DNA from: Bacteroidota bacterium
GTDB taxonomy: Bacteria; Bacteroidota; Bacteroidia; Flavobacteriales; Weeksellaceae
Length of the DNA: 64,000 bases
Assembly (NCBI GenBank): GCA_018902795.1
Contig: JAHIQD010000011.1
Location: forward strand, 35,201 to 99,200
Direction of reading: 5' to 3'
Position numbers and translations under genes: made by a program. Below the pieces are notes generated by a model. It ran no database searches and had not been told where the DNA came from. It saw only the letters and a program-made list of their open reading frames with translations. The first letter of the stretch is position 1; each line of letters starts with the position of its first letter. This document shows, one piece after another, positions 1 through 64,000 of this stretch.

Positions 1-1
1 A

Positions 2-1015
2 GTGAAGCATTTAAAACAGGCTTTGGTTGAAAAGAAAAATTCCAATCAGGCGCTTCAGGCAAAATATCAGGATGAAGTCGTTACTCAGGTTTCCAAAGCT
101 TATGATCAGTTTGCTTTGGTTACGGAATCTAAAAAAGTACTGGACGAAAGTAAAAAACGGCTCGACATTAATAAAAAAACCGCCGAAAAAGCACTGGGTT
201 ACGGTTTAATTACGCCTTACGATTACAAAAAAATAGAACTGGCGCAGGCAACACTCGATTCTAAAATGGTAGAATATGAAGGAAAAAAAGAATTGCTGAT
301 TACGCAGCTTTATCTTTTGACAGGAATTGAAAGGGAGCGAATTGCTTTGATTAACCCGACATTAGAGAAAATTGAATATTTAAATGCAGATCAGTCGGTA
401 GAAAACCGTGCGGAACTGAAGGCGCTTGATTTCGGAATTAAAGCCATTGATGCTAAAATTAAAGCCGAAAAAACATGGTGGATTCCGAAAGTTCAGGCAT
501 CGACTTCTGTTTCTTATTTGGGACTTTTCGGTTCGCATATTTCCTCATCTAACGATGTTATTCCCGGAATGGCCAAAAAGCTTGATTCTGATTTAAAGAA
601 TACCCAGCTTTTTCCGATGTTCCAGGCCGGAATTGGTTTTAAATGGGATGTTTTCGATGGCAATGAAGGCAAACACGAAATAGAAAAAGCCAAAATAGAA
701 AGAGAAATTCTGGAAAGCAAAAAAACCGATGCAGAAAGAAAACTTCAGCTCAATTTAGCCAACAGCCAAACCAATTATGATATCGCTTTGTCTCAGATTG
801 AACTGAAAGCAAAATCCAGACAAATTGCCAAAAATGCTTTAACTCAGGCGGAAAAAGAATTCAGATATGGTCTGATCAAATCCAGCCAGCTGATTGAAGC
901 AGAAAATGATCTTGAAAATGCAGAACTGGAATATCAGACTGCAGTTTTCAACCAGAGAAGAACCGCTGTAGAACTGATGAAATCTACCCAAAATTTATCC
1001 ACAGAAAAATTATAA
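2..1015 (+). CDS. TolC-family outer-membrane efflux protein (N-terminus cut by window edge)
   Basis: ORF is open from the window edge. The coiled-coil-rich sequence is typical of the OMF/TolC second repeat. A HlyD adaptor and an ABC-2 permease follow in the same orientation with 20-25 nt gaps. Confidence 0.7.
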   Translation: MKHLKQALVEKKNSNQALQAKYQDEVVTQVSKAYDQFALVTESKKVLDESKKRLDINKKTAEKALGYGLITPYDYKKIELAQATLDSKMVEYEGKKELLITQLYLLTGIERERIALINPTLEKIEYLNADQSVENRAELKALDFGIKAIDAKIKAEKTWWIPKVQASTSVSYLGLFGSHISSSNDVIPGMAKKLDSDLKNTQLFPMFQAGIGFKWDVFDGNEGKHEIEKAKIEREILESKKTDAERKLQLNLANSQTNYDIALSQIELKAKSRQIAKNALTQAEKEFRYGLIKSSQLIEAENDLENAELEYQTAVFNQRRTAVELMKSTQNLSTEKL

Positions 1016-1038
1016 TCACAAAAAACAATACCATTACA

Positions 1039-1998
1039 ATGAAAAACTATATTCTAAAATATTTCGCCCTTGCAGGAATAATTGCTCTAACCGCCTGTAA
1101 GCAGGAAACTCCTCAAAAACCCCTTGAAGGCAAAACCAAAAAAGAAGTGATCGCTTTCGCACCGAAAGTAACCGGAAGAATTTTAAAAATTTATGTGGAA
1201 GAAGGTCAAACGGTGAAAGCAGGTGATACTTTGGCGATGCTTGATGTTCCGGAAGTTTCAGCAAAAATTGCACAGGCAAAAGGAGCCACAGCCGCCGCAA
1301 CAGCACAGTCGAGACTGGCAAAAAACGGAGCTACCGCAGATCAGCTTAAACAGTTGAAAGCTAAACAAAAAGGTTTGCAGCAACAGTACGAATATGCACA
1401 GAAATCCTACAGCAGAGCAAGTAATATGTACAAAGACAGTTTGTTTTCTCCGCAGAATTATGATGAAACGTACGCAAAACTTCAGGGAGCAAAAGCTCAG
1501 TATGAAGCCGTAAATGCAGAACTGCACGATGTGGAAAGGGGAACCAGATTAGAAAAAATTGACATGGCACTGGGGCAGGAAAGTCAGGCGAGAGGAGCTT
1601 TGCAGGAAGCAAATATTGCCTATTCAGAAAGATACATCATCGCAACAAACGACATGGAAATTGAAACTATCTCATTAAATGTAGGCGAGCTGGCCACCGC
1701 AGGTTACGCGTTGTTCAACGGTTATATTCCGGATACCACTTATTTCAGATTTACTATTCCTGAAAGTAAAGTTACTGATTATCAGAAAGGAATGACGGTG
1801 AATTTAAAATCAACTCATGGAAACAAGGAATTCGCCGGAAAAATAGTTACTATTAAACAATTGACCAAATATGCAGATATTACCACCGCTTTCCCCGATT
1901 ATCAGCCGGAAGACGCAGTTTACGAAATTAAAGTAATCCCAACTGACAAAGTGAAGGCGAACGGTTTACTGGTAAATTCAAGTGTGATTTTAAAATAA
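1039..1998 (+). CDS. HlyD-family periplasmic adaptor (membrane fusion) lipoprotein
   Basis: Lipoprotein signal (..IIALTAC), biotinyl-lipoyl-like motif (GQTVKAGDTLAMLD) and a long coiled-coil segment. Sits between TolC-like and ABC-2 genes. Confidence 0.8.
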   Translation: MKNYILKYFALAGIIALTACKQETPQKPLEGKTKKEVIAFAPKVTGRILKIYVEEGQTVKAGDTLAMLDVPEVSAKIAQAKGATAAATAQSRLAKNGATADQLKQLKAKQKGLQQQYEYAQKSYSRASNMYKDSLFSPQNYDETYAKLQGAKAQYEAVNAELHDVERGTRLEKIDMALGQESQARGALQEANIAYSERYIIATNDMEIETISLNVGELATAGYALFNGYIPDTTYFRFTIPESKVTDYQKGMTVNLKSTHGNKEFAGKIVTIKQLTKYADITTAFPDYQPEDAVYEIKVIPTDKVKANGLLVNSSVILK

Positions 1999-2017
1999 TT
2001 CAAAAAATCACAAGACC

Positions 2018-3214
2018 ATGAAACAGATCAAATATCTTTTGAAAAGAGAGTTCCGGTTGTTTTTTACAAACACCACCATGCTTTCGGTTTTCTTCCTTGC
2101 GCCGCTTGTTTATGCACTGTTAATCGGTTTTACCTACCAAAGCGGTAAAGTGACGGACATTCCGGTCATCGTTATCGATCAGGACAAAACCCCAATGTCT
2201 CAGCAAATGGTGGATATGCTCGAAGACAATAAATCGGTAAAAGTGTTGAATTATCAGGCGGAACCTGCGTCTCTAAAGGATGAAGTCATTAAAACTGAAG
2301 CCGGAGCGGTCGTTATTATTCCTGAAAGATTTGAAGCCGGAATTCTGCAGAAAAAATATCCGGAACTGAATGTTTACCTCAATACTTCCAATGTTTTGAC
2401 GGCGAATTTTGCGTCGAAAGCCATTCAGCTTACGGTTGGAACTTTTTCAGCCGGTGCAGAAATGAAGGCTCTTCAAAAAAAAGGAATGAATGCGGATCAG
2501 GCAAAAATTTCATTTGAACCCTTCAAAGCCAATTATATCACGCTTTTCAATACCACAAGCAATTATCTGGTTTTTATGTGGCCTGCTCTGATGGCGGTAG
2601 TTTTACAGCAGGTTATTTTATTGGCGATGGCGGTGACGTTTTCCGAAGAATTTAAAAGAGATTCTTTTGTAAAAGATTTCGCGGGCAAACAGAAATACGC
2701 GGTTTTGGTCATGGCGATAAAATGTCTTCCGGTCTGGATTTTTTCTAATTTCAACCTGTTGATTTTCTATCTCTGCGGAATGTATTTTAAAATTCCGATG
2801 CCGGAAAATATCCCGAATTTCTTTTTTGTGACTGCAATGTTCGTCGTCGCATCAACCAATTTAGGGGTTTTGGTAAGTATTCTGATTCCAAATGCATTGA
2901 AAGCGACACAAATTTTAATGATTATCGCTTCGCCGGCATTCATCATCAGTGGTTTTACATGGCCCACTTATGCAATGCCTGTAGTAATCAACAGATTCAC
3001 TGAAATAATTCCTTTAACACCTTATCTTCAGGCACTGAAAATAATGGTCGTACAGCATGGCTCAGATCATCTCACTCAAAAATATTTCTGGCATCTGTTT
3101 ATTTTAGGTTGGGTGTTTTTCATTTTAGGTTGGGTCGCACTGAAGATTAAAATTAAAATATTATTCAAAGAATATCATTTATCTGCTGATACCGAAACCG
3201 GTATGGCGGATTAA
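2018..3214 (+). CDS. ABC-2 type transporter permease (YhhJ/YbhR-like)
   Basis: N-terminal TM helix, a large extracytoplasmic loop, then a 5-TM C-terminal bundle. Operon context with HlyD/TolC. No ATPase gene in the window. Confidence 0.8.
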   Translation: MKQIKYLLKREFRLFFTNTTMLSVFFLAPLVYALLIGFTYQSGKVTDIPVIVIDQDKTPMSQQMVDMLEDNKSVKVLNYQAEPASLKDEVIKTEAGAVVIIPERFEAGILQKKYPELNVYLNTSNVLTANFASKAIQLTVGTFSAGAEMKALQKKGMNADQAKISFEPFKANYITLFNTTSNYLVFMWPALMAVVLQQVILLAMAVTFSEEFKRDSFVKDFAGKQKYAVLVMAIKCLPVWIFSNFNLLIFYLCGMYFKIPMPENIPNFFFVTAMFVVASTNLGVLVSILIPNALKATQILMIIASPAFIISGFTWPTYAMPVVINRFTEIIPLTPYLQALKIMVVQHGSDHLTQKYFWHLFILGWVFFILGWVALKIKIKILFKEYHLSADTETGMAD

Positions 3215-3241
3215 AAAAATATAGTTTTTCATGTTCTTGTG

Positions 3242-3276
3242 AAGAGCGTTCCCATATTTTTGGGGCGCTCTTTTTT
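3242..3276 (+). terminator. Intrinsic terminator after the efflux operon
   Basis: AAGAGCG..CCCA/TGGG..CGCTCTT hairpin followed by a T-run. Confidence 0.55.
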
Positions 3277-3303
3277 CATTACTTTTGTCTAAATTTTTAT
3301 TGA

Positions 3304-3864
3304 ATGACCATCATCGAGCACCTTAAGCAACATATAAAACTTGACACCGAAATTGAAAGATTTTTAAAGGACGAATGTGAGTTTAAAGTGTACCAGAAAG
3401 GCGAGCTATTAAGCCACCAAAATCAGTATAACAGAACCGTTTTTTTCGTTGAAAAAGGTTTGCTGAGGATGTTTTACTACGAAAACGGAAAAGACATTAC
3501 CACTAATTTTTATTCAGAAGGAAAACTCACGGCAAATATTGACACCCTTTTTCAGGATCAGCCCACGCGTTACAATATTGAAACCCTTGAAAAGTCAGAA
3601 ATTGTTACCTGTAATTTTCAAAAACTGGAAGAATTCTGCGCTGTTTCGCTCACTTTTGCCAATTTCAGCAGGTACATTCTGGGAAATCTGATGATTCAGA
3701 TGTCAAATAGGATTTCTTCGCTCCAGTATATGACTGCGAAAGAAAAATACGCTCAGCTGATGGCGGAAAATCCTGATATCATTTTGCGCGCACCACTTGG
3801 AATGATTGCAAGTTATCTCGGTATTTCTCAGGAAACCTTAAGCAGAATAAGAAGCGAAAGATAA
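3304..3864 (+). CDS. Crp/Fnr-family transcriptional regulator
   Basis: cNMP-binding beta-barrel N-terminal half and a C-terminal HTH (ASYLGISQETLSRIR). Confidence 0.8.
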   Translation: MTIIEHLKQHIKLDTEIERFLKDECEFKVYQKGELLSHQNQYNRTVFFVEKGLLRMFYYENGKDITTNFYSEGKLTANIDTLFQDQPTRYNIETLEKSEIVTCNFQKLEEFCAVSLTFANFSRYILGNLMIQMSNRISSLQYMTAKEKYAQLMAENPDIILRAPLGMIASYLGISQETLSRIRSER

Positions 3865-3929
3865 TTTTTTCAGGTCTTTTTACACCATATTTTCTAAATT
3901 CCGTTAACTTTGATTATCTCTAAAAATAT

Positions 3930-4394
3930 ATGAAAACCATGCAGAACATTTTCGACGCCAAAGACGCCCAGAATTACATCGACAGAATCAACAGCCTTAC
4001 TCCGGAAACCCAGCGAAAATGGGGAAAAATGAGCGTAGATCAGGTTCTCGCCCATTTAAATGTGGCTTATGAAACTATTTACGAACAGGAAAAACATCCT
4101 AAACCCAATTTTATTGCAGGATTTCTGTTAAAAAATTTCGTGAAATCAAAAACCGTCAATGAGCTTCCCTACAAACAGAATCTTCCGACAGGACCAATGT
4201 TTATCATCAAAGGAAATAAAAATTTCGAGGAAGAAAAGAGACGTCTGATCGGTTTTATTCAGAAAACACAACAGCTTGGAAGAGAAGCGTTCGACGGTAA
4301 AATGTCGCATTCTTTCGGGAAACTTACTGCCCAGGAATGGAACAATATGCTGGCGAAACACCTTAATCATCATTTGGATCAGTTCGGAGTTTAA
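3930..4394 (+). CDS. DUF1569/DinB-like four-helix protein
   Basis: Size and the C-terminal HLNHHLDQFG motif are typical of DinB-superfamily DUF1569 proteins. Confidence 0.5.
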   Translation: MKTMQNIFDAKDAQNYIDRINSLTPETQRKWGKMSVDQVLAHLNVAYETIYEQEKHPKPNFIAGFLLKNFVKSKTVNELPYKQNLPTGPMFIIKGNKNFEEEKRRLIGFIQKTQQLGREAFDGKMSHSFGKLTAQEWNNMLAKHLNHHLDQFGV

Positions 4395-4432
4395 GATGAA
4401 AATATAGGTAAGCATTAAAACACAAAACACCA

Positions 4433-4903
4433 ATGATGAAAAAGTTTTTACTTTTATGCCTGTTGATTTCAGATTTCGCGTTTTCGCAAATGCCCAATAT
4501 TGCTGAAGTTTGGCTGAATAAGTCCCAACCTTATATCGGAACCATCGGCAATGAAAAAGAGGAAATTAAAATCAGGGTCAATATTTCTGAGCAGAACCGG
4601 AAAAACGATCAGGAGTATTTCGTTTCCGGATATTCTCTGGTGGAAAATAATTATTCCAAATTTGAAGGAAAACTGAAAATCACAAAATACCAGGACGGCC
4701 AAAAAAGAAGCACTGTTTTCGGGGAATACGAATTTGCCGAAGAACCGAAAGGAAAACATTCGGGTATCCTGAAGGGCAAATTCGTTTATACCTTTATGTG
4801 GAATAAAAAAACGCAGCAAATCGAAAAGCAGTACATCGAATTTATAGGCGACTGGAAAAGCTATGACGGAACTTTAGCCTATAAAACCAACTGGAAAAAT
4901 TAA
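4433..4903 (+). CDS. Secreted hypothetical protein
   Basis: Signal peptide (MMKKFLLLCLLISDFAFSQ). No recognisable domain. Confidence 0.5.
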   Translation: MMKKFLLLCLLISDFAFSQMPNIAEVWLNKSQPYIGTIGNEKEEIKIRVNISEQNRKNDQEYFVSGYSLVENNYSKFEGKLKITKYQDGQKRSTVFGEYEFAEEPKGKHSGILKGKFVYTFMWNKKTQQIEKQYIEFIGDWKSYDGTLAYKTNWKN

Positions 4904-4975
4904 CTCATCCAATCGCTGAAAAAAGGTTTTTAATAAAATTCTAAATTAATTTCAATTTCAAAAATAAATATAATA

Positions 4976-5437
4976 ATGAATATCGAAATCATTAACTTTG
5001 AATCAAAATACCGCGACGATTTCAAAAATCTGAATGTTGAATGGTTGCAGAAATATTTTGTAGTTGAAGAGTTCGACCAGCATCAGCTCGCCAATCCGGA
5101 GTCTGAAATCCTCGAAAAAGGTGGAAAAATTTATTTGGCAAAAGCAGGAGATCAAATTGTTGGAACAGCTTCCTTACTGAAAGAACACGATGTTTACGAG
5201 CTTGCAAAAATGGCGGTAACCGAAGAGTTTAAAGGTCACGGAATCGGGAATATTCTCATGAGGCACTGTATTGAAGAAGCGAAAAAATTAGGAACAGAGA
5301 AAGTGATTTTACTTTCCAACCGAAGTTTAACTCCTGCCATTGAAATGTATAAAAAATTCGGTTTCACTGAAGTTCCGGTAGATGAGGAAACACCTTATGA
5401 GAGATGCAACATTAAGATGGAACTTCCTTTGAAATAA
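4976..5437 (+). CDS. GNAT-family N-acetyltransferase
   Basis: Acetyl-CoA binding motif (VTEEFKGHGIGNILMRHCIEEAKKLG). Confidence 0.85.
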   Translation: MNIEIINFESKYRDDFKNLNVEWLQKYFVVEEFDQHQLANPESEILEKGGKIYLAKAGDQIVGTASLLKEHDVYELAKMAVTEEFKGHGIGNILMRHCIEEAKKLGTEKVILLSNRSLTPAIEMYKKFGFTEVPVDEETPYERCNIKMELPLK

Positions 5438-5476
5438 ATATGGTCAAAAGTAAAACAATATAAAACTAAAAAAATC

Positions 5477-5923
5477 ATGGCACAGGTAAACGCGTACTTA
5501 ACATTCAACGGCAACTGCGAAGAAGCCTTCAATTTTTACAAATCCGTTTTCGGCGGAGAATTCCCTTACATTGGCCGTTTCGGCGATATGCCTCCTAGTG
5601 ACGGAAAAGAAGTTTCTGCAGAAGACAAAAACAAAATCATGCATGTCACCCTTCCAATCTCACAGGAAACGGTACTGATGGGTTCTGACACTGGCGGAGA
5701 ATGGTCGTCCAATTTCAACGCAGGCAATAACATTTCACTTTCCATCAACACCGATTCTAAAGAAGAAGCCGACCGCCTTTTCAACGGACTTTCAGAAGGT
5801 GGAACCGTAACAATGCCGCTTGCAGATACTTTCTGGGGTGCCTATTTCGGGATGTGGACAGATAAATTCGGCATCAACTGGATGGTGAACTACGACGATC
5901 CAGCGAAAGTTCAGGCACATTAA
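5477..5923 (+). CDS. VOC/glyoxalase-superfamily protein (PhnB-like)
   Basis: The N-terminal AYLTFNGNCEEAFNFYKSVFGGE and C-terminal DKFGINWMV motifs are typical of the PhnB/3-demethylubiquinone-methyltransferase-like family. Confidence 0.75.
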   Translation: MAQVNAYLTFNGNCEEAFNFYKSVFGGEFPYIGRFGDMPPSDGKEVSAEDKNKIMHVTLPISQETVLMGSDTGGEWSSNFNAGNNISLSINTDSKEEADRLFNGLSEGGTVTMPLADTFWGAYFGMWTDKFGINWMVNYDDPAKVQAH

Positions 5924-5928
5924 TTTTT

Positions 5929-6070
5929 TTAGGAGCAAGACATTTCCCGCTTCTCCGAAGACTCGTCCCGCTTTCCGTTACAATCTTTTTTCCGGCGGCC
6001 AAGCGCCGCCGAAAAAAAGGATTTCCACTGCAATCGGGGCTAGAAGAAAACCCCGCTTTTCTTCCGGAAT
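5929..6070 (+). repeat. GC-rich structured intergenic element, copy A
   Basis: Shares blocks TTAGGAGCAA[G/C]ACA, TTCT(T)CCGAA..C.CGTCCCGC, TCGGGGCTAGAA and TTCCGGA(A)T, in the same order, with the reverse complement of 17745-17894. The centre is a GC-rich imperfect palindrome. Confidence 0.6.
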
Positions 6071-6086
6071 CAAGAAAAAAGATTTT

Positions 6087-6506
6087 ATGTCCGAAAATAA
6101 AACAAAACCCACAGCAACCAGCGTTGAAGAGTTTATTCTGAGTTCCGACGAAAAGAAACAGAACGACAGTTTCGAACTCGTCAGCATCATGGAAGAACTT
6201 TCCGGCGAGAAAGCCACGATGTGGGGACCATCCATCATCGGTTTCGGATCTTACCATTACAAATATGAAAGTGGGCGCGAAGGCGATATGTGCAGAATCG
6301 GATTTTCTCCCAGAAAATCAGCGTTCTCTTTATACGTTATGGGTTGCGATTCAGAAAAACAGAATAAGCTGGTGGAGGATTTGGGAAAAATAAAAAAGGG
6401 AAACGGCGGATGCATTTATTTCAAAAAACTCGATGAGTTAGATAAAGATGTTCTTAGAAATCTCATCAAAGAATCTTTGAAATCGACCAAAGATAAATGG
6501 GGCTAA
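6087..6506 (+). CDS. DUF1801 (YdhG-like) domain protein
   Basis: Size and the motif WGPSIIGFGSYHYKYESGREG are typical of DUF1801. Confidence 0.6.
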   Translation: MSENKTKPTATSVEEFILSSDEKKQNDSFELVSIMEELSGEKATMWGPSIIGFGSYHYKYESGREGDMCRIGFSPRKSAFSLYVMGCDSEKQNKLVEDLGKIKKGNGGCIYFKKLDELDKDVLRNLIKESLKSTKDKWG

Positions 6507-6545
6507 AATATAATGGTCAGCTAACGTAAATTTAAAATTTATAAT

Positions 6546-7301
6546 ATGAGCAAAATAGCATTAGTAACAGGAGCCAGCCGCGGTTTGGGAAAAGATATGG
6601 CATTAAGTCTTGCCAAAAAAGGAATTGACGTTATTTTCACCTACCATTCGAAAGCAGATGAAGCAGCCCAAACTGCCCTCGAAATAGAGAAATTGGGACA
6701 AAAGACCGCTTTTCTTCAGTTAAGCATGGACAATCAGTCTGGTTTTGAAGATTTCTTTAAGAATGTAGAAAAAGTTCTCAGCGAAAAATTTGGCGGTCAG
6801 AAAATCGATTTTCTCATCAACAACGCCGGAATCGGTTTACGCACCATTTTAGGTGAAACTGATGAAAAAACGTTTGATATCCTGATGAACGTCCATGTGA
6901 AAAGCCCGTATTTTCTTACCCAAAACATGCTCAAATACATGAATGATGGCGGCGGAATTATCAATATAGGAAGCGGTTTGTCAAGATTTTCAATGGTTGG
7001 TAATTCAGTATATGCAAGTTTTAAAGCGGCGATTACTACCATGGCAAAATATTGGGCGATGGAACTTGGGAAAAGACAAATTCGTGTGAATACCGTTGCG
7101 CCGGGAGCTATTGAAACGGATTTTGGTGGTGGCACCGTCCGCGACAATAAAGAAATCAATAAACACATTGCCGAAAATACCGCCCTGGGAAGAGTCGGAC
7201 TTCCCGAAGATATCGGTTCCGTGGTTGCATTTCTCTGCACTGAAGATTCGAAATGGATTAATGGGCAGAGAATTGAAGTATCTGGCGGAATCAATTTATA
7301 A
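6546..7301 (+). CDS. SDR-family oxidoreductase
   Basis: TGASRGLG cofactor motif, NNAG, and the catalytic YxxxK (YASFK). Confidence 0.9.
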   Translation: MSKIALVTGASRGLGKDMALSLAKKGIDVIFTYHSKADEAAQTALEIEKLGQKTAFLQLSMDNQSGFEDFFKNVEKVLSEKFGGQKIDFLINNAGIGLRTILGETDEKTFDILMNVHVKSPYFLTQNMLKYMNDGGGIINIGSGLSRFSMVGNSVYASFKAAITTMAKYWAMELGKRQIRVNTVAPGAIETDFGGGTVRDNKEINKHIAENTALGRVGLPEDIGSVVAFLCTEDSKWINGQRIEVSGGINL

Positions 7302-7302
7302 T

Positions 7303-7334
7303 AAAAAAACCGCTGATTTATTCAGCAGTTTTTT
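7303..7334. terminator. Bidirectional terminator between the convergent SDR gene and pcaF
   Basis: An A-run, the hairpin ACCGCTGA..TCAGCAGT, then a T-run. Confidence 0.5.
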
Positions 7335-7355
7335 CTATTTATCTAAGTTTTCTTT

Positions 7356-8573
7356 TTAAACATTCGGGTTTTCAAGAATCACGGCGTAACCTTGGCCAAC
7401 ACCGATACACATTGTTGCCAATGCATATTTTTTGCCGGTTTTATTCAGTTCTAAAGCCGCAGAATAGGTAATACGCGTTCCGCTCATTCCGAGTGGATGA
7501 CCGAGTGCAATAGCGCCACCATTCACATTTACTCTTGCATCGTCATTTGCAATTCCAAGTTCTTTTAAACACGCAATACTTTGGGCTGAAAAGGCTTCGT
7601 TCAGTTCAATGATATCAATTTGGTCTAAAGTTAGATTGGCTCTTTTCAACGCCAGTTTTGTAGCGTCAACAGGACCGATTCCCATAATTCTGGGTTCAAC
7701 TCCCACAACGGCAGAACTTACGATTTTTGCCAACGGTTTCAGGCCGTAATTTTTTACCGCATCATCCGAAGCAATGAGAACTGCGGCGGCACCGTCATTT
7801 AATCCCGAAGCGTTTCCTGCAGTTACGGTTCCGTTTTCTTTTACGAAGACTGCTTTTAGTTTCCCCAAAACTTCCAAAGTGGAATTAGGTTTGATGAATT
7901 CATCTTTATTAATGACAACCGGATCGCCTTTTCTCTGCGGAATTACAATATCAGAAATTTCTTCTGCCAACCTTCCGGATTCCTGTGCTTTCCTGGCTTT
8001 TATCTGAGAATTCAATGCAAACTCATCCTGTTCTTCCCGTGATATTTTATAGATTTCGGCTAAGTTTTCTGCGGTTTTTCCCATCGCTTCAACGCCGTAC
8101 ATTTTTTCCATCTGCGGATTGATAAAACGCCATCCGAAGCTGGTGTCGTACATTTTCTGATCAGTTCCAAAAGCACTTTCTGCTTTCGAAATTGCGTATG
8201 GTGCTCTCGACATTCCTTCCACACCGCCGGCAATAAAAAGATCTCCTTCGCCGGATTTTATTGCTCTCATCGCCTGTGCAACGGCACTCATTCCTGAAGC
8301 GCAAAGCCTGTTTACGGTTTCTCCCGGAATGTTGGTTGGAAGTCCGGCCAAAAGCAAGGCCATTCTTGCAATATTCCTATTGTCTTCGCCGGCCTGATTG
8401 GCGCAGCCGATAATCACGTCATCAATTTTATCCAAAGGTAATTCCAGATTTTTGGCGACTAGACTTTTGATCACGGAAGCCATCAAATCATCTGTTCTTA
8501 CCGGCGCTAAACTTCCTTTGAAACTTCCAATGGCAGAACGTGTTCCGTCGATAATATATGCTTCTTTTTCCAT
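7356..8573 (-). CDS. pcaF: Thiolase (3-oxoadipyl-CoA thiolase / acetyl-CoA C-acyltransferase)
   Basis: Thiolase motifs NRLCASGMSAV, GHPLGMSG and CIGVGQG. It is the last gene of the cat/pca operon, and the symbol is assigned from that context. Confidence 0.8.
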   Translation of the reverse strand: MEKEAYIIDGTRSAIGSFKGSLAPVRTDDLMASVIKSLVAKNLELPLDKIDDVIIGCANQAGEDNRNIARMALLLAGLPTNIPGETVNRLCASGMSAVAQAMRAIKSGEGDLFIAGGVEGMSRAPYAISKAESAFGTDQKMYDTSFGWRFINPQMEKMYGVEAMGKTAENLAEIYKISREEQDEFALNSQIKARKAQESGRLAEEISDIVIPQRKGDPVVINKDEFIKPNSTLEVLGKLKAVFVKENGTVTAGNASGLNDGAAAVLIASDDAVKNYGLKPLAKIVSSAVVGVEPRIMGIGPVDATKLALKRANLTLDQIDIIELNEAFSAQSIACLKELGIANDDARVNVNGGAIALGHPLGMSGTRITYSAALELNKTGKKYALATMCIGVGQGYAVILENPNV

Positions 8574-8588
8574 AATTTAATTTTTAGT

Positions 8589-9113
8589 TTATTTTACTGT
8601 TCGGTATTCCAAATCCAGTATTTTTCGGTGCACAAATTTAATCATAAAAGCCGTGGAAACGGTAACCAGCAAACCGATAATACAGCCGATAAACACGGAA
8701 ACAAATCTTTCCACCGGTGCCATAAAACTCTCATCCGGCCGCTCCATCAAAACGATGATGATAGCAACAATGGCACTTCGCGACACATTCAACAGATTAA
8801 ACAGTTTGCAGATCAGCGCTGCTGCCGTAATTCCGATCAGAATTTTAAAATACACCTCGATCGGAAGTGAAAATACAATAATTCCTGATAATGCGCCGAT
8901 AAAATTAGCTTTCACCCGCTCTATTGACAGTCTTTTCGAATCTTTACCTTCCGGGGAAATGACGAGCAGTATAGAAAGCAGTGCCCAAAAAAGATCAAAC
9001 CCCGGAAAGCTTTTCAAAAGAAAATAGCCAATAGAAAATCCAATGATACACCGAATAATGTAGATTACAATCGGTGAAAAAAGGAAAGCTCTTATTTTAT
9101 TTGATTTCTGCAA
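8589..9113 (-). CDS. Small polytopic membrane protein, FUSC/aromatic-acid-exporter-like
   Basis: About 5 TM helices, 174 aa. Embedded between pcaIJ and pcaF with 15-24 nt gaps. The family assignment is tentative. Confidence 0.45.
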   Translation of the reverse strand: MQKSNKIRAFLFSPIVIYIIRCIIGFSIGYFLLKSFPGFDLFWALLSILLVISPEGKDSKRLSIERVKANFIGALSGIIVFSLPIEVYFKILIGITAAALICKLFNLLNVSRSAIVAIIIVLMERPDESFMAPVERFVSVFIGCIIGLLVTVSTAFMIKFVHRKILDLEYRTVK

Positions 9114-9137
9114 TGGTGTGATTTAATCCACCAATTT

Positions 9138-10484
9138 TTATGAAAGATCTTCAATGAATTTTGCGGCAGTTTTTTCCCGAACTTCTTCTAATGTTGCGCC
9201 CGGCATTACCTCAGTTAAAGTAAGTTTTCCGTCAATGTAACTGAAAACTGCAAGGTCAGTAATCACCACATCAACAGATTTTAAAGCTGTTAAAGGTAAA
9301 TCGCAGACCGGAACAATTTTCGATGTGCCATCTCTTTCGGTATGCATCATTGTGATAATGAGTTTTTTCGCTCCCGAAGCCAAATCCATCGCACCTCCAA
9401 CGCCTAAAAGCGGTTCGCCGGGAACTGCCCAGTTGGCAAGATTTCCTGCTTCATCCACTTGCAGACCGCCCATCACAGCAGTATCAATATGTCCGCCGCG
9501 AATCATCGCGAAAGAATCCGTGCTGTCGAAATAGCTGGTTCCGGGAAGTGCAGTAACTGGGATTTTTCCTGCATTCACCGGATAATCCATTGCGCCTCCG
9601 CCATCTTCCGGAACGGGACCAACACCCAACATTCCGTTTTCGGTGTGAAGAATAATACCGTGTTCTTCGGTAATTAAATCAGCTACTAAGGTTGGAATTC
9701 CGATGCCAAGATTTACCACTTCGCCTTTCTGAAGCTCAGCCAAAGCACGTTTTGCCATATTCATTCTTTTTTCGGAAACAACTTTTGATTTGCTCACAGA
9801 ACCGGAACTTCCGAGTTCTTCCAATGTCGTATGCGCCTGAACCAAATAATCGATATAGCAACCTTGCGTATGAATGTTTTCGGCAGCAATTTCGCCAACC
9901 GCAACAATCTCTTCCACTTCTGCAATCACGAGATCAGCGGCAGTTGCGAAAGCACGGTTAAAATTCTGTTCCGTCATTCTGTACTGAAGATTTCCTGCAG
10001 TATCAGCTTTCCAGGCACGGATAAAGGCTACATTTCCGCGGATTCCAGGAACGAAAACCATTTCTTTTCCGTTGATGATTTTAGTTTCTCTTCCTTTGGC
10101 AATTTCGGTTCCGGCAGAAGTTACAGTATAAAAACCGCCGATTCCTGCGCCACCTGCCCGAACAGCTTCTGCAAGCGTTCCCTGCGGGATGAGTTCATAT
10201 TCTACATCGCCGTTTTGTGCCGCTTTTACCGCTTCAGGGTTGGAAGTGAAAAAGGAGCCGATCATTTTTTTAATCTGTCTGTTTCTTAAAAGCCGGCCAC
10301 CGCCTAAGCCCGGTTCGCCAACATTATTTCCTATAAAAGTTAGGTTTTTTGTGTCTGTTTCCGCCAAAGCGTGCATCAGGTGAACCGGATTTCCGGTCAT
10401 CCCGAAACCGCCCTGTAAAAGGGTGTCGCCATCTTTTACGAATGCAGCGGCTTCCTGTGGTGTAATTTGTGGAACGTGTTTCAT
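9138..10484 (-). CDS. 3-oxoacid (3-oxoadipate) CoA-transferase with A and B subunits fused in one polypeptide
   Basis: The N-terminal half is subunit-A-like. The C-terminal half is subunit-B-like and carries the catalytic-Glu motif as TENGMLG. A linker lies around residues 225-240. Confidence 0.85.
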
Positions 10485-10522
10485 TTTACTTTTTTTATAT
10501 TTAATGCAAACTGCATATTTCT

Positions 10523-11302
10523 TTATTGATTTAAAAACTGAACAACCGCGCTGCTGAATTCAGCTGGTTTTTCGAAGTTGGAAAGATGACAGGTTTCCAG
10601 AATGATATGCTCCGCATTCCTGATATTCTTTTGTAGGGAATTGCCGTCTTCAACCGTTGTTACTTCATCGTATTTTCCTGAAATGACGAGGGTAGGAATA
10701 TTGATTTTGTCGAGTTCATTTCTGAAATCGGCATCGCGGACCATCGCACAGTTGGAAATGTATCCCTGTAACGGCGTCTCAGCGAAATTTTCCAAAATTC
10801 CATCCACTTCATTTTTATGATTTTTATTGAAACTTTCCGTAAACCATCTTTCGGCAGTTGCTTCAAGAATGGAAGAAAGTCCATTTTCGGATACGCTTTT
10901 GATCCGGCTGTTCCAACCATCAGCAGTACCGATTTTGGCTGCTGTATTGGAGATAATCAGTTTTTTAAGTCTTCCGTCAGCATTTAATGCCAGCCACTGA
11001 CCGATTAATCCGCCCATTGAAATTCCACAGAAATAAAATTCCTTAATTCCTAAAAATTCAGTGAGCTGTAAAATATCGTTTCCTAAAAGTTCAGCACTAT
11101 AATCGCCCTCCGTTACTTCACTTTTTCCATGTCCTCGGGTGTCGTAGAACAGAATGTTGAAATATTTTGAAATCTCTTCCCGCTGTTTTTCCCACATCGA
11201 AAAGTTGGTTCCCAATGAATTCGAAAATACGAGTGAGTTCTCTTTGCCGTGATCTTCAAAAAGATAATTGATTTCTGTGTTATTTACTTTTGTTAAAGGC
11301 AT
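10523..11302 (-). CDS. pcaD: 3-oxoadipate enol-lactonase (alpha/beta hydrolase)
   Basis: 259 aa with nucleophile elbow GISMGG. Operon context between catA and the CoA-transferase. Confidence 0.75.
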
Positions 11303-11397
11303 TTATTAAAAATTTATTTGACGGAAGTGAAGAAAACCAAACAAACTCTACATCCTGAAATGAAGAGTCTGCCTGAAGATTAGATTATTTCAAACTG

Positions 11398-12327
11398 CTA
11401 TGATGCGAGCGCTCTTGTTCTGTGATTTTCGCCGTTATCATGTATTACTTCTTCTTTTACAATGGTAAAATTGAAATTCGAGTGTGCATAAGCTTCGTCT
11501 CCGTAACCGTTGGCAACTGCTTCTTCTGCAGAATGTCTTGTAATTTTAGGTACAAGTTCTTCCTTGGTTGCAAAAGCAAAATCTTCAAAAATTAACGGAT
11601 CTCCTTCGATATTAATTTGGGTGGTCAGTTTTCTGTAACCTGGTGCTGTAACAAAGAAGTGGATGTGTGCAGGGCGGCTTCCGTGTCTTCCCAAAAGCGT
11701 CATCATTTTGTTGGTAGCACTTCCCGGTGGACATGAATATCCCGGTGGAACAACAGTTTTGAACTTATATTTTCCATCAGCACCGATTCTGATGGCTCTT
11801 CTTAAATTGTACTCGGACTGGCTTGTATCGAAATAAGAGTACATCCCGTGTTCGTTGCAGTGCCAAACTTCAAGTAAAGCGCCTTCTACAGGATTTCCGT
11901 CAACATCTTTTACGGTTCCTTCCATATAGAATCTTTCCAGATTTCGGTTTTCTTCCGGATTATTTTCCAGTTCCGCGTAAGATTCAGTTTCTGGAGAACC
12001 CGCAACGTAAAGCGGTCCTTCGATGGTTCTTGGTGTTACGTTGTTTAGTCCGGCCTCTTGATCTTCGTGATCCATCATGTCATCCATGAATTTTTCAATT
12101 CCTAATCCGGCGAAAAGTAATCCCCATTCGTTGTTTTGGCCAACCGTTTTCAAATAATCTGCGGCGTGCCACATTTCTTCGGAAGTAATATTAAGGTCAA
12201 CCATTGCATAAAAAAGGTCTTTCAGAAGACGGTTTGTAATTTCCTTAACTCTTTCATTGCCCTGTCCGGCCTTTTCCTGACTTGTGATTACCGCCAATAC
12301 GGCATCTATCTGTTCTCTTGTCATCAT
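11398..12327 (-). CDS. catA: Catechol 1,2-dioxygenase (intradiol)
   Basis: Intradiol dioxygenase motifs (LEVWHCNEHGMYSYFD, GRHGSRPAHIHFFV). I moved the start to the internal MMTREQ codon at 12327, because the 78-codon upstream extension of the track ORF overlaps catC. Confidence 0.9.
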   Translation of the reverse strand: MMTREQIDAVLAVITSQEKAGQGNERVKEITNRLLKDLFYAMVDLNITSEEMWHAADYLKTVGQNNEWGLLFAGLGIEKFMDDMMDHEDQEAGLNNVTPRTIEGPLYVAGSPETESYAELENNPEENRNLERFYMEGTVKDVDGNPVEGALLEVWHCNEHGMYSYFDTSQSEYNLRRAIRIGADGKYKFKTVVPPGYSCPPGSATNKMMTLLGRHGSRPAHIHFFVTAPGYRKLTTQINIEGDPLIFEDFAFATKEELVPKITRHSAEEAVANGYGDEAYAHSNFNFTIVKEEVIHDNGENHRTRALAS

Positions 12328-12368
12328 GATTTTTAAATTTTTTTGAATTGATATTGTTGTTAAATTTT

Positions 12369-12659
12369 TTAAAGAAGAGTTTCGCGTAAAGCATTCGGGT
12401 GTTTGCAGACGCTGGTTACTTTGATCGTCATGTAAGGGAAAAGTGGTAGGGAACTCAGGATTGCGTGAAGCTCGTCCGGACTTTCCACTTCCAGAACGCT
12501 GATATTTGAATATCTGCCTGCAACCCGCCACAGATATTTCCATTTCCCGGAATTCTGCCACTTCTGAGAAGTTTCCTGTTCTCTTTCCATGAATGATTTT
12601 TTTTTGTCCTCATCCCAGGTTTCCGGAATGTGAACATCCATTTCTACTACGTATACCAT
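12369..12659 (-). CDS. catC: Muconolactone delta-isomerase
   Basis: 96 aa. GKWKYLWRVAGRYSNISVLEV and LPLFPYM match the muconolactone isomerase family. Confidence 0.9.
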   Translation of the reverse strand: MVYVVEMDVHIPETWDEDKKKSFMEREQETSQKWQNSGKWKYLWRVAGRYSNISVLEVESPDELHAILSSLPLFPYMTIKVTSVCKHPNALRETLL

Positions 12660-12661
12660 GA

Positions 12662-13786
12662 TTATTTTCTTTTGTAATGATTCAGTTTATCTTCGTCGAT
12701 TTCAATTCCCAAACCGGGACCTTTCGGCACTTCGAGTGTGCAGTCTTTAAACACCATCGGATTGGTGACGATGTCGTCGGTCAAAAGCATAGGTCCAAAA
12801 AGTTCGGTTCCCCAACCTAAGTTGGTAAATGTGCTGAAAATGTGCGCCGATGCTACGGAGCCAATGGTTCCTTCGAGCATGGTTCCGCCGTACAAACCGA
12901 TGTCAGAAGCTTCTGCCATACCTGCGATCTTTGCTGCGTTGTAAAGTCCGCCTGTTTTCATGATTTTGATGGCAAAAACACTTCCGCCACGGATTTTGCA
13001 GAGTTTCATTGCGTCTTCGATTGTAGCTACTGCTTCATCAGCCATAATGGGAACGTGGAAATATTCCGTAAGCCGCGCCAGTCCGTCGAAATTTGTTTTC
13101 ACGATTGGCTGTTCAATTAAATCGATGCCGTTGTCCTGCAGGATTTTAATCCAGATTTTTGCAGTAAATTCACTCCATGCCTGGTTGATATCCACAGTAA
13201 TTCTGATGTTTTCGCCCAAAGCTTTTTTAATGGCTACTACATGCGCCACATCTTTTTTGGGTTCGTTACTTCCTATTTTTAATTTAAAAGTATCGTGACG
13301 GTTAATTTCAATCAGGTGTTTAGCTTCTTCAATGTCTTTTTCGGTATTTCCGCTGGCCAAAGTCCACAAAACCGGAAGTTTGGTGTTGATAGAACCTCCG
13401 AAAAGTTCAGCGACACAAACGCCGAGACGTTTTCCCTGTGCATCGAGTAAAGCGGTTTCAATGCCGGCTTTTGTGAAGGTATTTCCTTTTACATTCCGGT
13501 TGATTTCGTGCATCAATACATTAATATTGGTAGCATCTTTTCCGGTTAATAATGGTGAAATATATTGATCAACCGTTAGTTTCATGGATTCCGGAGATTC
13601 CGGCCCATAGGTCATTCCACCGATGGTTGTTGATTCTCCCCAACCAATAATACCGTCTGTGGAAGTGATTTTAATAATCACCATAGTCTGCTTCATCATC
13701 GTCGCCATTGAAAGTTTGTGCGGACGGATGGTAGGTAAATCTATAATTGAGGCTTCAACACTCAGAATTGCTGGATTTTTTTCCAT
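12662..13786 (-). CDS. catB: Muconate cycloisomerase (enolase superfamily)
   Basis: 374 aa with MLE-type motifs (FKLKIG, VDINQAW, IEQP, MADE). The stop is 2 nt from the catC start. Confidence 0.9.
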   Translation of the reverse strand: MEKNPAILSVEASIIDLPTIRPHKLSMATMMKQTMVIIKITSTDGIIGWGESTTIGGMTYGPESPESMKLTVDQYISPLLTGKDATNINVLMHEINRNVKGNTFTKAGIETALLDAQGKRLGVCVAELFGGSINTKLPVLWTLASGNTEKDIEEAKHLIEINRHDTFKLKIGSNEPKKDVAHVVAIKKALGENIRITVDINQAWSEFTAKIWIKILQDNGIDLIEQPIVKTNFDGLARLTEYFHVPIMADEAVATIEDAMKLCKIRGGSVFAIKIMKTGGLYNAAKIAGMAEASDIGLYGGTMLEGTIGSVASAHIFSTFTNLGWGTELFGPMLLTDDIVTNPMVFKDCTLEVPKGPGLGIEIDEDKLNHYKRK

Positions 13787-13862
13787 TAATATTCGTGTGA
13801 TATTGAGTTAAACATCTGTTAATGAATCTGTAAACCGAAGTTACCAATATCTGAAATGATGG

Positions 13863-13893
13863 AATAGGATTTTTTCAGTAATTAATAGGATTT
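13863..13893 (-). promoter_or_regulatory. Candidate operator: two AATAGGATTT direct repeats 21 bp apart upstream of catB
   Basis: Identical 10-mers at 13863-13872 and 13884-13893, in the 169-bp gap between the AraC gene and catB. Confidence 0.35.
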
Positions 13894-13955
13894 CTTATAA
13901 ATAACTGAAGCAATGGGCTGTTGAGCTAAGAATGTTACGCTAAAGAGACGTGTAT

Positions 13956-14831
13956 TTAATTGAAGTTGGAACGGTACTGTTTTGGGGTCTGTCCGGTTTT
14001 CTGTTTGAAAAGTCTCGCAAAATAACTGGGATCATCAATATCGAACTGATAGGAAACTTCAGAAATGCTGAATTCAGGGTTTTTTAAAGTAGATTTAATA
14101 TTGAGGATGAGGAAATCAAGAATGACTTCCTTTGGTGATTTCCCAGAAATAGCTTTGCAGATCTGGCTGAGTGTTGCAACCGAAATCCCAAGTTCGGAGG
14201 CGTAATCTTCAACTCTCTTTTTGATGGAATTGTTCTCCTGAACCAGCTTCTTGAAATTCCGGAAAACCGTTCTTTCATTTTGGTTCAGCGTATGGATCAC
14301 CGTTTGGTTGGAGTGGTTGATGCGGTAAAGCCTTAGCAGCAACATCCCGACAAGGTACTGAAGCGCCAGATCTTTTCCCGGAAGAAGGTTGTGGTACTCA
14401 AAAACACATTTGTGAATGGTGTTGTAGGCGTCTTCAACTAATTGGTTTTTCTGGCTTATTTCTGTGATGCTGATGGTGTCGAGCTCATAAATCACTTCCA
14501 CATCAAACTTCAGCATCTGTTCCACAGCATTTGCGGAAAGGGAGATCAAATATCCTTTAGATCCGGGTTCAAACTCAAGACCATGAAAAACCGACTGCGG
14601 AATCGTGATGATGGAAGGTTTATCCACTGCAAAATGTTCGTTGTTTGCCAAAAGTTCCACCTTTCCTTTTTCGAGGACGAAGATTTGAAACAGATTGCGG
14701 TGCGCATGGGATTTTACGGAATACCCAATTCGGGAAAACATGTCATCAAGAGAAACGATGTTGATGATTTCGCGTACCAGTTTGATGTGGTTTTCACCAA
14801 AAATTCCGTTATAATAAACCTTCTGAGCCAT
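13956..14831 (-). CDS. AraC-family transcriptional regulator
   Basis: Cupin-like N-terminal domain plus a C-terminal double HTH (LGISVATLSQICK..., DPSYFARLFKQKTGQTP). Lies directly upstream of the cat operon. Confidence 0.85.
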   Translation of the reverse strand: MAQKVYYNGIFGENHIKLVREIINIVSLDDMFSRIGYSVKSHAHRNLFQIFVLEKGKVELLANNEHFAVDKPSIITIPQSVFHGLEFEPGSKGYLISLSANAVEQMLKFDVEVIYELDTISITEISQKNQLVEDAYNTIHKCVFEYHNLLPGKDLALQYLVGMLLLRLYRINHSNQTVIHTLNQNERTVFRNFKKLVQENNSIKKRVEDYASELGISVATLSQICKAISGKSPKEVILDFLILNIKSTLKNPEFSISEVSYQFDIDDPSYFARLFKQKTGQTPKQYRSNFN

Positions 14832-14893
14832 TTCCTAAAATTACAAAAAATTAGGAATATGAAAATGATTTTCACTGAAAACTCTTTTCATCG

Positions 14894-15898
14894 CTATTTG
14901 ATAAATTCGATCAAAGGGGTAATAAACCTTTCAAAAACTTCAATATGTGGCGAATGTCCCACATTTTCCAGTTCCACGAGTTTCGAACCTTTGATTTTTT
15001 TCTGGGTTTCTTTTCCTAAATTCTGATAAAGTCCCATTAATGGCTGCAGTTCTTTAGGTGCCTTTGCCTTTCCGATGGCAGTTCTGTCGCGGGTTCCGAT
15101 AATAAGAAGGGTAGGCGTTTTTATTTTTTCAAAATCATAAACAACAGGCTGTGTGTAAATCATATCTGAAGTTAAAGCAGCATTCCAGGCGGTAATGGGG
15201 AAATCCTTGGAAACTGTCCAGCCGGCCAAAAGATTCAGCCATTTGTCATATTCGGGTTTCCATTTACCGTCGTAATAAAATTTGAGCTGATAATCTTTGT
15301 AAGAATCATAAGTGTTTTTAAGTTCAGCAGCATATTGTTTATCGATATTCTGGTAAGTTGAAAAATTGCGGTAATCTTCTAATCCGATTGGATTTTCAAG
15401 AATCAGTTTTTCTACATTTTCAGGATACATCACCGCCATTTTCGTTGCAAGCATTCCGCCCATGGAATGACCGAGAACGATGAATCTGTCAATTTGTAGA
15501 TCTTCTAAAATCGATTTGGTATTTTCGGCCAACTGCTGAAAACTGAACTGATACTGTTTCGGTTTTGAAGATTTTCCGAAACCGATCTGATCGGGCATAA
15601 TAACTCTGAAACCTTCTTTCTGAAGCTCTTTTGCAGTCTGTTCAAAATAATATCCGTTGAAATTTTTACCGTGCAGCAATACAATTGTTTTTCCGTTAGG
15701 TTTTGCAGGTTTCACATCCATGAAAGCCATTTTCAACTGCTGTCCCTGGTTTTTCAGCTCTTTAAACTGAACCGGAAAAGGATATTTGACCGTAGATAAT
15801 TCAGCATCTAAAGGTTCTAATTTTGCAAGGTTTTGTGATTTACACGCGATGCCCAGCAACAGGGAAAAGAGTAGGATTAATAACTTCTGAGATTTCAT
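14894..15898 (-). CDS. Secreted alpha/beta hydrolase
   Basis: Lipoprotein-type signal (LLLGIAC) and nucleophile elbow GHSMGG. Confidence 0.8.
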   Translation of the reverse strand: MKSQKLLILLFSLLLGIACKSQNLAKLEPLDAELSTVKYPFPVQFKELKNQGQQLKMAFMDVKPAKPNGKTIVLLHGKNFNGYYFEQTAKELQKEGFRVIMPDQIGFGKSSKPKQYQFSFQQLAENTKSILEDLQIDRFIVLGHSMGGMLATKMAVMYPENVEKLILENPIGLEDYRNFSTYQNIDKQYAAELKNTYDSYKDYQLKFYYDGKWKPEYDKWLNLLAGWTVSKDFPITAWNAALTSDMIYTQPVVYDFEKIKTPTLLIIGTRDRTAIGKAKAPKELQPLMGLYQNLGKETQKKIKGSKLVELENVGHSPHIEVFERFITPLIEFIK

Positions 15899-15970
15899 TC
15901 TTTCATTTTAGATTTCCTCAAAATTACGAAAATAAAAAAAGAGCCGTTACCGACTCTTTCTATTCTGATA

Positions 15971-17086
15971 TTATTTGTAGGATTCCCACCATCTTTCGTA
16001 CACTTTCGCATCATCTTCCCAGTTTACTTTTTCGCCAATTTTTGGAGTAATGATCCTTGCGTTTTCAGTGTTCAGTTCCATCATTTTCTTCAGCGGTTCG
16101 TCCCAAGCATGAACGGAGAGCGCAAATTTAGAATTATGAACCGGAATCATTCTTTTGGCATTGAGTTCTTTCATGGCTTTGATGTTTTCGCCCGGCATAA
16201 AGTGAATGTATCGCCAGTCTTTGTTGTACTGTCCGTTTTCGAGGATAGCTAAATCGAAACTGCCGAATTTATCGCCAATTTTTTTGAAATGGTCATCATA
16301 ACCGCTGTCGCCACCGATATAAATTCTCTGTTTCGGGGTTTCAAAAACGAAACTTGCCCAAATCGCCTGATCGCGCTTTAAACCACGACCGGAAAAATGT
16401 CTTGCTGCTTCACAATATACTTTAAAACCGTTTCCTAAATCTGAACTTTCGCCCCAGTCCAGTTCGATGATTTTATTGGGATCATAATTCCAGTATTCCA
16501 GATGTTCGCCGGTTCCGAGACCTGTAATCACTTTTTTCACTTTTGGATTGAGCTTTTTCACGGTTTCATAATCCAAATGATCCCAGTGATCGTGGGAAAT
16601 AATTAAATAATCAAGCTCCGGAATATCATCGGTGGTATACAAATCTGCTCCTTCAAAAGCTTTGGTTGTAAAAGTAAAAGGCGAAGCATTTCCGCTGAAA
16701 ACCGGATCAACGAGGATCTTTTTACCGTCAATCTGCATAAAATAGGAAGAATGTCCCATCCAGATATACACGTTTTCATTCGGATTCAGATTTTTTAAAT
16801 CCGTTTTGCTGAAGTTGAATTTCTGTTTTGGCCTCAGGTTTTCCTTTTTCCCGAACAGAAAGCGGAACATCACTTCCGGCATCGACGTGTCTTCCGCAAG
16901 TTGTGGGGTATGATTCAGGTTGTTGAACTTTCCGTTTTCGTAATGCGGCGATTTCTGAATTCTTTCCAGACGTTTTCCTGAAGGTGCTTTCCCGAATTTA
17001 GGGTGTTTCATAATCAGGAAAGTTGCTGCCACTAAAACGGCGATCAACAGGAGGGATGCTATCATGAGTTTCTTTAAAATAATCAT
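15971..17086 (-). CDS. MBL-fold metallo-hydrolase
   Basis: N-terminal TM anchor and the HxHxDH motif (SHDHWDH). Confidence 0.8.
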   Translation of the reverse strand: MIILKKLMIASLLLIAVLVAATFLIMKHPKFGKAPSGKRLERIQKSPHYENGKFNNLNHTPQLAEDTSMPEVMFRFLFGKKENLRPKQKFNFSKTDLKNLNPNENVYIWMGHSSYFMQIDGKKILVDPVFSGNASPFTFTTKAFEGADLYTTDDIPELDYLIISHDHWDHLDYETVKKLNPKVKKVITGLGTGEHLEYWNYDPNKIIELDWGESSDLGNGFKVYCEAARHFSGRGLKRDQAIWASFVFETPKQRIYIGGDSGYDDHFKKIGDKFGSFDLAILENGQYNKDWRYIHFMPGENIKAMKELNAKRMIPVHNSKFALSVHAWDEPLKKMMELNTENARIITPKIGEKVNWEDDAKVYERWWESYK

Positions 17087-17260
17087 TATTGTTAAATACT
17101 GCTTTTATTCACTGTTAAAGTAGGACGTTTGGCCAGAGATTTTACTTTAAAAATGCTGACAAATGTAATTGAAATTTAAGAAGTGAGTAAAATCAGTGTC
17201 AATGATTTTATCTTTCATTAATATTTGATTAACTTTAGTACAACCAAAAAATCTAATATT

Positions 17261-17686
17261 ATGCACGAAAATGTAGTAGTTAAACAAAGAGTTAACGCGC
17301 CCGTAGAGAAGGTTTGGAACGCTTTGACCGATAAAGCGAAAATGAAAGAGTGGTATTTTGATATCCCCGATTTTGAATTGGGCATTCATAACGAGTTCAA
17401 TTTTTTTGAACCCGGCGGTGAAAACAAATATCACCATCACGGAGAGATTCTGGAAGTGATTCCTAACGAAAAATTCAAGCACACCTGGTCTTATCCGGAA
17501 TTTTCAAAAGATAAAACCATTGTAAAATGGAAGCTTGAAGAAGACGGCGACGGCACCTTGATTACGTTAACGCATAAAGGCTTGGAGAACTTCAGCCACC
17601 TTGGAAAAGATTTTCAGAAAGAAAGCTTCACGAATGGATGGAACGAAATTTTAGGAAAGAGTTTAAAAGAATATATTGAAAAATAG
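17261..17686 (+). CDS. SRPBCC/AHSA1-family protein
   Basis: APVEKVWNALTD and the WSYPEF pattern are typical of Aha1-like SRPBCC proteins. The start is placed at the internal ATG (MHENVVV). Confidence 0.7.
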   Translation: MHENVVVKQRVNAPVEKVWNALTDKAKMKEWYFDIPDFELGIHNEFNFFEPGGENKYHHHGEILEVIPNEKFKHTWSYPEFSKDKTIVKWKLEEDGDGTLITLTHKGLENFSHLGKDFQKESFTNGWNEILGKSLKEYIEK

Positions 17687-17699
17687 AAGATATTGAAAA

Positions 17700-17724
17700 A
17701 CACGCTGCGAGGCGTGTTTTTTTT
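17700..17724 (+). terminator. Intrinsic terminator
   Basis: ACACGC-tgcgag-GCGTGT hairpin followed by T8. Confidence 0.7.
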
Positions 17725-17744
17725 GTGTTCGTTTTATTGATGAA

Positions 17745-17894
17745 ATCCGGAAACCTTTCGAAAGATTAACAACCAGGGATTCTAGCCCCGACCGAACGGC
17801 ATGTTTGAGCTCTCCTGTGCCTGCAAGGGCGCAGGAAGCGAGTAGTGAGGGCGGGACGGGTTTTCGGAAGAAACCGCACCTGTGTTGCTCCTAA
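17745..17894 (-). repeat. GC-rich structured intergenic element, copy B (inverted relative to copy A)
   Basis: The reverse complement begins TTAGGAGCAACACA, contains TTCTTCCGAAAACCCGTCCCGC, then TCGGGGCTAGAA, and ends TTTCCGGAT. The block order is the same as in 5929-6070. Confidence 0.6.
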
Positions 17895-17897
17895 TTG

Positions 17898-18719
17898 TTA
17901 TTGTTTTGCAGGCAACTGCGATCTGTTCTGAACTTTTTTGTAAGTATAAGCACTCATCATAATACTGAATTCGTACAGCAACAGCAACGGGAAAGCGGCC
18001 ATCAGCATACTCAAAACATCGGCAGGAGTGATGACGGCTGCAACCACCATAATGAGAACGATCGCGTGACGGCGGTAGGTTTTCATGAATTTTGGGGTTA
18101 AAATCCCAATCGAGGTGAGGAAATAAACAATCACAGGGAAAAGGAAAACCGTGCCCATTCCCAACACAACCTGCATGAATAAAGTCGTATAATCGCTGAG
18201 ATCAAAAAGTTGGGTGATGGAATCTGAGATTTTAAACAGCAAACCGAAATTAATCGCAAAAGGTAAAATGAGGAAATAACCACATAAAATTCCCAAAAGG
18301 AAAAGAATCCAAACGAAATTAATAAGGAAAACAGAGTTTTTGCGTTCGTTCGGGTGAAGCGCCGGAGAAATGAAACGCCAAAGCTCAATAATGATATAAG
18401 GAAATGCCACTACGATTCCGCCAAAAATGGAAACCGACATCATCACATTAAACTGCTGGAAAAGTTTCTTCTGCTGCACCGCAAAATGATCAGGAAGCAC
18501 AATGCTGTCGTGACCGAGGAATTCGCGGGAAAAATGGTTCACTACACGGAAGGTGAAGAAATCGTTTCTTGTAGGTCCGAAAAAAACATGATCCATGATC
18601 CAGTTTACATTGAAACCTACAAGGAGTGCACCCACAATAACTGCAATGATAGAGCGGATTAAGTGTCCTCTCAATTCGCCGATGTGTCCCCAAAATGACA
18701 TGTCTTTTCTTTCGCCCAT
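17898..18719 (-). CDS. tatC: Twin-arginine translocase subunit TatC
   Basis: 273 aa, 6 TM helices, N-terminal SFWGHIGELR motif. Confidence 0.9.
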   Translation of the reverse strand: MGERKDMSFWGHIGELRGHLIRSIIAVIVGALLVGFNVNWIMDHVFFGPTRNDFFTFRVVNHFSREFLGHDSIVLPDHFAVQQKKLFQQFNVMMSVSIFGGIVVAFPYIIIELWRFISPALHPNERKNSVFLINFVWILFLLGILCGYFLILPFAINFGLLFKISDSITQLFDLSDYTTLFMQVVLGMGTVFLFPVIVYFLTSIGILTPKFMKTYRRHAIVLIMVVAAVITPADVLSMLMAAFPLLLLYEFSIMMSAYTYKKVQNRSQLPAKQ

Positions 18720-18723
18720 TTTA

Positions 18724-18750
18724 AAAATTCAAGATTCAAAATTCAAGATT
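18724..18750. repeat. Tandem 13-nt direct repeat AAAATTCAAGATT x2 (period 14) abutting the tatC start
   Basis: Read directly from the sequence. Copies lie at 18724-18736 and 18738-18750. Confidence 0.75.
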
Positions 18751-18796
18751 GCGAAATTACAGAATTATTGGTGAAAATATCTGAAGCCGCATCAAA

Positions 18797-19471
18797 TTAT
18801 TTCTTGGCAAAATACCAGACCTTGATTTTTTCGCGCAATGAAAAGCCCAGTTTTTCGTAAACAGATATTGCCCGGATATTTTTTTCGTCAACATGAAGGA
18901 AAGGAATTTTTCCTTTTTCAAGAATTTGGTTGGCCACAAAAGCAACGAGCTGCCGCGCAAAACCAAAATCTTCAAACGCTTTGTGCGTCACCACGGCACT
19001 CACTTCGCAGAAATCGTCCATCTGAAAACGTTCTCCCGTCACCGCCACTAATTTTTCATCTCTGAAAATTCCATAATAATTTCCTAAAAGTGAAGTGTTT
19101 TTTCTGAAAAATCCGGGGTAAAATTCCTGCACAAGATCGTATAGTTCATTCTCAAATTTACCATTCAGATGAACAATTTCTTCGCTGTTTTTCTGCATAA
19201 TCTTGTCAAGACAGATCATTTGGTTACAGATGATTTCTGCTTTTAAATGCAGGTTTTCCGAAAAATGAGGTTTGTTGCCGAGAATAAAGAACTCACTGCA
19301 TAATTCCGAATATTTTTCCAGCTCTTCCGACGAATTTTCCAAACTTGAGAAACCGCCGAACGGATTGGTTGCAGGTTGATAAATTTTTAGATTTCCATAG
19401 TCCTGACAAAAATTCCGGTGGGTTTCCGATAGCGAATGAAATACAGGATTGTTGAGTTTTTCGAAGTTCAT
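18797..19471 (-). CDS. GNAT-family acetyltransferase (FR47-like C-terminal domain)
   Basis: C-terminal acetyl-CoA motif region (VVTHKAFEDFGFARQLVAFVANQI). Confidence 0.65.
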   Translation of the reverse strand: MNFEKLNNPVFHSLSETHRNFCQDYGNLKIYQPATNPFGGFSSLENSSEELEKYSELCSEFFILGNKPHFSENLHLKAEIICNQMICLDKIMQKNSEEIVHLNGKFENELYDLVQEFYPGFFRKNTSLLGNYYGIFRDEKLVAVTGERFQMDDFCEVSAVVTHKAFEDFGFARQLVAFVANQILEKGKIPFLHVDEKNIRAISVYEKLGFSLREKIKVWYFAKK

Positions 19472-19510
19472 AGCGATCTCTGGAATTTTGAACTGAGTTC
19501 TGATTTCTTT

Positions 19511-20470
19511 TTAATTAATACCTTCGTCCAGAAGCCTGTGGATATCGATGATTCCAAAATATTTGCCGTTTTCGGTAACAATCAGCTGACCGATATTTTT
19601 GTCTTTAAGGATTTGCATCGCTTCTTTTGCCAACGCATTTTTATCGATGCTTTTCGGGTTGCTGCTCATAATGTCTTTCGCCAGAATCTTCGAAACATCC
19701 TGTTCGCTCATCAGCATTCTGCGCAAATCTCCGTCGGTTATTACACCAATAATCTGTTCGTTATCGGTCACCACTGTAATTCCGTGGGACGAAGCGCTTA
19801 TCGAAATAATAATTTCCCGAATGTTGGAATTGGGTGAAACCTGAGGTTTTTGGGAAGAAAGAAACTGTTCTACTTTCGCAGTAAGGTTTTTTCCTAAACT
19901 TCCTCCCGGATGGAATTTCGCAAAATCGTTTTCCCTGAAACCGTTCAGTTCCATCAGACAAACTGCCAAGGCATCTCCCAACGCCATTTGAACGGTGGTT
20001 GAACTTGTCGGTGCGAGTTTAATAGGACAAGCTTCTTTTTCTACAGACGTATCTAGCACAACAGCAGAAAATTCAGCCAATTTGGAGTTAAGATTACCGG
20101 TCATTCCGATTAAGGCGGAAGAATAATCATTCAGAAAGGGAAGGAGATTTACAATTTCCGGAGAATTGCCTGAGTTGGAAATGCAAAGCACAACATCGGT
20201 TTTCTGTATAACGCCCAAATCTCCATGAATTGCTTCTGAAGCATGCAGAAACTGCGAAGGAGTTCCAGTGGAATTCAGCGTGGCAACAATTTTATTTCCT
20301 ACATGCGCCGATTTTCCTATTCCGACAATGATGAGTTTTCCTTTGGCGGAATTAATGATTTCTACAGCTTTCAGAAAGTTTTCGTCAAGCCGGTTTTTCA
20401 GGCTTTCGAGTTCTGATATTTCAATGGAAAGAGCGTTTTGGGCTGTCTGAAGAATTTCGGGATGAGTCAT
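19511..20470 (-). CDS. kdsD: KpsF/GutQ-family arabinose-5-phosphate isomerase (SIS + 2 CBS domains)
   Basis: SIS motif (VGIGKSAHVGNKI, SNSGNSPE) followed by a tandem CBS pair. Confidence 0.85.
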   Translation of the reverse strand: MTHPEILQTAQNALSIEISELESLKNRLDENFLKAVEIINSAKGKLIIVGIGKSAHVGNKIVATLNSTGTPSQFLHASEAIHGDLGVIQKTDVVLCISNSGNSPEIVNLLPFLNDYSSALIGMTGNLNSKLAEFSAVVLDTSVEKEACPIKLAPTSSTTVQMALGDALAVCLMELNGFRENDFAKFHPGGSLGKNLTAKVEQFLSSQKPQVSPNSNIREIIISISASSHGITVVTDNEQIIGVITDGDLRRMLMSEQDVSKILAKDIMSSNPKSIDKNALAKEAMQILKDKNIGQLIVTENGKYFGIIDIHRLLDEGIN

Positions 20471-20577
20471 TTTATTGGTTTGAAAATGAAAAATTTACTC
20501 CTTTAATATACGGAAATATTTTTATTATATTTCTATGAAATTTAGGGTGCAATATTTTTATTTTGATTTTTATTTTC

Positions 20578-20585
20578 TAACTTTG
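20578..20585 (+). promoter_or_regulatory. Candidate Bacteroidota -7 box (TAACTTTG) upstream of recQ
   Basis: Matches TAnnTTTG. This is a short motif in AT-rich DNA, so the evidence is weak. Confidence 0.3.
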
Positions 20586-20702
20586 GGTAATATGCAAATT
20601 TAGCAAACATATTTAGATGAAACGCCAATGACCAATAATTTTGGAATTAAATGCAAGTGATTGTCGGCGCTGCATCTGTTGCTATAAAACTGAAAATTAC
20701 AG

Positions 20703-22907
20703 ATGAAAACAAATACCGCCGATTTATCGAAGGAACTCAAAAAATATTTCGGCTTCTCAACGTTTAAAGGTCAGCAGGAAGAAATTATTAAAAATTTACT
20801 CGAAGGTAAAGATATTTTTGTTTTAATGCCCACCGGTGGCGGAAAATCTCTTTGTTATCAGCTTCCCGCGCTCATTTCGGAAGGAACTGCAATCGTGGTT
20901 TCGCCTCTTATTGCTTTGATGAAAAACCAGGTGGATGCCGTGAACGGGCTTTCATCTGATGAAGGTGTTGCCCACGTTTTAAATTCTTCACTGAATAAAA
21001 CGCAGACTAAACAGGTTTTTGATGATATAAAGGCCGGGAAGACCAAACTGTTATACGTGGCTCCAGAATCTTTAATTAAGGAAGAATATCTTGAATTTCT
21101 TAGGGAGGTCACCATTTCTTTCGTAGCCATCGATGAAGCGCACTGTATCTCCGAATGGGGACATGATTTCCGCCCCGAATACCGAAACCTTAAACTGATT
21201 ATTGACAAAATTGCCGATGTTCCCGTGATTGCCTTAACAGCGACCGCAACACCGAAAGTTCAGGATGACATTCAGAAAACACTTGGAATGTCCAAAGCGC
21301 TGGTTTTTAAAGAGAGTTTCAACCGCCCGAATCTTTTTTATGAAGTAAGACCGAAAGTGAATATTGACAGGGAAATTGTAAAATTCATCAATCAGCATAA
21401 AGGAAAATCCGGGATTGTATATTGTTTGAGCCGGAGAAAAGTGGAAGAATTTGCCCAACTTCTTCAGGTAAACGGCATCAACGCGCTTCCTTATCATGCC
21501 GGTTTAGACCAAAAAACCAGGGTGATGAATCAGGATAAATTCCTTATGGAAGACGCTGATGTGATCGTCGCAACCATTGCATTCGGGATGGGAATTGATA
21601 AGCCTGATGTAAGATTTGTGATTCATTATGACATTCCGAAATCGTTGGAAAGTTATTATCAGGAAACCGGTAGAGCGGGAAGAGACGGCGGTGAAGGAAT
21701 TTGCTTGGCTTTCTATGACCCGAAAGATATTGAAAAATTAGAGAAATTTCTAGCTCAGAAACCTGTTTCCGAAAGAGAAATCGGTCTTCAGCTATTAAAT
21801 GAAGTGGTTGGTTATGCCGAAACCTCGATGAGCAGAAGACAGTATATTCTGTATTATTTCGGGGAACAGTTTGATCCGGTCAACGGCGACGGTGCACAGA
21901 TGTGTGATAATTCTGTCAATCCGCCGAAACTGAAAGATGCAACAAAAGAACTGAAATTGGTTCTGACTTTAGTAAAAGAACTGGAGGAAAAATTTAAAAC
22001 AAAAGATTTAATTTCGGTCATTGTTGGGAAGGAAAATCCCGTTACAAAATCTTATAAACTCGAAACTACAAAACACTTCGGAATCGGAAGAAATGAAGAA
22101 GAAAATTTCTGGAAATCGATTATCCGTCAGGCGACCGTTCAGGATTTTCTGCAAAAGGATATCGAAACTTATGGTGTTTTAAAAGTCACCGAAAAAGGGC
22201 TGAAAGTGATTGCAGGGAAAGACAAAAGTCCTTTCCTTATCGCAGAAGACCGAGAATATGATTTGGCACAGACGAAAGCAGATTCCGATCAGGTTCAGGT
22301 TCAGCAAAGCAGTGGATTGGACGAAAATCTGTTCAATCAGTTAAAAGAATTACGCAAAACGGTCGCTAAAAAACAGGGCATTCCGCCTTACACCGTTTTT
22401 ATGGATCCCAGTTTGGAAGATATGACCGTGCAGTATCCGATCAGCATTGAAGAAATTGGAAAAATTTACGGAGTTGGAGATGGAAAAGCCAAGAAATTCG
22501 GGAAAGAATTTGCTGACTACATCAAAAAATATGTAGAGGAAAACAACATCGAAAGAACTCAGGATATGGTGCTGAAACAGGTTGCGAATAAATCGAGCCA
22601 TAAAGTTTTCATCATTCAGAGTACTGACAAAAAAATTGATCTGGAAGACATTGCTAAAGCCAAAAATCTTTCGATGGAAGATTTGTTGAAGGAAATGGAA
22701 CGGATTGTTTATCAGGGAACCAAGTTGAATATTGACTATTATATCGACGAAAATTTTGATGAAGATATTGTAGAAGAATTTATGGAATTTATGGGCGAAA
22801 GCGAAAGCGACAGCATGAAAGTACTTCTATCCGAATTCGGTGATGATTTGAGCGATGAAGAGGTGAGAATGCTGAGGATCAAGTTTATCTCAGATGTAGC
22901 AAATTAA
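20703..22907 (+). CDS. recQ: ATP-dependent DNA helicase RecQ
   Basis: DEAH-box helicase motifs (PTGGGKSLCYQ, DEAHCISEWGHDFR), an RQC region and a C-terminal HRDC region. Confidence 0.95.
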   Translation: MKTNTADLSKELKKYFGFSTFKGQQEEIIKNLLEGKDIFVLMPTGGGKSLCYQLPALISEGTAIVVSPLIALMKNQVDAVNGLSSDEGVAHVLNSSLNKTQTKQVFDDIKAGKTKLLYVAPESLIKEEYLEFLREVTISFVAIDEAHCISEWGHDFRPEYRNLKLIIDKIADVPVIALTATATPKVQDDIQKTLGMSKALVFKESFNRPNLFYEVRPKVNIDREIVKFINQHKGKSGIVYCLSRRKVEEFAQLLQVNGINALPYHAGLDQKTRVMNQDKFLMEDADVIVATIAFGMGIDKPDVRFVIHYDIPKSLESYYQETGRAGRDGGEGICLAFYDPKDIEKLEKFLAQKPVSEREIGLQLLNEVVGYAETSMSRRQYILYYFGEQFDPVNGDGAQMCDNSVNPPKLKDATKELKLVLTLVKELEEKFKTKDLISVIVGKENPVTKSYKLETTKHFGIGRNEEENFWKSIIRQATVQDFLQKDIETYGVLKVTEKGLKVIAGKDKSPFLIAEDREYDLAQTKADSDQVQVQQSSGLDENLFNQLKELRKTVAKKQGIPPYTVFMDPSLEDMTVQYPISIEEIGKIYGVGDGKAKKFGKEFADYIKKYVEENNIERTQDMVLKQVANKSSHKVFIIQSTDKKIDLEDIAKAKNLSMEDLLKEMERIVYQGTKLNIDYYIDENFDEDIVEEFMEFMGESESDSMKVLLSEFGDDLSDEEVRMLRIKFISDVAN

Positions 22908-22919
22908 AATTTTTAACAA

Positions 22920-23159
22920 ATGCACGAAAAAAGCTTACATCAAAAACAGGAAATCCTCAATTGGCTTTTGTCTCTGGAGGATGAAGTGATGATCAGTAAG
23001 ATCGATGAGTTCCGTAAAGAAATGTTATCGCATCATATCGTAAGTGAGTCTCAAACTGAATTTAATGTAAAAGATGATTTTGATGAAAGGTTTGCCAAAG
23101 GTATTCCGCATGAGGAAATGAAAAAGAGAACTGCGGAATACATCAACAGTTTACCATAG
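22920..23159 (+). CDS. Small hypothetical protein (possible antitoxin-like partner)
   Basis: 79 aa and helical. Starts 13 nt after recQ and sits 32 nt upstream of the next small ORF. Confidence 0.4.
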   Translation: MHEKSLHQKQEILNWLLSLEDEVMISKIDEFRKEMLSHHIVSESQTEFNVKDDFDERFAKGIPHEEMKKRTAEYINSLP

Positions 23160-23191
23160 AAAAAATAATCGTTTATCAACCTTTTTTTGAA

Positions 23192-23479
23192 ATGATTATT
23201 AATAAGTTGATTGATGTTTTATTTGAATATGAGTATTTTGGCTATCGAAGTTCAGCGGTTTCCTACACCGATAAAATTTATGCTTTTATTGCAGAAAATA
23301 TCGACAAACCAATTGTTAGATTCACGCCCCCTTCCCATCAAAAATACGGTAAAAAATATCTGAAATATAAAGCCAATCCACAAACAACCTGGTATATTTT
23401 CTTTGATCAAAAGGAGGGGAAATATCTCGTCAATCATATTCTGAACAATCATTCCAAAGATTTTCCTGAATTGTTGTAG
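23192..23479 (+). CDS. Small hypothetical protein with a RelE/ParE-like sequence pattern
   Basis: 95 aa. The C-terminal pattern WYIFFDQKEGKYLVNHILNNHSKD resembles the beta-strand/His end of ParE/RelE toxins. This is pattern similarity only. Confidence 0.35.
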   Translation: MIINKLIDVLFEYEYFGYRSSAVSYTDKIYAFIAENIDKPIVRFTPPSHQKYGKKYLKYKANPQTTWYIFFDQKEGKYLVNHILNNHSKDFPELL

Positions 23480-23533
23480 ATTTGGTTAAGTAACATTATA
23501 AGGCTTTTTCAATTCATTAAAAACAGCAAAACT

Positions 23534-24628
23534 TTGGTAGAAAGTCGGAAAAAAATCTCCATCATATTCATCCTTCCCGATTTGGAAACAGGCGGTGCAG
23601 AACGCATTGTCACTACTATTGCTAATCATTTGCCAAGAGAAAAATTTGAGCCGAAAATTTTGCTGTTAAGGAAAGAAGGTGGTTATCTGGAGTTTCTGAA
23701 TGATGATGTGGAAATTATTGATATCAAAACTCCCAGAATCCGGCATTCTTTAAAACCGATTTTACTCGAAATCAAAAGAAGAAAACCGGATATTGTTTTC
23801 AGTGGTTTTGGCGAAATAAATGCCTATCTTTCTTTATTTATCAGATTTTTTCCGAAAACTAAATTCATTGCAAGAGAAACCAATGTCGTTTCCAAACATG
23901 TCACACGAAAGGAAATCCGTTTTTTCTACAAATTTTACAACAATTATCACCGCATTATCTGTCAGAGTGATGATATGCAGCATGATTTAATTGAGAATTT
24001 CAATATTAAAAAAGAAAAAATCAGTAAAATCAACAATCCTGTAGATTTTGATTTTATTGAAGAAAAATTGAACATTTCAGAAAAACCTGAAAGTTTTAAG
24101 ATCTGTTTTAAAAATGTAGTTGCCATCGGGAATTTGTCTTCCAGAAAAGGTTTCGACAATTTACTGAAAGTTTTCAGCCACTTAAAAGATGAGAAAATTC
24201 AACTTCATATTTTGGGCGACGGAAGAGATAAAGAGCTGTTGCTTCAGATGAAAGCTGATCTCCATCTCGAAAATGTAATTTTCCATGGACAGCAGAAAAA
24301 TCCTTATCAGTTTTTGAAATTTGCCGATTTATTCATTCTTTCCTCCCGATATGAAGGTTTCCCGAATGTTTTGTTGGAAGCAGGTGCGTGCGGAACTTAT
24401 TCTTTGGCAAACAGATGCCCCGGCGGAATTTCTGAGATTATTCAACCTGATGTCAATGGAGAGATTGCTGATATCGAAAATCATCATCAGTTTGCGGAAA
24501 AAATACTTGAGGTCTTAAAAAAGGATCATAATAAAGATTCCATTAAAAATTCTATCAAATTGCGCTTCTCTAAAGAGTTGATTCTTACCAAATATGAGAA
24601 TTTGTTTCTTAAAATTTTCAAAATGTAA
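23534..24628 (+). CDS. Family-4 (GT-B) glycosyltransferase
   Basis: N-terminal GGAERIV and the C-terminal EGFPNVLLEAGACG (E-x7-E type) motif. TTG start per the ORF track. Confidence 0.85.
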   Translation: MVESRKKISIIFILPDLETGGAERIVTTIANHLPREKFEPKILLLRKEGGYLEFLNDDVEIIDIKTPRIRHSLKPILLEIKRRKPDIVFSGFGEINAYLSLFIRFFPKTKFIARETNVVSKHVTRKEIRFFYKFYNNYHRIICQSDDMQHDLIENFNIKKEKISKINNPVDFDFIEEKLNISEKPESFKICFKNVVAIGNLSSRKGFDNLLKVFSHLKDEKIQLHILGDGRDKELLLQMKADLHLENVIFHGQQKNPYQFLKFADLFILSSRYEGFPNVLLEAGACGTYSLANRCPGGISEIIQPDVNGEIADIENHHQFAEKILEVLKKDHNKDSIKNSIKLRFSKELILTKYENLFLKIFKM

Positions 24629-24786
24629 ACTAGCAGCCTTGGTAGGGATTATAGTGAAATGATTGTTTGTATTTTAATTTAAGATTAATTTTTTATTATG
24701 ATTTCGGTCATATTAATTAACATTAATTGTAAACTTTTTTAGTTTATTAAAAAGTTATAAACTTGATAATCAATCTTATAGATAAA

Positions 24787-24794
24787 TAAATTTG
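24787..24794 (+). promoter_or_regulatory. Candidate -7 box (TAAATTTG) upstream of nrdJ, overlapping a repeated TTGTAAACTTTTT motif
   Basis: Matches TAnnTTTG and lies 60 nt upstream of the ATG. Confidence 0.35.
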
Positions 24795-24853
24795 TAAACT
24801 TTTTGTATTTCAGATAAACTGTTGTATTTTTAAAATCAACAAAATATACAACT

Positions 24854-27406
24854 ATGGAAGCTGGAGTATCCGCAAAAAAAAGTAAAACATTTACTTACGA
24901 AGATGCATATCAATCAACCTTAAAATATTTTGATGGTGATGATCTCGCCGCAAAAGTGTGGGTAAGTAAATACGCGCTGAAAGATTCAGACGGAAATATC
25001 TACGAACAGACTCCCGACGATATGCACCGTAGGATTTCTTCGGAAGTAGCAAGAATCGAAGCAAAATATCCCAATCCGCTTTCTGAACAGGAAATTTTCG
25101 ATCTCATTAAAAATTTTAAATATATTATTCCACAGGGAAGTCCGATGACTGGAATTGGTAACAGTTTTCAGATTGCATCGCTTTCCAACTGTTTTGTCAT
25201 TGGCAGCGGAACCCAGAGTGATTCCTACGGAAGCATCATGAAAATTGATGAAGAGCAGGTACAGCTGATGAAAAGACGTGGCGGTGTTGGTCATGATTTG
25301 TCACACATCCGCCCGAAAGGTTCGGCAGTGAAAAATTCCGCGCTTACTTCTACCGGTTTAGTTCCGTTTATGGAAAGATATTCCAATTCCACGCGGGAAG
25401 TTGCTCAGGATGGAAGAAGAGGCGCACTGATGCTTTCTGTTTCCATTAATCATCCGGATTCTGAAGATTTCGTGAATGCCAAGCTGGAGCAGGGAAAAAT
25501 TACAGGCGCCAATATTTCGGTAAGGATTGATGATGAATTCATGAAAGCGGTTGTTGGAAAAGAAGATTATATTCAGAAATATCCACTCCATAGCGACCAT
25601 CCGAAGTTTCAGAAGAAAATAAAAGCAACAGATTTATGGGATAAAATCATTCATAATGCCTGGAAATCCGCAGAACCGGGAATTCTTTTCTGGGACACGA
25701 TTATCCGCGAATCTTTACCCGACTGTTATGCGGATTTGGGTTACGAAACGGTTTCTACCAATCCGTGCGGAGAAATTCCGTTGTGTCCGTATGATTCATG
25801 CAGGCTTTTGGCGGTAAATCTCTTTTCTTACGTCGAAAATCCGTTTACAAAAAAAGCACAATTCAATTTTGAACTTTTTAAAAAACACGTCGGTTATGCC
25901 CAAAGAATGATGGATGATATCATCGATCTGGAAATGGAGAAAATTGATGCGATTCTTCTTAAAATAGAATCCGATCCGGAAGGAAACGAAATTAAAGCTA
26001 CTGAAAAAAATCTCTGGACAAAAATTCGCGAGAAAACCATTGAAGGCAGACGAACAGGTGTTGGAATTACGGCGGAAGGTGATATGTTGGCCGCTTTAAA
26101 TATTCAATACGGAAGCAAAGAAGGCAACGAGTTTTCTACTTTAGTTCATAAAACTTTAGCACTTGCAGCCTACCGTTCTTCAGTAGATATGGCGAAGGAA
26201 AGAGGAGCTTTTGGGATTTATGATGCGAAAAGGGAAGCTAAAAATCCTTTCATTCTAAGGATAAAAGAAGCTGATCCTGATTTATATAAAGACTTAAAGG
26301 AATTCGGCAGAAGAAATATTGCTTTGCTTACGATTGCGCCCACAGGAAGCACTTCGCTGATGTCGCAAACCACATCGGGCATTGAACCAGTTTTTCTTCC
26401 TGTTTACAAAAGACGGAGAAAAGTAAATCCTAATGATAAAGACGTCCGGGTTGATTTTGTGGATGAAGTAGGGGATTCCTGGGAAGAATATCTGGTTTTC
26501 CATCACCGTTTCAAGCAATGGATGGAAGTGAACGGAATGGATACCGACAAAAAATATACTCAGGAAGAAATCAATAACATCATTGAAGTTTCGCCGTATT
26601 ACAAAGCCACTTCCAATGATGTAGACTGGCTGAGCAAGGTGGAAATGCAGGGCGCCATTCAGAAATGGGTGGATCATTCCATTTCGGTGACTATTAATAT
26701 TCCGAATGATGCGACAGAAGAACTGGTAAATCAGCTGTATATCAAAGCCTGGGAAGTTGGTTGCAAAGGCGTTACTGTTTATCGCGACGGTTCACGTTCC
26801 GGAGTTTTAATTTCCAGTGAGGAGAAAAAAGAGGAGAAAACTGAAATTCTGCAGCCCGTTTTTCCGACGAAGAGACCTCACGTTTTAGAAGCTGAAATCG
26901 TCCGTTTTCAGAACAATAAAGACAAATGGATTGCTTTTGTAGGCTTAATCGACAAAAAGCCTTACGAAATATTCACCGGTTTGGCCGATGACGAAGAAGG
27001 TATTGCGCTTCCGCGCTGGGTAAATGAAGGACTCATTATTAAAAACCGCGACGAAGACGGAAAATCCCGTTACGATTTTCAGTTTACCAATTTGCGTGGC
27101 TATAAAACCACAATTGAGGGGCTTTCACATAAATTCAATCCGGAATTCTGGAATTATGCAAAACTGATTTCCGGAACGTTAAGACATGGAATGCCGATTG
27201 AAAATGTGGTAGAGCTCATCAACCATATTGAACTTGATTCCGAATCCATCAACAACTGGAAAGCCGGTGTTGCTCGCGCTTTGAAACGTTATATTCCGGA
27301 TGGAACAGATGCCGGTGGAAAATGTTCCAATTGTGGTTCCGACCAGGTGGTGTATCAGGAAGGATGTTTGATTTGTAAGAATTGTGGCAGTTCTAAGTGT
27401 GGGTAA
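24854..27406 (+). CDS. nrdJ: Adenosylcobalamin-dependent (class II) ribonucleotide reductase
   Basis: 850 aa with the active-site NPCGEIPL and a C-terminal Cys-rich Zn-ribbon tail (CSNCGS...CKNCGSSKCG). Confidence 0.9.
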   Translation: MEAGVSAKKSKTFTYEDAYQSTLKYFDGDDLAAKVWVSKYALKDSDGNIYEQTPDDMHRRISSEVARIEAKYPNPLSEQEIFDLIKNFKYIIPQGSPMTGIGNSFQIASLSNCFVIGSGTQSDSYGSIMKIDEEQVQLMKRRGGVGHDLSHIRPKGSAVKNSALTSTGLVPFMERYSNSTREVAQDGRRGALMLSVSINHPDSEDFVNAKLEQGKITGANISVRIDDEFMKAVVGKEDYIQKYPLHSDHPKFQKKIKATDLWDKIIHNAWKSAEPGILFWDTIIRESLPDCYADLGYETVSTNPCGEIPLCPYDSCRLLAVNLFSYVENPFTKKAQFNFELFKKHVGYAQRMMDDIIDLEMEKIDAILLKIESDPEGNEIKATEKNLWTKIREKTIEGRRTGVGITAEGDMLAALNIQYGSKEGNEFSTLVHKTLALAAYRSSVDMAKERGAFGIYDAKREAKNPFILRIKEADPDLYKDLKEFGRRNIALLTIAPTGSTSLMSQTTSGIEPVFLPVYKRRRKVNPNDKDVRVDFVDEVGDSWEEYLVFHHRFKQWMEVNGMDTDKKYTQEEINNIIEVSPYYKATSNDVDWLSKVEMQGAIQKWVDHSISVTINIPNDATEELVNQLYIKAWEVGCKGVTVYRDGSRSGVLISSEEKKEEKTEILQPVFPTKRPHVLEAEIVRFQNNKDKWIAFVGLIDKKPYEIFTGLADDEEGIALPRWVNEGLIIKNRDEDGKSRYDFQFTNLRGYKTTIEGLSHKFNPEFWNYAKLISGTLRHGMPIENVVELINHIELDSESINNWKAGVARALKRYIPDGTDAGGKCSNCGSDQVVYQEGCLICKNCGSSKCG

Positions 27407-27535
27407 AATAGAAAATTGTTAAAGATACTTTCTAAAATAATTAGTTTAAAATCTACGGGAATCTCGCTTTCTACAGGCGAAAATTTTTGTAATTTTGTAC
27501 AACTTTAATTTTTAATAAATCAAATAAATATAAAA

Positions 27536-28939
27536 ATGAGTCAATTTGATGTTACCGTTATCGGTTCCGGTCCTGGAGGATATGTTGCAGCAATCCGCTG
27601 CGCACAGTTAGGTTTGAAAACTGCTATTATTGAAAAATATCCTACGATGGGCGGTACTTGCCTGAATGTTGGATGTATCCCTTCCAAAGCACTTTTGGAC
27701 AGTTCTGAACATTTCGAAAACGCAAAACACAATTTCGCCAACCACGGCATTATCATCGACGAGCCAAAAGCAGATTTGGCAAGAATGATTGCCAGAAAAA
27801 ACGAAGTGGTAGACCAAACGACAAAAGGAATTACCTTCTTGATGGACAAAAATAAAATCACCGTTTTTGAAGGCGTTGGTAGCTTTGAATCTTCAACCCA
27901 GGTAAAAGTGACTAAAACCGACGGTTCATCAGAAATCATCGATTCAAAATATATCATTATCGCGACCGGTTCCAAACCAAGTTCGCTGCCTTTCATTACA
28001 CTGGATAAAGAAAGAGTAATTACTTCTACAGAAGCTTTAAACCTTAAAGAAATCCCGAAACATTTAGTCGTAATCGGCGGTGGAGTAATCGGTCTTGAAT
28101 TGGGATCAGTTTACAAAAGATTAGGTTCTGAAGTAACTGTGGTTGAATTTATGGATAAAATCATCCCAACAATGGACGGTGCTTTATCGAAAGAACTCAA
28201 CAAAGTTTTAAGAAAACAGGGTATCAAATTCATGCTTTCTACCGCTGTTCAGGCAGTGGAAAGAAACGGAGATTCTGTGAAAGTTACCGCGAAAGACAAA
28301 AAAGGAGAAGAAGTGGTGGTAGAAGGCGATTATGTTTTGGTTTCTGTAGGTAGAAAACCTTACACTGACGGACTTTCCCTCGAAAAAGCTGGTGTGGATT
28401 TAGACGAAAGAGGCAGAGTAAAAACCAATGAACATTTGCAAACCAACGTTTCCAATATTTATGCGATCGGTGACGTAGTTGCCGGTGCAATGTTGGCGCA
28501 CAAAGCTTCTGAAGAAGGCGTTTTGGTGGCAGAACAGCTTGCCGGACAAAAACCACATATCAATTACAATTTAATTCCTGGAGTAGTTTATACATGGCCG
28601 GAAGTTGCTGCAGTAGGAAAAACTGAGGAGCAGCTGAAAGCAGAAGGCGTTGCGATTAAAGTGGGTAATTTCCCAATGAGAGCTTTGGGAAGAAGCCGTG
28701 CTTCAGGCGATCTGGATGGTTTTATTAAAATCATCGCTGACGAAAAAACCGATGAGGTTTTGGGCGTTCACATGATTGGTGCGAGAGCTGCAGACATGAT
28801 TGCCGCTGCCGTAACCGCCATGGAATACCGTGCAAGCGCAGAAGATATCGCAAGAATGTCTCACGCGCACCCAACTTTTGCAGAAGCAATTAAAGAAGCA
28901 GCTTTGGATGCGACAGGAAAAATTGCGATTCACATGTAA
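27536..28939 (+). CDS. lpdA: Dihydrolipoyl dehydrogenase
   Basis: FAD motif GSGPGGY, the redox disulfide GGTCLNVGCIPSK, and the C-terminal HAHPT interface motif. Confidence 0.95.
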   Translation: MSQFDVTVIGSGPGGYVAAIRCAQLGLKTAIIEKYPTMGGTCLNVGCIPSKALLDSSEHFENAKHNFANHGIIIDEPKADLARMIARKNEVVDQTTKGITFLMDKNKITVFEGVGSFESSTQVKVTKTDGSSEIIDSKYIIIATGSKPSSLPFITLDKERVITSTEALNLKEIPKHLVVIGGGVIGLELGSVYKRLGSEVTVVEFMDKIIPTMDGALSKELNKVLRKQGIKFMLSTAVQAVERNGDSVKVTAKDKKGEEVVVEGDYVLVSVGRKPYTDGLSLEKAGVDLDERGRVKTNEHLQTNVSNIYAIGDVVAGAMLAHKASEEGVLVAEQLAGQKPHINYNLIPGVVYTWPEVAAVGKTEEQLKAEGVAIKVGNFPMRALGRSRASGDLDGFIKIIADEKTDEVLGVHMIGARAADMIAAAVTAMEYRASAEDIARMSHAHPTFAEAIKEAALDATGKIAIHM

Positions 28940-28963
28940 GACTTAGTAAGTTTAGATATTTAA

Positions 28964-28990
28964 AAGAGAAGTTTCGGCTTCTCTTTTTTT
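28964..28990 (+). terminator. Intrinsic terminator after lpd
   Basis: AAGAGAAG-tttcgg-CTTCTCTT hairpin followed by a T-run. Confidence 0.7.
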
Positions 28991-29038
28991 GTTCTAATAA
29001 TTAATTTAATTGCTTAACTTTAATAAAAATACCTGAGT

Positions 29039-30079
29039 ATGAAAAAAAATTATTTTCTGTTTTTTATCCTTCTGTTTTCAATGTTTTACAGTCAGGTTGT
29101 AAATATACCGGATGCCAATTTTAAAGCAAAACTTTTAGAAGCAAATACGACCAATAATATTGCTAAAGATCTGAACGGAAATTCCGTAAAGATTGACCAA
29201 AATAATGATGGCGAAATTCAGGTTTCGGAAGCGGAGAATATTTCAAAAATTTCATTAAATAACAGTGATATAGATTTTATTTTTTATTTCTTTAATTTCA
29301 TGAATTACACCGGCATAGTTAAAGATATTTATTCAATTGAAGGAATTAACAGTTTTAAAAATTTACAGCTTTTAGACTGTTCTTATGCCAAATTAAGCAG
29401 CATAGATTTTACCAATTTAACCAAGCTGTCGGACTTGTATTGCAACAACAATTTGATCACTTCTTTTACCAATTTTCAAGAGGTAAATTCGCTTTTTGCT
29501 TTAGATTGTTCTAATAATCAGATGACTAGCTTAGATTTAAGTCAGGCTTCTGTTAACAATTCAACAGGGCGGAACGAAGTGCTTTTCAGATTTAACAACA
29601 ATAATTTTCAGTATCTGAATTTACAAAACAACAGAAATACAGCCTGGATGTGCTTATGCAGTTGGATGGATTGTCCTTTTCCGGCATATTCCACTGTGAA
29701 CAGCTGTAAGTATGTCCCGTCTCTTTACGGAAATCCAAATTTAACAGAGGTTAAGATTAATTGTGGTGAGAAATTTTACTATGAATATACCTATTCAAAT
29801 CAATTTAGTTTCACCGAAAATTGTGCAGTTTCAGCAACGCAGGAATCAGATTTTGCTAAAAAGTTTAGAATTTACCCCAATCCTGCAAATGATTTTATAG
29901 CAATTGATACGAAAGAAGCGATAAGTGAAATTTCAATATTGGACTTTTCAGGAAAAATTGTCTTTGCAAAAAAGGATAAATTCACGAATATTTCTTTGCA
30001 TCATCTTCCAAAAGGAAATTATGTGATGAAAATTAAAACCCTTGAAAAAACATTCAGTTATAAGTTTATTAAAAATTAA
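29039..30079 (+). CDS. Leucine-rich-repeat protein with a T9SS C-terminal sorting domain
   Basis: Signal peptide, the VNIPDANFKAKLL LRR cap, ~22-aa LRR units, and the C-terminal FRIYPNPANDFIAI...GNYVMKIK T9SS type A CTD. Confidence 0.8.
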   Translation: MKKNYFLFFILLFSMFYSQVVNIPDANFKAKLLEANTTNNIAKDLNGNSVKIDQNNDGEIQVSEAENISKISLNNSDIDFIFYFFNFMNYTGIVKDIYSIEGINSFKNLQLLDCSYAKLSSIDFTNLTKLSDLYCNNNLITSFTNFQEVNSLFALDCSNNQMTSLDLSQASVNNSTGRNEVLFRFNNNNFQYLNLQNNRNTAWMCLCSWMDCPFPAYSTVNSCKYVPSLYGNPNLTEVKINCGEKFYYEYTYSNQFSFTENCAVSATQESDFAKKFRIYPNPANDFIAIDTKEAISEISILDFSGKIVFAKKDKFTNISLHHLPKGNYVMKIKTLEKTFSYKFIKN

Positions 30080-30106
30080 AAAGTCATTCTTTTTAAAATA
30101 TATTTG

Positions 30107-30131
30107 GAGAAGCGTCGGCTTCTCTTTTTTT
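30107..30131 (+). terminator. Intrinsic terminator after the LRR gene (near-identical to 28964-28990)
   Basis: GAGAAGC-gtcg-GCTTCTC hairpin followed by T7. Confidence 0.7.
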
Positions 30132-30167
30132 ATGTTTTAATTTCTAATTTTACCGAAATTAAACATC

Positions 30168-30362
30168 ATGAACGAAAACAGTTCAACAAAATTAAAAAAC
30201 GGTGATTTTTGCAATGTCATCGGCGGTACCCACCAAGGAAAAACAGGTACAGTTCAGGATATCAATCTAAGTAAAACGGGACATATTACCATTACAGTTT
30301 TGCAGGAAAACGGCGTTCGTTTCAAAACTTTGGGCAAAAATGTGGAAGTGATTAAAAAATAA
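30168..30362 (+). CDS. KOW-motif small protein
   Basis: 64 aa. GDFCNVIGGTHQGKTGTV fits a KOW/SH3-like motif. Confidence 0.55.
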   Translation: MNENSSTKLKNGDFCNVIGGTHQGKTGTVQDINLSKTGHITITVLQENGVRFKTLGKNVEVIKK

Positions 30363-30476
30363 TGATTCCTTTTTCTGGTATCTGAAATTGGGCTTTATCT
30401 TTTTTGATGATTTAATAATTAAAATATTGTTTTAATGTGAAATAGTATAACAATACTTGTGATTTTTGAATAATCA

Positions 30477-30668
30477 ACTGCGGAAATCGTTCCGCAATAT
30501 TGTTTTATCATTTCTGTACGTTGCGGAACCATTTTTGAATGTTGCGGAATCATTTCTGAACGTTGCGGAACCATTTCTGAATGTTGCGAAACCGTTTCTG
30601 CATGTTGCGGAAGCATTTCTGTACGTTGCGGAACGGTTTCTGAATGTTGCGGAATTATTTCTGACGCC
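30477..30668. repeat. 21-bp tandem repeat array: 7 intact units plus 2 decayed units, headed by a palindrome
   Basis: Seven head-to-tail 21-mers at 30520-30666 (consensus GTTGCGGAAYCATTTCTGAAT). Perfect inverted repeat TGCGGAA-atcg-TTCCGCA at 30479-30496. The 7-aa periodicity (VAEPFLN) in the ORF-track translation confirms the period. Confidence 0.9.
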
Positions 30669-30700
30669 TGCCGCTCCGTTTTGTGCGTAGATGATTTTGT

Positions 30701-30904
30701 TTAAATATCCTTCACTTTTTCGTATTTAAAGAAGGGTTTAATGTTTCTGTTCAGATAAATACCTTTTGAAAAAGCAGCCCGGAAATCATCGAAAACTTCC
30801 TGCGGAACGTCCAGATAATCATAAACAGCTCCGGACACATAAACGATAGTCAGGATCTGGAGTTCCGGCTTATAAAAATATTTTATGATGACTGATGAAG
30901 GCAT
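30701..30904 (-). CDS. KTSC-domain small protein
   Basis: 67 aa. YDYLDVPQEVFDDFRAAFSKGIYLNRNIK matches the KTSC domain pattern. Confidence 0.65.
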   Translation of the reverse strand: MPSSVIIKYFYKPELQILTIVYVSGAVYDYLDVPQEVFDDFRAAFSKGIYLNRNIKPFFKYEKVKDI

Positions 30905-30977
30905 AATTTCATTTCAGCAATATCCGTTCCTTTAGTTTTCTTACCTTTGCAGTCAATTATATATATCAGGCTAACCT

Positions 30978-31814
30978 ATGGATCTCGGCAAAACTCAATT
31001 ATTAAAAATCGCAGAAAAAAATTATTCCGGATTATTTTTGGAAGATGAAAACGGAGAAAGAGCTTTTCTTCCTAAAATTTTTGCTTCAGAAGATGCCGAA
31101 ATGGGGACAGAAATGGAGGTTTTTGTTTATCAGGACGACGACAAACTGAAAGCCACCACAGAAAAACCCAATGCCGAAGTAGGCGAATTTGCCGTGATGA
31201 ATTGCGTGCAGAGCCTTCCCAGCGGAGCTTTCATGGATTGGGGAATTATCAAGGATTTATTTATTCCGTACAAGCAGCAGAAACAGAAAATCGTAGAAGG
31301 AAAACGATATTTAGTGCATGTTTATATTGATGAATTTTTAAACCTGATTACCGGTACCACAAGGTTCAAGAGAAATCCCCAATATGAGGATTTGCCTTTC
31401 AGAAAGGGCGATAAAGTGAATCTGATTTTAATGGGCGAAGGCGAACTGGGCTGGAATGTCATTGTTAATAAGCAATATATCGGATTGATTTATGCTTCGG
31501 ATGTTTATAAAAAGCTGTTTCCGCTTTCGGAAGAAGTCGGATACATAAAATCCATCCGCGAAGACGGAAAAATTGATGTTTCTCTTCAGCCGGAAGGCTA
31601 TGAAAACAATGATGAGTTTCAGCAGATTATTCTCGATAAACTGAAGGATAACTATGGTTTACTCTATCTTTCCGATAAATCGGAGCCGGAAGAAATCAAG
31701 CAGGAACTTCAGATGAGTAAAAAGAATTTCAAGAAAGCCATCGGCGGATTGTACCGTGATAAAAAAATTGAGATTTTAGAAGATAAAATAAGGTTGGTAG
31801 AAGATCTTGATTAA
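30978..31814 (+). CDS. S1-like RNA-binding domain protein (CvfB/YitL family)
   Basis: 278 aa, repeated S1-like barrels plus a C-terminal winged-helix-like KKNFKKAIGGLYRDKKI. Confidence 0.7.
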   Translation: MDLGKTQLLKIAEKNYSGLFLEDENGERAFLPKIFASEDAEMGTEMEVFVYQDDDKLKATTEKPNAEVGEFAVMNCVQSLPSGAFMDWGIIKDLFIPYKQQKQKIVEGKRYLVHVYIDEFLNLITGTTRFKRNPQYEDLPFRKGDKVNLILMGEGELGWNVIVNKQYIGLIYASDVYKKLFPLSEEVGYIKSIREDGKIDVSLQPEGYENNDEFQQIILDKLKDNYGLLYLSDKSEPEEIKQELQMSKKNFKKAIGGLYRDKKIEILEDKIRLVEDLD

Positions 31815-31819
31815 GAAAT

Positions 31820-31852
31820 AAAAAAGAGCAGTTTTAAACTGCTCTTTTTTTT
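31820..31852. terminator. Bidirectional terminator between the cvfB-like gene and tRNA-Pro
   Basis: A-run, GAGCAGTTT-t-AAACTGCTC, then T8. Confidence 0.75.
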
Positions 31853-31853
31853 G

Positions 31854-31927
31854 TCGGGATGACTGGATTCGAACCAGCGACCCCTTGCACCCCATGCAAG
31901 TACGCTACCAGGCTGCGCTACATCCCG
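31854..31927 (-). tRNA. tRNA-Pro (anticodon GGG)
   Basis: Hand-folded cloverleaf. Acceptor CGGGATG/CATCCCG, D-arm GCGC/GCGT, anticodon stem CTTGC/GCAAG with loop aT-GGG-Gt, and T-loop TTCGAAT. No CCA is encoded. Confidence 0.9.
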
Positions 31928-31981
31928 AAACGCGGTGCAAAAATAAGGATTTGCACATTATTTTCAAAATGAATTTCACTG

Positions 31982-34900
31982 CTAATTCCTGTTTTTTATC
32001 AGCAGCCAACCGTTTAGGATACGCCCGTCAGAAACTTTAATAATATACCAATAGCTTCCGGTCGGAAGTGCACGGGAATCAAATTTTCCGTCCCATTCAA
32101 ATGGTCCGGATGTTATTTTTGACAGCACCATTTTTCCGTTTCTGTCGTAGACTTTAATGTCCGAATTCGGGTAATTCTCCATTCCGTCGATTTTCCACGT
32201 ATCATTGATGCCGTCAGCATTTGGCGTGAAACTGTTCGGAACATTGAAAATCGTAAAGTTCATCTGTCCTATCACGCAGCCTCCGGAAGTTTTTACATAT
32301 ACCGTATGATTTCCGTTGGAAAGATTGTTTAATGTATTTGAAGTCTGCCAAACAGCATTATCCAGAGAATACAGAAAATCTCCTGAATTCGACATGATCA
32401 CCGTTGCATTATTGTTGATGATCTGAACTCCGTTGATAGTACCCAGTGAAGACTGAGTCACATTTACTGAAGCAGAATTTTCGCAGCCGAAACTGTTTTT
32501 CACTTTTACAGTATACGTTCCGGCAGTGGTAACATTTAAAATTTGACTGGATGAAACCAGTGCTGGAGAGCCATCTTTGGTCCATTCATAACTTGAAAAA
32601 CCGTTTCCTGCATCTAAATCCACCGACTGTCCGTTACAGAATTCTGTCGTTCCGGGAAGATTGAGATCGGGTTTTGGATTTAATATTAAAGTCAGTTTTA
32701 CAGAAACGACACAACCTAAAGCATTGGATATTTTGATATTGAAAATATTTGCCCCAATATTTAAGTTAGCAGTTGCGGGATTCGAAACGCTCTGATTAGC
32801 CGCATCGAAAAATTCGAAAATGTAAGCTGACGGGTTTGCAACCAAATCAGTTTTATAGTTATTGAGATTAACTGTTTTGGTGTTGGCTGTTGTATCATTA
32901 CAGAAAGCCGTAGAATAATCATTTGCCGGAATTCCGCCATTGGCTACATCAACTGTAACGGCCAGTTTCGAAGTGCTTTCGCACCCGTTTACAGTTTGGG
33001 TCGCGTAATAAGTTTTGCCGTCCGTAAGTGGAGTAGAAGGAGTCAGTATCGCGCCAGCTGAATCATACCAGATAACGTTCTGACCGTTTACCCTCAAATT
33101 AGAAATCGTTGGGTTCTGGGCAGAACAGAAATCCTGCTGAGTGCTTCCTGTTGGTGCCGCAGGATCGTTTAGGGTTATTGTAATTTCGGCTTTGGCACTT
33201 TCGCAGCCGTTAAGTGTTTGGCTTGCATAATATTTTGTACCGTCAGTTAAAACAGCGTTTGTGTTTAAGGGATTTCCTGCAGCATCATACCATTTGATGG
33301 AGGTTCCTGTGATCTGAATGTCTGAAATTTTTCGATTATCAATTTTGCAGAAACTTTGTGCTGGATTAGCAACTGGTAAAGGCTCACTTGTTATCGTTAT
33401 ATTCTGGTTTTGAGTGGAAATATTTCCGTTTCCGTCATCATATTTCCAGGTAATCACATAGTTTCCCGGCAGTGAATATTGCAGCGGATTTGCTGTCGTA
33501 GCCACAATATTACCCATACAAACATCAGTTGCTGTTGGGATGGTGGTAATTACGGTTTTGCAGTTGCCGGTGATTGTTGGAAGTACGGCAATATTAGGGA
33601 TGGGTGCGGTTTTGTCTTCTACTTTTACCTCTACCGTGAAAGTTCCGTCGCAACCACCGGTGCCTGAAATATTGCAAGAATATATTCCGGAATTTAAAAT
33701 AGTAGCATTGGGAATCGTCGGATTTTTTTGTGTAGAAGAAAATCCATTTGGCCCTGTCCAAGAATAAGTGGTGCCGCCTGAAGCTGAAAGGTTGATAGTA
33801 GAATTTAGACAGACAGGTGAATTAGAAGATAATAATGTCACAACAGAAGTACAGTCAAAAAATTTGGCAATATAACCATCCGTGGAATTATTAATCGATT
33901 GAAATGCTCCTGGTGTTGCCATTCCAGAAGTATTAGAAGTCGCGCTCCCAACCATGTAGATGTGGTTTTTAGAATCTCTCCGGATAAATGCAGTTCCAGT
34001 AGATCCATTTCCTCCATAAAATGTACCCCAAACTTTGTTTTCATTATTGTCGTACAACATCATTATAGATTTGTTGCTGAATCCTGTTGATGTTTGATAA
34101 GCATCGGAAGTTGCTATATTGGGTTGGTTTGGGTAAGAACTTCCTCCAATTAACAGATTTCCAATAGGATCGAAATAACCGGTTAAATCTTGATTATAAG
34201 GTAAGAGAAATTGGTTGTTTGAAATTATGGCGTTAGTATTTACATTATATTTTAAAACACTCCCGACATAATTATTATTAATGATCGGCCATATTTTATA
34301 AAATACTTTAAAAATTCCATTTTCGAATTTACAGGCAATCGGTAGATCCGCTCTTGCATCTCCAAAATAGGAAACTTGCTTTGAATTTAAATCTGAATCA
34401 AAATGCAGAAGTAATAAGTCCCTGTCTCCGCCAAGAGAATTTTGTAAAGAGTTGTACGTAGAAATTCCATTAGATTCTGTTTGTCCGATCGCATAAATAT
34501 CAAGCGAACTATCATCTGAAAAATTTGAAATGTAGGAAAATTTTCCAGGAACTGTATTTTGAATGAGATAATTTTTTTGAAAAGTCCCATTCAAGTCAAA
34601 TTTTTCAATATAAGGTTTAGAAATACTATTTTGGGCTATTGCACCTCCGATGTAAAAAAAGCCATTTTTAACAAGGATGTCGTAAATGGATTTATCTGAA
34701 GTGATATGGTGAGTCCAAATATAGGTTCCGTCTTTTCTGACTTTTAAAACTTGCTGATCATTGGCTTTTAATAGGATATAAAGGTAATCTCTGTCAAAAT
34801 CTAAAGCATCCAAAGATCCATAGCTAATGGTGTTATCTAAATAACTCCCCCAAATTCGGTTTCCATTTTCATCAAATTTTGCAATATATCCGTCCCACGT

Positions 34901-35863
34901 CCCCGTAAATGTAGTAATATAAGCACCAGAAGTTGCCATATAATTATCATAGCTCATCGTCATCCCCCCGAGATACAGATTGTTATATTCATCTATTTCT
35001 AATTTTTCAATAGTATCAGATCCATTTCCGCCATATAATGTTCCCCAAATTCTCGTTGGTACCGGATCGATAACCACCACTTTATCCGAAATATTTTTCT
35101 CAGATTTGAAACCAAAGATGCCATTTCCTAAATCCGTAAACTCAACACCAATCGTATTTTTGGAGTTTCCATTTTCCTCCCAAGAGTGGGGAATGTTTTC
35201 TTGCATTTCCCCAAAACGCAGATTCATAGATAACTTTCCATCTTTCAGTTTCGTTTTAGCGCCTTTAAATTTTAATTGAATATCCGAAATTTTTCCACCA
35301 GGATTAACGATGAAATTATATTCGATTGGTTTTGAAGAATCATCCGGTTTAAAGAAAACCAAGTCAATATTGCGGTATAAATTTTTATAGGTGATTTTTT
35401 GGAAGCGGTGAACTTTTTCAATTCCTTTCGGTCTGTTTGGGATGTTGTAATAATTATCATAATCCGCAGATTTACCTTCGGCAATAATTTCCGGATTTGT
35501 ATTGGCATCTATAAAATCAATATCTATCCGGTGATACTGATATTTATAATCGTATTCAGTTCGTTTTTTATCTTTCTCCAAAAGGTATTGTTTGTTCTTT
35601 TTAGAAACCTTTTTTAAAGTTTTTTTAACTTCATATACATCATAAGAAAATCCTTCTTTTTTAATTTGAACATTGAGTCCTTTGGATTGAAATAAATATT
35701 TAACGTTTGGATTTTTTTTTCCCTCCTGATCAATGATTTGACCCTTATTCTCGTAGAAAAAAGCATTGGAACTCGTTTGAATATTTTGACTGAAAAGTGA
35801 AGCGGAAAGCGAAAAGAAAAAGACGAGAAGTAGAGGTTTTTTCATTAAATAAATTATGCCCAA
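31982..35863 (-). CDS. Large T9SS-secreted surface protein (beta-propeller repeats, Ig-like domains, type B sorting domain)
   Basis: The C-terminal FTPNADGINDTWKIDGMENYP...WYIIKV motif is the gliding-motility/T9SS type B CTD. There are repeated WGT(L/F)YGGNG propeller-type motifs and Cys-containing Ig-like repeats. The probable true start is MKKPLLL at 35845, since the track start is a TTG. Confidence 0.85.
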   Translation of the reverse strand: MGIIYLMKKPLLLVFFFSLSASLFSQNIQTSSNAFFYENKGQIIDQEGKKNPNVKYLFQSKGLNVQIKKEGFSYDVYEVKKTLKKVSKKNKQYLLEKDKKRTEYDYKYQYHRIDIDFIDANTNPEIIAEGKSADYDNYYNIPNRPKGIEKVHRFQKITYKNLYRNIDLVFFKPDDSSKPIEYNFIVNPGGKISDIQLKFKGAKTKLKDGKLSMNLRFGEMQENIPHSWEENGNSKNTIGVEFTDLGNGIFGFKSEKNISDKVVVIDPVPTRIWGTLYGGNGSDTIEKLEIDEYNNLYLGGMTMSYDNYMATSGAYITTFTGTWDGYIAKFDENGNRIWGSYLDNTISYGSLDALDFDRDYLYILLKANDQQVLKVRKDGTYIWTHHITSDKSIYDILVKNGFFYIGGAIAQNSISKPYIEKFDLNGTFQKNYLIQNTVPGKFSYISNFSDDSSLDIYAIGQTESNGISTYNSLQNSLGGDRDLLLLHFDSDLNSKQVSYFGDARADLPIACKFENGIFKVFYKIWPIINNNYVGSVLKYNVNTNAIISNNQFLLPYNQDLTGYFDPIGNLLIGGSSYPNQPNIATSDAYQTSTGFSNKSIMMLYDNNENKVWGTFYGGNGSTGTAFIRRDSKNHIYMVGSATSNTSGMATPGAFQSINNSTDGYIAKFFDCTSVVTLLSSNSPVCLNSTINLSASGGTTYSWTGPNGFSSTQKNPTIPNATILNSGIYSCNISGTGGCDGTFTVEVKVEDKTAPIPNIAVLPTITGNCKTVITTIPTATDVCMGNIVATTANPLQYSLPGNYVITWKYDDGNGNISTQNQNITITSEPLPVANPAQSFCKIDNRKISDIQITGTSIKWYDAAGNPLNTNAVLTDGTKYYASQTLNGCESAKAEITITLNDPAAPTGSTQQDFCSAQNPTISNLRVNGQNVIWYDSAGAILTPSTPLTDGKTYYATQTVNGCESTSKLAVTVDVANGGIPANDYSTAFCNDTTANTKTVNLNNYKTDLVANPSAYIFEFFDAANQSVSNPATANLNIGANIFNIKISNALGCVVSVKLTLILNPKPDLNLPGTTEFCNGQSVDLDAGNGFSSYEWTKDGSPALVSSSQILNVTTAGTYTVKVKNSFGCENSASVNVTQSSLGTINGVQIINNNATVIMSNSGDFLYSLDNAVWQTSNTLNNLSNGNHTVYVKTSGGCVIGQMNFTIFNVPNSFTPNADGINDTWKIDGMENYPNSDIKVYDRNGKMVLSKITSGPFEWDGKFDSRALPTGSYWYIIKVSDGRILNGWLLIKNRN

Positions 35864-35870
35864 ATATAGA

Positions 35871-36218
35871 TTATTCCTTTCTCACAAGCAATATCCAGTC
35901 TTCCTCAAGCAATTTATAGCCTATATCATAAACGAAACGGTATTCTGCACCGTTTTTATAAATTTTCAGGCTGGTAAAATATTCAAAATCGAAGCCTTCG
36001 GACGTGAGTTTATTGCGTGTGGTTTTCGCTTTGCCTTCGGTGAATTTCTGTTCGCTTAAGATGCGGTGGTTTTTGGGCAGTTTGTTGTTGATATTGCGCA
36101 TCAGGTTGGTGGAATCTTTGTTGTGTTTATTGTTGAACGCATTTCTGCAGCCGTCGTTACAGAATTTTTTATCGCTCCTTCCGATAATTTTATCGCCACA
36201 TTCCAGACAGTTTTCCAT
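35871..36218 (-). CDS. Zn-ribbon small protein of unknown function
   Basis: N-terminal CLECGDK...CNDGCRNAF (CxxC...CxxxC). Start placed at the ATG (MENCLEC); the track ORF begins at a TTG at 36239. Confidence 0.5.
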   Translation of the reverse strand: MENCLECGDKIIGRSDKKFCNDGCRNAFNNKHNKDSTNLMRNINNKLPKNHRILSEQKFTEGKAKTTRNKLTSEGFDFEYFTSLKIYKNGAEYRFVYDIGYKLLEEDWILLVRKE

Positions 36219-36325
36219 ACTTAATATTTTGATAATCAAATATAAAGAATTATCCGTTTACAAACGGCTCTGAATTTTTTCAGCAAAAAAAATATTTTTT
36301 TATCGCGTAAATAAAAAATAGTTTA

Positions 36326-36333
36326 TACATTTG
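36326..36333 (+). promoter_or_regulatory. Candidate -7 box (TACATTTG) of the his operon promoter
   Basis: Matches TAnnTTTG and lies 20 nt upstream of the leader-peptide ATG. Confidence 0.4.
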
Positions 36334-36352
36334 TTCTCACAAAACAAACATA

Positions 36353-36406
36353 ATGTTCAATCAGTTACACCATCATCATTTTCATACTTGCACTCACGCG
36401 AGCTGA
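36353..36406 (+). CDS. Histidine operon leader peptide, 17 aa (MFNQLHHHHFHTCTHAS)
   Basis: 6 of 17 codons are His, including four in a row. It lies 117 nt upstream of hisG and is followed by a terminator hairpin. Confidence 0.65.
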   Translation: MFNQLHHHHFHTCTHAS

Positions 36407-36438
36407 TTATGATATGTTGTAAATCACCAATATTTAAT

Positions 36439-36474
36439 CCCGCCTGAGTAAATCAGTCGGGATTTTTCTTTTTT
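36439..36474 (+). terminator. Attenuator terminator of the his leader
   Basis: CCCGCCTGA-gtaaa-TCAGTCGGG (one mismatch) followed by ATTTTTCTTTTTT. The upstream segment GAGCTGATT (overlapping the leader stop codon) can pair with AATCAGTC as an alternative structure. Confidence 0.6.
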
Positions 36475-36522
36475 CAATTATTTTCCGCACTTCGATTTAC
36501 TCATGCATTTAGAAATAAAATT

Positions 36523-37380
36523 ATGAGTAAACTTAAAATAGCCCTACAGAAAAGCGGCCGGCTCAGCGAAAAATCGGTAGCGCTTCTAGAAGAATGTGGC
36601 CTTAAATTTCCCAACGGTGGCGGAAAACTCATCACCGAATCCAGTAATTTTCCGGTAGAAATACTATTTCTCCGGGATGATGATATTCCGCAGTATGTGG
36701 AACAGAATGTCGCCCACATCGGCATCATTGGCGAAAACGTTTTTCTTGAAAGCCAAAAATCCATCAGCATCATCGAAAAGCTGAACTTCTCAGGATGCCG
36801 ATTAAGTTTAGCCGTTCCTAAAGAAACAGATTATGAAGGACTTAATTTCTTCAACAACAAAAAAATAGCAACCTCCTATCCGAATATTCTTGGGAAATAT
36901 TTAAGAGAAAATAACATTAGTGCAACAGTAGAAGTGATTTCCGGAAGTGTCGAAATTGCACCCGGAATTGGTTTGGCTGATGGGATTTGTGATATCGTGA
37001 GCAGCGGTTCCACTTTACTTTCCAACGGACTGAAAGAAGTGGTAACTGTTTTTAAAAGTCAGGCGGTTTTGGTCGCAAACCAGAATCTGGATTCAGAAAT
37101 GCAGCAGATTTTAAACAAACTGCTTTTCCGCATCCGTTCCGTTCAAAAAGCAAAGGAAAATAAATACATCCTTCTCAATTCGCCCAACGACCAACTCGAA
37201 AAAATCATCCAGATCCTTCCCGGAATGAACAGTCCTACGATTCTTCCGTTGGCAAAAGAAGGATGGAGCAGCCTGCATTCGGTCATCGGTGAAGAGAAGT
37301 TCTGGGATATCATCGACGAACTCAAAGAAGCCGGAGCCGAAGGAATTCTAGTAGTCCCAATTGAAAAAATGATTCTTTAA
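36523..37380 (+). CDS. hisG: ATP phosphoribosyltransferase
   Basis: 285 aa, long-form HisG (DIVSSGSTL motif). First gene of the operon. Confidence 0.9.
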   Translation: MSKLKIALQKSGRLSEKSVALLEECGLKFPNGGGKLITESSNFPVEILFLRDDDIPQYVEQNVAHIGIIGENVFLESQKSISIIEKLNFSGCRLSLAVPKETDYEGLNFFNNKKIATSYPNILGKYLRENNISATVEVISGSVEIAPGIGLADGICDIVSSGSTLLSNGLKEVVTVFKSQAVLVANQNLDSEMQQILNKLLFRIRSVQKAKENKYILLNSPNDQLEKIIQILPGMNSPTILPLAKEGWSSLHSVIGEEKFWDIIDELKEAGAEGILVVPIEKMIL

Positions 37381-37399
37381 AATGTGTAAATTTAATCCA

Positions 37400-38692
37400 A
37401 TGAAAACCATCATTAATCCACCATACGCCGACTGGGCTAAATACTGTGAACGGCCTGCTTTTCCTGCTGAAGACCTGGAGGAAAAAGTCGCGGCTGTTTT
37501 AGAGGAAGTTCGTTTGGAAGGCGATATTGCGTTAAAAAGACTGACTTCAGTTTTCGATAAAGTAAATGTGGAAAATATAAAAATTTCCGTGGCAGAAATT
37601 GAAAAAGCCAATTCACAAGTTTCTGAAGAACTAAAACAAGCGATTGCTGTTGCAGCTATCAATATCCGTACTTTTCACACGGCTCAGCAAATGACGGAAC
37701 AGCCCGTGGAAACCATGCCCGGAATTAAATGCTGGAGAAAAAGTGTCGCCATTGAAAATGTAGGTTTGTATATTCCCGGTGGTTCTGCACCGTTGTTTTC
37801 AACGATTTTAATGTTGGGAATTCCCGCTTTAATTGCAGGATGCAGACAGATTGTGTTGTGCACGCCTCCAGACAAAGACGGAAACATTAATCCTGCCGTA
37901 TTATATACCGCATCATTTTTAGGGATTACCGAAATCTTCAAAGTGGGTGGCGCCCAAGCCATTGCGGCATTGGCGTACGGAACGGAAACAATTCCCAAAG
38001 CCGACAAAATTTTCGGGCCGGGAAACCAGTATGTCACCAAAGCAAAAGAACTTGTTCAGAAAAACGGAATTGCCATTGATCTTCCGGCCGGACCAAGTGA
38101 AGTTTTGGTCATTGCAGATTCCAGTGCTGATGCTGAGTTTGTTGCTTCAGACTTGCTTTCTCAGGCGGAACACGGGCCGGACAGTCAGGTTGTCTTGCTT
38201 TCGGATTCTGCTGAGTTCGTAGAGAACGTTAAAGTCGCTTTGAATGAGCAACTCTACTTTTTACCCAGAGCATCCGTCGCGGAAAAAGCGCTTGAAAACA
38301 GTTTTACGGTCGTGTTAAATTCCATCCGTGAATGTATTGATTTCAGCAATGTTTATGCTCCGGAACATTTAATTCTTGCTGTTGAAAAATCGGAAGAATA
38401 TGCTGACAAAATTCAGAATGCAGGTTCGGTGTTCCTCGGGAATTATTCCTGCGAAAGCGCAGGTGATTACGCAAGCGGAACCAATCACACGTTGCCGACC
38501 AACGGCTATGCCAGAAGCTACAGCGGTGTTTCTCTCGACAGTTTCGTGAAGAAAATCACCTTTCAGAACATCAGCAGAGAAGGCATTCAAAATATAGGCA
38601 GAACCATAGAAGTGATGGCGGAGGCTGAACAGCTTGTAGCACACAAAAATGCCGTTTCCATAAGACTCAAAAAAATACAGGATGAAAAGTAA
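37400..38692 (+). CDS. hisD: Histidinol dehydrogenase
   Basis: Motifs AGPSEVLVIAD, QAEHGPDSQ and APEHL. The start could instead be 37382 (the track start). Confidence 0.9.
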   Translation: MKTIINPPYADWAKYCERPAFPAEDLEEKVAAVLEEVRLEGDIALKRLTSVFDKVNVENIKISVAEIEKANSQVSEELKQAIAVAAINIRTFHTAQQMTEQPVETMPGIKCWRKSVAIENVGLYIPGGSAPLFSTILMLGIPALIAGCRQIVLCTPPDKDGNINPAVLYTASFLGITEIFKVGGAQAIAALAYGTETIPKADKIFGPGNQYVTKAKELVQKNGIAIDLPAGPSEVLVIADSSADAEFVASDLLSQAEHGPDSQVVLLSDSAEFVENVKVALNEQLYFLPRASVAEKALENSFTVVLNSIRECIDFSNVYAPEHLILAVEKSEEYADKIQNAGSVFLGNYSCESAGDYASGTNHTLPTNGYARSYSGVSLDSFVKKITFQNISREGIQNIGRTIEVMAEAEQLVAHKNAVSIRLKKIQDEK

Positions 38693-39719
38693 GATTAAAG
38701 AGCTCGTAAGAAAAAACATTCAGGCTTTGGCTCCATATTCCAGTGCTAGAGATGAGTATTCCGGTAAGGAAGGGATCTGTCTGGATGCCAACGAAAACCC
38801 TTTCGGGATCTATAACCGTTACCCCGATCCGTATCAGCCGGCATTAAAAGCAAAACTGGCCCAACTGAAAAACACTTCTCCTACGCAGATATTCATCGGA
38901 AACGGAAGTGATGAAGCCATTGATCTGGCGTTCCGGATTTTCTGTGAACCGGGCCAGGATAAAGCGTTAACCTTTGTTCCAACTTACGGGATGTATGAAG
39001 TTTCGGCGAATATCAATGATGTTGAACTCATTAAACTTCCTTTGAATGAGGAATTCCAAATTGACAGAAATAGCCTTCAGTCTTATTTTTCAGATGAAAA
39101 CCTGAAACTTATTTTTATCTGTTCGCCCAATAATCCCACGGGAAATTTATTGCGTACTGAAGATATTGAATTCATCCTTGATAATTTCAACGGGATGGTC
39201 ATCATTGACGAAGCGTATATTGATTTTTGTGATCAGGCTTCTTTTATTGAGAAAATTGAAAGGTATCCTAATTTAATTGTCATCCAAACCTTAAGCAAAG
39301 CGTGGGGACTGGCCGGAATCCGTCTGGGAATTGGCTATATGGATGAGGAGGTTCTGTCCTATTACAACCGCGTAAAAGCGCCTTACAACATCAGCACGGT
39401 CAATCAGCAGACGGCACTGGATGCTTTGAGTAATGAGGCCGATTATCAGCAGAAAATAAAAGATATTTTAGACGAAAAAGAGCAGTTGATCCTAAATCTT
39501 TCAGGTTTGAAAGGTATCAGAAAAATATATCCTTCAGATGCTAATTTTCTTTTGGTTGAAGTAGATCAGGCAGATGAACTGTATGAAAAACTCATTAACA
39601 GAAAAATTATCGTGAGAAACAGAAACTCTGTGATTAAAAACTGTGTGAGGATTTCCGTGGGAACGCCTGAGGAAAATGAACAATTATTAAATGCATTAAA
39701 AGAATTCAGCAATGACTAA
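38682..39719 (+). CDS. hisC: Histidinol-phosphate aminotransferase
   Basis: Class II aminotransferase with the PLP lysine motif ([15 protein letters not shown]). Overlaps hisD by 11 nt. Confidence 0.9.
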
Positions 39720-40803
39720 AAAAGTTTTATTTATAGACCGCGACGGAACCATTATCCGTGAACCTGAAGACTTTCAGATCGACAGTTTCGAAAAGTTGGA
39801 ATTTTTGCCATACGCAATCAGCAGCCTTTCCAGGATTGCCAAAGAACTGAACTATGAACTTGTGATGGTAAGCAATCAGGATGGTTTGGGGACAGATTCT
39901 TTCCCCGAAGATACATTTTGGCCGGTGCAGAATTTCATCATCAGTACTTTAAAAAATGAAGGTGTTCAGTTTAGTGATATTCTTATTGATTCTTCATTTG
40001 AATCTGAAAATAAACCCACCAGAAAACCAAGAACCGGAATGCTCAGCAAATACATCTACGGAAACTACGATCTCGAAAATTCCTATGTGATTGGTGACCG
40101 TAAAACTGATATTCAGCTCGCAGAAAATTTAGGAACAAAATCCATACTCATCAGTAAAGCTGAACATACAGATGCAACTTTGGTCACCAATGATTGGAAT
40201 AAAATTTACCAATACTTAAAATCAGTCCCAAGAATCGGAAAGGTTAAAAGAGAAACCCTGGAAACGTCCATCAATATTGAAGTGAATCTCGATGGAAGCG
40301 GGGTTTCTGACATCAGTACCGGTTTGCCATTCTTTGATCACATGCTTCAGCAGATTTCCAGACACGGCAATCTTGATCTGAATGTTCAGGTAAAAGGCGA
40401 TCTCGAAATTGATGAGCACCACACGGTTGAAGATACCGCCATCGCTTTGGGCGACGCTTTTCTTCAGGCACTTGAGAACAAGAAGGGGATTTCACGTTAC
40501 GGTTTTTTACTGCCGATGGACGACTGTCTGGCGCAGGTGGCTGTGGACTTCGGCGGGAGACCGTGGTTGGTTTGGGAAGCTGAATTTAAGAGAGAAAAGG
40601 TAGGAGATGTTCCCACCGAGCTGTTTTTCCATTTCTTTAAATCGTTCAGCGATCAGGCAAGATGCAATCTGAACATCAAAGCTGAAGGCGAAAACGAACA
40701 CCACAAGATTGAAGCGATTTTCAAAGCGTTCGCAAAAGCAGTGAAAATGGCGGTGAGCAAAACCGATAACTATAACATCCCAAGCACCAAAGGAATATTA
40801 TGA
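39712..40803 (+). CDS. hisB: Bifunctional histidinol-phosphatase / imidazoleglycerol-phosphate dehydratase
   Basis: N-terminal HAD motif FIDRDGT and a C-terminal IGPD domain ([24 protein letters not shown]). Confidence 0.9.
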
Positions 40804-41378
40804 TCGCAATATTGAAATACAATGCAGGCAACGCGCTTTCCGTCGAGAATGCGGTACAGCGACTGGGATTCGAAACGGTGATTACGGATGATGTCGCTTT
40901 GCTTCAGTCTGCCGAAAAAGTGATTCTTCCCGGTGTGGGAGAAGCCGGTTCTGCCATGAATTTTCTAAAGGAAAAAGGGCTGGATGAGGTGATTAAATCC
41001 CTTAAACAACCTGTTCTCGGAATCTGTCTCGGGATGCAGCTGCTTTGCGAATCGTCTGAAGAAGGAAATACTCAAACGTTAGGGATCTTTAAAACCAAAG
41101 TGTTGAAATTTCCGCCTGAAGATCTTGTTCCTCACACCGGCTGGAATAATTTCACCTCCGTAAAAGGGAAACTTTTTGAAAACGTGCAGCCCGAGGAAAA
41201 CTGTTATTTCGTTCACGGTTATTATGCAGAAATCAGTGAGGAAACCGTGGCGGTGACTGATTATATCCTGCCTTTCTCCGCAGCTTTACAGAAAGATAAT
41301 TTCTATGCCACCCAGTTTCACCCGGAAAAATCTGCCCCAACAGGAATACAGATTTTAAAAAACTTTTTAAACTTATGA
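40800..41378 (+). CDS. hisH: Imidazole glycerol phosphate synthase, glutaminase subunit
   Basis: Class I amidotransferase with catalytic GICLGMQ and a C-terminal FHPEKS. Confidence 0.9.
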
Positions 41379-42088
41379 GAATAATCCCGGCCATCGACAT
41401 TATAGGGGGAAAATGTGTACGACTCACCAAAGGTGATTATTCCACCCGGAAAATTTACAGCGAAAATCCTCTGGATATGGCTAAGACATTTGAAGATGCA
41501 GGCATCCAATATCTGCATGTTGTGGATTTGGACGGTGCAAAAGCCAAACAGATTGTCAATTATAAAACGCTGGAACTGTTGGCTTCCCAAACCAATTTGA
41601 ATATTGATTTCGGTGGCGGAATTAAATCAGAAAACGATATTAAAACCGCTTTCGAATGTGGGGCAAAGCAGATTACCGTAGGAAGTATTGCCGCCCAAAA
41701 TCCAGACTTGATGTTAGAATGGATGATGAAATACGGCGCAGAGAAGATCATTTTGGGGGCAGACTGCAGGAACAGGATGATTGCCACCAACGGCTGGCTC
41801 GAAAGCAGTACTCTCGATGTGATTTCTTTTATTAAAGACTACCAAAATAAAGGCGCAAAGTATGGAATTGTAACCGATATCGATAAAGACGGAATGCTTT
41901 CAGGACCGGCTTTCGAACTGTATGAAGAAATCCTTAATGAGACTGAAATCAACCTTATTGCCAGTGGTGGAATCACGACGATAGAAGATGTTCAGAAATT
42001 GAAAACGCTGGGCTGCGAAGGTGCAATTATCGGCAAAGCCATTTATGAAGGCACCATCAACCTTAAAGAATTAACAGAACTATGCTGA
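41375..42088 (+). CDS. hisA: ProFAR isomerase
   Basis: (beta/alpha)8 HisA motifs IIPAIDI and VVDLDGA. Confidence 0.9.
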
Positions 42089-42837
42089 AGAAAAGAATTA
42101 TCCCGTGTTTAGACATTAAAAACGGAAGAACGGTAAAGGGAATCAATTTTGAGGACCTTACCGATGCCGGTGATCCGGTGGAACTGGCCAAAAGATATGT
42201 GGAAGAAGGCGCGGACGAACTTGTATTTCTCGACATTACCGCAACCCTTGAAAACCGGAAAACGCTGACAAATCTTGTCACCCGCATCGCATCGGAAATC
42301 AATATTCCGTTTACCGTGGGTGGCGGCATCAATACACTGGAAGATGCGAAAATGATTATCGATTCAGGAGCGGATAAAATAAGCCTCAATTCTGCGGCGA
42401 TTCTCCGTCCGGAACTGATTTCTGAGATTGCTCTTGCTTTTGGAAACCAATGTGTCGTTCTGGCAATTGATACCAAATTCATCAATAATGAATGGATCGT
42501 TTTCCGCAGCGGCGGAACCATCGTTACGGATTTAAAAGCCACCGAATGGGCCAAGAAAGGGGCAGAATTGGGCGCTGGAGAAATCCTCCTGACTTCCATG
42601 AATAACGACGGAACAAAGAACGGTTTTGCCCTCGATATCAGCAAAGCGGTTTCTGAAGCCGTTACCATTCCGGTGATTGCCTCGGGAGGAGCAGGAACAA
42701 TGGAGCATTTCGCTGAGGTTTTTCACCAAACGAAGGTCACCGCCGCTTTGGCAGCAAGTGTTTTTCATTTCGGGCAGATCCCGATTCCTGAACTTAAAAA
42801 GTATTTAAAAACCCAAAATATCCCCGTGCGACTATGA
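42082..42837 (+). CDS. hisF: Imidazole glycerol phosphate synthase, cyclase subunit
   Basis: Motifs [20 protein letters not shown] and SGGAG. Confidence 0.9.
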
Positions 42838-43421
42838 AACCTGATTTTACTAAAACCAACGGCCATATTCCTGTGCTCATTCAGGATGAGGTGAGCCTGC
42901 AGGTACTGATGCTGGGTTATATGAACGAAGAAGCGTTTGATAAAACCATGAAAGAGCAGAAAGTGACGTTTTTCAGCCGAAGCAAAAACCGTCTCTGGAC
43001 GAAAGGCGAAACCTCCGGAAACTTTCTTTGGGTAAAAGACATCAGGCTCGATTGTGATGATGACACTTTACTTATTCTCGTAAAAGCGGACGGACCTACC
43101 TGCCATAAAGGAACGGTTTCCTGTTTCGGTACTGAACAGAAAAAAGGATTTCTGTACCGTTTGGAACAGACTATTCATGAAAGAATAGAAGGGAATGTGG
43201 AAAATTCTTACACCAACCAACTCTACAGAAGAGGCATCAATAAAGTTGCCCAGAAAGTAGGAGAGGAAGCGGTGGAACTTGTGATTGAGGCTAAAGACAA
43301 CAATGCTGAACTCTTTAAAAATGAAGCCGCGGATTTACTGTATCACTATTTAATTCTCCTCAAAGCGAAAGGATTTAGGCTTGAAGAAATTGAACAAACT
43401 TTAAGAGAGCGGGAAAAATAA
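42834..43421 (+). CDS. hisI: Bifunctional phosphoribosyl-AMP cyclohydrolase / phosphoribosyl-ATP pyrophosphatase
   Basis: The HisI part carries [10 protein letters not shown]...GPTCHKG. The HisE part carries [10 protein letters not shown]...EAADLLYH. Confidence 0.9.
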
Positions 43422-43658
43422 ACCTTGATTCTCCTGTTTTTTAAATAGAAGAAACAGGATGGGTAATGTTCAATTTTGTCTTATGTTGAACATCACTTTC
43501 TAAATATTCGTATCTTAGTTTCTCGAAATAAGCTTCGGTCAAAGTGCTTCTTTCGCTATCATCGGCCTGCTTTTTTTTGATTTAATCCGTGCTGCATTTA
43601 CGCTTTACTAACCGGTTTACACATGTTGACGCATACTTAAATTAAAAAACATAAAATC

Positions 43659-44504
43659 ATGGAAAAAGAACTTGAAAAAATCCGTACCCAACAAAGGGAG
43701 TCCTGGAATCTGTTTTCTTCGGGATGGAAAAAATGGGATGACCTCACGATGGATTTTATGAAGCCTGTTGGCGACGAAATCATCCGTTTGCTGCATCCTG
43801 CAGACCACCAAATGATACTGGATGTGGCTTCTGGAACCGGGGAACCTGGACTTACTATAGCCTCGATGCTGAAAGACGGTAAGGTGACGCTCACCGACCT
43901 TTCCGAAGATATGCTGACCATTGCCCGGGAAAATGCAGCAAAAAAAGGAATTAATAATATTGAAACGGTCGTCGCCGATGTTTGTGAACTTCCGTTTAAA
44001 GATGATGTTTTTGACGCCATAAGCTGCAGATTTGGAATGATGTTTTTTCCGGATATGTCACTTGCCATGAAAGAAATGGTAAGGGTTCTGAAACCCGGAG
44101 GCAGAATAGCCGTTTCAGTTTGGAATATCCCTGAAAAAAATTTCTGGATTACTGCATTGATGAATGCTATTAATAAAAACATGGACCTTCCAATCCCGCC
44201 GCCGGGCTCGCCGGGAATATTCCGATGTGCCGGCAGCGGAATGATTGCCGGTTTATTTCGCAAGGCAGGATTAAAAAATATTTCTGAAAAAGAGGTCGCA
44301 GGAAAACTGAATTGTGAAACAACAGATCTTTACTGGTCGATGATGACTGAAATAGCTGCCCCAGTTGCAGCTGCATTAAGCAAAGCCAGCGATGAGGTGA
44401 AGGAAAAAATAAAACGGGAAGTCTCCGAGACTATCCATCATCAATATCCTACGGATCCTTTCTTTTTGGATTCCAGTGCGCTCGTTATTTATGGTGAAAA
44501 ATAG
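43659..44504 (+). CDS. Class I SAM-dependent methyltransferase
   Basis: Motif I ILDVASGTGEPG, plus LKPGGRIAVSVW. Confidence 0.85.
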   Translation: MEKELEKIRTQQRESWNLFSSGWKKWDDLTMDFMKPVGDEIIRLLHPADHQMILDVASGTGEPGLTIASMLKDGKVTLTDLSEDMLTIARENAAKKGINNIETVVADVCELPFKDDVFDAISCRFGMMFFPDMSLAMKEMVRVLKPGGRIAVSVWNIPEKNFWITALMNAINKNMDLPIPPPGSPGIFRCAGSGMIAGLFRKAGLKNISEKEVAGKLNCETTDLYWSMMTEIAAPVAAALSKASDEVKEKIKREVSETIHHQYPTDPFFLDSSALVIYGEK

Positions 44505-44571
44505 CAAAAGTCTTTTGAGGAACCAGGTAAAGTCAGGCTCAGTGCCGAAGTGACTACCTTAAAAAGAATGT

Positions 44572-47082
44572 ATGCCAACCACAGAAAATACATTTTGGCA
44601 ATTCGATACCAGCTATTGGTTTCAAAAACTGAACAGTTCGCCGCAGGGTTTATCACAGGCTGTTGCTGATAAGATTTTGTTTGAAAAAGGACTGCATCCC
44701 AAAAGCAAATCAGGTCTTAAAAAGGATTTATTACTTTTTATCAGTCAGTTTAAAAGTCCACTCATGCTTCTGCTGATCGGAGCGGTTATTATTTCGGCAT
44801 TTCTTGGAGACCGGTCGGATGTTTTCATTATTCTTTTCATTGTTTTATCCACCGGTTTGCTGAGTTTTTTTCAGGAAAGAAATGCAGGAAGAGTCGTGGA
44901 GAAACTTCAGTCCATGATTTCTTTAAAAGCAGCTGTATTGCGCAATGGCGAACAGAAGGAAACTGCATCCGACCAAATCGTAACCGGTGATGTAATTATT
45001 CTGAATGCCGGGGATATGCTGCCTGCAGACTGTCTTATTATTGAAGCCAGCGAACTTTATGTTAATGAATCCAGTTTAACAGGAGAGTCCTATCCGGCAA
45101 GAAAAGAAGAAGGGATCGTGGATGAAACCGCCGAACTTACGAACCGGACCAACTGTCTTTGGGAAGGGACTAATGTGGTAAGTGGAAATGCTAAGGCTTT
45201 GGTCATTCAAACCGGTGAGCAAACTATCTTTGGGACTATTGCCAAAAGCGCATCTGGAACTGTAGAAACCTCATTTGAAAAAGGCATCAAAGATTTTGGC
45301 TTTTTTCTGATGAAGATCACCATGATCCTTGCGGTGTTTATTCTGGTTGTCAATCTCTTCAATCACAAAGGTATTTATCGAATCCGCCCTGTTTGCTCTG
45401 GCCCTGGCCATTGGCATGGCTCCCGAACTGTTGCCGGCTGTAACTACCATTGCCATGAGTGCGGGTGCCAAACGGCTGTTGGAAAAAAAAGTGATTGTAA
45501 AAAAACTGAATTCTATACAAAACCTGGGGGAGGTGAATTTATTATGCACCGACAAAACAGGGACGATCACTGAAGGAACCATTACAGTTGCAGGCCTGGT
45601 AGATGGATCCGGAGTTGAAAGCGGGTTTGTAAAACAGCTTGCTTACTGGAATGCTTCTCTTGAAGCAGGATATTCCAACCCCATAGATGAAGCTTTAAAA
45701 CAGCTGAAATTTGATCCTAAAGTTACCGTAACGAAACTTGGTGAAGTGCCTTATGATTTCATTAGAAAAAGACTGAGTATTGCGCTCAGCACCGGAAAAG
45801 AACAACTGATCATCAGTAAAGGCGCTTTTTCTCAAATACTCAGCATCTGTACGGCCATAAGACTTGGTAATGACAGCGTTGAAGATATTGCCGCCCACCG
45901 GGAACAGCTAGAAAATAATTTCGCACAGTATGGCACCAAAGGTTTGCGGGCAATTGCAGTTTGCTATAAACCTATACCGGAAGATAAAATTTCAAAGGAC
46001 TCTGAAACAGCAATGATTTTTGCGGGGTTTGTTCTGATGAATGATGCGGTGAAATCAGGCATTACCGACACAATCAACGCACTGCACCAGCTTAAAGTAG
46101 GATTAAAAATAATCACGGGCGACAATAAAAACGTCGCACAATCTATTGCGCTGGATATCGGGATTAAAAGGCCGGTGATTATGACAGGAAAACAGCTTTC
46201 CAAACCAGTCCGGAAGCATTAAAACAGGTCGTAAAGAAAGTCCATATTTTTGCTGAGGTAGAGCCTCAGGAAAAAGAACGGATTATTCTCGCACTGAAAC
46301 ACAGCCATACTGTTGCTTATATGGGCGATGGAATCAATGATGTTTCCGCCATTAATGCTGCAGATTTAGGCATCTCTGTTGAAAATGCGGGGGATGTAGC
46401 CAGAGAAGCTGCAGATTTTGTGCTGATGGAAAAAGATCTGATGGTTTTGGCTGAAGGAATTAGAGAAGGAAGAAAGACCTTTGCCAATACCCTGAAATAT
46501 ATTTTCATCAATACAGGCTCTACTTTCGGCAATATGTTCAGTGTTGCTTTTGCTTCATTGCTGCTGCCATTTTTGCCCATGCTTCCCAAACAGATCCTGT
46601 TGCTGAATTTATTAACCAGTTTTCCCTTTCTTGCAGTAGCATCCGATAATGTCGACCGCGAGCAGTTGGCAAAACCAGGTAAATGGGATTTGAAAATGCT
46701 GAGAAACTTTATGGTGATTTTCGGATTTCACAGTTCTTTTTTTGATGTAATGACCTTTCTCATCTTATTTTATGTTTTCAAATTCACCCAGGCGCCATTT
46801 CAGACAGGTTGGTTTATTGAATCGATGCTAACACAGCTGTTCATTCTCTTCATCATCCGTACCCATCAGAATTTTTTTAAAAGCAAACCCGGAAAATATC
46901 TTTTTATCTTCAGTATTATTGCTTTAGTCCTCACCATTTTGCTTCCCTATTTGCCCTTTGCAAAAGATATCGGCTTAGCTCCCCTGCCGGTTTTTAATCT
47001 GGGTGCGATGTTATTAATTGTTGCAGCCTACATTTTCACAGCAGATCTGCTGAAAGTCTGGTTTTTTAAAAGACATGTGTAA
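44572..47082 (+). pseudogene. mgtA: MgtA-like P-type ATPase split into three ORFs by two frameshifts
   Basis: Track ORFs 44572-45573 (frame 1), 45329-46222 (frame 2) and 46321-47082 (frame 1) together encode one colinear P-type ATPase (TGES, DKTGTIT, MGDGINDVSA). The frame switches are inferred near 45373 and 46205. Confidence 0.75.
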
Positions 47083-47137
47083 TTTTGAATGGAAGCTAAT
47101 TTGTAAGTAAAAATCAACTTTTTACAACCTTTTTCGG

Positions 47138-47674
47138 TTATCGGTACGGACCTAAAAACTGGTGAGTGATATCGTTCAGGTGATTGTTGACGAAATCTTC
47201 CTCTTCCTGAACATCGATGGCGAGAAGTGTTGCTGCACGGTGATTATTTAAATTGATTGCCAAGTGAGCGGCGGCTCCGTATGCAGCTATTTTATAGTGC
47301 GCAAGTTTTCTTGAAGTCAGTAGAAGTGCGATTTCCCAATTTACAATATCATCGGAAAACACAGTGAAATGTTCATTTGCATCATTCAGCAATGCAATAA
47401 TGGCCGCGCTATATTTAGTTTCAACCAATTCATCCTGCATCTTAAAAATTTTTGCCAGACGCTCCTTATGATTCAGATGAATTTGATAATGATTATTAAG
47501 AATAGTCCTCAGCTGAGGTGCAGATATTTTGCCGCTGATCTCATTAAAAGCTTCTGAAATTGCATTTTCTGCAAAGTACAGTTCTTTTAGCGACTCAGAA
47601 AAAAACAGGTGTAATGTTTTTCTGGAGTCTGAATTTTCCTGGCCGGAATCGTTTTGCTGCAGAGGGTTTTCCAT
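47138..47674 (-). CDS. Ferritin-like DUF892 (YciE/YciF-type) protein
   Basis: 178 aa helical-bundle pattern (LKELYFAENAI..., AIALLLTSRKLAHYKIAAYG). Confidence 0.65.
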   Translation of the reverse strand: MENPLQQNDSGQENSDSRKTLHLFFSESLKELYFAENAISEAFNEISGKISAPQLRTILNNHYQIHLNHKERLAKIFKMQDELVETKYSAAIIALLNDANEHFTVFSDDIVNWEIALLLTSRKLAHYKIAAYGAAAHLAINLNNHRAATLLAIDVQEEEDFVNNHLNDITHQFLGPYR

Positions 47675-47802
47675 GATTGCAGATTATTAAATGGCAAAGC
47701 ATTGTAGCTTATAACTAAAAGTTCTCCGCCAAATGATGATTTATGAGTAGCATCATAACCAATTTTATGCCGATAATTAATGAAGAAATTCTCTAGAAAA
47801 AA

Positions 47803-48951
47803 TTACCAAAGGGCTTTCTGCAGAAGTTCAGCTGCATTTACGATGGTTTCTTCTTTTTTGGCGAAACAGAACCGTATTTTTCCGGTGTTGGCTGTTTCGT
47901 GATAAAACGCTGAAAGAGGAATGCCGGCTACTTTAGCGTTCTGCGTAAGCCAGACTGCAAAATCTTTGTCGGACAGATCTGTAATTTTTCGGAAGTCAAG
48001 AATCTGAAAATAACCAGCCTCTGCTTTTTCGGAAAGGGTAAAAGGTAAATCTTTAAATGAATCCAGGAAAAAATCTCTTTTCTGCTGCATGAATTTCCGG
48101 TTTTCTTCCACATCAAAAATTTCAAGATATTTTGCGAGTGCATATTGCGCCGGCGCATTCACGCTGAAACTTAAATACTGATGAACGCGGCGATAGGCCA
48201 GCGAAAGTTCTTCAGAAGCCAGCACATAGCCCACTTTCCAGCCAGTTGCGTGAAACATTTTTCCAAAGGAAAAGATACTGAAGCACCGTTCCCGAAGTTT
48301 CGGATGGTGAAAAGCACTGTAGAATTCATGATGATCATAGGTAAGAAGGTCGTAAACTTCATCCGAAATGACGGTGATCTCAGAGTTGTCAATAATATTG
48401 GCGAGCTGGTCCCAGTCTTCTTTTTTCCAGATTTTTCCGGACGGATTGTGGGGCGAGTTCACAATTATAGCTCGGGTTTTTACGGTAATTACGTTTTTTA
48501 AGGCTTCAAAATCAACCTCGAAATGATTTTTCAAACTCACAAAAACCGGAGTTCCGCCGTTAACTTCAATCGCGGGAACGTAAGAGTCGTAACAAGGTTC
48601 CAGCACAATCACTTCATCACCCACATTTACAATAGCTGCCAATACCGTATAAATTCCATAGCTCGCGCCGGGAGAAACGGTGATGTTTTCTTTCGAAACC
48701 GATAAGGTGTTTTTTCGCTGTTGATTAAATTCCACTAAATTATCGATGAGCATTGGAAGCCCGGCCATTGGGGCATATTGATTAAAATTTTTCATGGTCC
48801 CTTCGCATAAAAGTTTTTTCAGCCGGTCGTCAATCTCATAGTCCGGGAAACCCTGCGAAAGATTCACAGCATCGTGTTTCTGAGCAAGAGCAGTCATTTC
48901 CGAAAAAATGGTAAGGTCGCTTCCCGAATGTTTTCTTTTAATCATACTCAA
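47803..48951 (-). CDS. Class I/II PLP-dependent aminotransferase (methionine aminotransferase-like)
   Basis: Motifs NSPHNPSG and SFGKMFHATGWKVGY (PLP lysine). Confidence 0.85.
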   Translation of the reverse strand: MSMIKRKHSGSDLTIFSEMTALAQKHDAVNLSQGFPDYEIDDRLKKLLCEGTMKNFNQYAPMAGLPMLIDNLVEFNQQRKNTLSVSKENITVSPGASYGIYTVLAAIVNVGDEVIVLEPCYDSYVPAIEVNGGTPVFVSLKNHFEVDFEALKNVITVKTRAIIVNSPHNPSGKIWKKEDWDQLANIIDNSEITVISDEVYDLLTYDHHEFYSAFHHPKLRERCFSIFSFGKMFHATGWKVGYVLASEELSLAYRRVHQYLSFSVNAPAQYALAKYLEIFDVEENRKFMQQKRDFFLDSFKDLPFTLSEKAEAGYFQILDFRKITDLSDKDFAVWLTQNAKVAGIPLSAFYHETANTGKIRFCFAKKEETIVNAAELLQKALW

Positions 48952-49054
48952 ATTTATAAATAAACTTTTTAAAAATAACTCATCATTAACGCAATATCTT
49001 CAAAAAGGAATTTTAAAAATATATTTGCTATTTTTAAAACTTCAAAAAATATCT

Positions 49055-50074
49055 ATGAAAAAATTCTTTATTCCGCTGTTCTCAGTGGTTTTACTCAGCA
49101 GTTGTGCTTCCGTTAATTATTCGTACGACGGAAAAGCCTTCAATCATTCTTTAGACACTATTACTCAGCAGAACCTCAAGAAAAACCTTTACGTGATCGC
49201 ATCCGACGAAATGGGCGGCCGCGACACTGGCAGTCAGGGGCAGAAAAAAGCGGGCGAATATATGATCAAACAGTATCAGGACATGGGAGTTTCCCATCCG
49301 GATGCAATGGATTCTTTCTATCAGAAAGTTCCCGCAGCTTACATGAATACCGGTAGAGGTGCAGGATTACCCGATTCTGAAAACATCCTCGCTTTTATCA
49401 AGGGAAGTGAAAAACCTGATGAAATTATTGTTATTTCGGCGCATTACGATCACGTCGGAACCAAAAACGGCGTGGTTTACAACGGTGCGGACGATGACGG
49501 CAGCGGGACGGTAGCGGTGATGGAAATTGCAAAAGCTTTTAATAAAGCCAAAAAAGCTGGCCACGGCCCTAAAAGGTCAATATTGTTTTTACATGTTACC
49601 GGTGAAGAGCACGGACTTTTGGGATCGAAATATTATGCAGACCATCCCATCTATCCGATGGCCAATACCGTGGCAAACCTGAATATTGATATGATCGGAA
49701 GATGCGATCCGGGCAACTGCGGAAAGGATTATGTATATGTAATCGGTTCGGAAATGCTCAGTACTGATTTGAAAAAGATTAATGTGGAAGCGAACACGAA
49801 GATTACCAAACTGGAACTTAATTATAAATATGACGATCCAAAAGATCCTCAGCGCTTGTATTACCGTTCTGATCATTATAATTTTGCTAAAAACGGTGTT
49901 CCTGTGGCGTTTTTCTTCGACGGAATTCATGAGGATTACCACAAACCCACTGATGATGCGGAGAAAATCGATTACGCAGCATTACAGAAGCGTACCCAAT
50001 TGGTTTTTGCTACCGCATGGGAACTGGCTAACAGAAAGGACAGGATTGTAGTGGACGGTAAGAATAACAGATAA
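49055..50074 (+). CDS. M28-family aminopeptidase lipoprotein
   Basis: Start placed at the internal ATG, which gives a lipoprotein signal (VVLLSSCAS). Motifs SAHYDHVG, GADDDGSG, TGEEHGLLGS. Confidence 0.85.
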   Translation: MKKFFIPLFSVVLLSSCASVNYSYDGKAFNHSLDTITQQNLKKNLYVIASDEMGGRDTGSQGQKKAGEYMIKQYQDMGVSHPDAMDSFYQKVPAAYMNTGRGAGLPDSENILAFIKGSEKPDEIIVISAHYDHVGTKNGVVYNGADDDGSGTVAVMEIAKAFNKAKKAGHGPKRSILFLHVTGEEHGLLGSKYYADHPIYPMANTVANLNIDMIGRCDPGNCGKDYVYVIGSEMLSTDLKKINVEANTKITKLELNYKYDDPKDPQRLYYRSDHYNFAKNGVPVAFFFDGIHEDYHKPTDDAEKIDYAALQKRTQLVFATAWELANRKDRIVVDGKNNR

Positions 50075-50098
50075 AAATCACAACAATTATAATAACGG

Positions 50099-50124
50099 AT
50101 CCGTTGCTTTCGCAGCGGATTTTT
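50099..50124 (+). terminator. Intrinsic terminator after the M28 peptidase
   Basis: ATCCGTTGC-tttc-GCAGCGGAT hairpin followed by TTTT. Confidence 0.6.
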
Positions 50125-50139
50125 GTAAATTTGGTCTAC

Positions 50140-50214
50140 GGCTCCATAGTTCAACGGATAGAATAGAAGTTTCCTAAACTTTAGATCCAAGTTCGATTCT
50201 TGGTGGAGTCACCA
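50140..50214 (+). tRNA. tRNA-Arg (anticodon CCT)
   Basis: Hand-folded cloverleaf. Acceptor GGCTCCA/TGGAGTC, anticodon stem GAAGT/ACTTT with loop TT-CCT-AA, T-arm CCAAG-TTCGATT-CTTGG. CCA is encoded. Confidence 0.9.
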
Positions 50215-50222
50215 AAAAAAGA

Positions 50223-50243
50223 ATCCGCTGTTTAGCAGCGGAT
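50223..50243 (-). terminator. Hairpin homologous to 50099-50120; on the minus strand it is followed by a T-run
   Basis: ATCCGCTG-tttag-CAGCGGAT, preceded on the plus strand by A7. Confidence 0.4.
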
Positions 50244-50290
50244 CCAGTAGATAAAATCATCTCATTTTTTTAATTAGACAACAAGGAAAA

Positions 50291-50315
50291 AAGAGAAGCC
50301 GACGGTGCTTCTCTT
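50291..50315. terminator. Hairpin with the same AAGAGAAGC/GCTTCTCTT stem as the terminators at 28964 and 30107
   Basis: AAGAGAAGC-cgacggt-GCTTCTCTT, with an A-run upstream and AAATTTTT downstream. Confidence 0.45.
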
Positions 50316-50517
50316 AAATTTTTATATCAATTTAATGGTATTTCGGTACATGGAGTAAAAGGATATTGTTTTCACTTCAATGTTATTTCAGAGTAAAAGT
50401 AACAAATAATTCAATACGTAATGTAAACTGAATGTTAAAATTCACACTTTACTCACATTTTTTTGTGGATAACTCCCTGAGAGTGAAAAAGAAAAGAATT
50501 AATTCATTTGAAACGGG

Positions 50518-53304
50518 TTAAAATTTCTCCTTCAAATACTTCGCTGTATGCGATTTCTTATTCTTGATTAAATCTTCAGGTGTCCCTTCAAAGACTACTT
50601 CACCACCATGTTTTCCAGCTTCCGGACCAATGTCTATGATATAATCTGCAGATTTAATGATATCCGGCTGATGTTCAATCACAATGACCGAATGTCCAAG
50701 ACCGATGAGGGCCTGAAGGGAAATGAGTAATTTATTGATGTCGTGAAAATGCAGACCGGTAGAAGGTTCATCGAAGATAAACAGTGTTTTTTCAGTGGTA
50801 ACGCCTTTCACAAGGAAAGAGGCGAGTTTTACCCTTTGTGCTTCACCGCCGGAAAGTGTTGAAGAGCTTTGCCCGAGCTGAAGATAACCTAAGCCAACTT
50901 CCTGCAGAGGTTTCAGTTTGGTTACAATTTTCTGTTCATGATTTTCAGTGAAAAATTCAAGTGCTTCGTCCACGGTCATGTGAAGAATGTCGGAAATATT
51001 TTTTTCGTCAAATTTTATCTCCAGAATTTCATTCTTGAAGCGCGTTCCGTGGCAGGTTTCACATTCTAGCTCAATATCCGCCATAAACTGCATGGATACG
51101 TTGATAACACCTTCTCCCTTGCATTCATCACATCTTCCTCCGTCAACATTGAAAGAGAAATGTTTGGGTTTCAGACCCTGCACTTTTGCCAGTTTCTGTT
51201 TTGAAAACAAATCACGGATGTCGTCATACGCTTTGAGATACGTCACGGGATTGGAACGAGAGGATTTTCCGATCGGATTCTGGTCGATCAGTTCAATATT
51301 TTTAATCAGTTTTTTAGGAAATTCAACTGAATCGTAATCGCCTTTTTTACCACCCATTCCAAGTTGCACCTGGATGTCATTCGTAAGGATTTCTTTCATC
51401 AGTGTAGATTTTCCGCTTCCTGAAACTCCGGAAATTACGACCAGGCTTTCCAAAGGAATATCGACATCAATGTTCTTTAAATTATTCTGGCGCGCACCTT
51501 TAATATGAATCCACTCTTTTGCTTTTCTTCGGGTTGGCGGAACTTTAATTTCCAGAGTTCCGGTAAGATACTGTGCGGTTAAGGATTCTGAATTTTTAAG
51601 TTCTTTAAAATCGCCCGCAAAAACCAACTCGCCGCCTAGATATCCGGCTTCAGGACCAATGTCGATGATGTAATCTGCGGCTTTCATCACATCTTCATCA
51701 TGTTCTACCACAATAACGGTGTTTCCAAGATCACGGAGGTTTTTCAGTACTTCAATCAGATTTTCGGTATCTCGGGAATGCAGGCCGATAGAAGGTTCAT
51801 CCAAAATGTAGATCGAACCTACCAAAGAGCTACCGAGCGATGTTGCGAGATTAATTCTCTGGCTTTCACCACCTGAAAGCGTGTTGGACGTTCGGTTGAG
51901 CGTCAGGTATCCTAAACCTACTTTTTCTAAAAACTCCAGACGGGTCGTAATTTCATAGACGAGTCTTTTCGCAATTTCCGCATCATGCTGATTGAGTTTT
52001 AAAGATTTAATCAGCGGTAAAAGCTCATCCAAAGGAAGTTCAATCATTTCCTGAATGTTGTGGCCGTCAATTTTTACATATTTCGTTTCTTCGCGCAGCC
52101 TCAAACCTTCGCAGGTCGGACAAAGTGTTTTGCCGCGGAATCTCGAAAGCATAACGCGGTATTGAATTTTGTATAAATTTTCTTCCACCATTTTGAAGAA
52201 ATTGTTCACAGAAGGAAAACTTCTGCTGGCGTCGCCTCTCCACAAAAAGTTTTTCTGCTCTTTAGTCAGCTGATGATAAGGTTTATGAATGGGAAATTCA
52301 TTCCCTGCTTTTTTGATAAATGCTTTTTTCCATTCGCTCATGCTTTCGCCTTTCCAGCTGGCAACAGCGTCCTCAAACACCGAAAGATTTTTATTCGGAA
52401 TCACCAGATCTTCATCAATCCCGATTACTTTTCCGTACCCTTCACATTCCGGACATGCGCCGTAAGGATTGTTGAAACTGAAAAAATGGACATTAGGCTC
52501 CATAAATTCCATCCCGTCGAGTTCGAATTTATTGGAGAATTCGGTGATTTTTCCGGTTTCGGTATTTTTCAGCGAGCAGTAACCGCGGCCTTCATAAAAT
52601 GCCATCTGGATGGAATCTGCAAGCCGCTGAAGAAAACTCTCATCATTTTCATAACGGAAACGGTCGATAACGAGCTGAATTTCCATTTCTTTTTCCGGAA
52701 CGAAACCGAAACTTTCCAGATCTTCAATTCCTGCGACATTTCCGTTGACTTCAAGACGTGTAAATCCCGACAGTTTAAGGGTTTTCAGCTGTTCAGCAAA
52801 TTTAGAAATATCAAAATGTAAGGGATTCCTCAGGAGAAAGGTTTGATTTTCATTTTTTTTAATGAAATCAATTACATCACTCACCGAATCTTTCTTCACT
52901 TCATTTCCCGAAACTGGTGAAAACGTGCGCCCGACTCTGGCAAAGAAAAGTTTTATATAATCGTAAACTTCCGTAGACGTTCCTACCGTAGAGCGCGGAT
53001 TGGAGGAAATTACTTTCTGCTGAATCGCAATGGACGGAGCCAAACCTTTGATGTCGTCAACTTTGGGTTTTTCCAATTTCCCGAGAAACTGCCGTGCATA
53101 GGAACTCAAACTTTCCACATATCTGCGCTGTCCTTCAGCATAAATGGTGTCGAAAGCAAGGGACGATTTTCCGCTTCCGGAAACTCCTGTAATCACAATT
53201 AATTTATTCTTCGGCAGAAGAACATCAATGTGTTTCAGGTTATTGAGGTGTGCATTTTTTACGAAAATCTGCTTTTTTATATCGATATCAGGAATTGTAG
53301 CCAT
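50518..53304 (-). CDS. uvrA: Excinuclease ABC subunit A
   Basis: 928 aa with two ABC ATPase modules (GVSGSGKSS/T, LSGGE[SA]QR) and Zn-finger Cys clusters. Confidence 0.95.
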   Translation of the reverse strand: MATIPDIDIKKQIFVKNAHLNNLKHIDVLLPKNKLIVITGVSGSGKSSLAFDTIYAEGQRRYVESLSSYARQFLGKLEKPKVDDIKGLAPSIAIQQKVISSNPRSTVGTSTEVYDYIKLFFARVGRTFSPVSGNEVKKDSVSDVIDFIKKNENQTFLLRNPLHFDISKFAEQLKTLKLSGFTRLEVNGNVAGIEDLESFGFVPEKEMEIQLVIDRFRYENDESFLQRLADSIQMAFYEGRGYCSLKNTETGKITEFSNKFELDGMEFMEPNVHFFSFNNPYGACPECEGYGKVIGIDEDLVIPNKNLSVFEDAVASWKGESMSEWKKAFIKKAGNEFPIHKPYHQLTKEQKNFLWRGDASRSFPSVNNFFKMVEENLYKIQYRVMLSRFRGKTLCPTCEGLRLREETKYVKIDGHNIQEMIELPLDELLPLIKSLKLNQHDAEIAKRLVYEITTRLEFLEKVGLGYLTLNRTSNTLSGGESQRINLATSLGSSLVGSIYILDEPSIGLHSRDTENLIEVLKNLRDLGNTVIVVEHDEDVMKAADYIIDIGPEAGYLGGELVFAGDFKELKNSESLTAQYLTGTLEIKVPPTRRKAKEWIHIKGARQNNLKNIDVDIPLESLVVISGVSGSGKSTLMKEILTNDIQVQLGMGGKKGDYDSVEFPKKLIKNIELIDQNPIGKSSRSNPVTYLKAYDDIRDLFSKQKLAKVQGLKPKHFSFNVDGGRCDECKGEGVINVSMQFMADIELECETCHGTRFKNEILEIKFDEKNISDILHMTVDEALEFFTENHEQKIVTKLKPLQEVGLGYLQLGQSSSTLSGGEAQRVKLASFLVKGVTTEKTLFIFDEPSTGLHFHDINKLLISLQALIGLGHSVIVIEHQPDIIKSADYIIDIGPEAGKHGGEVVFEGTPEDLIKNKKSHTAKYLKEKF

Positions 53305-53399
53305 GGGTAAAATTAAGACCTACAAAATTACGGTTTTTTTGAAGAAAAAATTTTATAATATTTTTCATTCAAATATTGTTATGTGCTCTTTATTTTGTC

Positions 53400-53407
53400 T
53401 AAATTTG
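53400..53407 (+). promoter_or_regulatory. Candidate -7 box (TAAATTTG) of an orphan short transcription unit
   Basis: Matches TAnnTTTG, with a TTG 21 nt upstream. Confidence 0.35.
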
Positions 53408-53412
53408 TTGTA

Positions 53413-53538
53413 CAAATAAGTAATGATATCATGAGAAAATTATTAAATGATCTGATTACGCATTTGATGAGAAAAAGATGAAGTTCTGAGTCTCAGAATT
53501 TTATAAGATGCAGTTCGCACGAGCTGCATCTTTTTTTT
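53413..53538 (+). ncRNA. Candidate ~125-nt small transcript carrying a 16-codon ORF (MRKLLNDLITHLMRKR, 53431-53481)
   Basis: Bounded by a promoter-like box and two successive hairpins with T-runs. No larger ORF lies upstream on this strand. Confidence 0.3.
53507..53538 (+). terminator. Strong intrinsic terminator with no upstream protein gene
   Basis: GATGCAG(T)TCG..CGAGCTGCATC hairpin followed by T8. Confidence 0.65.
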
Positions 53539-53696
53539 GTCAATATTTTTAAACTTAATAGAAAACCGCTTTTTATTTTGTTTAATTCTTAATTATATTT
53601 GCCGCTTAATTTAATGGAAACCCTTTTTATTGCTGGTGTTTTTTTAAATGGTTGCCATTATTAAATCAACAGAATAATAAGAATTAAGTTGTGAAA

Positions 53697-55505
53697 ATGA
53701 GAAAGATAATTTGTTATGCATTGTTTTTAGGAAACATAATACAGTTTACAGCACAGGAAAAGGCAGATGAAATTGCGGAAGTTACCGTTCATGGGAAATT
53801 TCTGAGTCTGCCGCTGAAAAAAGTAAACGAAAACATCACGGTAATTTCAAAAAAAGAAATCTCGAATTCACCGGCTAAAAGTATTGAAGAAGTTTTAGCA
53901 CAATTTACCGGTATGGATATCCGCAAAAGAGGCGGTAATGGCGTTCAGGCGGATATTTCGATGCGCGGAAGCAGTTTTGAGCAGGTGTTGATTCTCGTGA
54001 ACGGAATCCGGATGAACGATTCGCAAACCGGTCACAATTCCATGAGTATCCCGTTTGATTTAGCCTCTGTGGAGAAAATTGAAATCGTTAAAGGACCTGC
54101 TGCAAGGAGATTTGGACAGAATGCCTACGCAGGAGTTATCAATATTATCACTAAACCGGGATCTGAAGAAAATGCAATTGTTTCCGGAAGCGGCGGCGAT
54201 TATAAAACATATTCTCTTGGACTTGGTGCCAATTTCGGCAGCGAAAAATTCTCGAATTTTGTTCAGATAAATTCGTCGGGTTCAGAAGGTTACCGCTATA
54301 ATTCGGATTACAGAATCAGCAATGTTTTTTATCAGAATAACTATCAGTTGGACGATGGAAGCATTAAATTTCAGGCAGGCATTCAGGAGAAAAAGTTTGG
54401 AGCCAATGGTTTTTATGCTACTCCGGCTGCCACAGACCAATATGAGGAAACCCAGACTTCCATTGTGAGTTTGGGAATAGACAAAAAGTTGCAGAAATTC
54501 AATTTAAATTCTAATATCTATTGGCGAAGAGGCCAAGATATGTATGAATATATCCGCAACAGACCTGAAGTCTACAGAAACATGCACATCGGGAATAATA
54601 TCGGTGGAGAACTTAACGGAAGTTATCTGTCCAAGTTGGGTACCACTGGTTTGGGCCTCGAACTTCGGAAAGAGTTTTTAGCCAGTAACAACTTGGGCCA
54701 CCGGGAAAGGTTTGTTACTCAGGTTTTTCTGGAGCATCATTTTTCTTTTTTCGGGAATTCATTGAATATTTCCCCCGGAATTTCGTGGGCCAATTATGAT
54801 CAGGAAGGCGATTTTTTCTATCCGGGTCTTGATGTGGGTTATGAGTTTAATGAAAACCACAAAGTTTACGGAAATATCGCAAAAGTCAACAGAATTCCAA
54901 CGTTTACCGATTTGTATTATGTTAGCAAAACCGAGTCAGGAAACCCGGATTTGAAGCCCGAAAACGCAGTTTCTGCAGAAGTAGGTTACCGTTTTCAAAA
55001 GAACAGTTTTCTGGGAAAGATCAGCGGTTTTATGAGAAATTCTGAAAACTCCATAGATTGGGTAAAATCAAATGCGAATGAAATTTGGCGCGCTGAGAAC
55101 ATTGGAAATATTGAAACAAAAGGGATAGAAGTGGAATTTGGACAACATTTCAATTCTTTTGTGAAATCTTACTCGGTGCAGTATACTTTTTTAGACAGCA
55201 AAAACACTCAGCCTCAGCATTTAATTTCGAGGTACGTAATGGAAAATCTGAAACATCAGTTTGTCGCTAAGCTGCAGAATCAGTTTTTTAAAAAAATCTC
55301 TAATCAGTTAATTTACCGCTATAATGAAAGGGTATCAACAGGAAGTTACCAAATTATTGATGAGAAACTAAGTTATGATTTCAGCAACCTCAATCTTTAC
55401 GTTTTAATCAATAATATTACGAATTCCGCTTACACCGAAACCTTTGGTGTACCGATGCCGGGACGCTGGTTTCATGTGGGATTCAACTATAAAATTGGTC
55501 TTTAA
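53697..55505 (+). CDS. TonB-dependent receptor (small, ~600 aa, BtuB/CirA-size class)
   Basis: Signal peptide, plug-domain motifs (ITVISKKEI, DIRKRGG..GVQADISMRGS, IEIVKGPA) and a C-terminal aromatic residue. The ATG at 53697 is preferred over the track GTG at 53691. Confidence 0.85.
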   Translation: MRKIICYALFLGNIIQFTAQEKADEIAEVTVHGKFLSLPLKKVNENITVISKKEISNSPAKSIEEVLAQFTGMDIRKRGGNGVQADISMRGSSFEQVLILVNGIRMNDSQTGHNSMSIPFDLASVEKIEIVKGPAARRFGQNAYAGVINIITKPGSEENAIVSGSGGDYKTYSLGLGANFGSEKFSNFVQINSSGSEGYRYNSDYRISNVFYQNNYQLDDGSIKFQAGIQEKKFGANGFYATPAATDQYEETQTSIVSLGIDKKLQKFNLNSNIYWRRGQDMYEYIRNRPEVYRNMHIGNNIGGELNGSYLSKLGTTGLGLELRKEFLASNNLGHRERFVTQVFLEHHFSFFGNSLNISPGISWANYDQEGDFFYPGLDVGYEFNENHKVYGNIAKVNRIPTFTDLYYVSKTESGNPDLKPENAVSAEVGYRFQKNSFLGKISGFMRNSENSIDWVKSNANEIWRAENIGNIETKGIEVEFGQHFNSFVKSYSVQYTFLDSKNTQPQHLISRYVMENLKHQFVAKLQNQFFKKISNQLIYRYNERVSTGSYQIIDEKLSYDFSNLNLYVLINNITNSAYTETFGVPMPGRWFHVGFNYKIGL

Positions 55506-55585
55506 GATAAAAGATGAGAGAAACCAGGATGCAAAAAGCGGGAATTCACTGTCGTCATTTTCTTAAAAATCATTATTTTAGCAAG

Positions 55586-56302
55586 ATGAAAAGGCTATCT
55601 GCACTTCTGATATTTTTATTAACGGGTTATTATATCTCCGCTCAAACTGAACATGTTTCAAGTTTTAATGCGGTGACAGTCACCTATAAGATTCACCCGA
55701 AATATTTCATTTATGCGGAAGGACAGTTGCGTGGAATCGAAGACTATTCCTATCCCGATTATTACGAGATAAAAGGTGGAGTGGGATATAATTTAACCAA
55801 AAATCATAAACCTTTCATAGGAATCGGGCGTTACGGAACTTACAAAGATCGCCTGATGGATAAGGAAGAATTCCGTGTCTGGCTTCAGGATGTGATTGAT
55901 TTAAAGGCCGGAAAATTCAAACTTGAAAACCGTTTCCGGGCAGAAAAAAGCTGGTTTTATGAGCCTAAAAAAGACGCGCATTCTGACAGAATCCGACTGA
56001 GATACAGACTGAATATTTCGGTTCCGCTAAATTCAGAATCGGTAAAACCGGGAACATTATTTGCCAACGCCTATGATGAAGTTTTCTTTGTCACGACCGA
56101 AAAACCGTTATTTGCACGCAACCGAGTTTTCGGAGGTTTCGGTTATCAGATTGATGAAAATTTTGGGATTGCGACCGGCTATCTCTGGCAGAGAGAATTT
56201 GCACAGTCGGGGAACAGAAATCTGTATTTTCTGTATCTCGCCCTCAACATTACGATTGATGATTCCGAAGATAAACACTACCATTTTCCGGGTGCCGATT
56301 AA
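55586..56302 (+). CDS. DUF2490-family predicted outer-membrane beta-barrel protein
   Basis: Signal peptide from the internal ATG (MKRLSALLIFLL). Alternating beta-strand pattern with the RLRYRL motif. Confidence 0.65.
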   Translation: MKRLSALLIFLLTGYYISAQTEHVSSFNAVTVTYKIHPKYFIYAEGQLRGIEDYSYPDYYEIKGGVGYNLTKNHKPFIGIGRYGTYKDRLMDKEEFRVWLQDVIDLKAGKFKLENRFRAEKSWFYEPKKDAHSDRIRLRYRLNISVPLNSESVKPGTLFANAYDEVFFVTTEKPLFARNRVFGGFGYQIDENFGIATGYLWQREFAQSGNRNLYFLYLALNITIDDSEDKHYHFPGAD

Positions 56303-56470
56303 TGTTGATAACTTTTATGAAATTTAGTTTTTAATTTCAAAGTTTGTTTCCTTTTTTTGCTTCAAATTCATATATTTGTAAAAATAATAAGAAATAAATG
56401 AAATTGTAAAGATTTAATGCCTTATTTTAAATCTTTGCCATTACATTTTACCAATAAAATAACATAACAT

Positions 56471-57601
56471 ATGAAATTTATTGTTGCAAGCGGAGAATTA
56501 CAGAAAGCACTGAACACGGTGAGTGGGGTGATTTCCAGTTCTCAGTCAAGACCTATTCTTGAAAATTACCTGTTTGAACTTGAAGGAAACAATTTAAAAA
56601 TAACAGCTTCTGATGGCGAAACTACTTTAGTGACGGCTTTGGAAGTGAAATCTGACGATACCGGAAAATTTGCTGTTCCTGCGAAAATTTTTCAGGATTT
56701 TGTGAAAACTTATGGGGAACAGCCTTTAACATTATCAGTAAAAGATTCTGAAGACGGAAACGGAAGTTTACTCGAAATCTTAGACGAAAAAGACAATTTC
56801 GCGGTAGCTCTTGATAATGCAGAAGATTATCCTGAACTTCCTGAATTTGACGCTTCACAAAGCGTGAAAATTGCCGCAGGAGTTTTGTGTGAAGCTTTAA
56901 CCAATACGCTTTTTGCAACAAGCAACGATTCCTTGAGACCGGTAATGACCGGAGTTCTGTTCCAGTTTAAAGAAGATGAAACCAATTTCGTTTCTACAGA
57001 CTCCCATAGGTTGGTCGTTTACAAAAGAACAGATTTAATCAATGCTGAACCTATTGAGTTCATCATGCCGAAAAAACCTTTGGCTATTTTCAAAAATATA
57101 CTTGCCAATTCCAACGAAGAGGTAATTATTGAATTTAATGAAAATATGGCGAAATTCACCTTCGGAAACAACATCTGGATCTGTAGACTTATCGACGGAA
57201 AATACCCGAACTATACCGCGGTAATCCCGAAAGAAAACCCGAATGTTTTAACCATCAACAGAAATTTACTGTTAAGTTCGATCAGAAGGGCTTCGATTAT
57301 GTCAAATAAATCAACGAATCAGGTTCGTTTTAAGCTTTCAGGAAACATTCTTCACCTTCACGCTGAAGATACTGAATATGCAAACAAAGCAGATATGCAG
57401 ATTCCTTGCGATTACAACGGCGAAGATATCAACATCGGTTTCAGTTCCAAATTTCTTACAGAAATGCTTTCTGTGTTAGGTTCAGATGATATCACGATGA
57501 AAATGTCGCAACCCAACAGGCCAGGAATTATCGAACCGGTTGACGGTCTGGAAGCGGAAGAAAATATCCTGATGCTTTCGATGCCCGTAATCGGAATGTA
57601 A
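56471..57601 (+). CDS. dnaN: DNA polymerase III beta sliding clamp
   Basis: 376 aa. The N-terminus MKFIV..ELQKAL and C-terminus MPV..M are typical of DnaN. Confidence 0.95.
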   Translation: MKFIVASGELQKALNTVSGVISSSQSRPILENYLFELEGNNLKITASDGETTLVTALEVKSDDTGKFAVPAKIFQDFVKTYGEQPLTLSVKDSEDGNGSLLEILDEKDNFAVALDNAEDYPELPEFDASQSVKIAAGVLCEALTNTLFATSNDSLRPVMTGVLFQFKEDETNFVSTDSHRLVVYKRTDLINAEPIEFIMPKKPLAIFKNILANSNEEVIIEFNENMAKFTFGNNIWICRLIDGKYPNYTAVIPKENPNVLTINRNLLLSSIRRASIMSNKSTNQVRFKLSGNILHLHAEDTEYANKADMQIPCDYNGEDINIGFSSKFLTEMLSVLGSDDITMKMSQPNRPGIIEPVDGLEAEENILMLSMPVIGM

Positions 57602-57622
57602 AATAAACTATACCTTATAATC

Positions 57623-57661
57623 AATTGAGATTTGAAATTTTTCAGATCTCAATTTTTTTTT
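57623..57661 (+). terminator. Intrinsic terminator after dnaN
   Basis: AATTGAGAT..ATCTCAATT 9-bp stem followed by a T-run. Confidence 0.7.
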
Positions 57662-57788
57662 AAACTGCAAAATCACGATATTTGCAAACTTATCGGTATT
57701 TAAAATTCTTCTTTTTAATGCCATATTTTAAATTATCCAAAGAATGAAACCGAAAGGTTTCATTGCCCTTAAAAAATAGGAACAGCAA

Positions 57789-60191
57789 ATGAAAATCTCA
57801 AACAACTGGCTTAAAGATCACATCAACACTGATTTAAAATCAGATAAAATCGGAGAATATCTTACGGATATTGGACTGGAAGTGGAAGGAATCGAAAAGT
57901 ACGAATCTGTAAAAGGAAGCCTGGAAGGAATCATTATCGGAAAAGTCTTAACGTGTGAACAACATCCTAACGCCGATAAACTAAAGAAAACAACGGTTGA
58001 TATTGGAAACGGCAGTATATTGAACATTGTTTGCGGTGCGCCGAATGTTGCAGTGGGACAAACTGTTCCGGTTGCTGTAGTGGGCACAAAAATTTATGCT
58101 AAAGACGGAAGTTCGTTTGCGATTAAAGAAGCGAAAATCCGAGGCGAAGTTTCCCAGGGAATGATCTGTGCGGAAGATGAATTGGGTTTAAGTGACGATC
58201 ACGGCGGCATCATGATTTTAGATGAAAACAAATTCGAAGTTGGGAAAGATCTCGCAGATTATTTTGAACTTTCCAATGATGAAGTGTACGAAATCGGTTT
58301 AACACCCAACAGAACTGATGCAATGTCGCATTATGGTGTTGCAAGGGATTTAAACGCATTTTTGGTTTCCAATCAAATGAAATCGGAGTTTGAAAAAACG
58401 GTTTCTAAACCTTTAAATGGTGAAGGAACTCATGATTTTCAGCTTGAAGTGGAAGATTCAACTTTAGTTCCAAGATATATCGGTGCAGTAATCGAAAATG
58501 TAAAAGTTGCCGATTCGCCAGATTGGTTGAAACAAAGACTCAAGTCCATCGGTTTAAGCCCAATTAATAATATTGTAGACATCACCAATTATATTTTACA
58601 TGGTTTAGGACAGCCTCTTCATGCTTTTGATGCCGACCGCATTGCCGGTAAAAAAGTAAAAGTTGGAGTAAATGCTGAAGGAACCAAATTCACTACTTTA
58701 GACGGTGTTGAAAGAACGCTGAACGGTACCGAAATTATGATTAAAGACGGCGAAGATCATCCAATGTGTATTGCCGGAGTTTTCGGTGGACAGCATTCCG
58801 GAGTTTCAGAAAATACACAAACCATTTTCCTCGAAAGTGCTTATTTTAATCCGGTAGCGGTAAGAAAAGGAGCGAAATTTCATGGATTGAATACCGATGC
58901 CTCTTTCCGTTTTGAACGTGGAGTGGATCCGAATAATACCAGAACTGCCATTACTCACGCCATTTCGATGATTGAAGAAATCACCGGCGGGAAAATGACA
59001 GGCGCACTTTTGGAACATTACCCTGAAAAAATCGAAAACAATTATGTGATTTTAAGATTCTCTAAAGTGGAGCAGATTTTAGGAACAAAAATTCATAAAG
59101 AAAAAATAAAAGAGATTTTGAAATCGCTTGATATTGAGGTTCTTAATGAAATTCAGAACGGTTTGGAAATTTCTGTTCCTGCGTACAGAGCGGATGTGAC
59201 GAGAGAAATTGATGTGATTGAAGAAATTCTGAGAATTTATGGTTATAATAAAATTGATGCGCCGCAGAAAATTTCGTTTACACCGGTAAAATTAAGCTTT
59301 GACGATCAGGATGCGCTTGAAAATTCGTGGGCAAGAACTTTACAGAGCAATGGCTTCAACGAAGTGATGAACAACTCACTCACTTCCGTGAAAGATAAAA
59401 CTGATGCTGTAAAATTGCTGAATCCTTTAAGCGGAGATTTAGCTTTCATGAGAAAGTCTTTACTGGAAGGTCTTTTATCCAATGCGGATTACAACATTAA
59501 GAGAAAAAATCAGGATATTAAATTTTTCGAACTCGGTAAAATTTATCATAAAAAAGAAAAATACTTAGAAAGAAAGCAGCTTGCGCTTCTTGTTTCCGGT
59601 AGAAATGCTGCTGAAAACTGGCTTCAACCCAAATCAGCAACCGATTTTTATTACCTTAAATCGTATGTGAAAATTCTCCTGGACAAACTGAACCTGAATG
59701 TTACGGAACAGTATCTTGAGGATGCCCGTTTTTCAGACGCTTTGCAACTGACTTCCGAAGGAAAAACTATTGCAAGATTAGGAAAAGTTTCTCCCGAATT
59801 ATTGAAAGATGCGGATATTGATCAGGACTGTTTTTATGCAGAAATAGAGTTGGAAAACTGCCAGGAACTTCGTTCAAAAGGAAATCTGAAGTTCGCAGAC
59901 ATTCCTAAATTCAACACCATTAGAAGAGATCTGGCACTACTGATCGACAAAAATGTGACTTACGGCGAACTGTATCAGTCTGCAAAGAAAAATCCTTCAA
60001 AATACCTGAAAAACATTAATCTTTTCGATGTGTATGAAGGAAAAAATCTTCCTGAAGGAAAAAAATCTTATGCACTGAGTTTTGAGCTGCTGAATGAAGA
60101 GAAAACTTTGGAGGAAAAAGAAATCAATGAAGTAATGAATTCTTTGATTAAGAATTTCCAGAAAGAATTTTCGGCAGAACTTCGGTCATAA
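57789..60191 (+). CDS. pheT: Phenylalanine--tRNA ligase beta subunit
   Basis: 800 aa with an N-terminal tRNA-binding domain (MKISNNWL...HPNADKL), B3/4 and B5 domains, and a C-terminal FDX-ACB domain. Confidence 0.95.
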   Translation: MKISNNWLKDHINTDLKSDKIGEYLTDIGLEVEGIEKYESVKGSLEGIIIGKVLTCEQHPNADKLKKTTVDIGNGSILNIVCGAPNVAVGQTVPVAVVGTKIYAKDGSSFAIKEAKIRGEVSQGMICAEDELGLSDDHGGIMILDENKFEVGKDLADYFELSNDEVYEIGLTPNRTDAMSHYGVARDLNAFLVSNQMKSEFEKTVSKPLNGEGTHDFQLEVEDSTLVPRYIGAVIENVKVADSPDWLKQRLKSIGLSPINNIVDITNYILHGLGQPLHAFDADRIAGKKVKVGVNAEGTKFTTLDGVERTLNGTEIMIKDGEDHPMCIAGVFGGQHSGVSENTQTIFLESAYFNPVAVRKGAKFHGLNTDASFRFERGVDPNNTRTAITHAISMIEEITGGKMTGALLEHYPEKIENNYVILRFSKVEQILGTKIHKEKIKEILKSLDIEVLNEIQNGLEISVPAYRADVTREIDVIEEILRIYGYNKIDAPQKISFTPVKLSFDDQDALENSWARTLQSNGFNEVMNNSLTSVKDKTDAVKLLNPLSGDLAFMRKSLLEGLLSNADYNIKRKNQDIKFFELGKIYHKKEKYLERKQLALLVSGRNAAENWLQPKSATDFYYLKSYVKILLDKLNLNVTEQYLEDARFSDALQLTSEGKTIARLGKVSPELLKDADIDQDCFYAEIELENCQELRSKGNLKFADIPKFNTIRRDLALLIDKNVTYGELYQSAKKNPSKYLKNINLFDVYEGKNLPEGKKSYALSFELLNEEKTLEEKEINEVMNSLIKNFQKEFSAELRS

Positions 60192-60214
60192 AAATTCAAA
60201 CATTAATAATAAAA

Positions 60215-60239
60215 AGCATCTCAACCGGGATGCTTTTTT
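60215..60239 (+). terminator. Intrinsic terminator after pheT
   Basis: AGCATC..GATGCT hairpin followed by T6. Confidence 0.6.
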
Positions 60240-60406
60240 GTTTTATAAAAGCTTTATTTGTGCATAACCGCGGATAAATAAATTATATTACTTAAATTTG
60301 ATCAAACAAAAAAAGCTGATGCAACCGTCCTCTATATTTGGTCAGGAAAAGATATTTATAGAGAAAGAGTTTGCATATCATTATTAAAAATAAAAGATAA
60401 CGACTT

Positions 60407-60805
60407 ATGAAAAATATTTTTTTATCAATATTTGCTGCTGTAACATTGGTTTCCTGTGCATCAATGTCGACTTCTAAAGTAGGAAGCACACAGGTGAACA
60501 TCGCAGGCACGAAATGGACCCTGGCTGACCAGGTGAAAGGGAAAACGCCGACGCTCAATGTGGAGGCTGGTAAAATTACCGGTAACGGAGGCTGCAATAA
60601 CTATTTTGGGGAACTTTCTCTGGATCCTACAGCGGGCAATTTTTCAGCTAAGAATATTGGTGCAACTAAAATGGCGTGCCCCAATATGGAAGTGGAAACT
60701 CAGTTTTTCAGCATGTTGAATGCCGCCACTAAATATGTGGTGAAGGGAAATACACTCGAGTTATATAAAGGGAATCTTCTCTTGCTGAAATTCAATAAAT
60801 TATAG
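60407..60805 (+). CDS. META-domain (HslJ-like) lipoprotein
   Basis: Lipoprotein signal (AAVTLVSCAS) and the GCNNYFG META motif. A TATATTTG -7 box lies at about 60333. Confidence 0.8.
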   Translation: MKNIFLSIFAAVTLVSCASMSTSKVGSTQVNIAGTKWTLADQVKGKTPTLNVEAGKITGNGGCNNYFGELSLDPTAGNFSAKNIGATKMACPNMEVETQFFSMLNAATKYVVKGNTLELYKGNLLLLKFNKL

Positions 60806-60827
60806 CATTTTATTCTGTAATAACCAT

Positions 60828-60861
60828 AAAAAAAAGGAACTCAAAACTGAGTTCCTTTTTT
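60828..60861. terminator. Bidirectional terminator between convergent genes
   Basis: A8, GGAACTCA-aaac-TGAGTTCC, then T6. Confidence 0.75.
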
Positions 60862-60870
60862 ATTTTTTAT

Positions 60871-61113
60871 TTATTCTTCGTCTTCTTCCTCATCATATTT
60901 TGCGAGTTCGTCATCGCACCATTTGAAGGCTGCTTCTACAACTTTGGTAGCTTCATCTGCCATCGTTTCCTCATCGTCACCTTCCAAATCATCCAACCAT
61001 TCAACTTCCTCTTCTTCTACATTAAGGATAAATCTCGGATATTCCGTGTGAACAACAAATAAATCTTCAGGAAAATCTGAATTGTCGGCTAATAAAAATT
61101 TTGGTACTTTCAT
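60871..61113 (-). CDS. Highly acidic small hypothetical protein
   Basis: 80 aa with a D/E-rich C-terminal half. No recognisable domain. Confidence 0.45.
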   Translation of the reverse strand: MKVPKFLLADNSDFPEDLFVVHTEYPRFILNVEEEEVEWLDDLEGDDEETMADEATKVVEAAFKWCDDELAKYDEEEDEE

Positions 61114-61150
61114 TTTTCTAATGTTTAAACTTCTCCAAAGATAAAAAATT

Positions 61151-62473
61151 TTATTGATATTTATTCTCGTCGATTTTAATTTTTGTTAAAACTTTATATT
61201 TCGTCAAAGTATTGATCTGAAGCGTATCCTGGGGCAGAAACGTAACCTTGACATTTGGGTTTACGGTGCTGATCAGTTCGGCAATCTGCATTTTGTCGAG
61301 CTGTTCTTCATTTTCCATATAGAAATTAATCCGGCCCTCTTCAAGCTTTTCAGATTTAAGAAATTTTGTTATTTCTCTACGGTTTTCAAGGTAATTTCCT
61401 TTTGAAAGCCAGGTGAATACAAAGCCGGTTATCAAGCTTAAAACTGTAATTCCGTAGGTAAATTTCCCGAGAATCTGATACATTTTTTTGAAATAAACCA
61501 GCCAGATCGGGAAGGAAAATGGTGCCATAAGACGGTAATCAATTGGATTTACCGAATAGAAATACTGAATAAAGTATGAACAGATAATTCCGGTAACTCC
61601 TATGAAAACAGAAAATTTCTCTGTTTCTGAAAGTTTGTTTTTAATGAAGAGAAAGCAGATGAGAAGGATATTCAGAAAACCGATGCCGTAAATTCCATAA
61701 TTAATAATTCCGCCGGCTGGATTGGCGATATGAATAAACGGATTAAATGTGGTTGCCAAACCCTGAAAAAGTTCCATCAACAGTTTGGAGGTTGGATGAA
61801 GCCCTATTTCTAAAAACTGGTCGACGTATTTTTCATTAAAATAATCAATAAAAAGAAATTTATACAAAACTACGAAAGCAAAACCAACGAGTCCTGAAGT
61901 GATAAACGTTCTGCTATACTGTTTCCTGTAGTTCAAAATTCCGTAAAGGAAAACTCCGCCGATGATAAAAAGTGCAGGGTAACGGATGTTGTAAAGGGTC
62001 ACCAGCGCTACACTTAAATAGAGAAATGCTTTGTGACCCGTAAGTTCCCCAATAATAATCTGTCTTGCCACATACAGAAACACAAAAACGAAAGGCAGAA
62101 TCAGCGATTCGCTCATCGTGTAAGAAAATATCGAAACAAAGCTGAAAAGTCCGCCCACCAAAATGGTTTCTTTCAGATAGAATTTTTTTTTCCAGGCGAA
62201 ATATATAATGAAAAGATAAGCCAGAATTCCTATCGTTTTACTCGCCCAAAATTCATCAAAACCAAATATGGTAAAGAATTTTAAACTCAAAGGATATCCC
62301 ATTGGCGTGGTGGTATTATCAATGACAGGAAAAACATTTGCGGTCCGCATAAACCTGATAGAATCAGGATTGGTTCTTCCTTTTTCGTTCAGCAGGAAAC
62401 GTAAAACGGTAAAGGTAATACTAGCAAAAACCAGAAGAATCTGAATTCTTTGTTCGAGGATTTTTCTTCTCAT
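61151..62473 (-). CDS. Polytopic membrane protein (possibly a GT-C-type glycosyltransferase) with a soluble C-terminal domain
   Basis: About 11 predicted TM helices followed by ~90 hydrophilic residues. The family assignment is speculative. Confidence 0.5.
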   Translation of the reverse strand: MRRKILEQRIQILLVFASITFTVLRFLLNEKGRTNPDSIRFMRTANVFPVIDNTTTPMGYPLSLKFFTIFGFDEFWASKTIGILAYLFIIYFAWKKKFYLKETILVGGLFSFVSIFSYTMSESLILPFVFVFLYVARQIIIGELTGHKAFLYLSVALVTLYNIRYPALFIIGGVFLYGILNYRKQYSRTFITSGLVGFAFVVLYKFLFIDYFNEKYVDQFLEIGLHPTSKLLMELFQGLATTFNPFIHIANPAGGIINYGIYGIGFLNILLICFLFIKNKLSETEKFSVFIGVTGIICSYFIQYFYSVNPIDYRLMAPFSFPIWLVYFKKMYQILGKFTYGITVLSLITGFVFTWLSKGNYLENRREITKFLKSEKLEEGRINFYMENEEQLDKMQIAELISTVNPNVKVTFLPQDTLQINTLTKYKVLTKIKIDENKYQ

Positions 62474-62534
62474 TTTTTATTAATAATTTGAAAGCGGTGT
62501 TAAGGATTTAAGCCCTAACAGCACTCCTAAGAAT

Positions 62535-63425
62535 CTACTTTAGGAACATTTTCGATACTTTATCAGCTTTTCTGTTTTCAGTATAATCGTAAAAACCTTC
62601 CCCGGATTTTACACCCAATTTTCCTGCAGTTACCATATTTACCAATAAAGGATTGGGTGCATATTTCGGATTTTTGAAACCGTCATGCATCACATTCAGA
62701 ATGGCCAGACAAACGTCGAGTCCGATAAAATCTGCCAGTTGCAAAGGTCCCATTGGATGTGCCATTCCCAGTTTCATCACCGTATCTATTTCTTCAACAC
62801 CGGCAACACCATTGTAAAGCGTTTCGATGGTTTCATTGATCATTGGCATTAAAATTCTGTTGGCCACAAAACCTGGATAATCGTTCACTTCAACCGGTAA
62901 TTTTCCCAATGTTTTGCTCATCCCGAAAATCTGGTCGAAAGTTTCTTTGGAAGTGGAGTAGCCTTTGATGATTTCCACGAGTTTCATTACAGGAACCGGG
63001 TTCATAAAGTGCATTCCGATTACTTTTTCCGGGCGTTTTGTTACCGAAGCGATTTTAGTAATTGAAATGGAGGAGGTATTGGTAGCAAGAATACAGTTTT
63101 CAGGAGCTAACTCATCCATCTGTCTGAAGATTTTCAGTTTCAGATCCAGGTTTTCTGTAGCGGCTTCCACGATTAATTCAGCGTTTTTTGCTGCATCTTC
63201 CAATTGGGTGAAAGTAGAAATGTTGCTCAAAGTAGCTGCTTTCTGTTCTTCGGTAAGGTTGCCTTTCGCAATGATTCTGTCCAGATTTGCAGTGATTGTT
63301 TTAAGTCCTTTTTCTAAAGCTTCAGTAGAAACATCTACCAAATTAACGTTAAAACCAGTTTGTGCAAAGGCGTGAGCAATTCCGTTTCCCATTGTTCCGG
63401 CTCCGATTACGACAATGTTTTTCAT
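62535..63425 (-). CDS. hbd: 3-hydroxybutyryl-CoA / 3-hydroxyacyl-CoA dehydrogenase
   Basis: N-terminal Rossmann VIGAGTMGNGIA, plus the HFMNPV and PGFVANR motifs. Confidence 0.9.
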   Translation of the reverse strand: MKNIVVIGAGTMGNGIAHAFAQTGFNVNLVDVSTEALEKGLKTITANLDRIIAKGNLTEEQKAATLSNISTFTQLEDAAKNAELIVEAATENLDLKLKIFRQMDELAPENCILATNTSSISITKIASVTKRPEKVIGMHFMNPVPVMKLVEIIKGYSTSKETFDQIFGMSKTLGKLPVEVNDYPGFVANRILMPMINETIETLYNGVAGVEEIDTVMKLGMAHPMGPLQLADFIGLDVCLAILNVMHDGFKNPKYAPNPLLVNMVTAGKLGVKSGEGFYDYTENRKADKVSKMFLK

Positions 63426-64000
63426 TTATTTATTTTTATGAGTTGAATTAAAATAGTCCCATACTTTTTTAGAAATATCAGAAATCATTTGGGTATTTAC
63501 GGCTTCTGATTCCGTCGAATCGATAACAAAAACAGTAATCGCATAATGTTTTCCGTCGGGAAGGGTAATGATTCCTGAATCATTTTCAGCAATGGTCAAA
63601 TTGCGGTCTTTTCCTGAAGAGCCGGTTTTGTGGGCAATTGTTGTCCCTGCCGGAAGCTGTTCTTTTAATTTATTGGCTCCGGTGGTCGTTCCCAGCATGA
63701 TATTCATTAAATAATCTGTCGATTTCTCGGAAAGAATTTTCTTTTCGTAGAAGCTTTTATAAAGAGAACTTAATGATTTTACTGTCGTGAAGTTCGGGTA
63801 CAGATATTCTTTTCCTTTGTGCATCCACTCTTCGTTGTACTTTATCTGGAAATTCTTTACGCCTTTCGCATCCATGAATCTCTGTACGGTTTCTGTTCCG
63901 TCGATCAATCTCAGCAAAATATCGCAACCGTTGTTATCACTTTGCGCGACGGTGTATTTGATAATTTCATCCAGCGTCAGTTCTACATTTCCGTTTGGAT
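63426..64000 (-). CDS. bla: Class A beta-lactamase (N-terminus beyond the window edge)
   Basis: SDN motif (AQSDNNGCD) and KTG motif (HKTGSSG). The reading frame stays open to position 64000. The stop codon directly abuts the hbd start. Confidence 0.85.
   Translation of the reverse strand, partial: PNGNVELTLDEIIKYTVAQSDNNGCDILLRLIDGTETVQRFMDAKGVKNFQIKYNEEWMHKGKEYLYPNFTTVKSLSSLYKSFYEKKILSEKSTDYLMNIMLGTTTGANKLKEQLPAGTTIAHKTGSSGKDRNLTIAENDSGIITLPDGKHYAITVFVIDSTESEAVNTQMISDISKKVWDYFNSTHKNK

What the first reader, a model, noticed from the sequence alone, without database searches (positions are those of the whole stretch)
30477..30668. Helically phased 21-bp tandem array built from ~10.5-bp TTKCKGAA half-repeats, headed by a perfect palindrome, in a 3'-3' intergenic gap
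Seven head-to-tail 21-mers can be read directly at 30520-30666: gttgcggaaccatttttgaat, gttgcggaatcatttctgaac, gttgcggaaccatttctgaat, gttgcgaaaccgtttctgcat, gttgcggaagcatttctgtac, gttgcggaacggtttctgaat, gttgcggaattatttctgacg. Two decayed units precede them at 30477-30519. Each unit holds two related octamers, TTGCGGAA and TTTCTGAA, spaced alternately 11 and 10 nt apart. About 16 TTKCKGAA motifs therefore recur once per helical turn, on one face of the DNA. The array is headed by a perfect inverted repeat of the same half-site, TGCGGAA-atcg-TTCCGCA (30479-30496), which looks like a dimer operator. It sits between the 3' ends of two convergent mini-genes (KOW, KTSC), where no promoter or operator is expected. 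There are no spacers, so it is not a CRISPR array. Because 21 nt is 7 codons, five of six frames stay open, which explains the two track ORFs; the plus-strand one begins at a TTG in my reading and I see no other coding signal in either. The architecture resembles iterons or a nucleoprotein-filament nucleation site. Intrinsically curved DNA and a hypervariable minisatellite are alternatives.
Basis: seen in the sequence. Interest (0 to 1): 0.7.

Follow-up and report, generated by a model that had tools for sequence, protein, structure and literature searches.

The report
Interspersed 21-bp minisatellite behind KTSC gene
The 21-bp tandem array is real but is a non-coding, copy-number-variable repeat of a family scattered through intergenic regions of Kaistella/Chryseobacterium genomes, here sitting in the tail of a small gene and closed by an RNA-type hairpin, not a plasmid-style iteron or operator.

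Summary
The array is confirmed: seven exact-register 21-mers at 30520-30666, with decayed units on both sides. The window is from a Kaistella-like flavobacterium. The same array lies behind the KTSC gene in at least 12 relatives. Copy number there runs from 2 to 9, sister species lack it, and one relative carries an unrelated 21-bp array at the same spot.

The same unit also forms arrays at six other intergenic contexts. On the minus strand the unit is a 16-nt core, GAAATGGTTCCGCAAC, plus 5 variable nt. Across 86 units in 15 arrays, every spacing is a multiple of 21. The core is about four times less variable than the spacer.

No reading frame behaves as coding. The "perfect palindrome" is one inverted copy of the unit. 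Relatives keep it as a stem only on the minus strand, through G·U pairs, so it acts as an RNA hairpin that probably ends the KTSC transcript.

Nothing supports an iteron or operator reading: no Rep or Par gene, and no plasmid, phage or Rfam hit. Predicted curvature is unremarkable.

Best reading: a new MIRU/BOX-like interspersed minisatellite whose core is under sequence constraint. What reads that core, as RNA or as DNA, is unresolved.

The parts
30520..30666 (-). Seven full 21-bp units. On the minus strand each is the core GAAATGGTTCCGCAAC plus 5 variable nt.
   Evidence: All spacings are exactly 21 bp.
30499..30519 (-). Decayed direct unit (minus strand GTACAGAAATGATAAAACAAT). It is conserved as GAAATGRYAAAAMRAY at the distal end of arrays at several locus types.
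30478..30498 (+). One inverted copy of the unit (core at 30483-30498 on the + strand). With the bases next to it, it forms the stem-loop at 30479-30496, which extends to 9 pairs at 30477-30498 on the minus strand.
   Evidence: Relatives keep the stem on the minus strand only, through G·U pairs.
30465..30477 (-). U-rich tail TTGATTATTCAAA directly 3' of the hairpin on the minus strand. It is conserved as TTGATWATT at KTSC-type and PQLLE-type loci. At the PQLLE-type loci its TTG may be the promoter's -33 element; this is a by-eye reading, not a scan result.
30667..30700 (-). Decayed units filling the gap between the KTSC stop codon and the first full unit.
30701..30904 (-). KTSC-domain gene (67 aa). 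The array lies in its 3' untranslated tail.
   Evidence: Pfam PF13619, E=2.8e-17. Synteny.
30403..30426 (.). AT-rich block TTTGATGATTTAATAATTAAAATA, shared by most array-bearing KTSC loci. Its role is unknown.
   Evidence: By-eye comparison of the sequences.
30168..30362 (+). KOW mini-gene. It is a neighbour, not part of the element: the array-bearing relatives examined lack it, and L006 has it without an array.
30419..30616 (-). Spurious 65-aa ORF (xxEMVPQ frame) kept open by the repeat. More than 90 public 'hypothetical protein' clusters are ORFs of this kind.
30466..30690 (+). Spurious 74-aa ORF (VAEPFLx frame). The same frame carries stop codons in 8 of 15 arrays.

Best explanation
The array is one locus of an interspersed, non-coding minisatellite family specific to Kaistella/Chryseobacterium (Weeksellaceae). 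A module is a run of direct 21-bp units, a decayed unit, and one inverted unit.

Shown:
- The family occurs at seven or more different intergenic contexts.
- Copy number changes only in whole units, and the array can be absent.
- No frame is coding.
- The 16-nt core is far less variable than the 5-nt spacer at all loci.
- The terminal inverted unit is kept as a stem only on the minus strand.

Inferred:
- In this window the array is transcribed on the minus strand as the 3' untranslated tail of the KTSC mRNA.
- That RNA is A/C-rich and unstructured.
- The inverted unit makes the hairpin that ends or caps the transcript.
- Units are gained and lost by slipped-strand mispairing or unequal recombination, probably helped by the inverted unit.
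- The core is kept because each unit is a docking site for a sequence-specific trans-acting partner, which makes the array a multivalent platform.

For this locus I favour an RNA-level partner on the minus strand. That last step is the weakest.
For: - Array and register.
- Same locus in relatives, with 2-9 units: L001, L002, L004, L005, L009, L011, L020, L022, L029-31, L035.
- Absent in L006, L007 and L010; a different 21-bp array in L003.
- Whole-unit steps: called ORFs of 44, 51, 58, 65 and 72 aa. P0011 equals L002 minus one MVPQLTE unit.
- Other contexts:
  - Upstream of a PQLLE-family gene in three different neighbourhoods (L021, L032, L034).
  - lpdA-array-peptidase (L023).
  - htpG-terminator-array-MGMT (L025).
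  - IMPDH-array-terminator-SDR (L027).
  - L033.
- 86 units in 15 arrays: all 71 spacings are multiples of 21; non-consensus bases are 8.8% in the core and 36.6% in the spacer.
- Non-coding: stops in 15/15, 12/15 and 8/15 arrays in three frames. The open xxEMVPQ frame has its third codon position least variable. The heptad query found no protein relatives.
- Hairpin energies:
  - Minus strand: -4.3 to -11.1 kcal/mol in all nine KTSC loci; -6.3 in L021 and -2.9 in L032.
  - Plus strand: 0 to -5.2 in the eight KTSC-locus relatives; -9.7 in the window, where the palindrome is perfect; -6.3 in L021 and -0.5 in L032.
  - The stems in L021 and L032 are rebuilt from different bases.
- The minus-strand stem-loop scores as terminator-like.
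- The minus-strand array RNA is less structured than shuffles, z=+1.6.
Against: - There are no transcript data.
- Orientation relative to the neighbouring genes is not uniform. At L025 only the convergent gene could transcribe the array, and in the opposite sense. L033 is antisense to both neighbours.
- At L021, L023, L025, L032 and L034 the array follows an intrinsic terminator, so sense transcription there may be low.
- The U-tract after the hairpin is interrupted.
- A 16-nt invariant core is long for a single-stranded RNA-binding protein and would suit a DNA-binding protein or base-pairing.
- No partner has been identified.
- Presence/absence polymorphism, and replacement by an unrelated array in L003, fit dispensability.
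Confidence: 0.5

Rival explanations
1. DNA-level phased binding array (iteron-, centromere- or upstream-activator-like). A sequence-specific protein binds each 16-bp core on one face of the helix every two turns. The terminal inverted unit gives a dimer site.
For: - Exact 21-bp register without a single indel in 71 spacings, and a core-plus-spacer unit.
- 'Direct repeats plus one inverted copy' is the classical iteron/IR layout (own knowledge).
- At L021, L032 and L034 the array and hairpin sit between an upstream terminator and a promoter-like stretch of the PQLLE-family gene. That promoter was read by eye, not scored. The layout holds in three different neighbourhoods.
- Orientation relative to transcription is inconsistent between loci.
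Against: - No Rep, Par or DNA-binding gene lies next to any array.
- No plasmid, phage or viral match.
- In the window the array lies between two 3' ends.
- The palindrome is not conserved as double-stranded symmetry, only as a G·U-tolerant minus-strand stem.
- Copy number varies from 2 to 9, the array is absent from sister species, and an unrelated array sits in the same slot in L003.
Confidence: 0.2
2. Functionless (neutral or selfish) minisatellite. It is tolerated in intergenic DNA and spread or homogenised by recombination. The hairpin is merely the KTSC terminator from which the units were duplicated.
For: - Presence/absence and copy-number polymorphism between close relatives.
- Decayed edge units.
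- An unrelated 21-bp array at the same site in L003.
- Varied contexts and orientations.
Against: - The same 16-nt core is retained at seven or more unlinked loci and in genomes named as two genera, while flanks are unalignable and the 5-nt spacer is saturated.
- Neutral arrays homogenising independently should drift apart between loci.
- The array-PQLLE gene linkage has survived 28% protein divergence.
Confidence: 0.2
3. Type III toxin-antitoxin-like module. The repeats are an antitoxin RNA processed into 21-nt units that neutralise an adjacent protein.
For: The defining layout is tandem repeats, then a short palindromic terminator, then the gene (PMC3401426). L021, L032 and L034 reproduce it with a 234-aa PQLLE-family gene 50-60 nt after the hairpin. 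That paper also notes a swapped order, with the gene before the repeats, at one locus; the window has that order.
Against: - In the window no gene follows the hairpin.
- KTSC and the PQLLE protein have no ToxN, AbiQ or other defence-model hit.
- The same repeat occurs with unrelated or no partner genes.
- The units are 21 nt; known antitoxin repeats are about 34-40 nt (own knowledge).
- Intrinsic terminators leave no room for a promoter in front of the repeats at L021 and L034.
Confidence: 0.05
4. Plus-strand small RNA. A G/U-rich, highly structured transcript starts at the palindrome and runs antisense into the 3' end of KTSC.
For: - The plus-strand RNA folds far better than shuffles, z=-4.8.
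- A weak sigma-70-like match lies at 30447-30474.
- At L025 only this sense can be transcribed from a neighbouring gene.
Against: - I saw no Bacteroidetes-type promoter (TTG ... TAnnTTTG) upstream at any locus type. This was by-eye inspection only.
- The hairpin decays on this strand in relatives.
- There is no terminator after the array on the plus strand in the window.
- No Rfam family matches.
- The fold z-score is largely a by-product of G/U richness.
Confidence: 0.04
5. The array encodes a heptad-repeat peptide, or it acts as intrinsically curved DNA.
For: - The period is 7 codons.
- The minus frame xQKWFRN looks like a coiled-coil heptad and shows third>first>second codon-position variability.
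- 21 bp is two helical turns.
Against: - That frame has stops in 15/15 arrays (34 stops in 86 units), and the heptad query found no protein relatives among 5.8 billion sequences.
- The other frames fail as described above.
- The wedge model gives an end-to-end/contour ratio of 0.87, against 0.30 for phased A-tracts. 52% of shuffled-unit arrays are at least as curved (parameters recalled from memory).
Confidence: 0.02

Closest known systems
Mycobacterial interspersed repetitive units (MIRU-VNTR)
   Same: - Tandem units in intergenic regions at many dispersed loci.
- Copy number differs between strains.
- Empty sites occur in relatives.
- The unit length keeps small ORFs open.
- Transcribed with flanking genes (for MIRU: PMC3184786).
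   Different: - No sequence relation, and a different phylum.
- The unit is 21 bp rather than 40-100 bp.
- Each array is closed by one inverted unit.
- A sharply bipartite unit: a 16-nt invariant core plus a 5-nt free spacer.
- Only a handful of loci have been seen so far, and never two proven in one genome.
Pneumococcal BOX elements (boxA-boxB(n)-boxC) and SPRITE
   Same: - A modular intergenic repeat with a variable number of internal tandem subunits and conserved end modules.
- Predicted RNA-level roles.
[quoted passage not shown]
   Different: - No terminal inverted repeats or target duplications were found.
- No associated transposase.
- The subunit is much shorter.
- Loci are far fewer.
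Plasmid iterons with an inverted-repeat operator (pSC101, pPS10, R6K type)
   Same: Direct repeats of about 20 bp in helical phase (about 2 turns), plus an inverted partial copy at one end (own knowledge).
   Different: - No rep gene, AT-rich unwinding element or DnaA boxes.
- Chromosomal, at several loci next to housekeeping genes.
- Labile copy number.
- The inverted copy is conserved as an RNA-type stem, not as a DNA palindrome.
Type III toxin-antitoxin antitoxin arrays (ToxI, CptI, TenpI)
   Same: A tandem nucleotide repeat followed by a short palindromic terminator (PMC3401426). The PQLLE-type loci also have a gene right after the terminator.
   Different: - No downstream gene in the window.
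- No ToxN-like protein anywhere.
- A shorter unit.
- The same repeat occurs with unrelated neighbours.

Membership tests
Iteron-type replication origin | Tandem direct repeats of 17-22 bp in helical phase | tested here: met
   Seven units, all spacings 21 bp.
Iteron-type replication origin | Adjacent initiator (rep) gene whose promoter carries the inverted-repeat operator | tested here: not met
   The neighbours are KOW, KTSC, CvfB-like and LRR/T9SS proteins. No gene follows the palindrome on either strand.
Iteron-type replication origin | Resides on a plasmid, phage or other replicon | tested here: not met
   No blastn match in 72,556 plasmids or 50,697 phages, and no pattern match in viral contigs. 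Flanks are chromosomal housekeeping genes.
Interspersed bacterial minisatellite (MIRU/BOX-like kind) | Same unit family in tandem arrays at several unlinked intergenic loci | tested here: met
   Seven context types: KTSC, PQLLE gene, lpdA-peptidase, htpG-MGMT, IMPDH-SDR and L033, plus KTSC-locus variants. Co-occurrence of two loci within one genome could not be tested.
Interspersed bacterial minisatellite (MIRU/BOX-like kind) | Copy number varies by whole units between close relatives; empty sites exist | tested here: met
   2-9 units at the KTSC locus. ORF sizes step by 7 aa. P0011 and L002 differ by one unit. L006, L007 and L010 are empty.
Interspersed bacterial minisatellite (MIRU/BOX-like kind) | Non-coding | tested here: met
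   Stops in three frames in 8-15 of 15 arrays. Reversed codon-position variability in the open frame. The heptad query found no protein relatives.
Interspersed bacterial minisatellite (MIRU/BOX-like kind) | Sequence homology to MIRU or BOX themselves | not tested
   No direct comparison was run. The unit lengths and phyla differ, so the claim is 'same kind', not membership.
Type III toxin-antitoxin | Tandem nucleotide repeats followed by a short palindromic terminator (PMC3401426) | tested here: met
   The array, then the stem-loop at 30477-30498 on the minus strand, which scores as terminator-like.
Type III toxin-antitoxin | Toxin gene immediately downstream of the terminator | tested here: not met
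   No minus-strand ORF of 30 aa or more lies below 30477 other than the spurious repeat ORF. The feature is met only at L021, L032 and L034.
Type III toxin-antitoxin | Toxin of the ToxN/AbiQ, CptN or TenpN endoribonuclease families | tested here: not met
   PADLOC gives nothing for KTSC, KOW or the L032 PQLLE protein, and one irrelevant hit for the L021 copy (Type I methyltransferase, E=8.4e-4). Pfam and NCBIfam give KTSC and 'PQLLE family' only.
CRISPR array | Repeats separated by unique spacers of similar length, usually with cas genes | tested here: not met
   Units are contiguous, with only 5 variable nt between cores.
Intrinsic (Rho-independent) terminator, for the palindrome only | G+C-rich stem-loop downstream of a co-oriented gene, kept by pairing-preserving changes | tested here: met
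   9 pairs, 4 of them G-C, 4-nt loop. G·U-compatible changes at three stem positions in relatives. Rebuilt stems in L021 and L032.
Intrinsic (Rho-independent) terminator, for the palindrome only | Uninterrupted U-tract after the stem | tested here: inconclusive
   The tail is UUGAUUAUUC, which has 6 U in 10 but is interrupted.
Intrinsically curved DNA | Phased A-tracts giving strong predicted curvature | tested here: not met
   Ratio 0.87, against 0.30 for the A-tract control. This is no more curved than shuffled 21-bp units repeated seven times.
Known RNA families (Rfam 15) | Match to a curated covariance model | tested here: not met
   No family over the array at the gathering threshold. The only overlaps at E up to 10 are two chance-level hits to eukaryotic families (U3, MIR5048), far below their gathering scores.

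The most novel reading that the evidence does not exclude
The 16-nt core is the recognition unit of a so far unknown sequence-specific partner in Weeksellaceae, either a protein or a complementary RNA. The arrays would then be multivalent platforms. Three options fit:
- A sponge or docking RNA carried in 3' tails.
- A type III TA-like or leader-type control module for the PQLLE-family gene, which keeps terminator-array-hairpin-promoter-gene together in three different neighbourhoods.
- A phased DNA array read by a global factor.

Any of these would be a new regulatory repeat system in a phylum that lacks Hfq/CsrA-type paradigms.
Probability: 0.2. Interest if true: 0.75.

Novelty: new member of a known kind. 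Interest (0 to 1): 0.42.

Why it matters
As far as my searches reach (Rfam, literature, protein family libraries), this repeat family is undescribed. Three things follow.
- Annotation: it explains away more than 90 public 'hypothetical protein' clusters, including entries from named Kaistella and Chryseobacterium genomes, as ORF artefacts of a 21-bp repeat.
- Typing: it offers ready-made VNTR markers for typing Kaistella and Chryseobacterium strains.
- Biology: one 16-nt core persists at unlinked loci while the adjacent 5 nt are free. That is a clear signature of sequence-specific constraint with no known reader, in a phylum whose post-transcriptional regulators are poorly known. The conserved terminator-array-hairpin-PQLLE gene module is a concrete, testable entry point.

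Tried and rejected
- Plus-strand ORF (VAEPFLx). It has only one database relative, which has three units, and stops in 8/15 arrays. Rejected.
- Coiled-coil frame xQKWFRN on the minus strand. It is attractive: NTN codons at heptad position a, and third-position variability. But it has TGA, TAG or TAA stops in every array, and the query found no protein relatives. Rejected, including the idea of UGA/UAG read-through, because there is no start codon or consistent ORF boundary.
- Read-through of the KTSC stop into the repeat. It is in frame in the window, L001, L002 and L005. It is out of frame in L009 and L011 and is blocked by extra stops in L002 and L004. Rejected.
- xxEMVPQ ORF as a real small protein. 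The frame cannot acquire stops at the variable positions, its third codon position is the least variable, and its tails differ between loci. Rejected.
- Rfam at gathering and at E up to 10: nothing.
- Plasmid, phage and viral searches with the array, and with the PQLLE protein: nothing.
- Sigma-70 scan and by-eye search for the Bacteroidetes TTG/TAnnTTTG promoter upstream of the array on either strand: no conserved candidate. The one exception is the promoter-like stretch of the PQLLE gene downstream of the hairpin.
- Curvature model: unremarkable.
- Half-site (TTKCKGAA) reading. It is not supported once units from other loci are added.
- Literature searches for a described flavobacterial 21-bp repeat, KTSC function and PQLLE: nothing relevant.

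Full report
**1. Observation**

Tandem Repeats Finder reports a single strong array in the window: 30509-30664, period 21, 7.4 copies, 82% matches. None of 100 dinucleotide-preserving shuffles reached seven matches. The inverted repeat at 30479-30496 is present.

The array lies between a KOW mini-ORF (30168-30362, +) and a KTSC-domain ORF (30701-30904, -). Further out are lpdA, an LRR/T9SS protein with its terminator (30106-30125), and a CvfB-like gene.

Three details need correction.
- Only four of the six frames are open across the array.
- 30478-30498 is an inverted copy of the unit, not a decayed direct unit.
- Decayed units also fill 30667-30700, up to the KTSC stop.

**2. Relatives at the same locus**

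A genome-collection scan with the KTSC protein identified the window as Kaistella-like; the best matches are 87-94% identical and come from Kaistella species. I also used two metagenome scans and look-ups of called ORFs.

The same array lies directly behind KTSC in at least 12 genomes or contigs: L001, L002, L004, L005, L009, L011, L020, L022, L029-31 and L035. Full-unit counts there run from 2 to 9.

Other relatives differ at this site.
- K. solincola (L007) and K. treverensis (L010) have no array. There the lpdA terminator abuts KTSC.
- L006 has the KOW gene but no array.
- L003 is otherwise the closest in synteny, yet carries an unrelated 21-bp repeat (AACATTCTTGCCTTACAAAGT, about 7 copies) in the same slot.

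Spurious ORFs called over these arrays come in sizes of 44, 51, 58, 65 and 72 aa. P0011 equals the L002 reading minus exactly one unit. The array is therefore a whole-unit VNTR that is dispensable at this site.

**3. A dispersed family**

I searched the protein collection with an alignment of the stop-proof xxEMVPQ frame. It returned 102 clusters, nearly all of them ORFs called over arrays of this family. Their contigs show the same unit in other contexts.
- Upstream of a 234-aa 'PQLLE family' gene (NF052641), in three different neighbourhoods: L021, L032 and L034. The proteins in L021 and L032 are 72% identical.
- lpdA, terminator, array, S9 peptidase in Chryseobacterium sp. MDT2-18 (L023).
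- htpG, terminator, array, convergent MGMT (L025).
- IMPDH-like gene, array, palindrome, bidirectional terminator, convergent SDR (L027).
- L033, where the array is antisense to both neighbours.

Over 86 units in 15 arrays, all 71 spacings are exact multiples of 21. On the window's minus strand the unit is the core GAAATGGTTCCGCAAC plus five further positions. Non-consensus bases make up 8.8% of the core and 36.6% of the spacer. The 'two half-repeat' reading is therefore specific to this window. The GAA of the second octamer lies in the variable part.

**4. Not coding**

- The plus-strand VAEPFLx frame has TAA or TAG stops in 8/15 arrays.
- The LRNHF frame has stops in 12/15 arrays.
- The coiled-coil-looking minus frame xQKWFRN has stops in 15/15 arrays. 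A heptad query in that frame found no protein relatives among 5.8 billion sequences.
- The three remaining frames are open. In each, the variable positions cannot create stop codons (reasoned from the unit).
- In the xxEMVPQ frame the third codon position is the least variable (42, against 101 and 83). This is the opposite of a coding signature.
- The ORF tails differ completely between locus types.
- The KTSC frame runs on into the repeat in some genomes but not in others.

**5. The palindrome**

Arrays at the KTSC, PQLLE and lpdA-peptidase loci share a homologous end. It consists of a decayed unit (GAAATGRYAAAAMRAY) and then an inverted unit (TTGCGGAACGATTTC), followed at the KTSC and PQLLE loci by TTGATWATT.

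In relatives the 3' arm carries C-to-T changes at three positions. On the minus strand these keep pairing as G·U. On the plus strand they become A·C mismatches.
- Minus-strand hairpins stay at -4.3 to -11.1 kcal/mol in all nine KTSC loci.
- Plus-strand versions fall to between 0 and -5.2 in the eight KTSC-locus relatives. The window, where the palindrome is perfect, is at -9.7.
- L021 and L032 have stems rebuilt from different bases. Their minus-strand energies are -6.3 and -2.9; their plus-strand energies are -6.3 and -0.5.

The minus-strand stem-loop also scores as terminator-like. This points to an RNA (or single-strand) hairpin in the KTSC sense. It does not point to a double-stranded dimer operator.

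The minus-strand array RNA is A/C-rich and less structured than shuffles (z=+1.6). The plus strand folds strongly (z=-4.8), largely because it is G/U-rich.

**6. Other tests**

- No Rfam family matches.
- No match in plasmids, phages or viral contigs.
- No defence-system or toxin model hits KTSC or KOW, and the only hit to a PQLLE protein is an irrelevant methyltransferase model.
- A wedge-model curvature estimate gives 0.87, against 0.30 for phased A-tracts. It is no more extreme than shuffled 21-bp units repeated seven times. The parameters were recalled from memory, so this is indicative only.

**7. Interpretation**

The safest statement is that this is a new interspersed minisatellite family of Weeksellaceae. 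It is analogous in kind to MIRU and to modular BOX elements (PMC3184786). This window holds the KTSC-locus copy.

The core is kept at unlinked loci and in two named genera, while the spacer and flanks are free. That argues for sequence-specific constraint, and so for a trans-acting reader or a sequence-dependent propagation mechanism.

For this locus the hairpin asymmetry and the position between the KTSC stop and the hairpin favour a transcribed 3'-tail module on the minus strand. I commit to that, with moderate confidence.

A DNA-level phased binding array remains a serious rival.
- The register is perfect.
- Orientation relative to transcription differs between loci.
- At the PQLLE loci the array sits between an insulating terminator and a promoter-like stretch. 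That promoter was read by eye, not scored.

[quoted passage not shown] The window lacks a downstream gene, and no ToxN-like protein is present anywhere.

**8. Limits**

- I had no transcript or binding data.
- I could not model the PQLLE protein or search its family.
- The number of loci per genome, and whether two loci coexist in one genome, remain untested. L020, L021 and L022 come from one metagenome only.

Noticed in passing
L003:4222-4387 (same slot as the window array, behind KTSC): A close relative carries an unrelated 21-bp tandem repeat (unit AACATTCTTGCCTTACAAAGT, about 7 copies, two subtypes) exactly where the window has its array. Period and position are kept while the sequence is replaced. 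One plus-strand frame reads as a clean NILALQS heptad.
   Followed up: partly
L021:4833-5823, L032:2030-3103, L034:1110-1578: A conserved module occurs in three different neighbourhoods: intrinsic terminator(s), the 21-bp array, a hairpin, a promoter-like TTTATTTG/TATATTTG box, and then a 234-aa 'PQLLE family' gene (NF052641, no Pfam, function unknown). Formally this is the layout of a type III toxin-antitoxin locus.
   Followed up: partly
L021:4833-4866; L032:2033-2075 and 2093-2135; L034:1118-1150: The terminator hairpins in front of those arrays in L021 and L032 look like a repeat family of their own (CTCCRRAGTCTCCCNACTKCGGAG followed by a T-run). L032 has two in tandem; L034 has a different stem.
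   Followed up: no
window 29039-30904 and the equivalent lpdA-cvfB interval in L002-L011, L029, L030: The interval between lpdA and the CvfB-like gene is a variable hot spot. Depending on the genome it holds KTSC alone, KTSC plus array, a KOW mini-gene, an LRR/T9SS protein, or a DUF4160/DUF2442 pair.
   Followed up: partly
L028:5036-5160: A high-GC contig (59% G+C, unidentified organism) has a near-perfect 21-bp array (GGAGACCGTGCCACAACATGC, 6 copies, 98% matches) headed by inverted copies of its own unit. It shares 14/21 positions with the Kaistella unit. It was found only because its translation resembles xxEMVPQ, so the resemblance may be a search artefact.
   Followed up: no
L018:6351-6568: An Acidobacteriota MAG has a 21-bp array of 10.4 copies about 2 kb downstream of its KTSC homologue. 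Several overlapping ORFs make it unclear whether the array is coding.
   Followed up: no
window 5960-6045 (-): A Flavo-1 RNA (RF01705, 77 bits) is present. TRF also reports a two-copy 21-bp repeat overlapping its edge at 5937-5977.
   Followed up: no
P0009, P0023, P0052, P0053, P0060 (public records of K. montana, K. soli and Chryseobacterium spp.): Deposited 'hypothetical proteins' of 56-98 aa that are translations of this repeat, and so likely annotation artefacts.
   Followed up: yes
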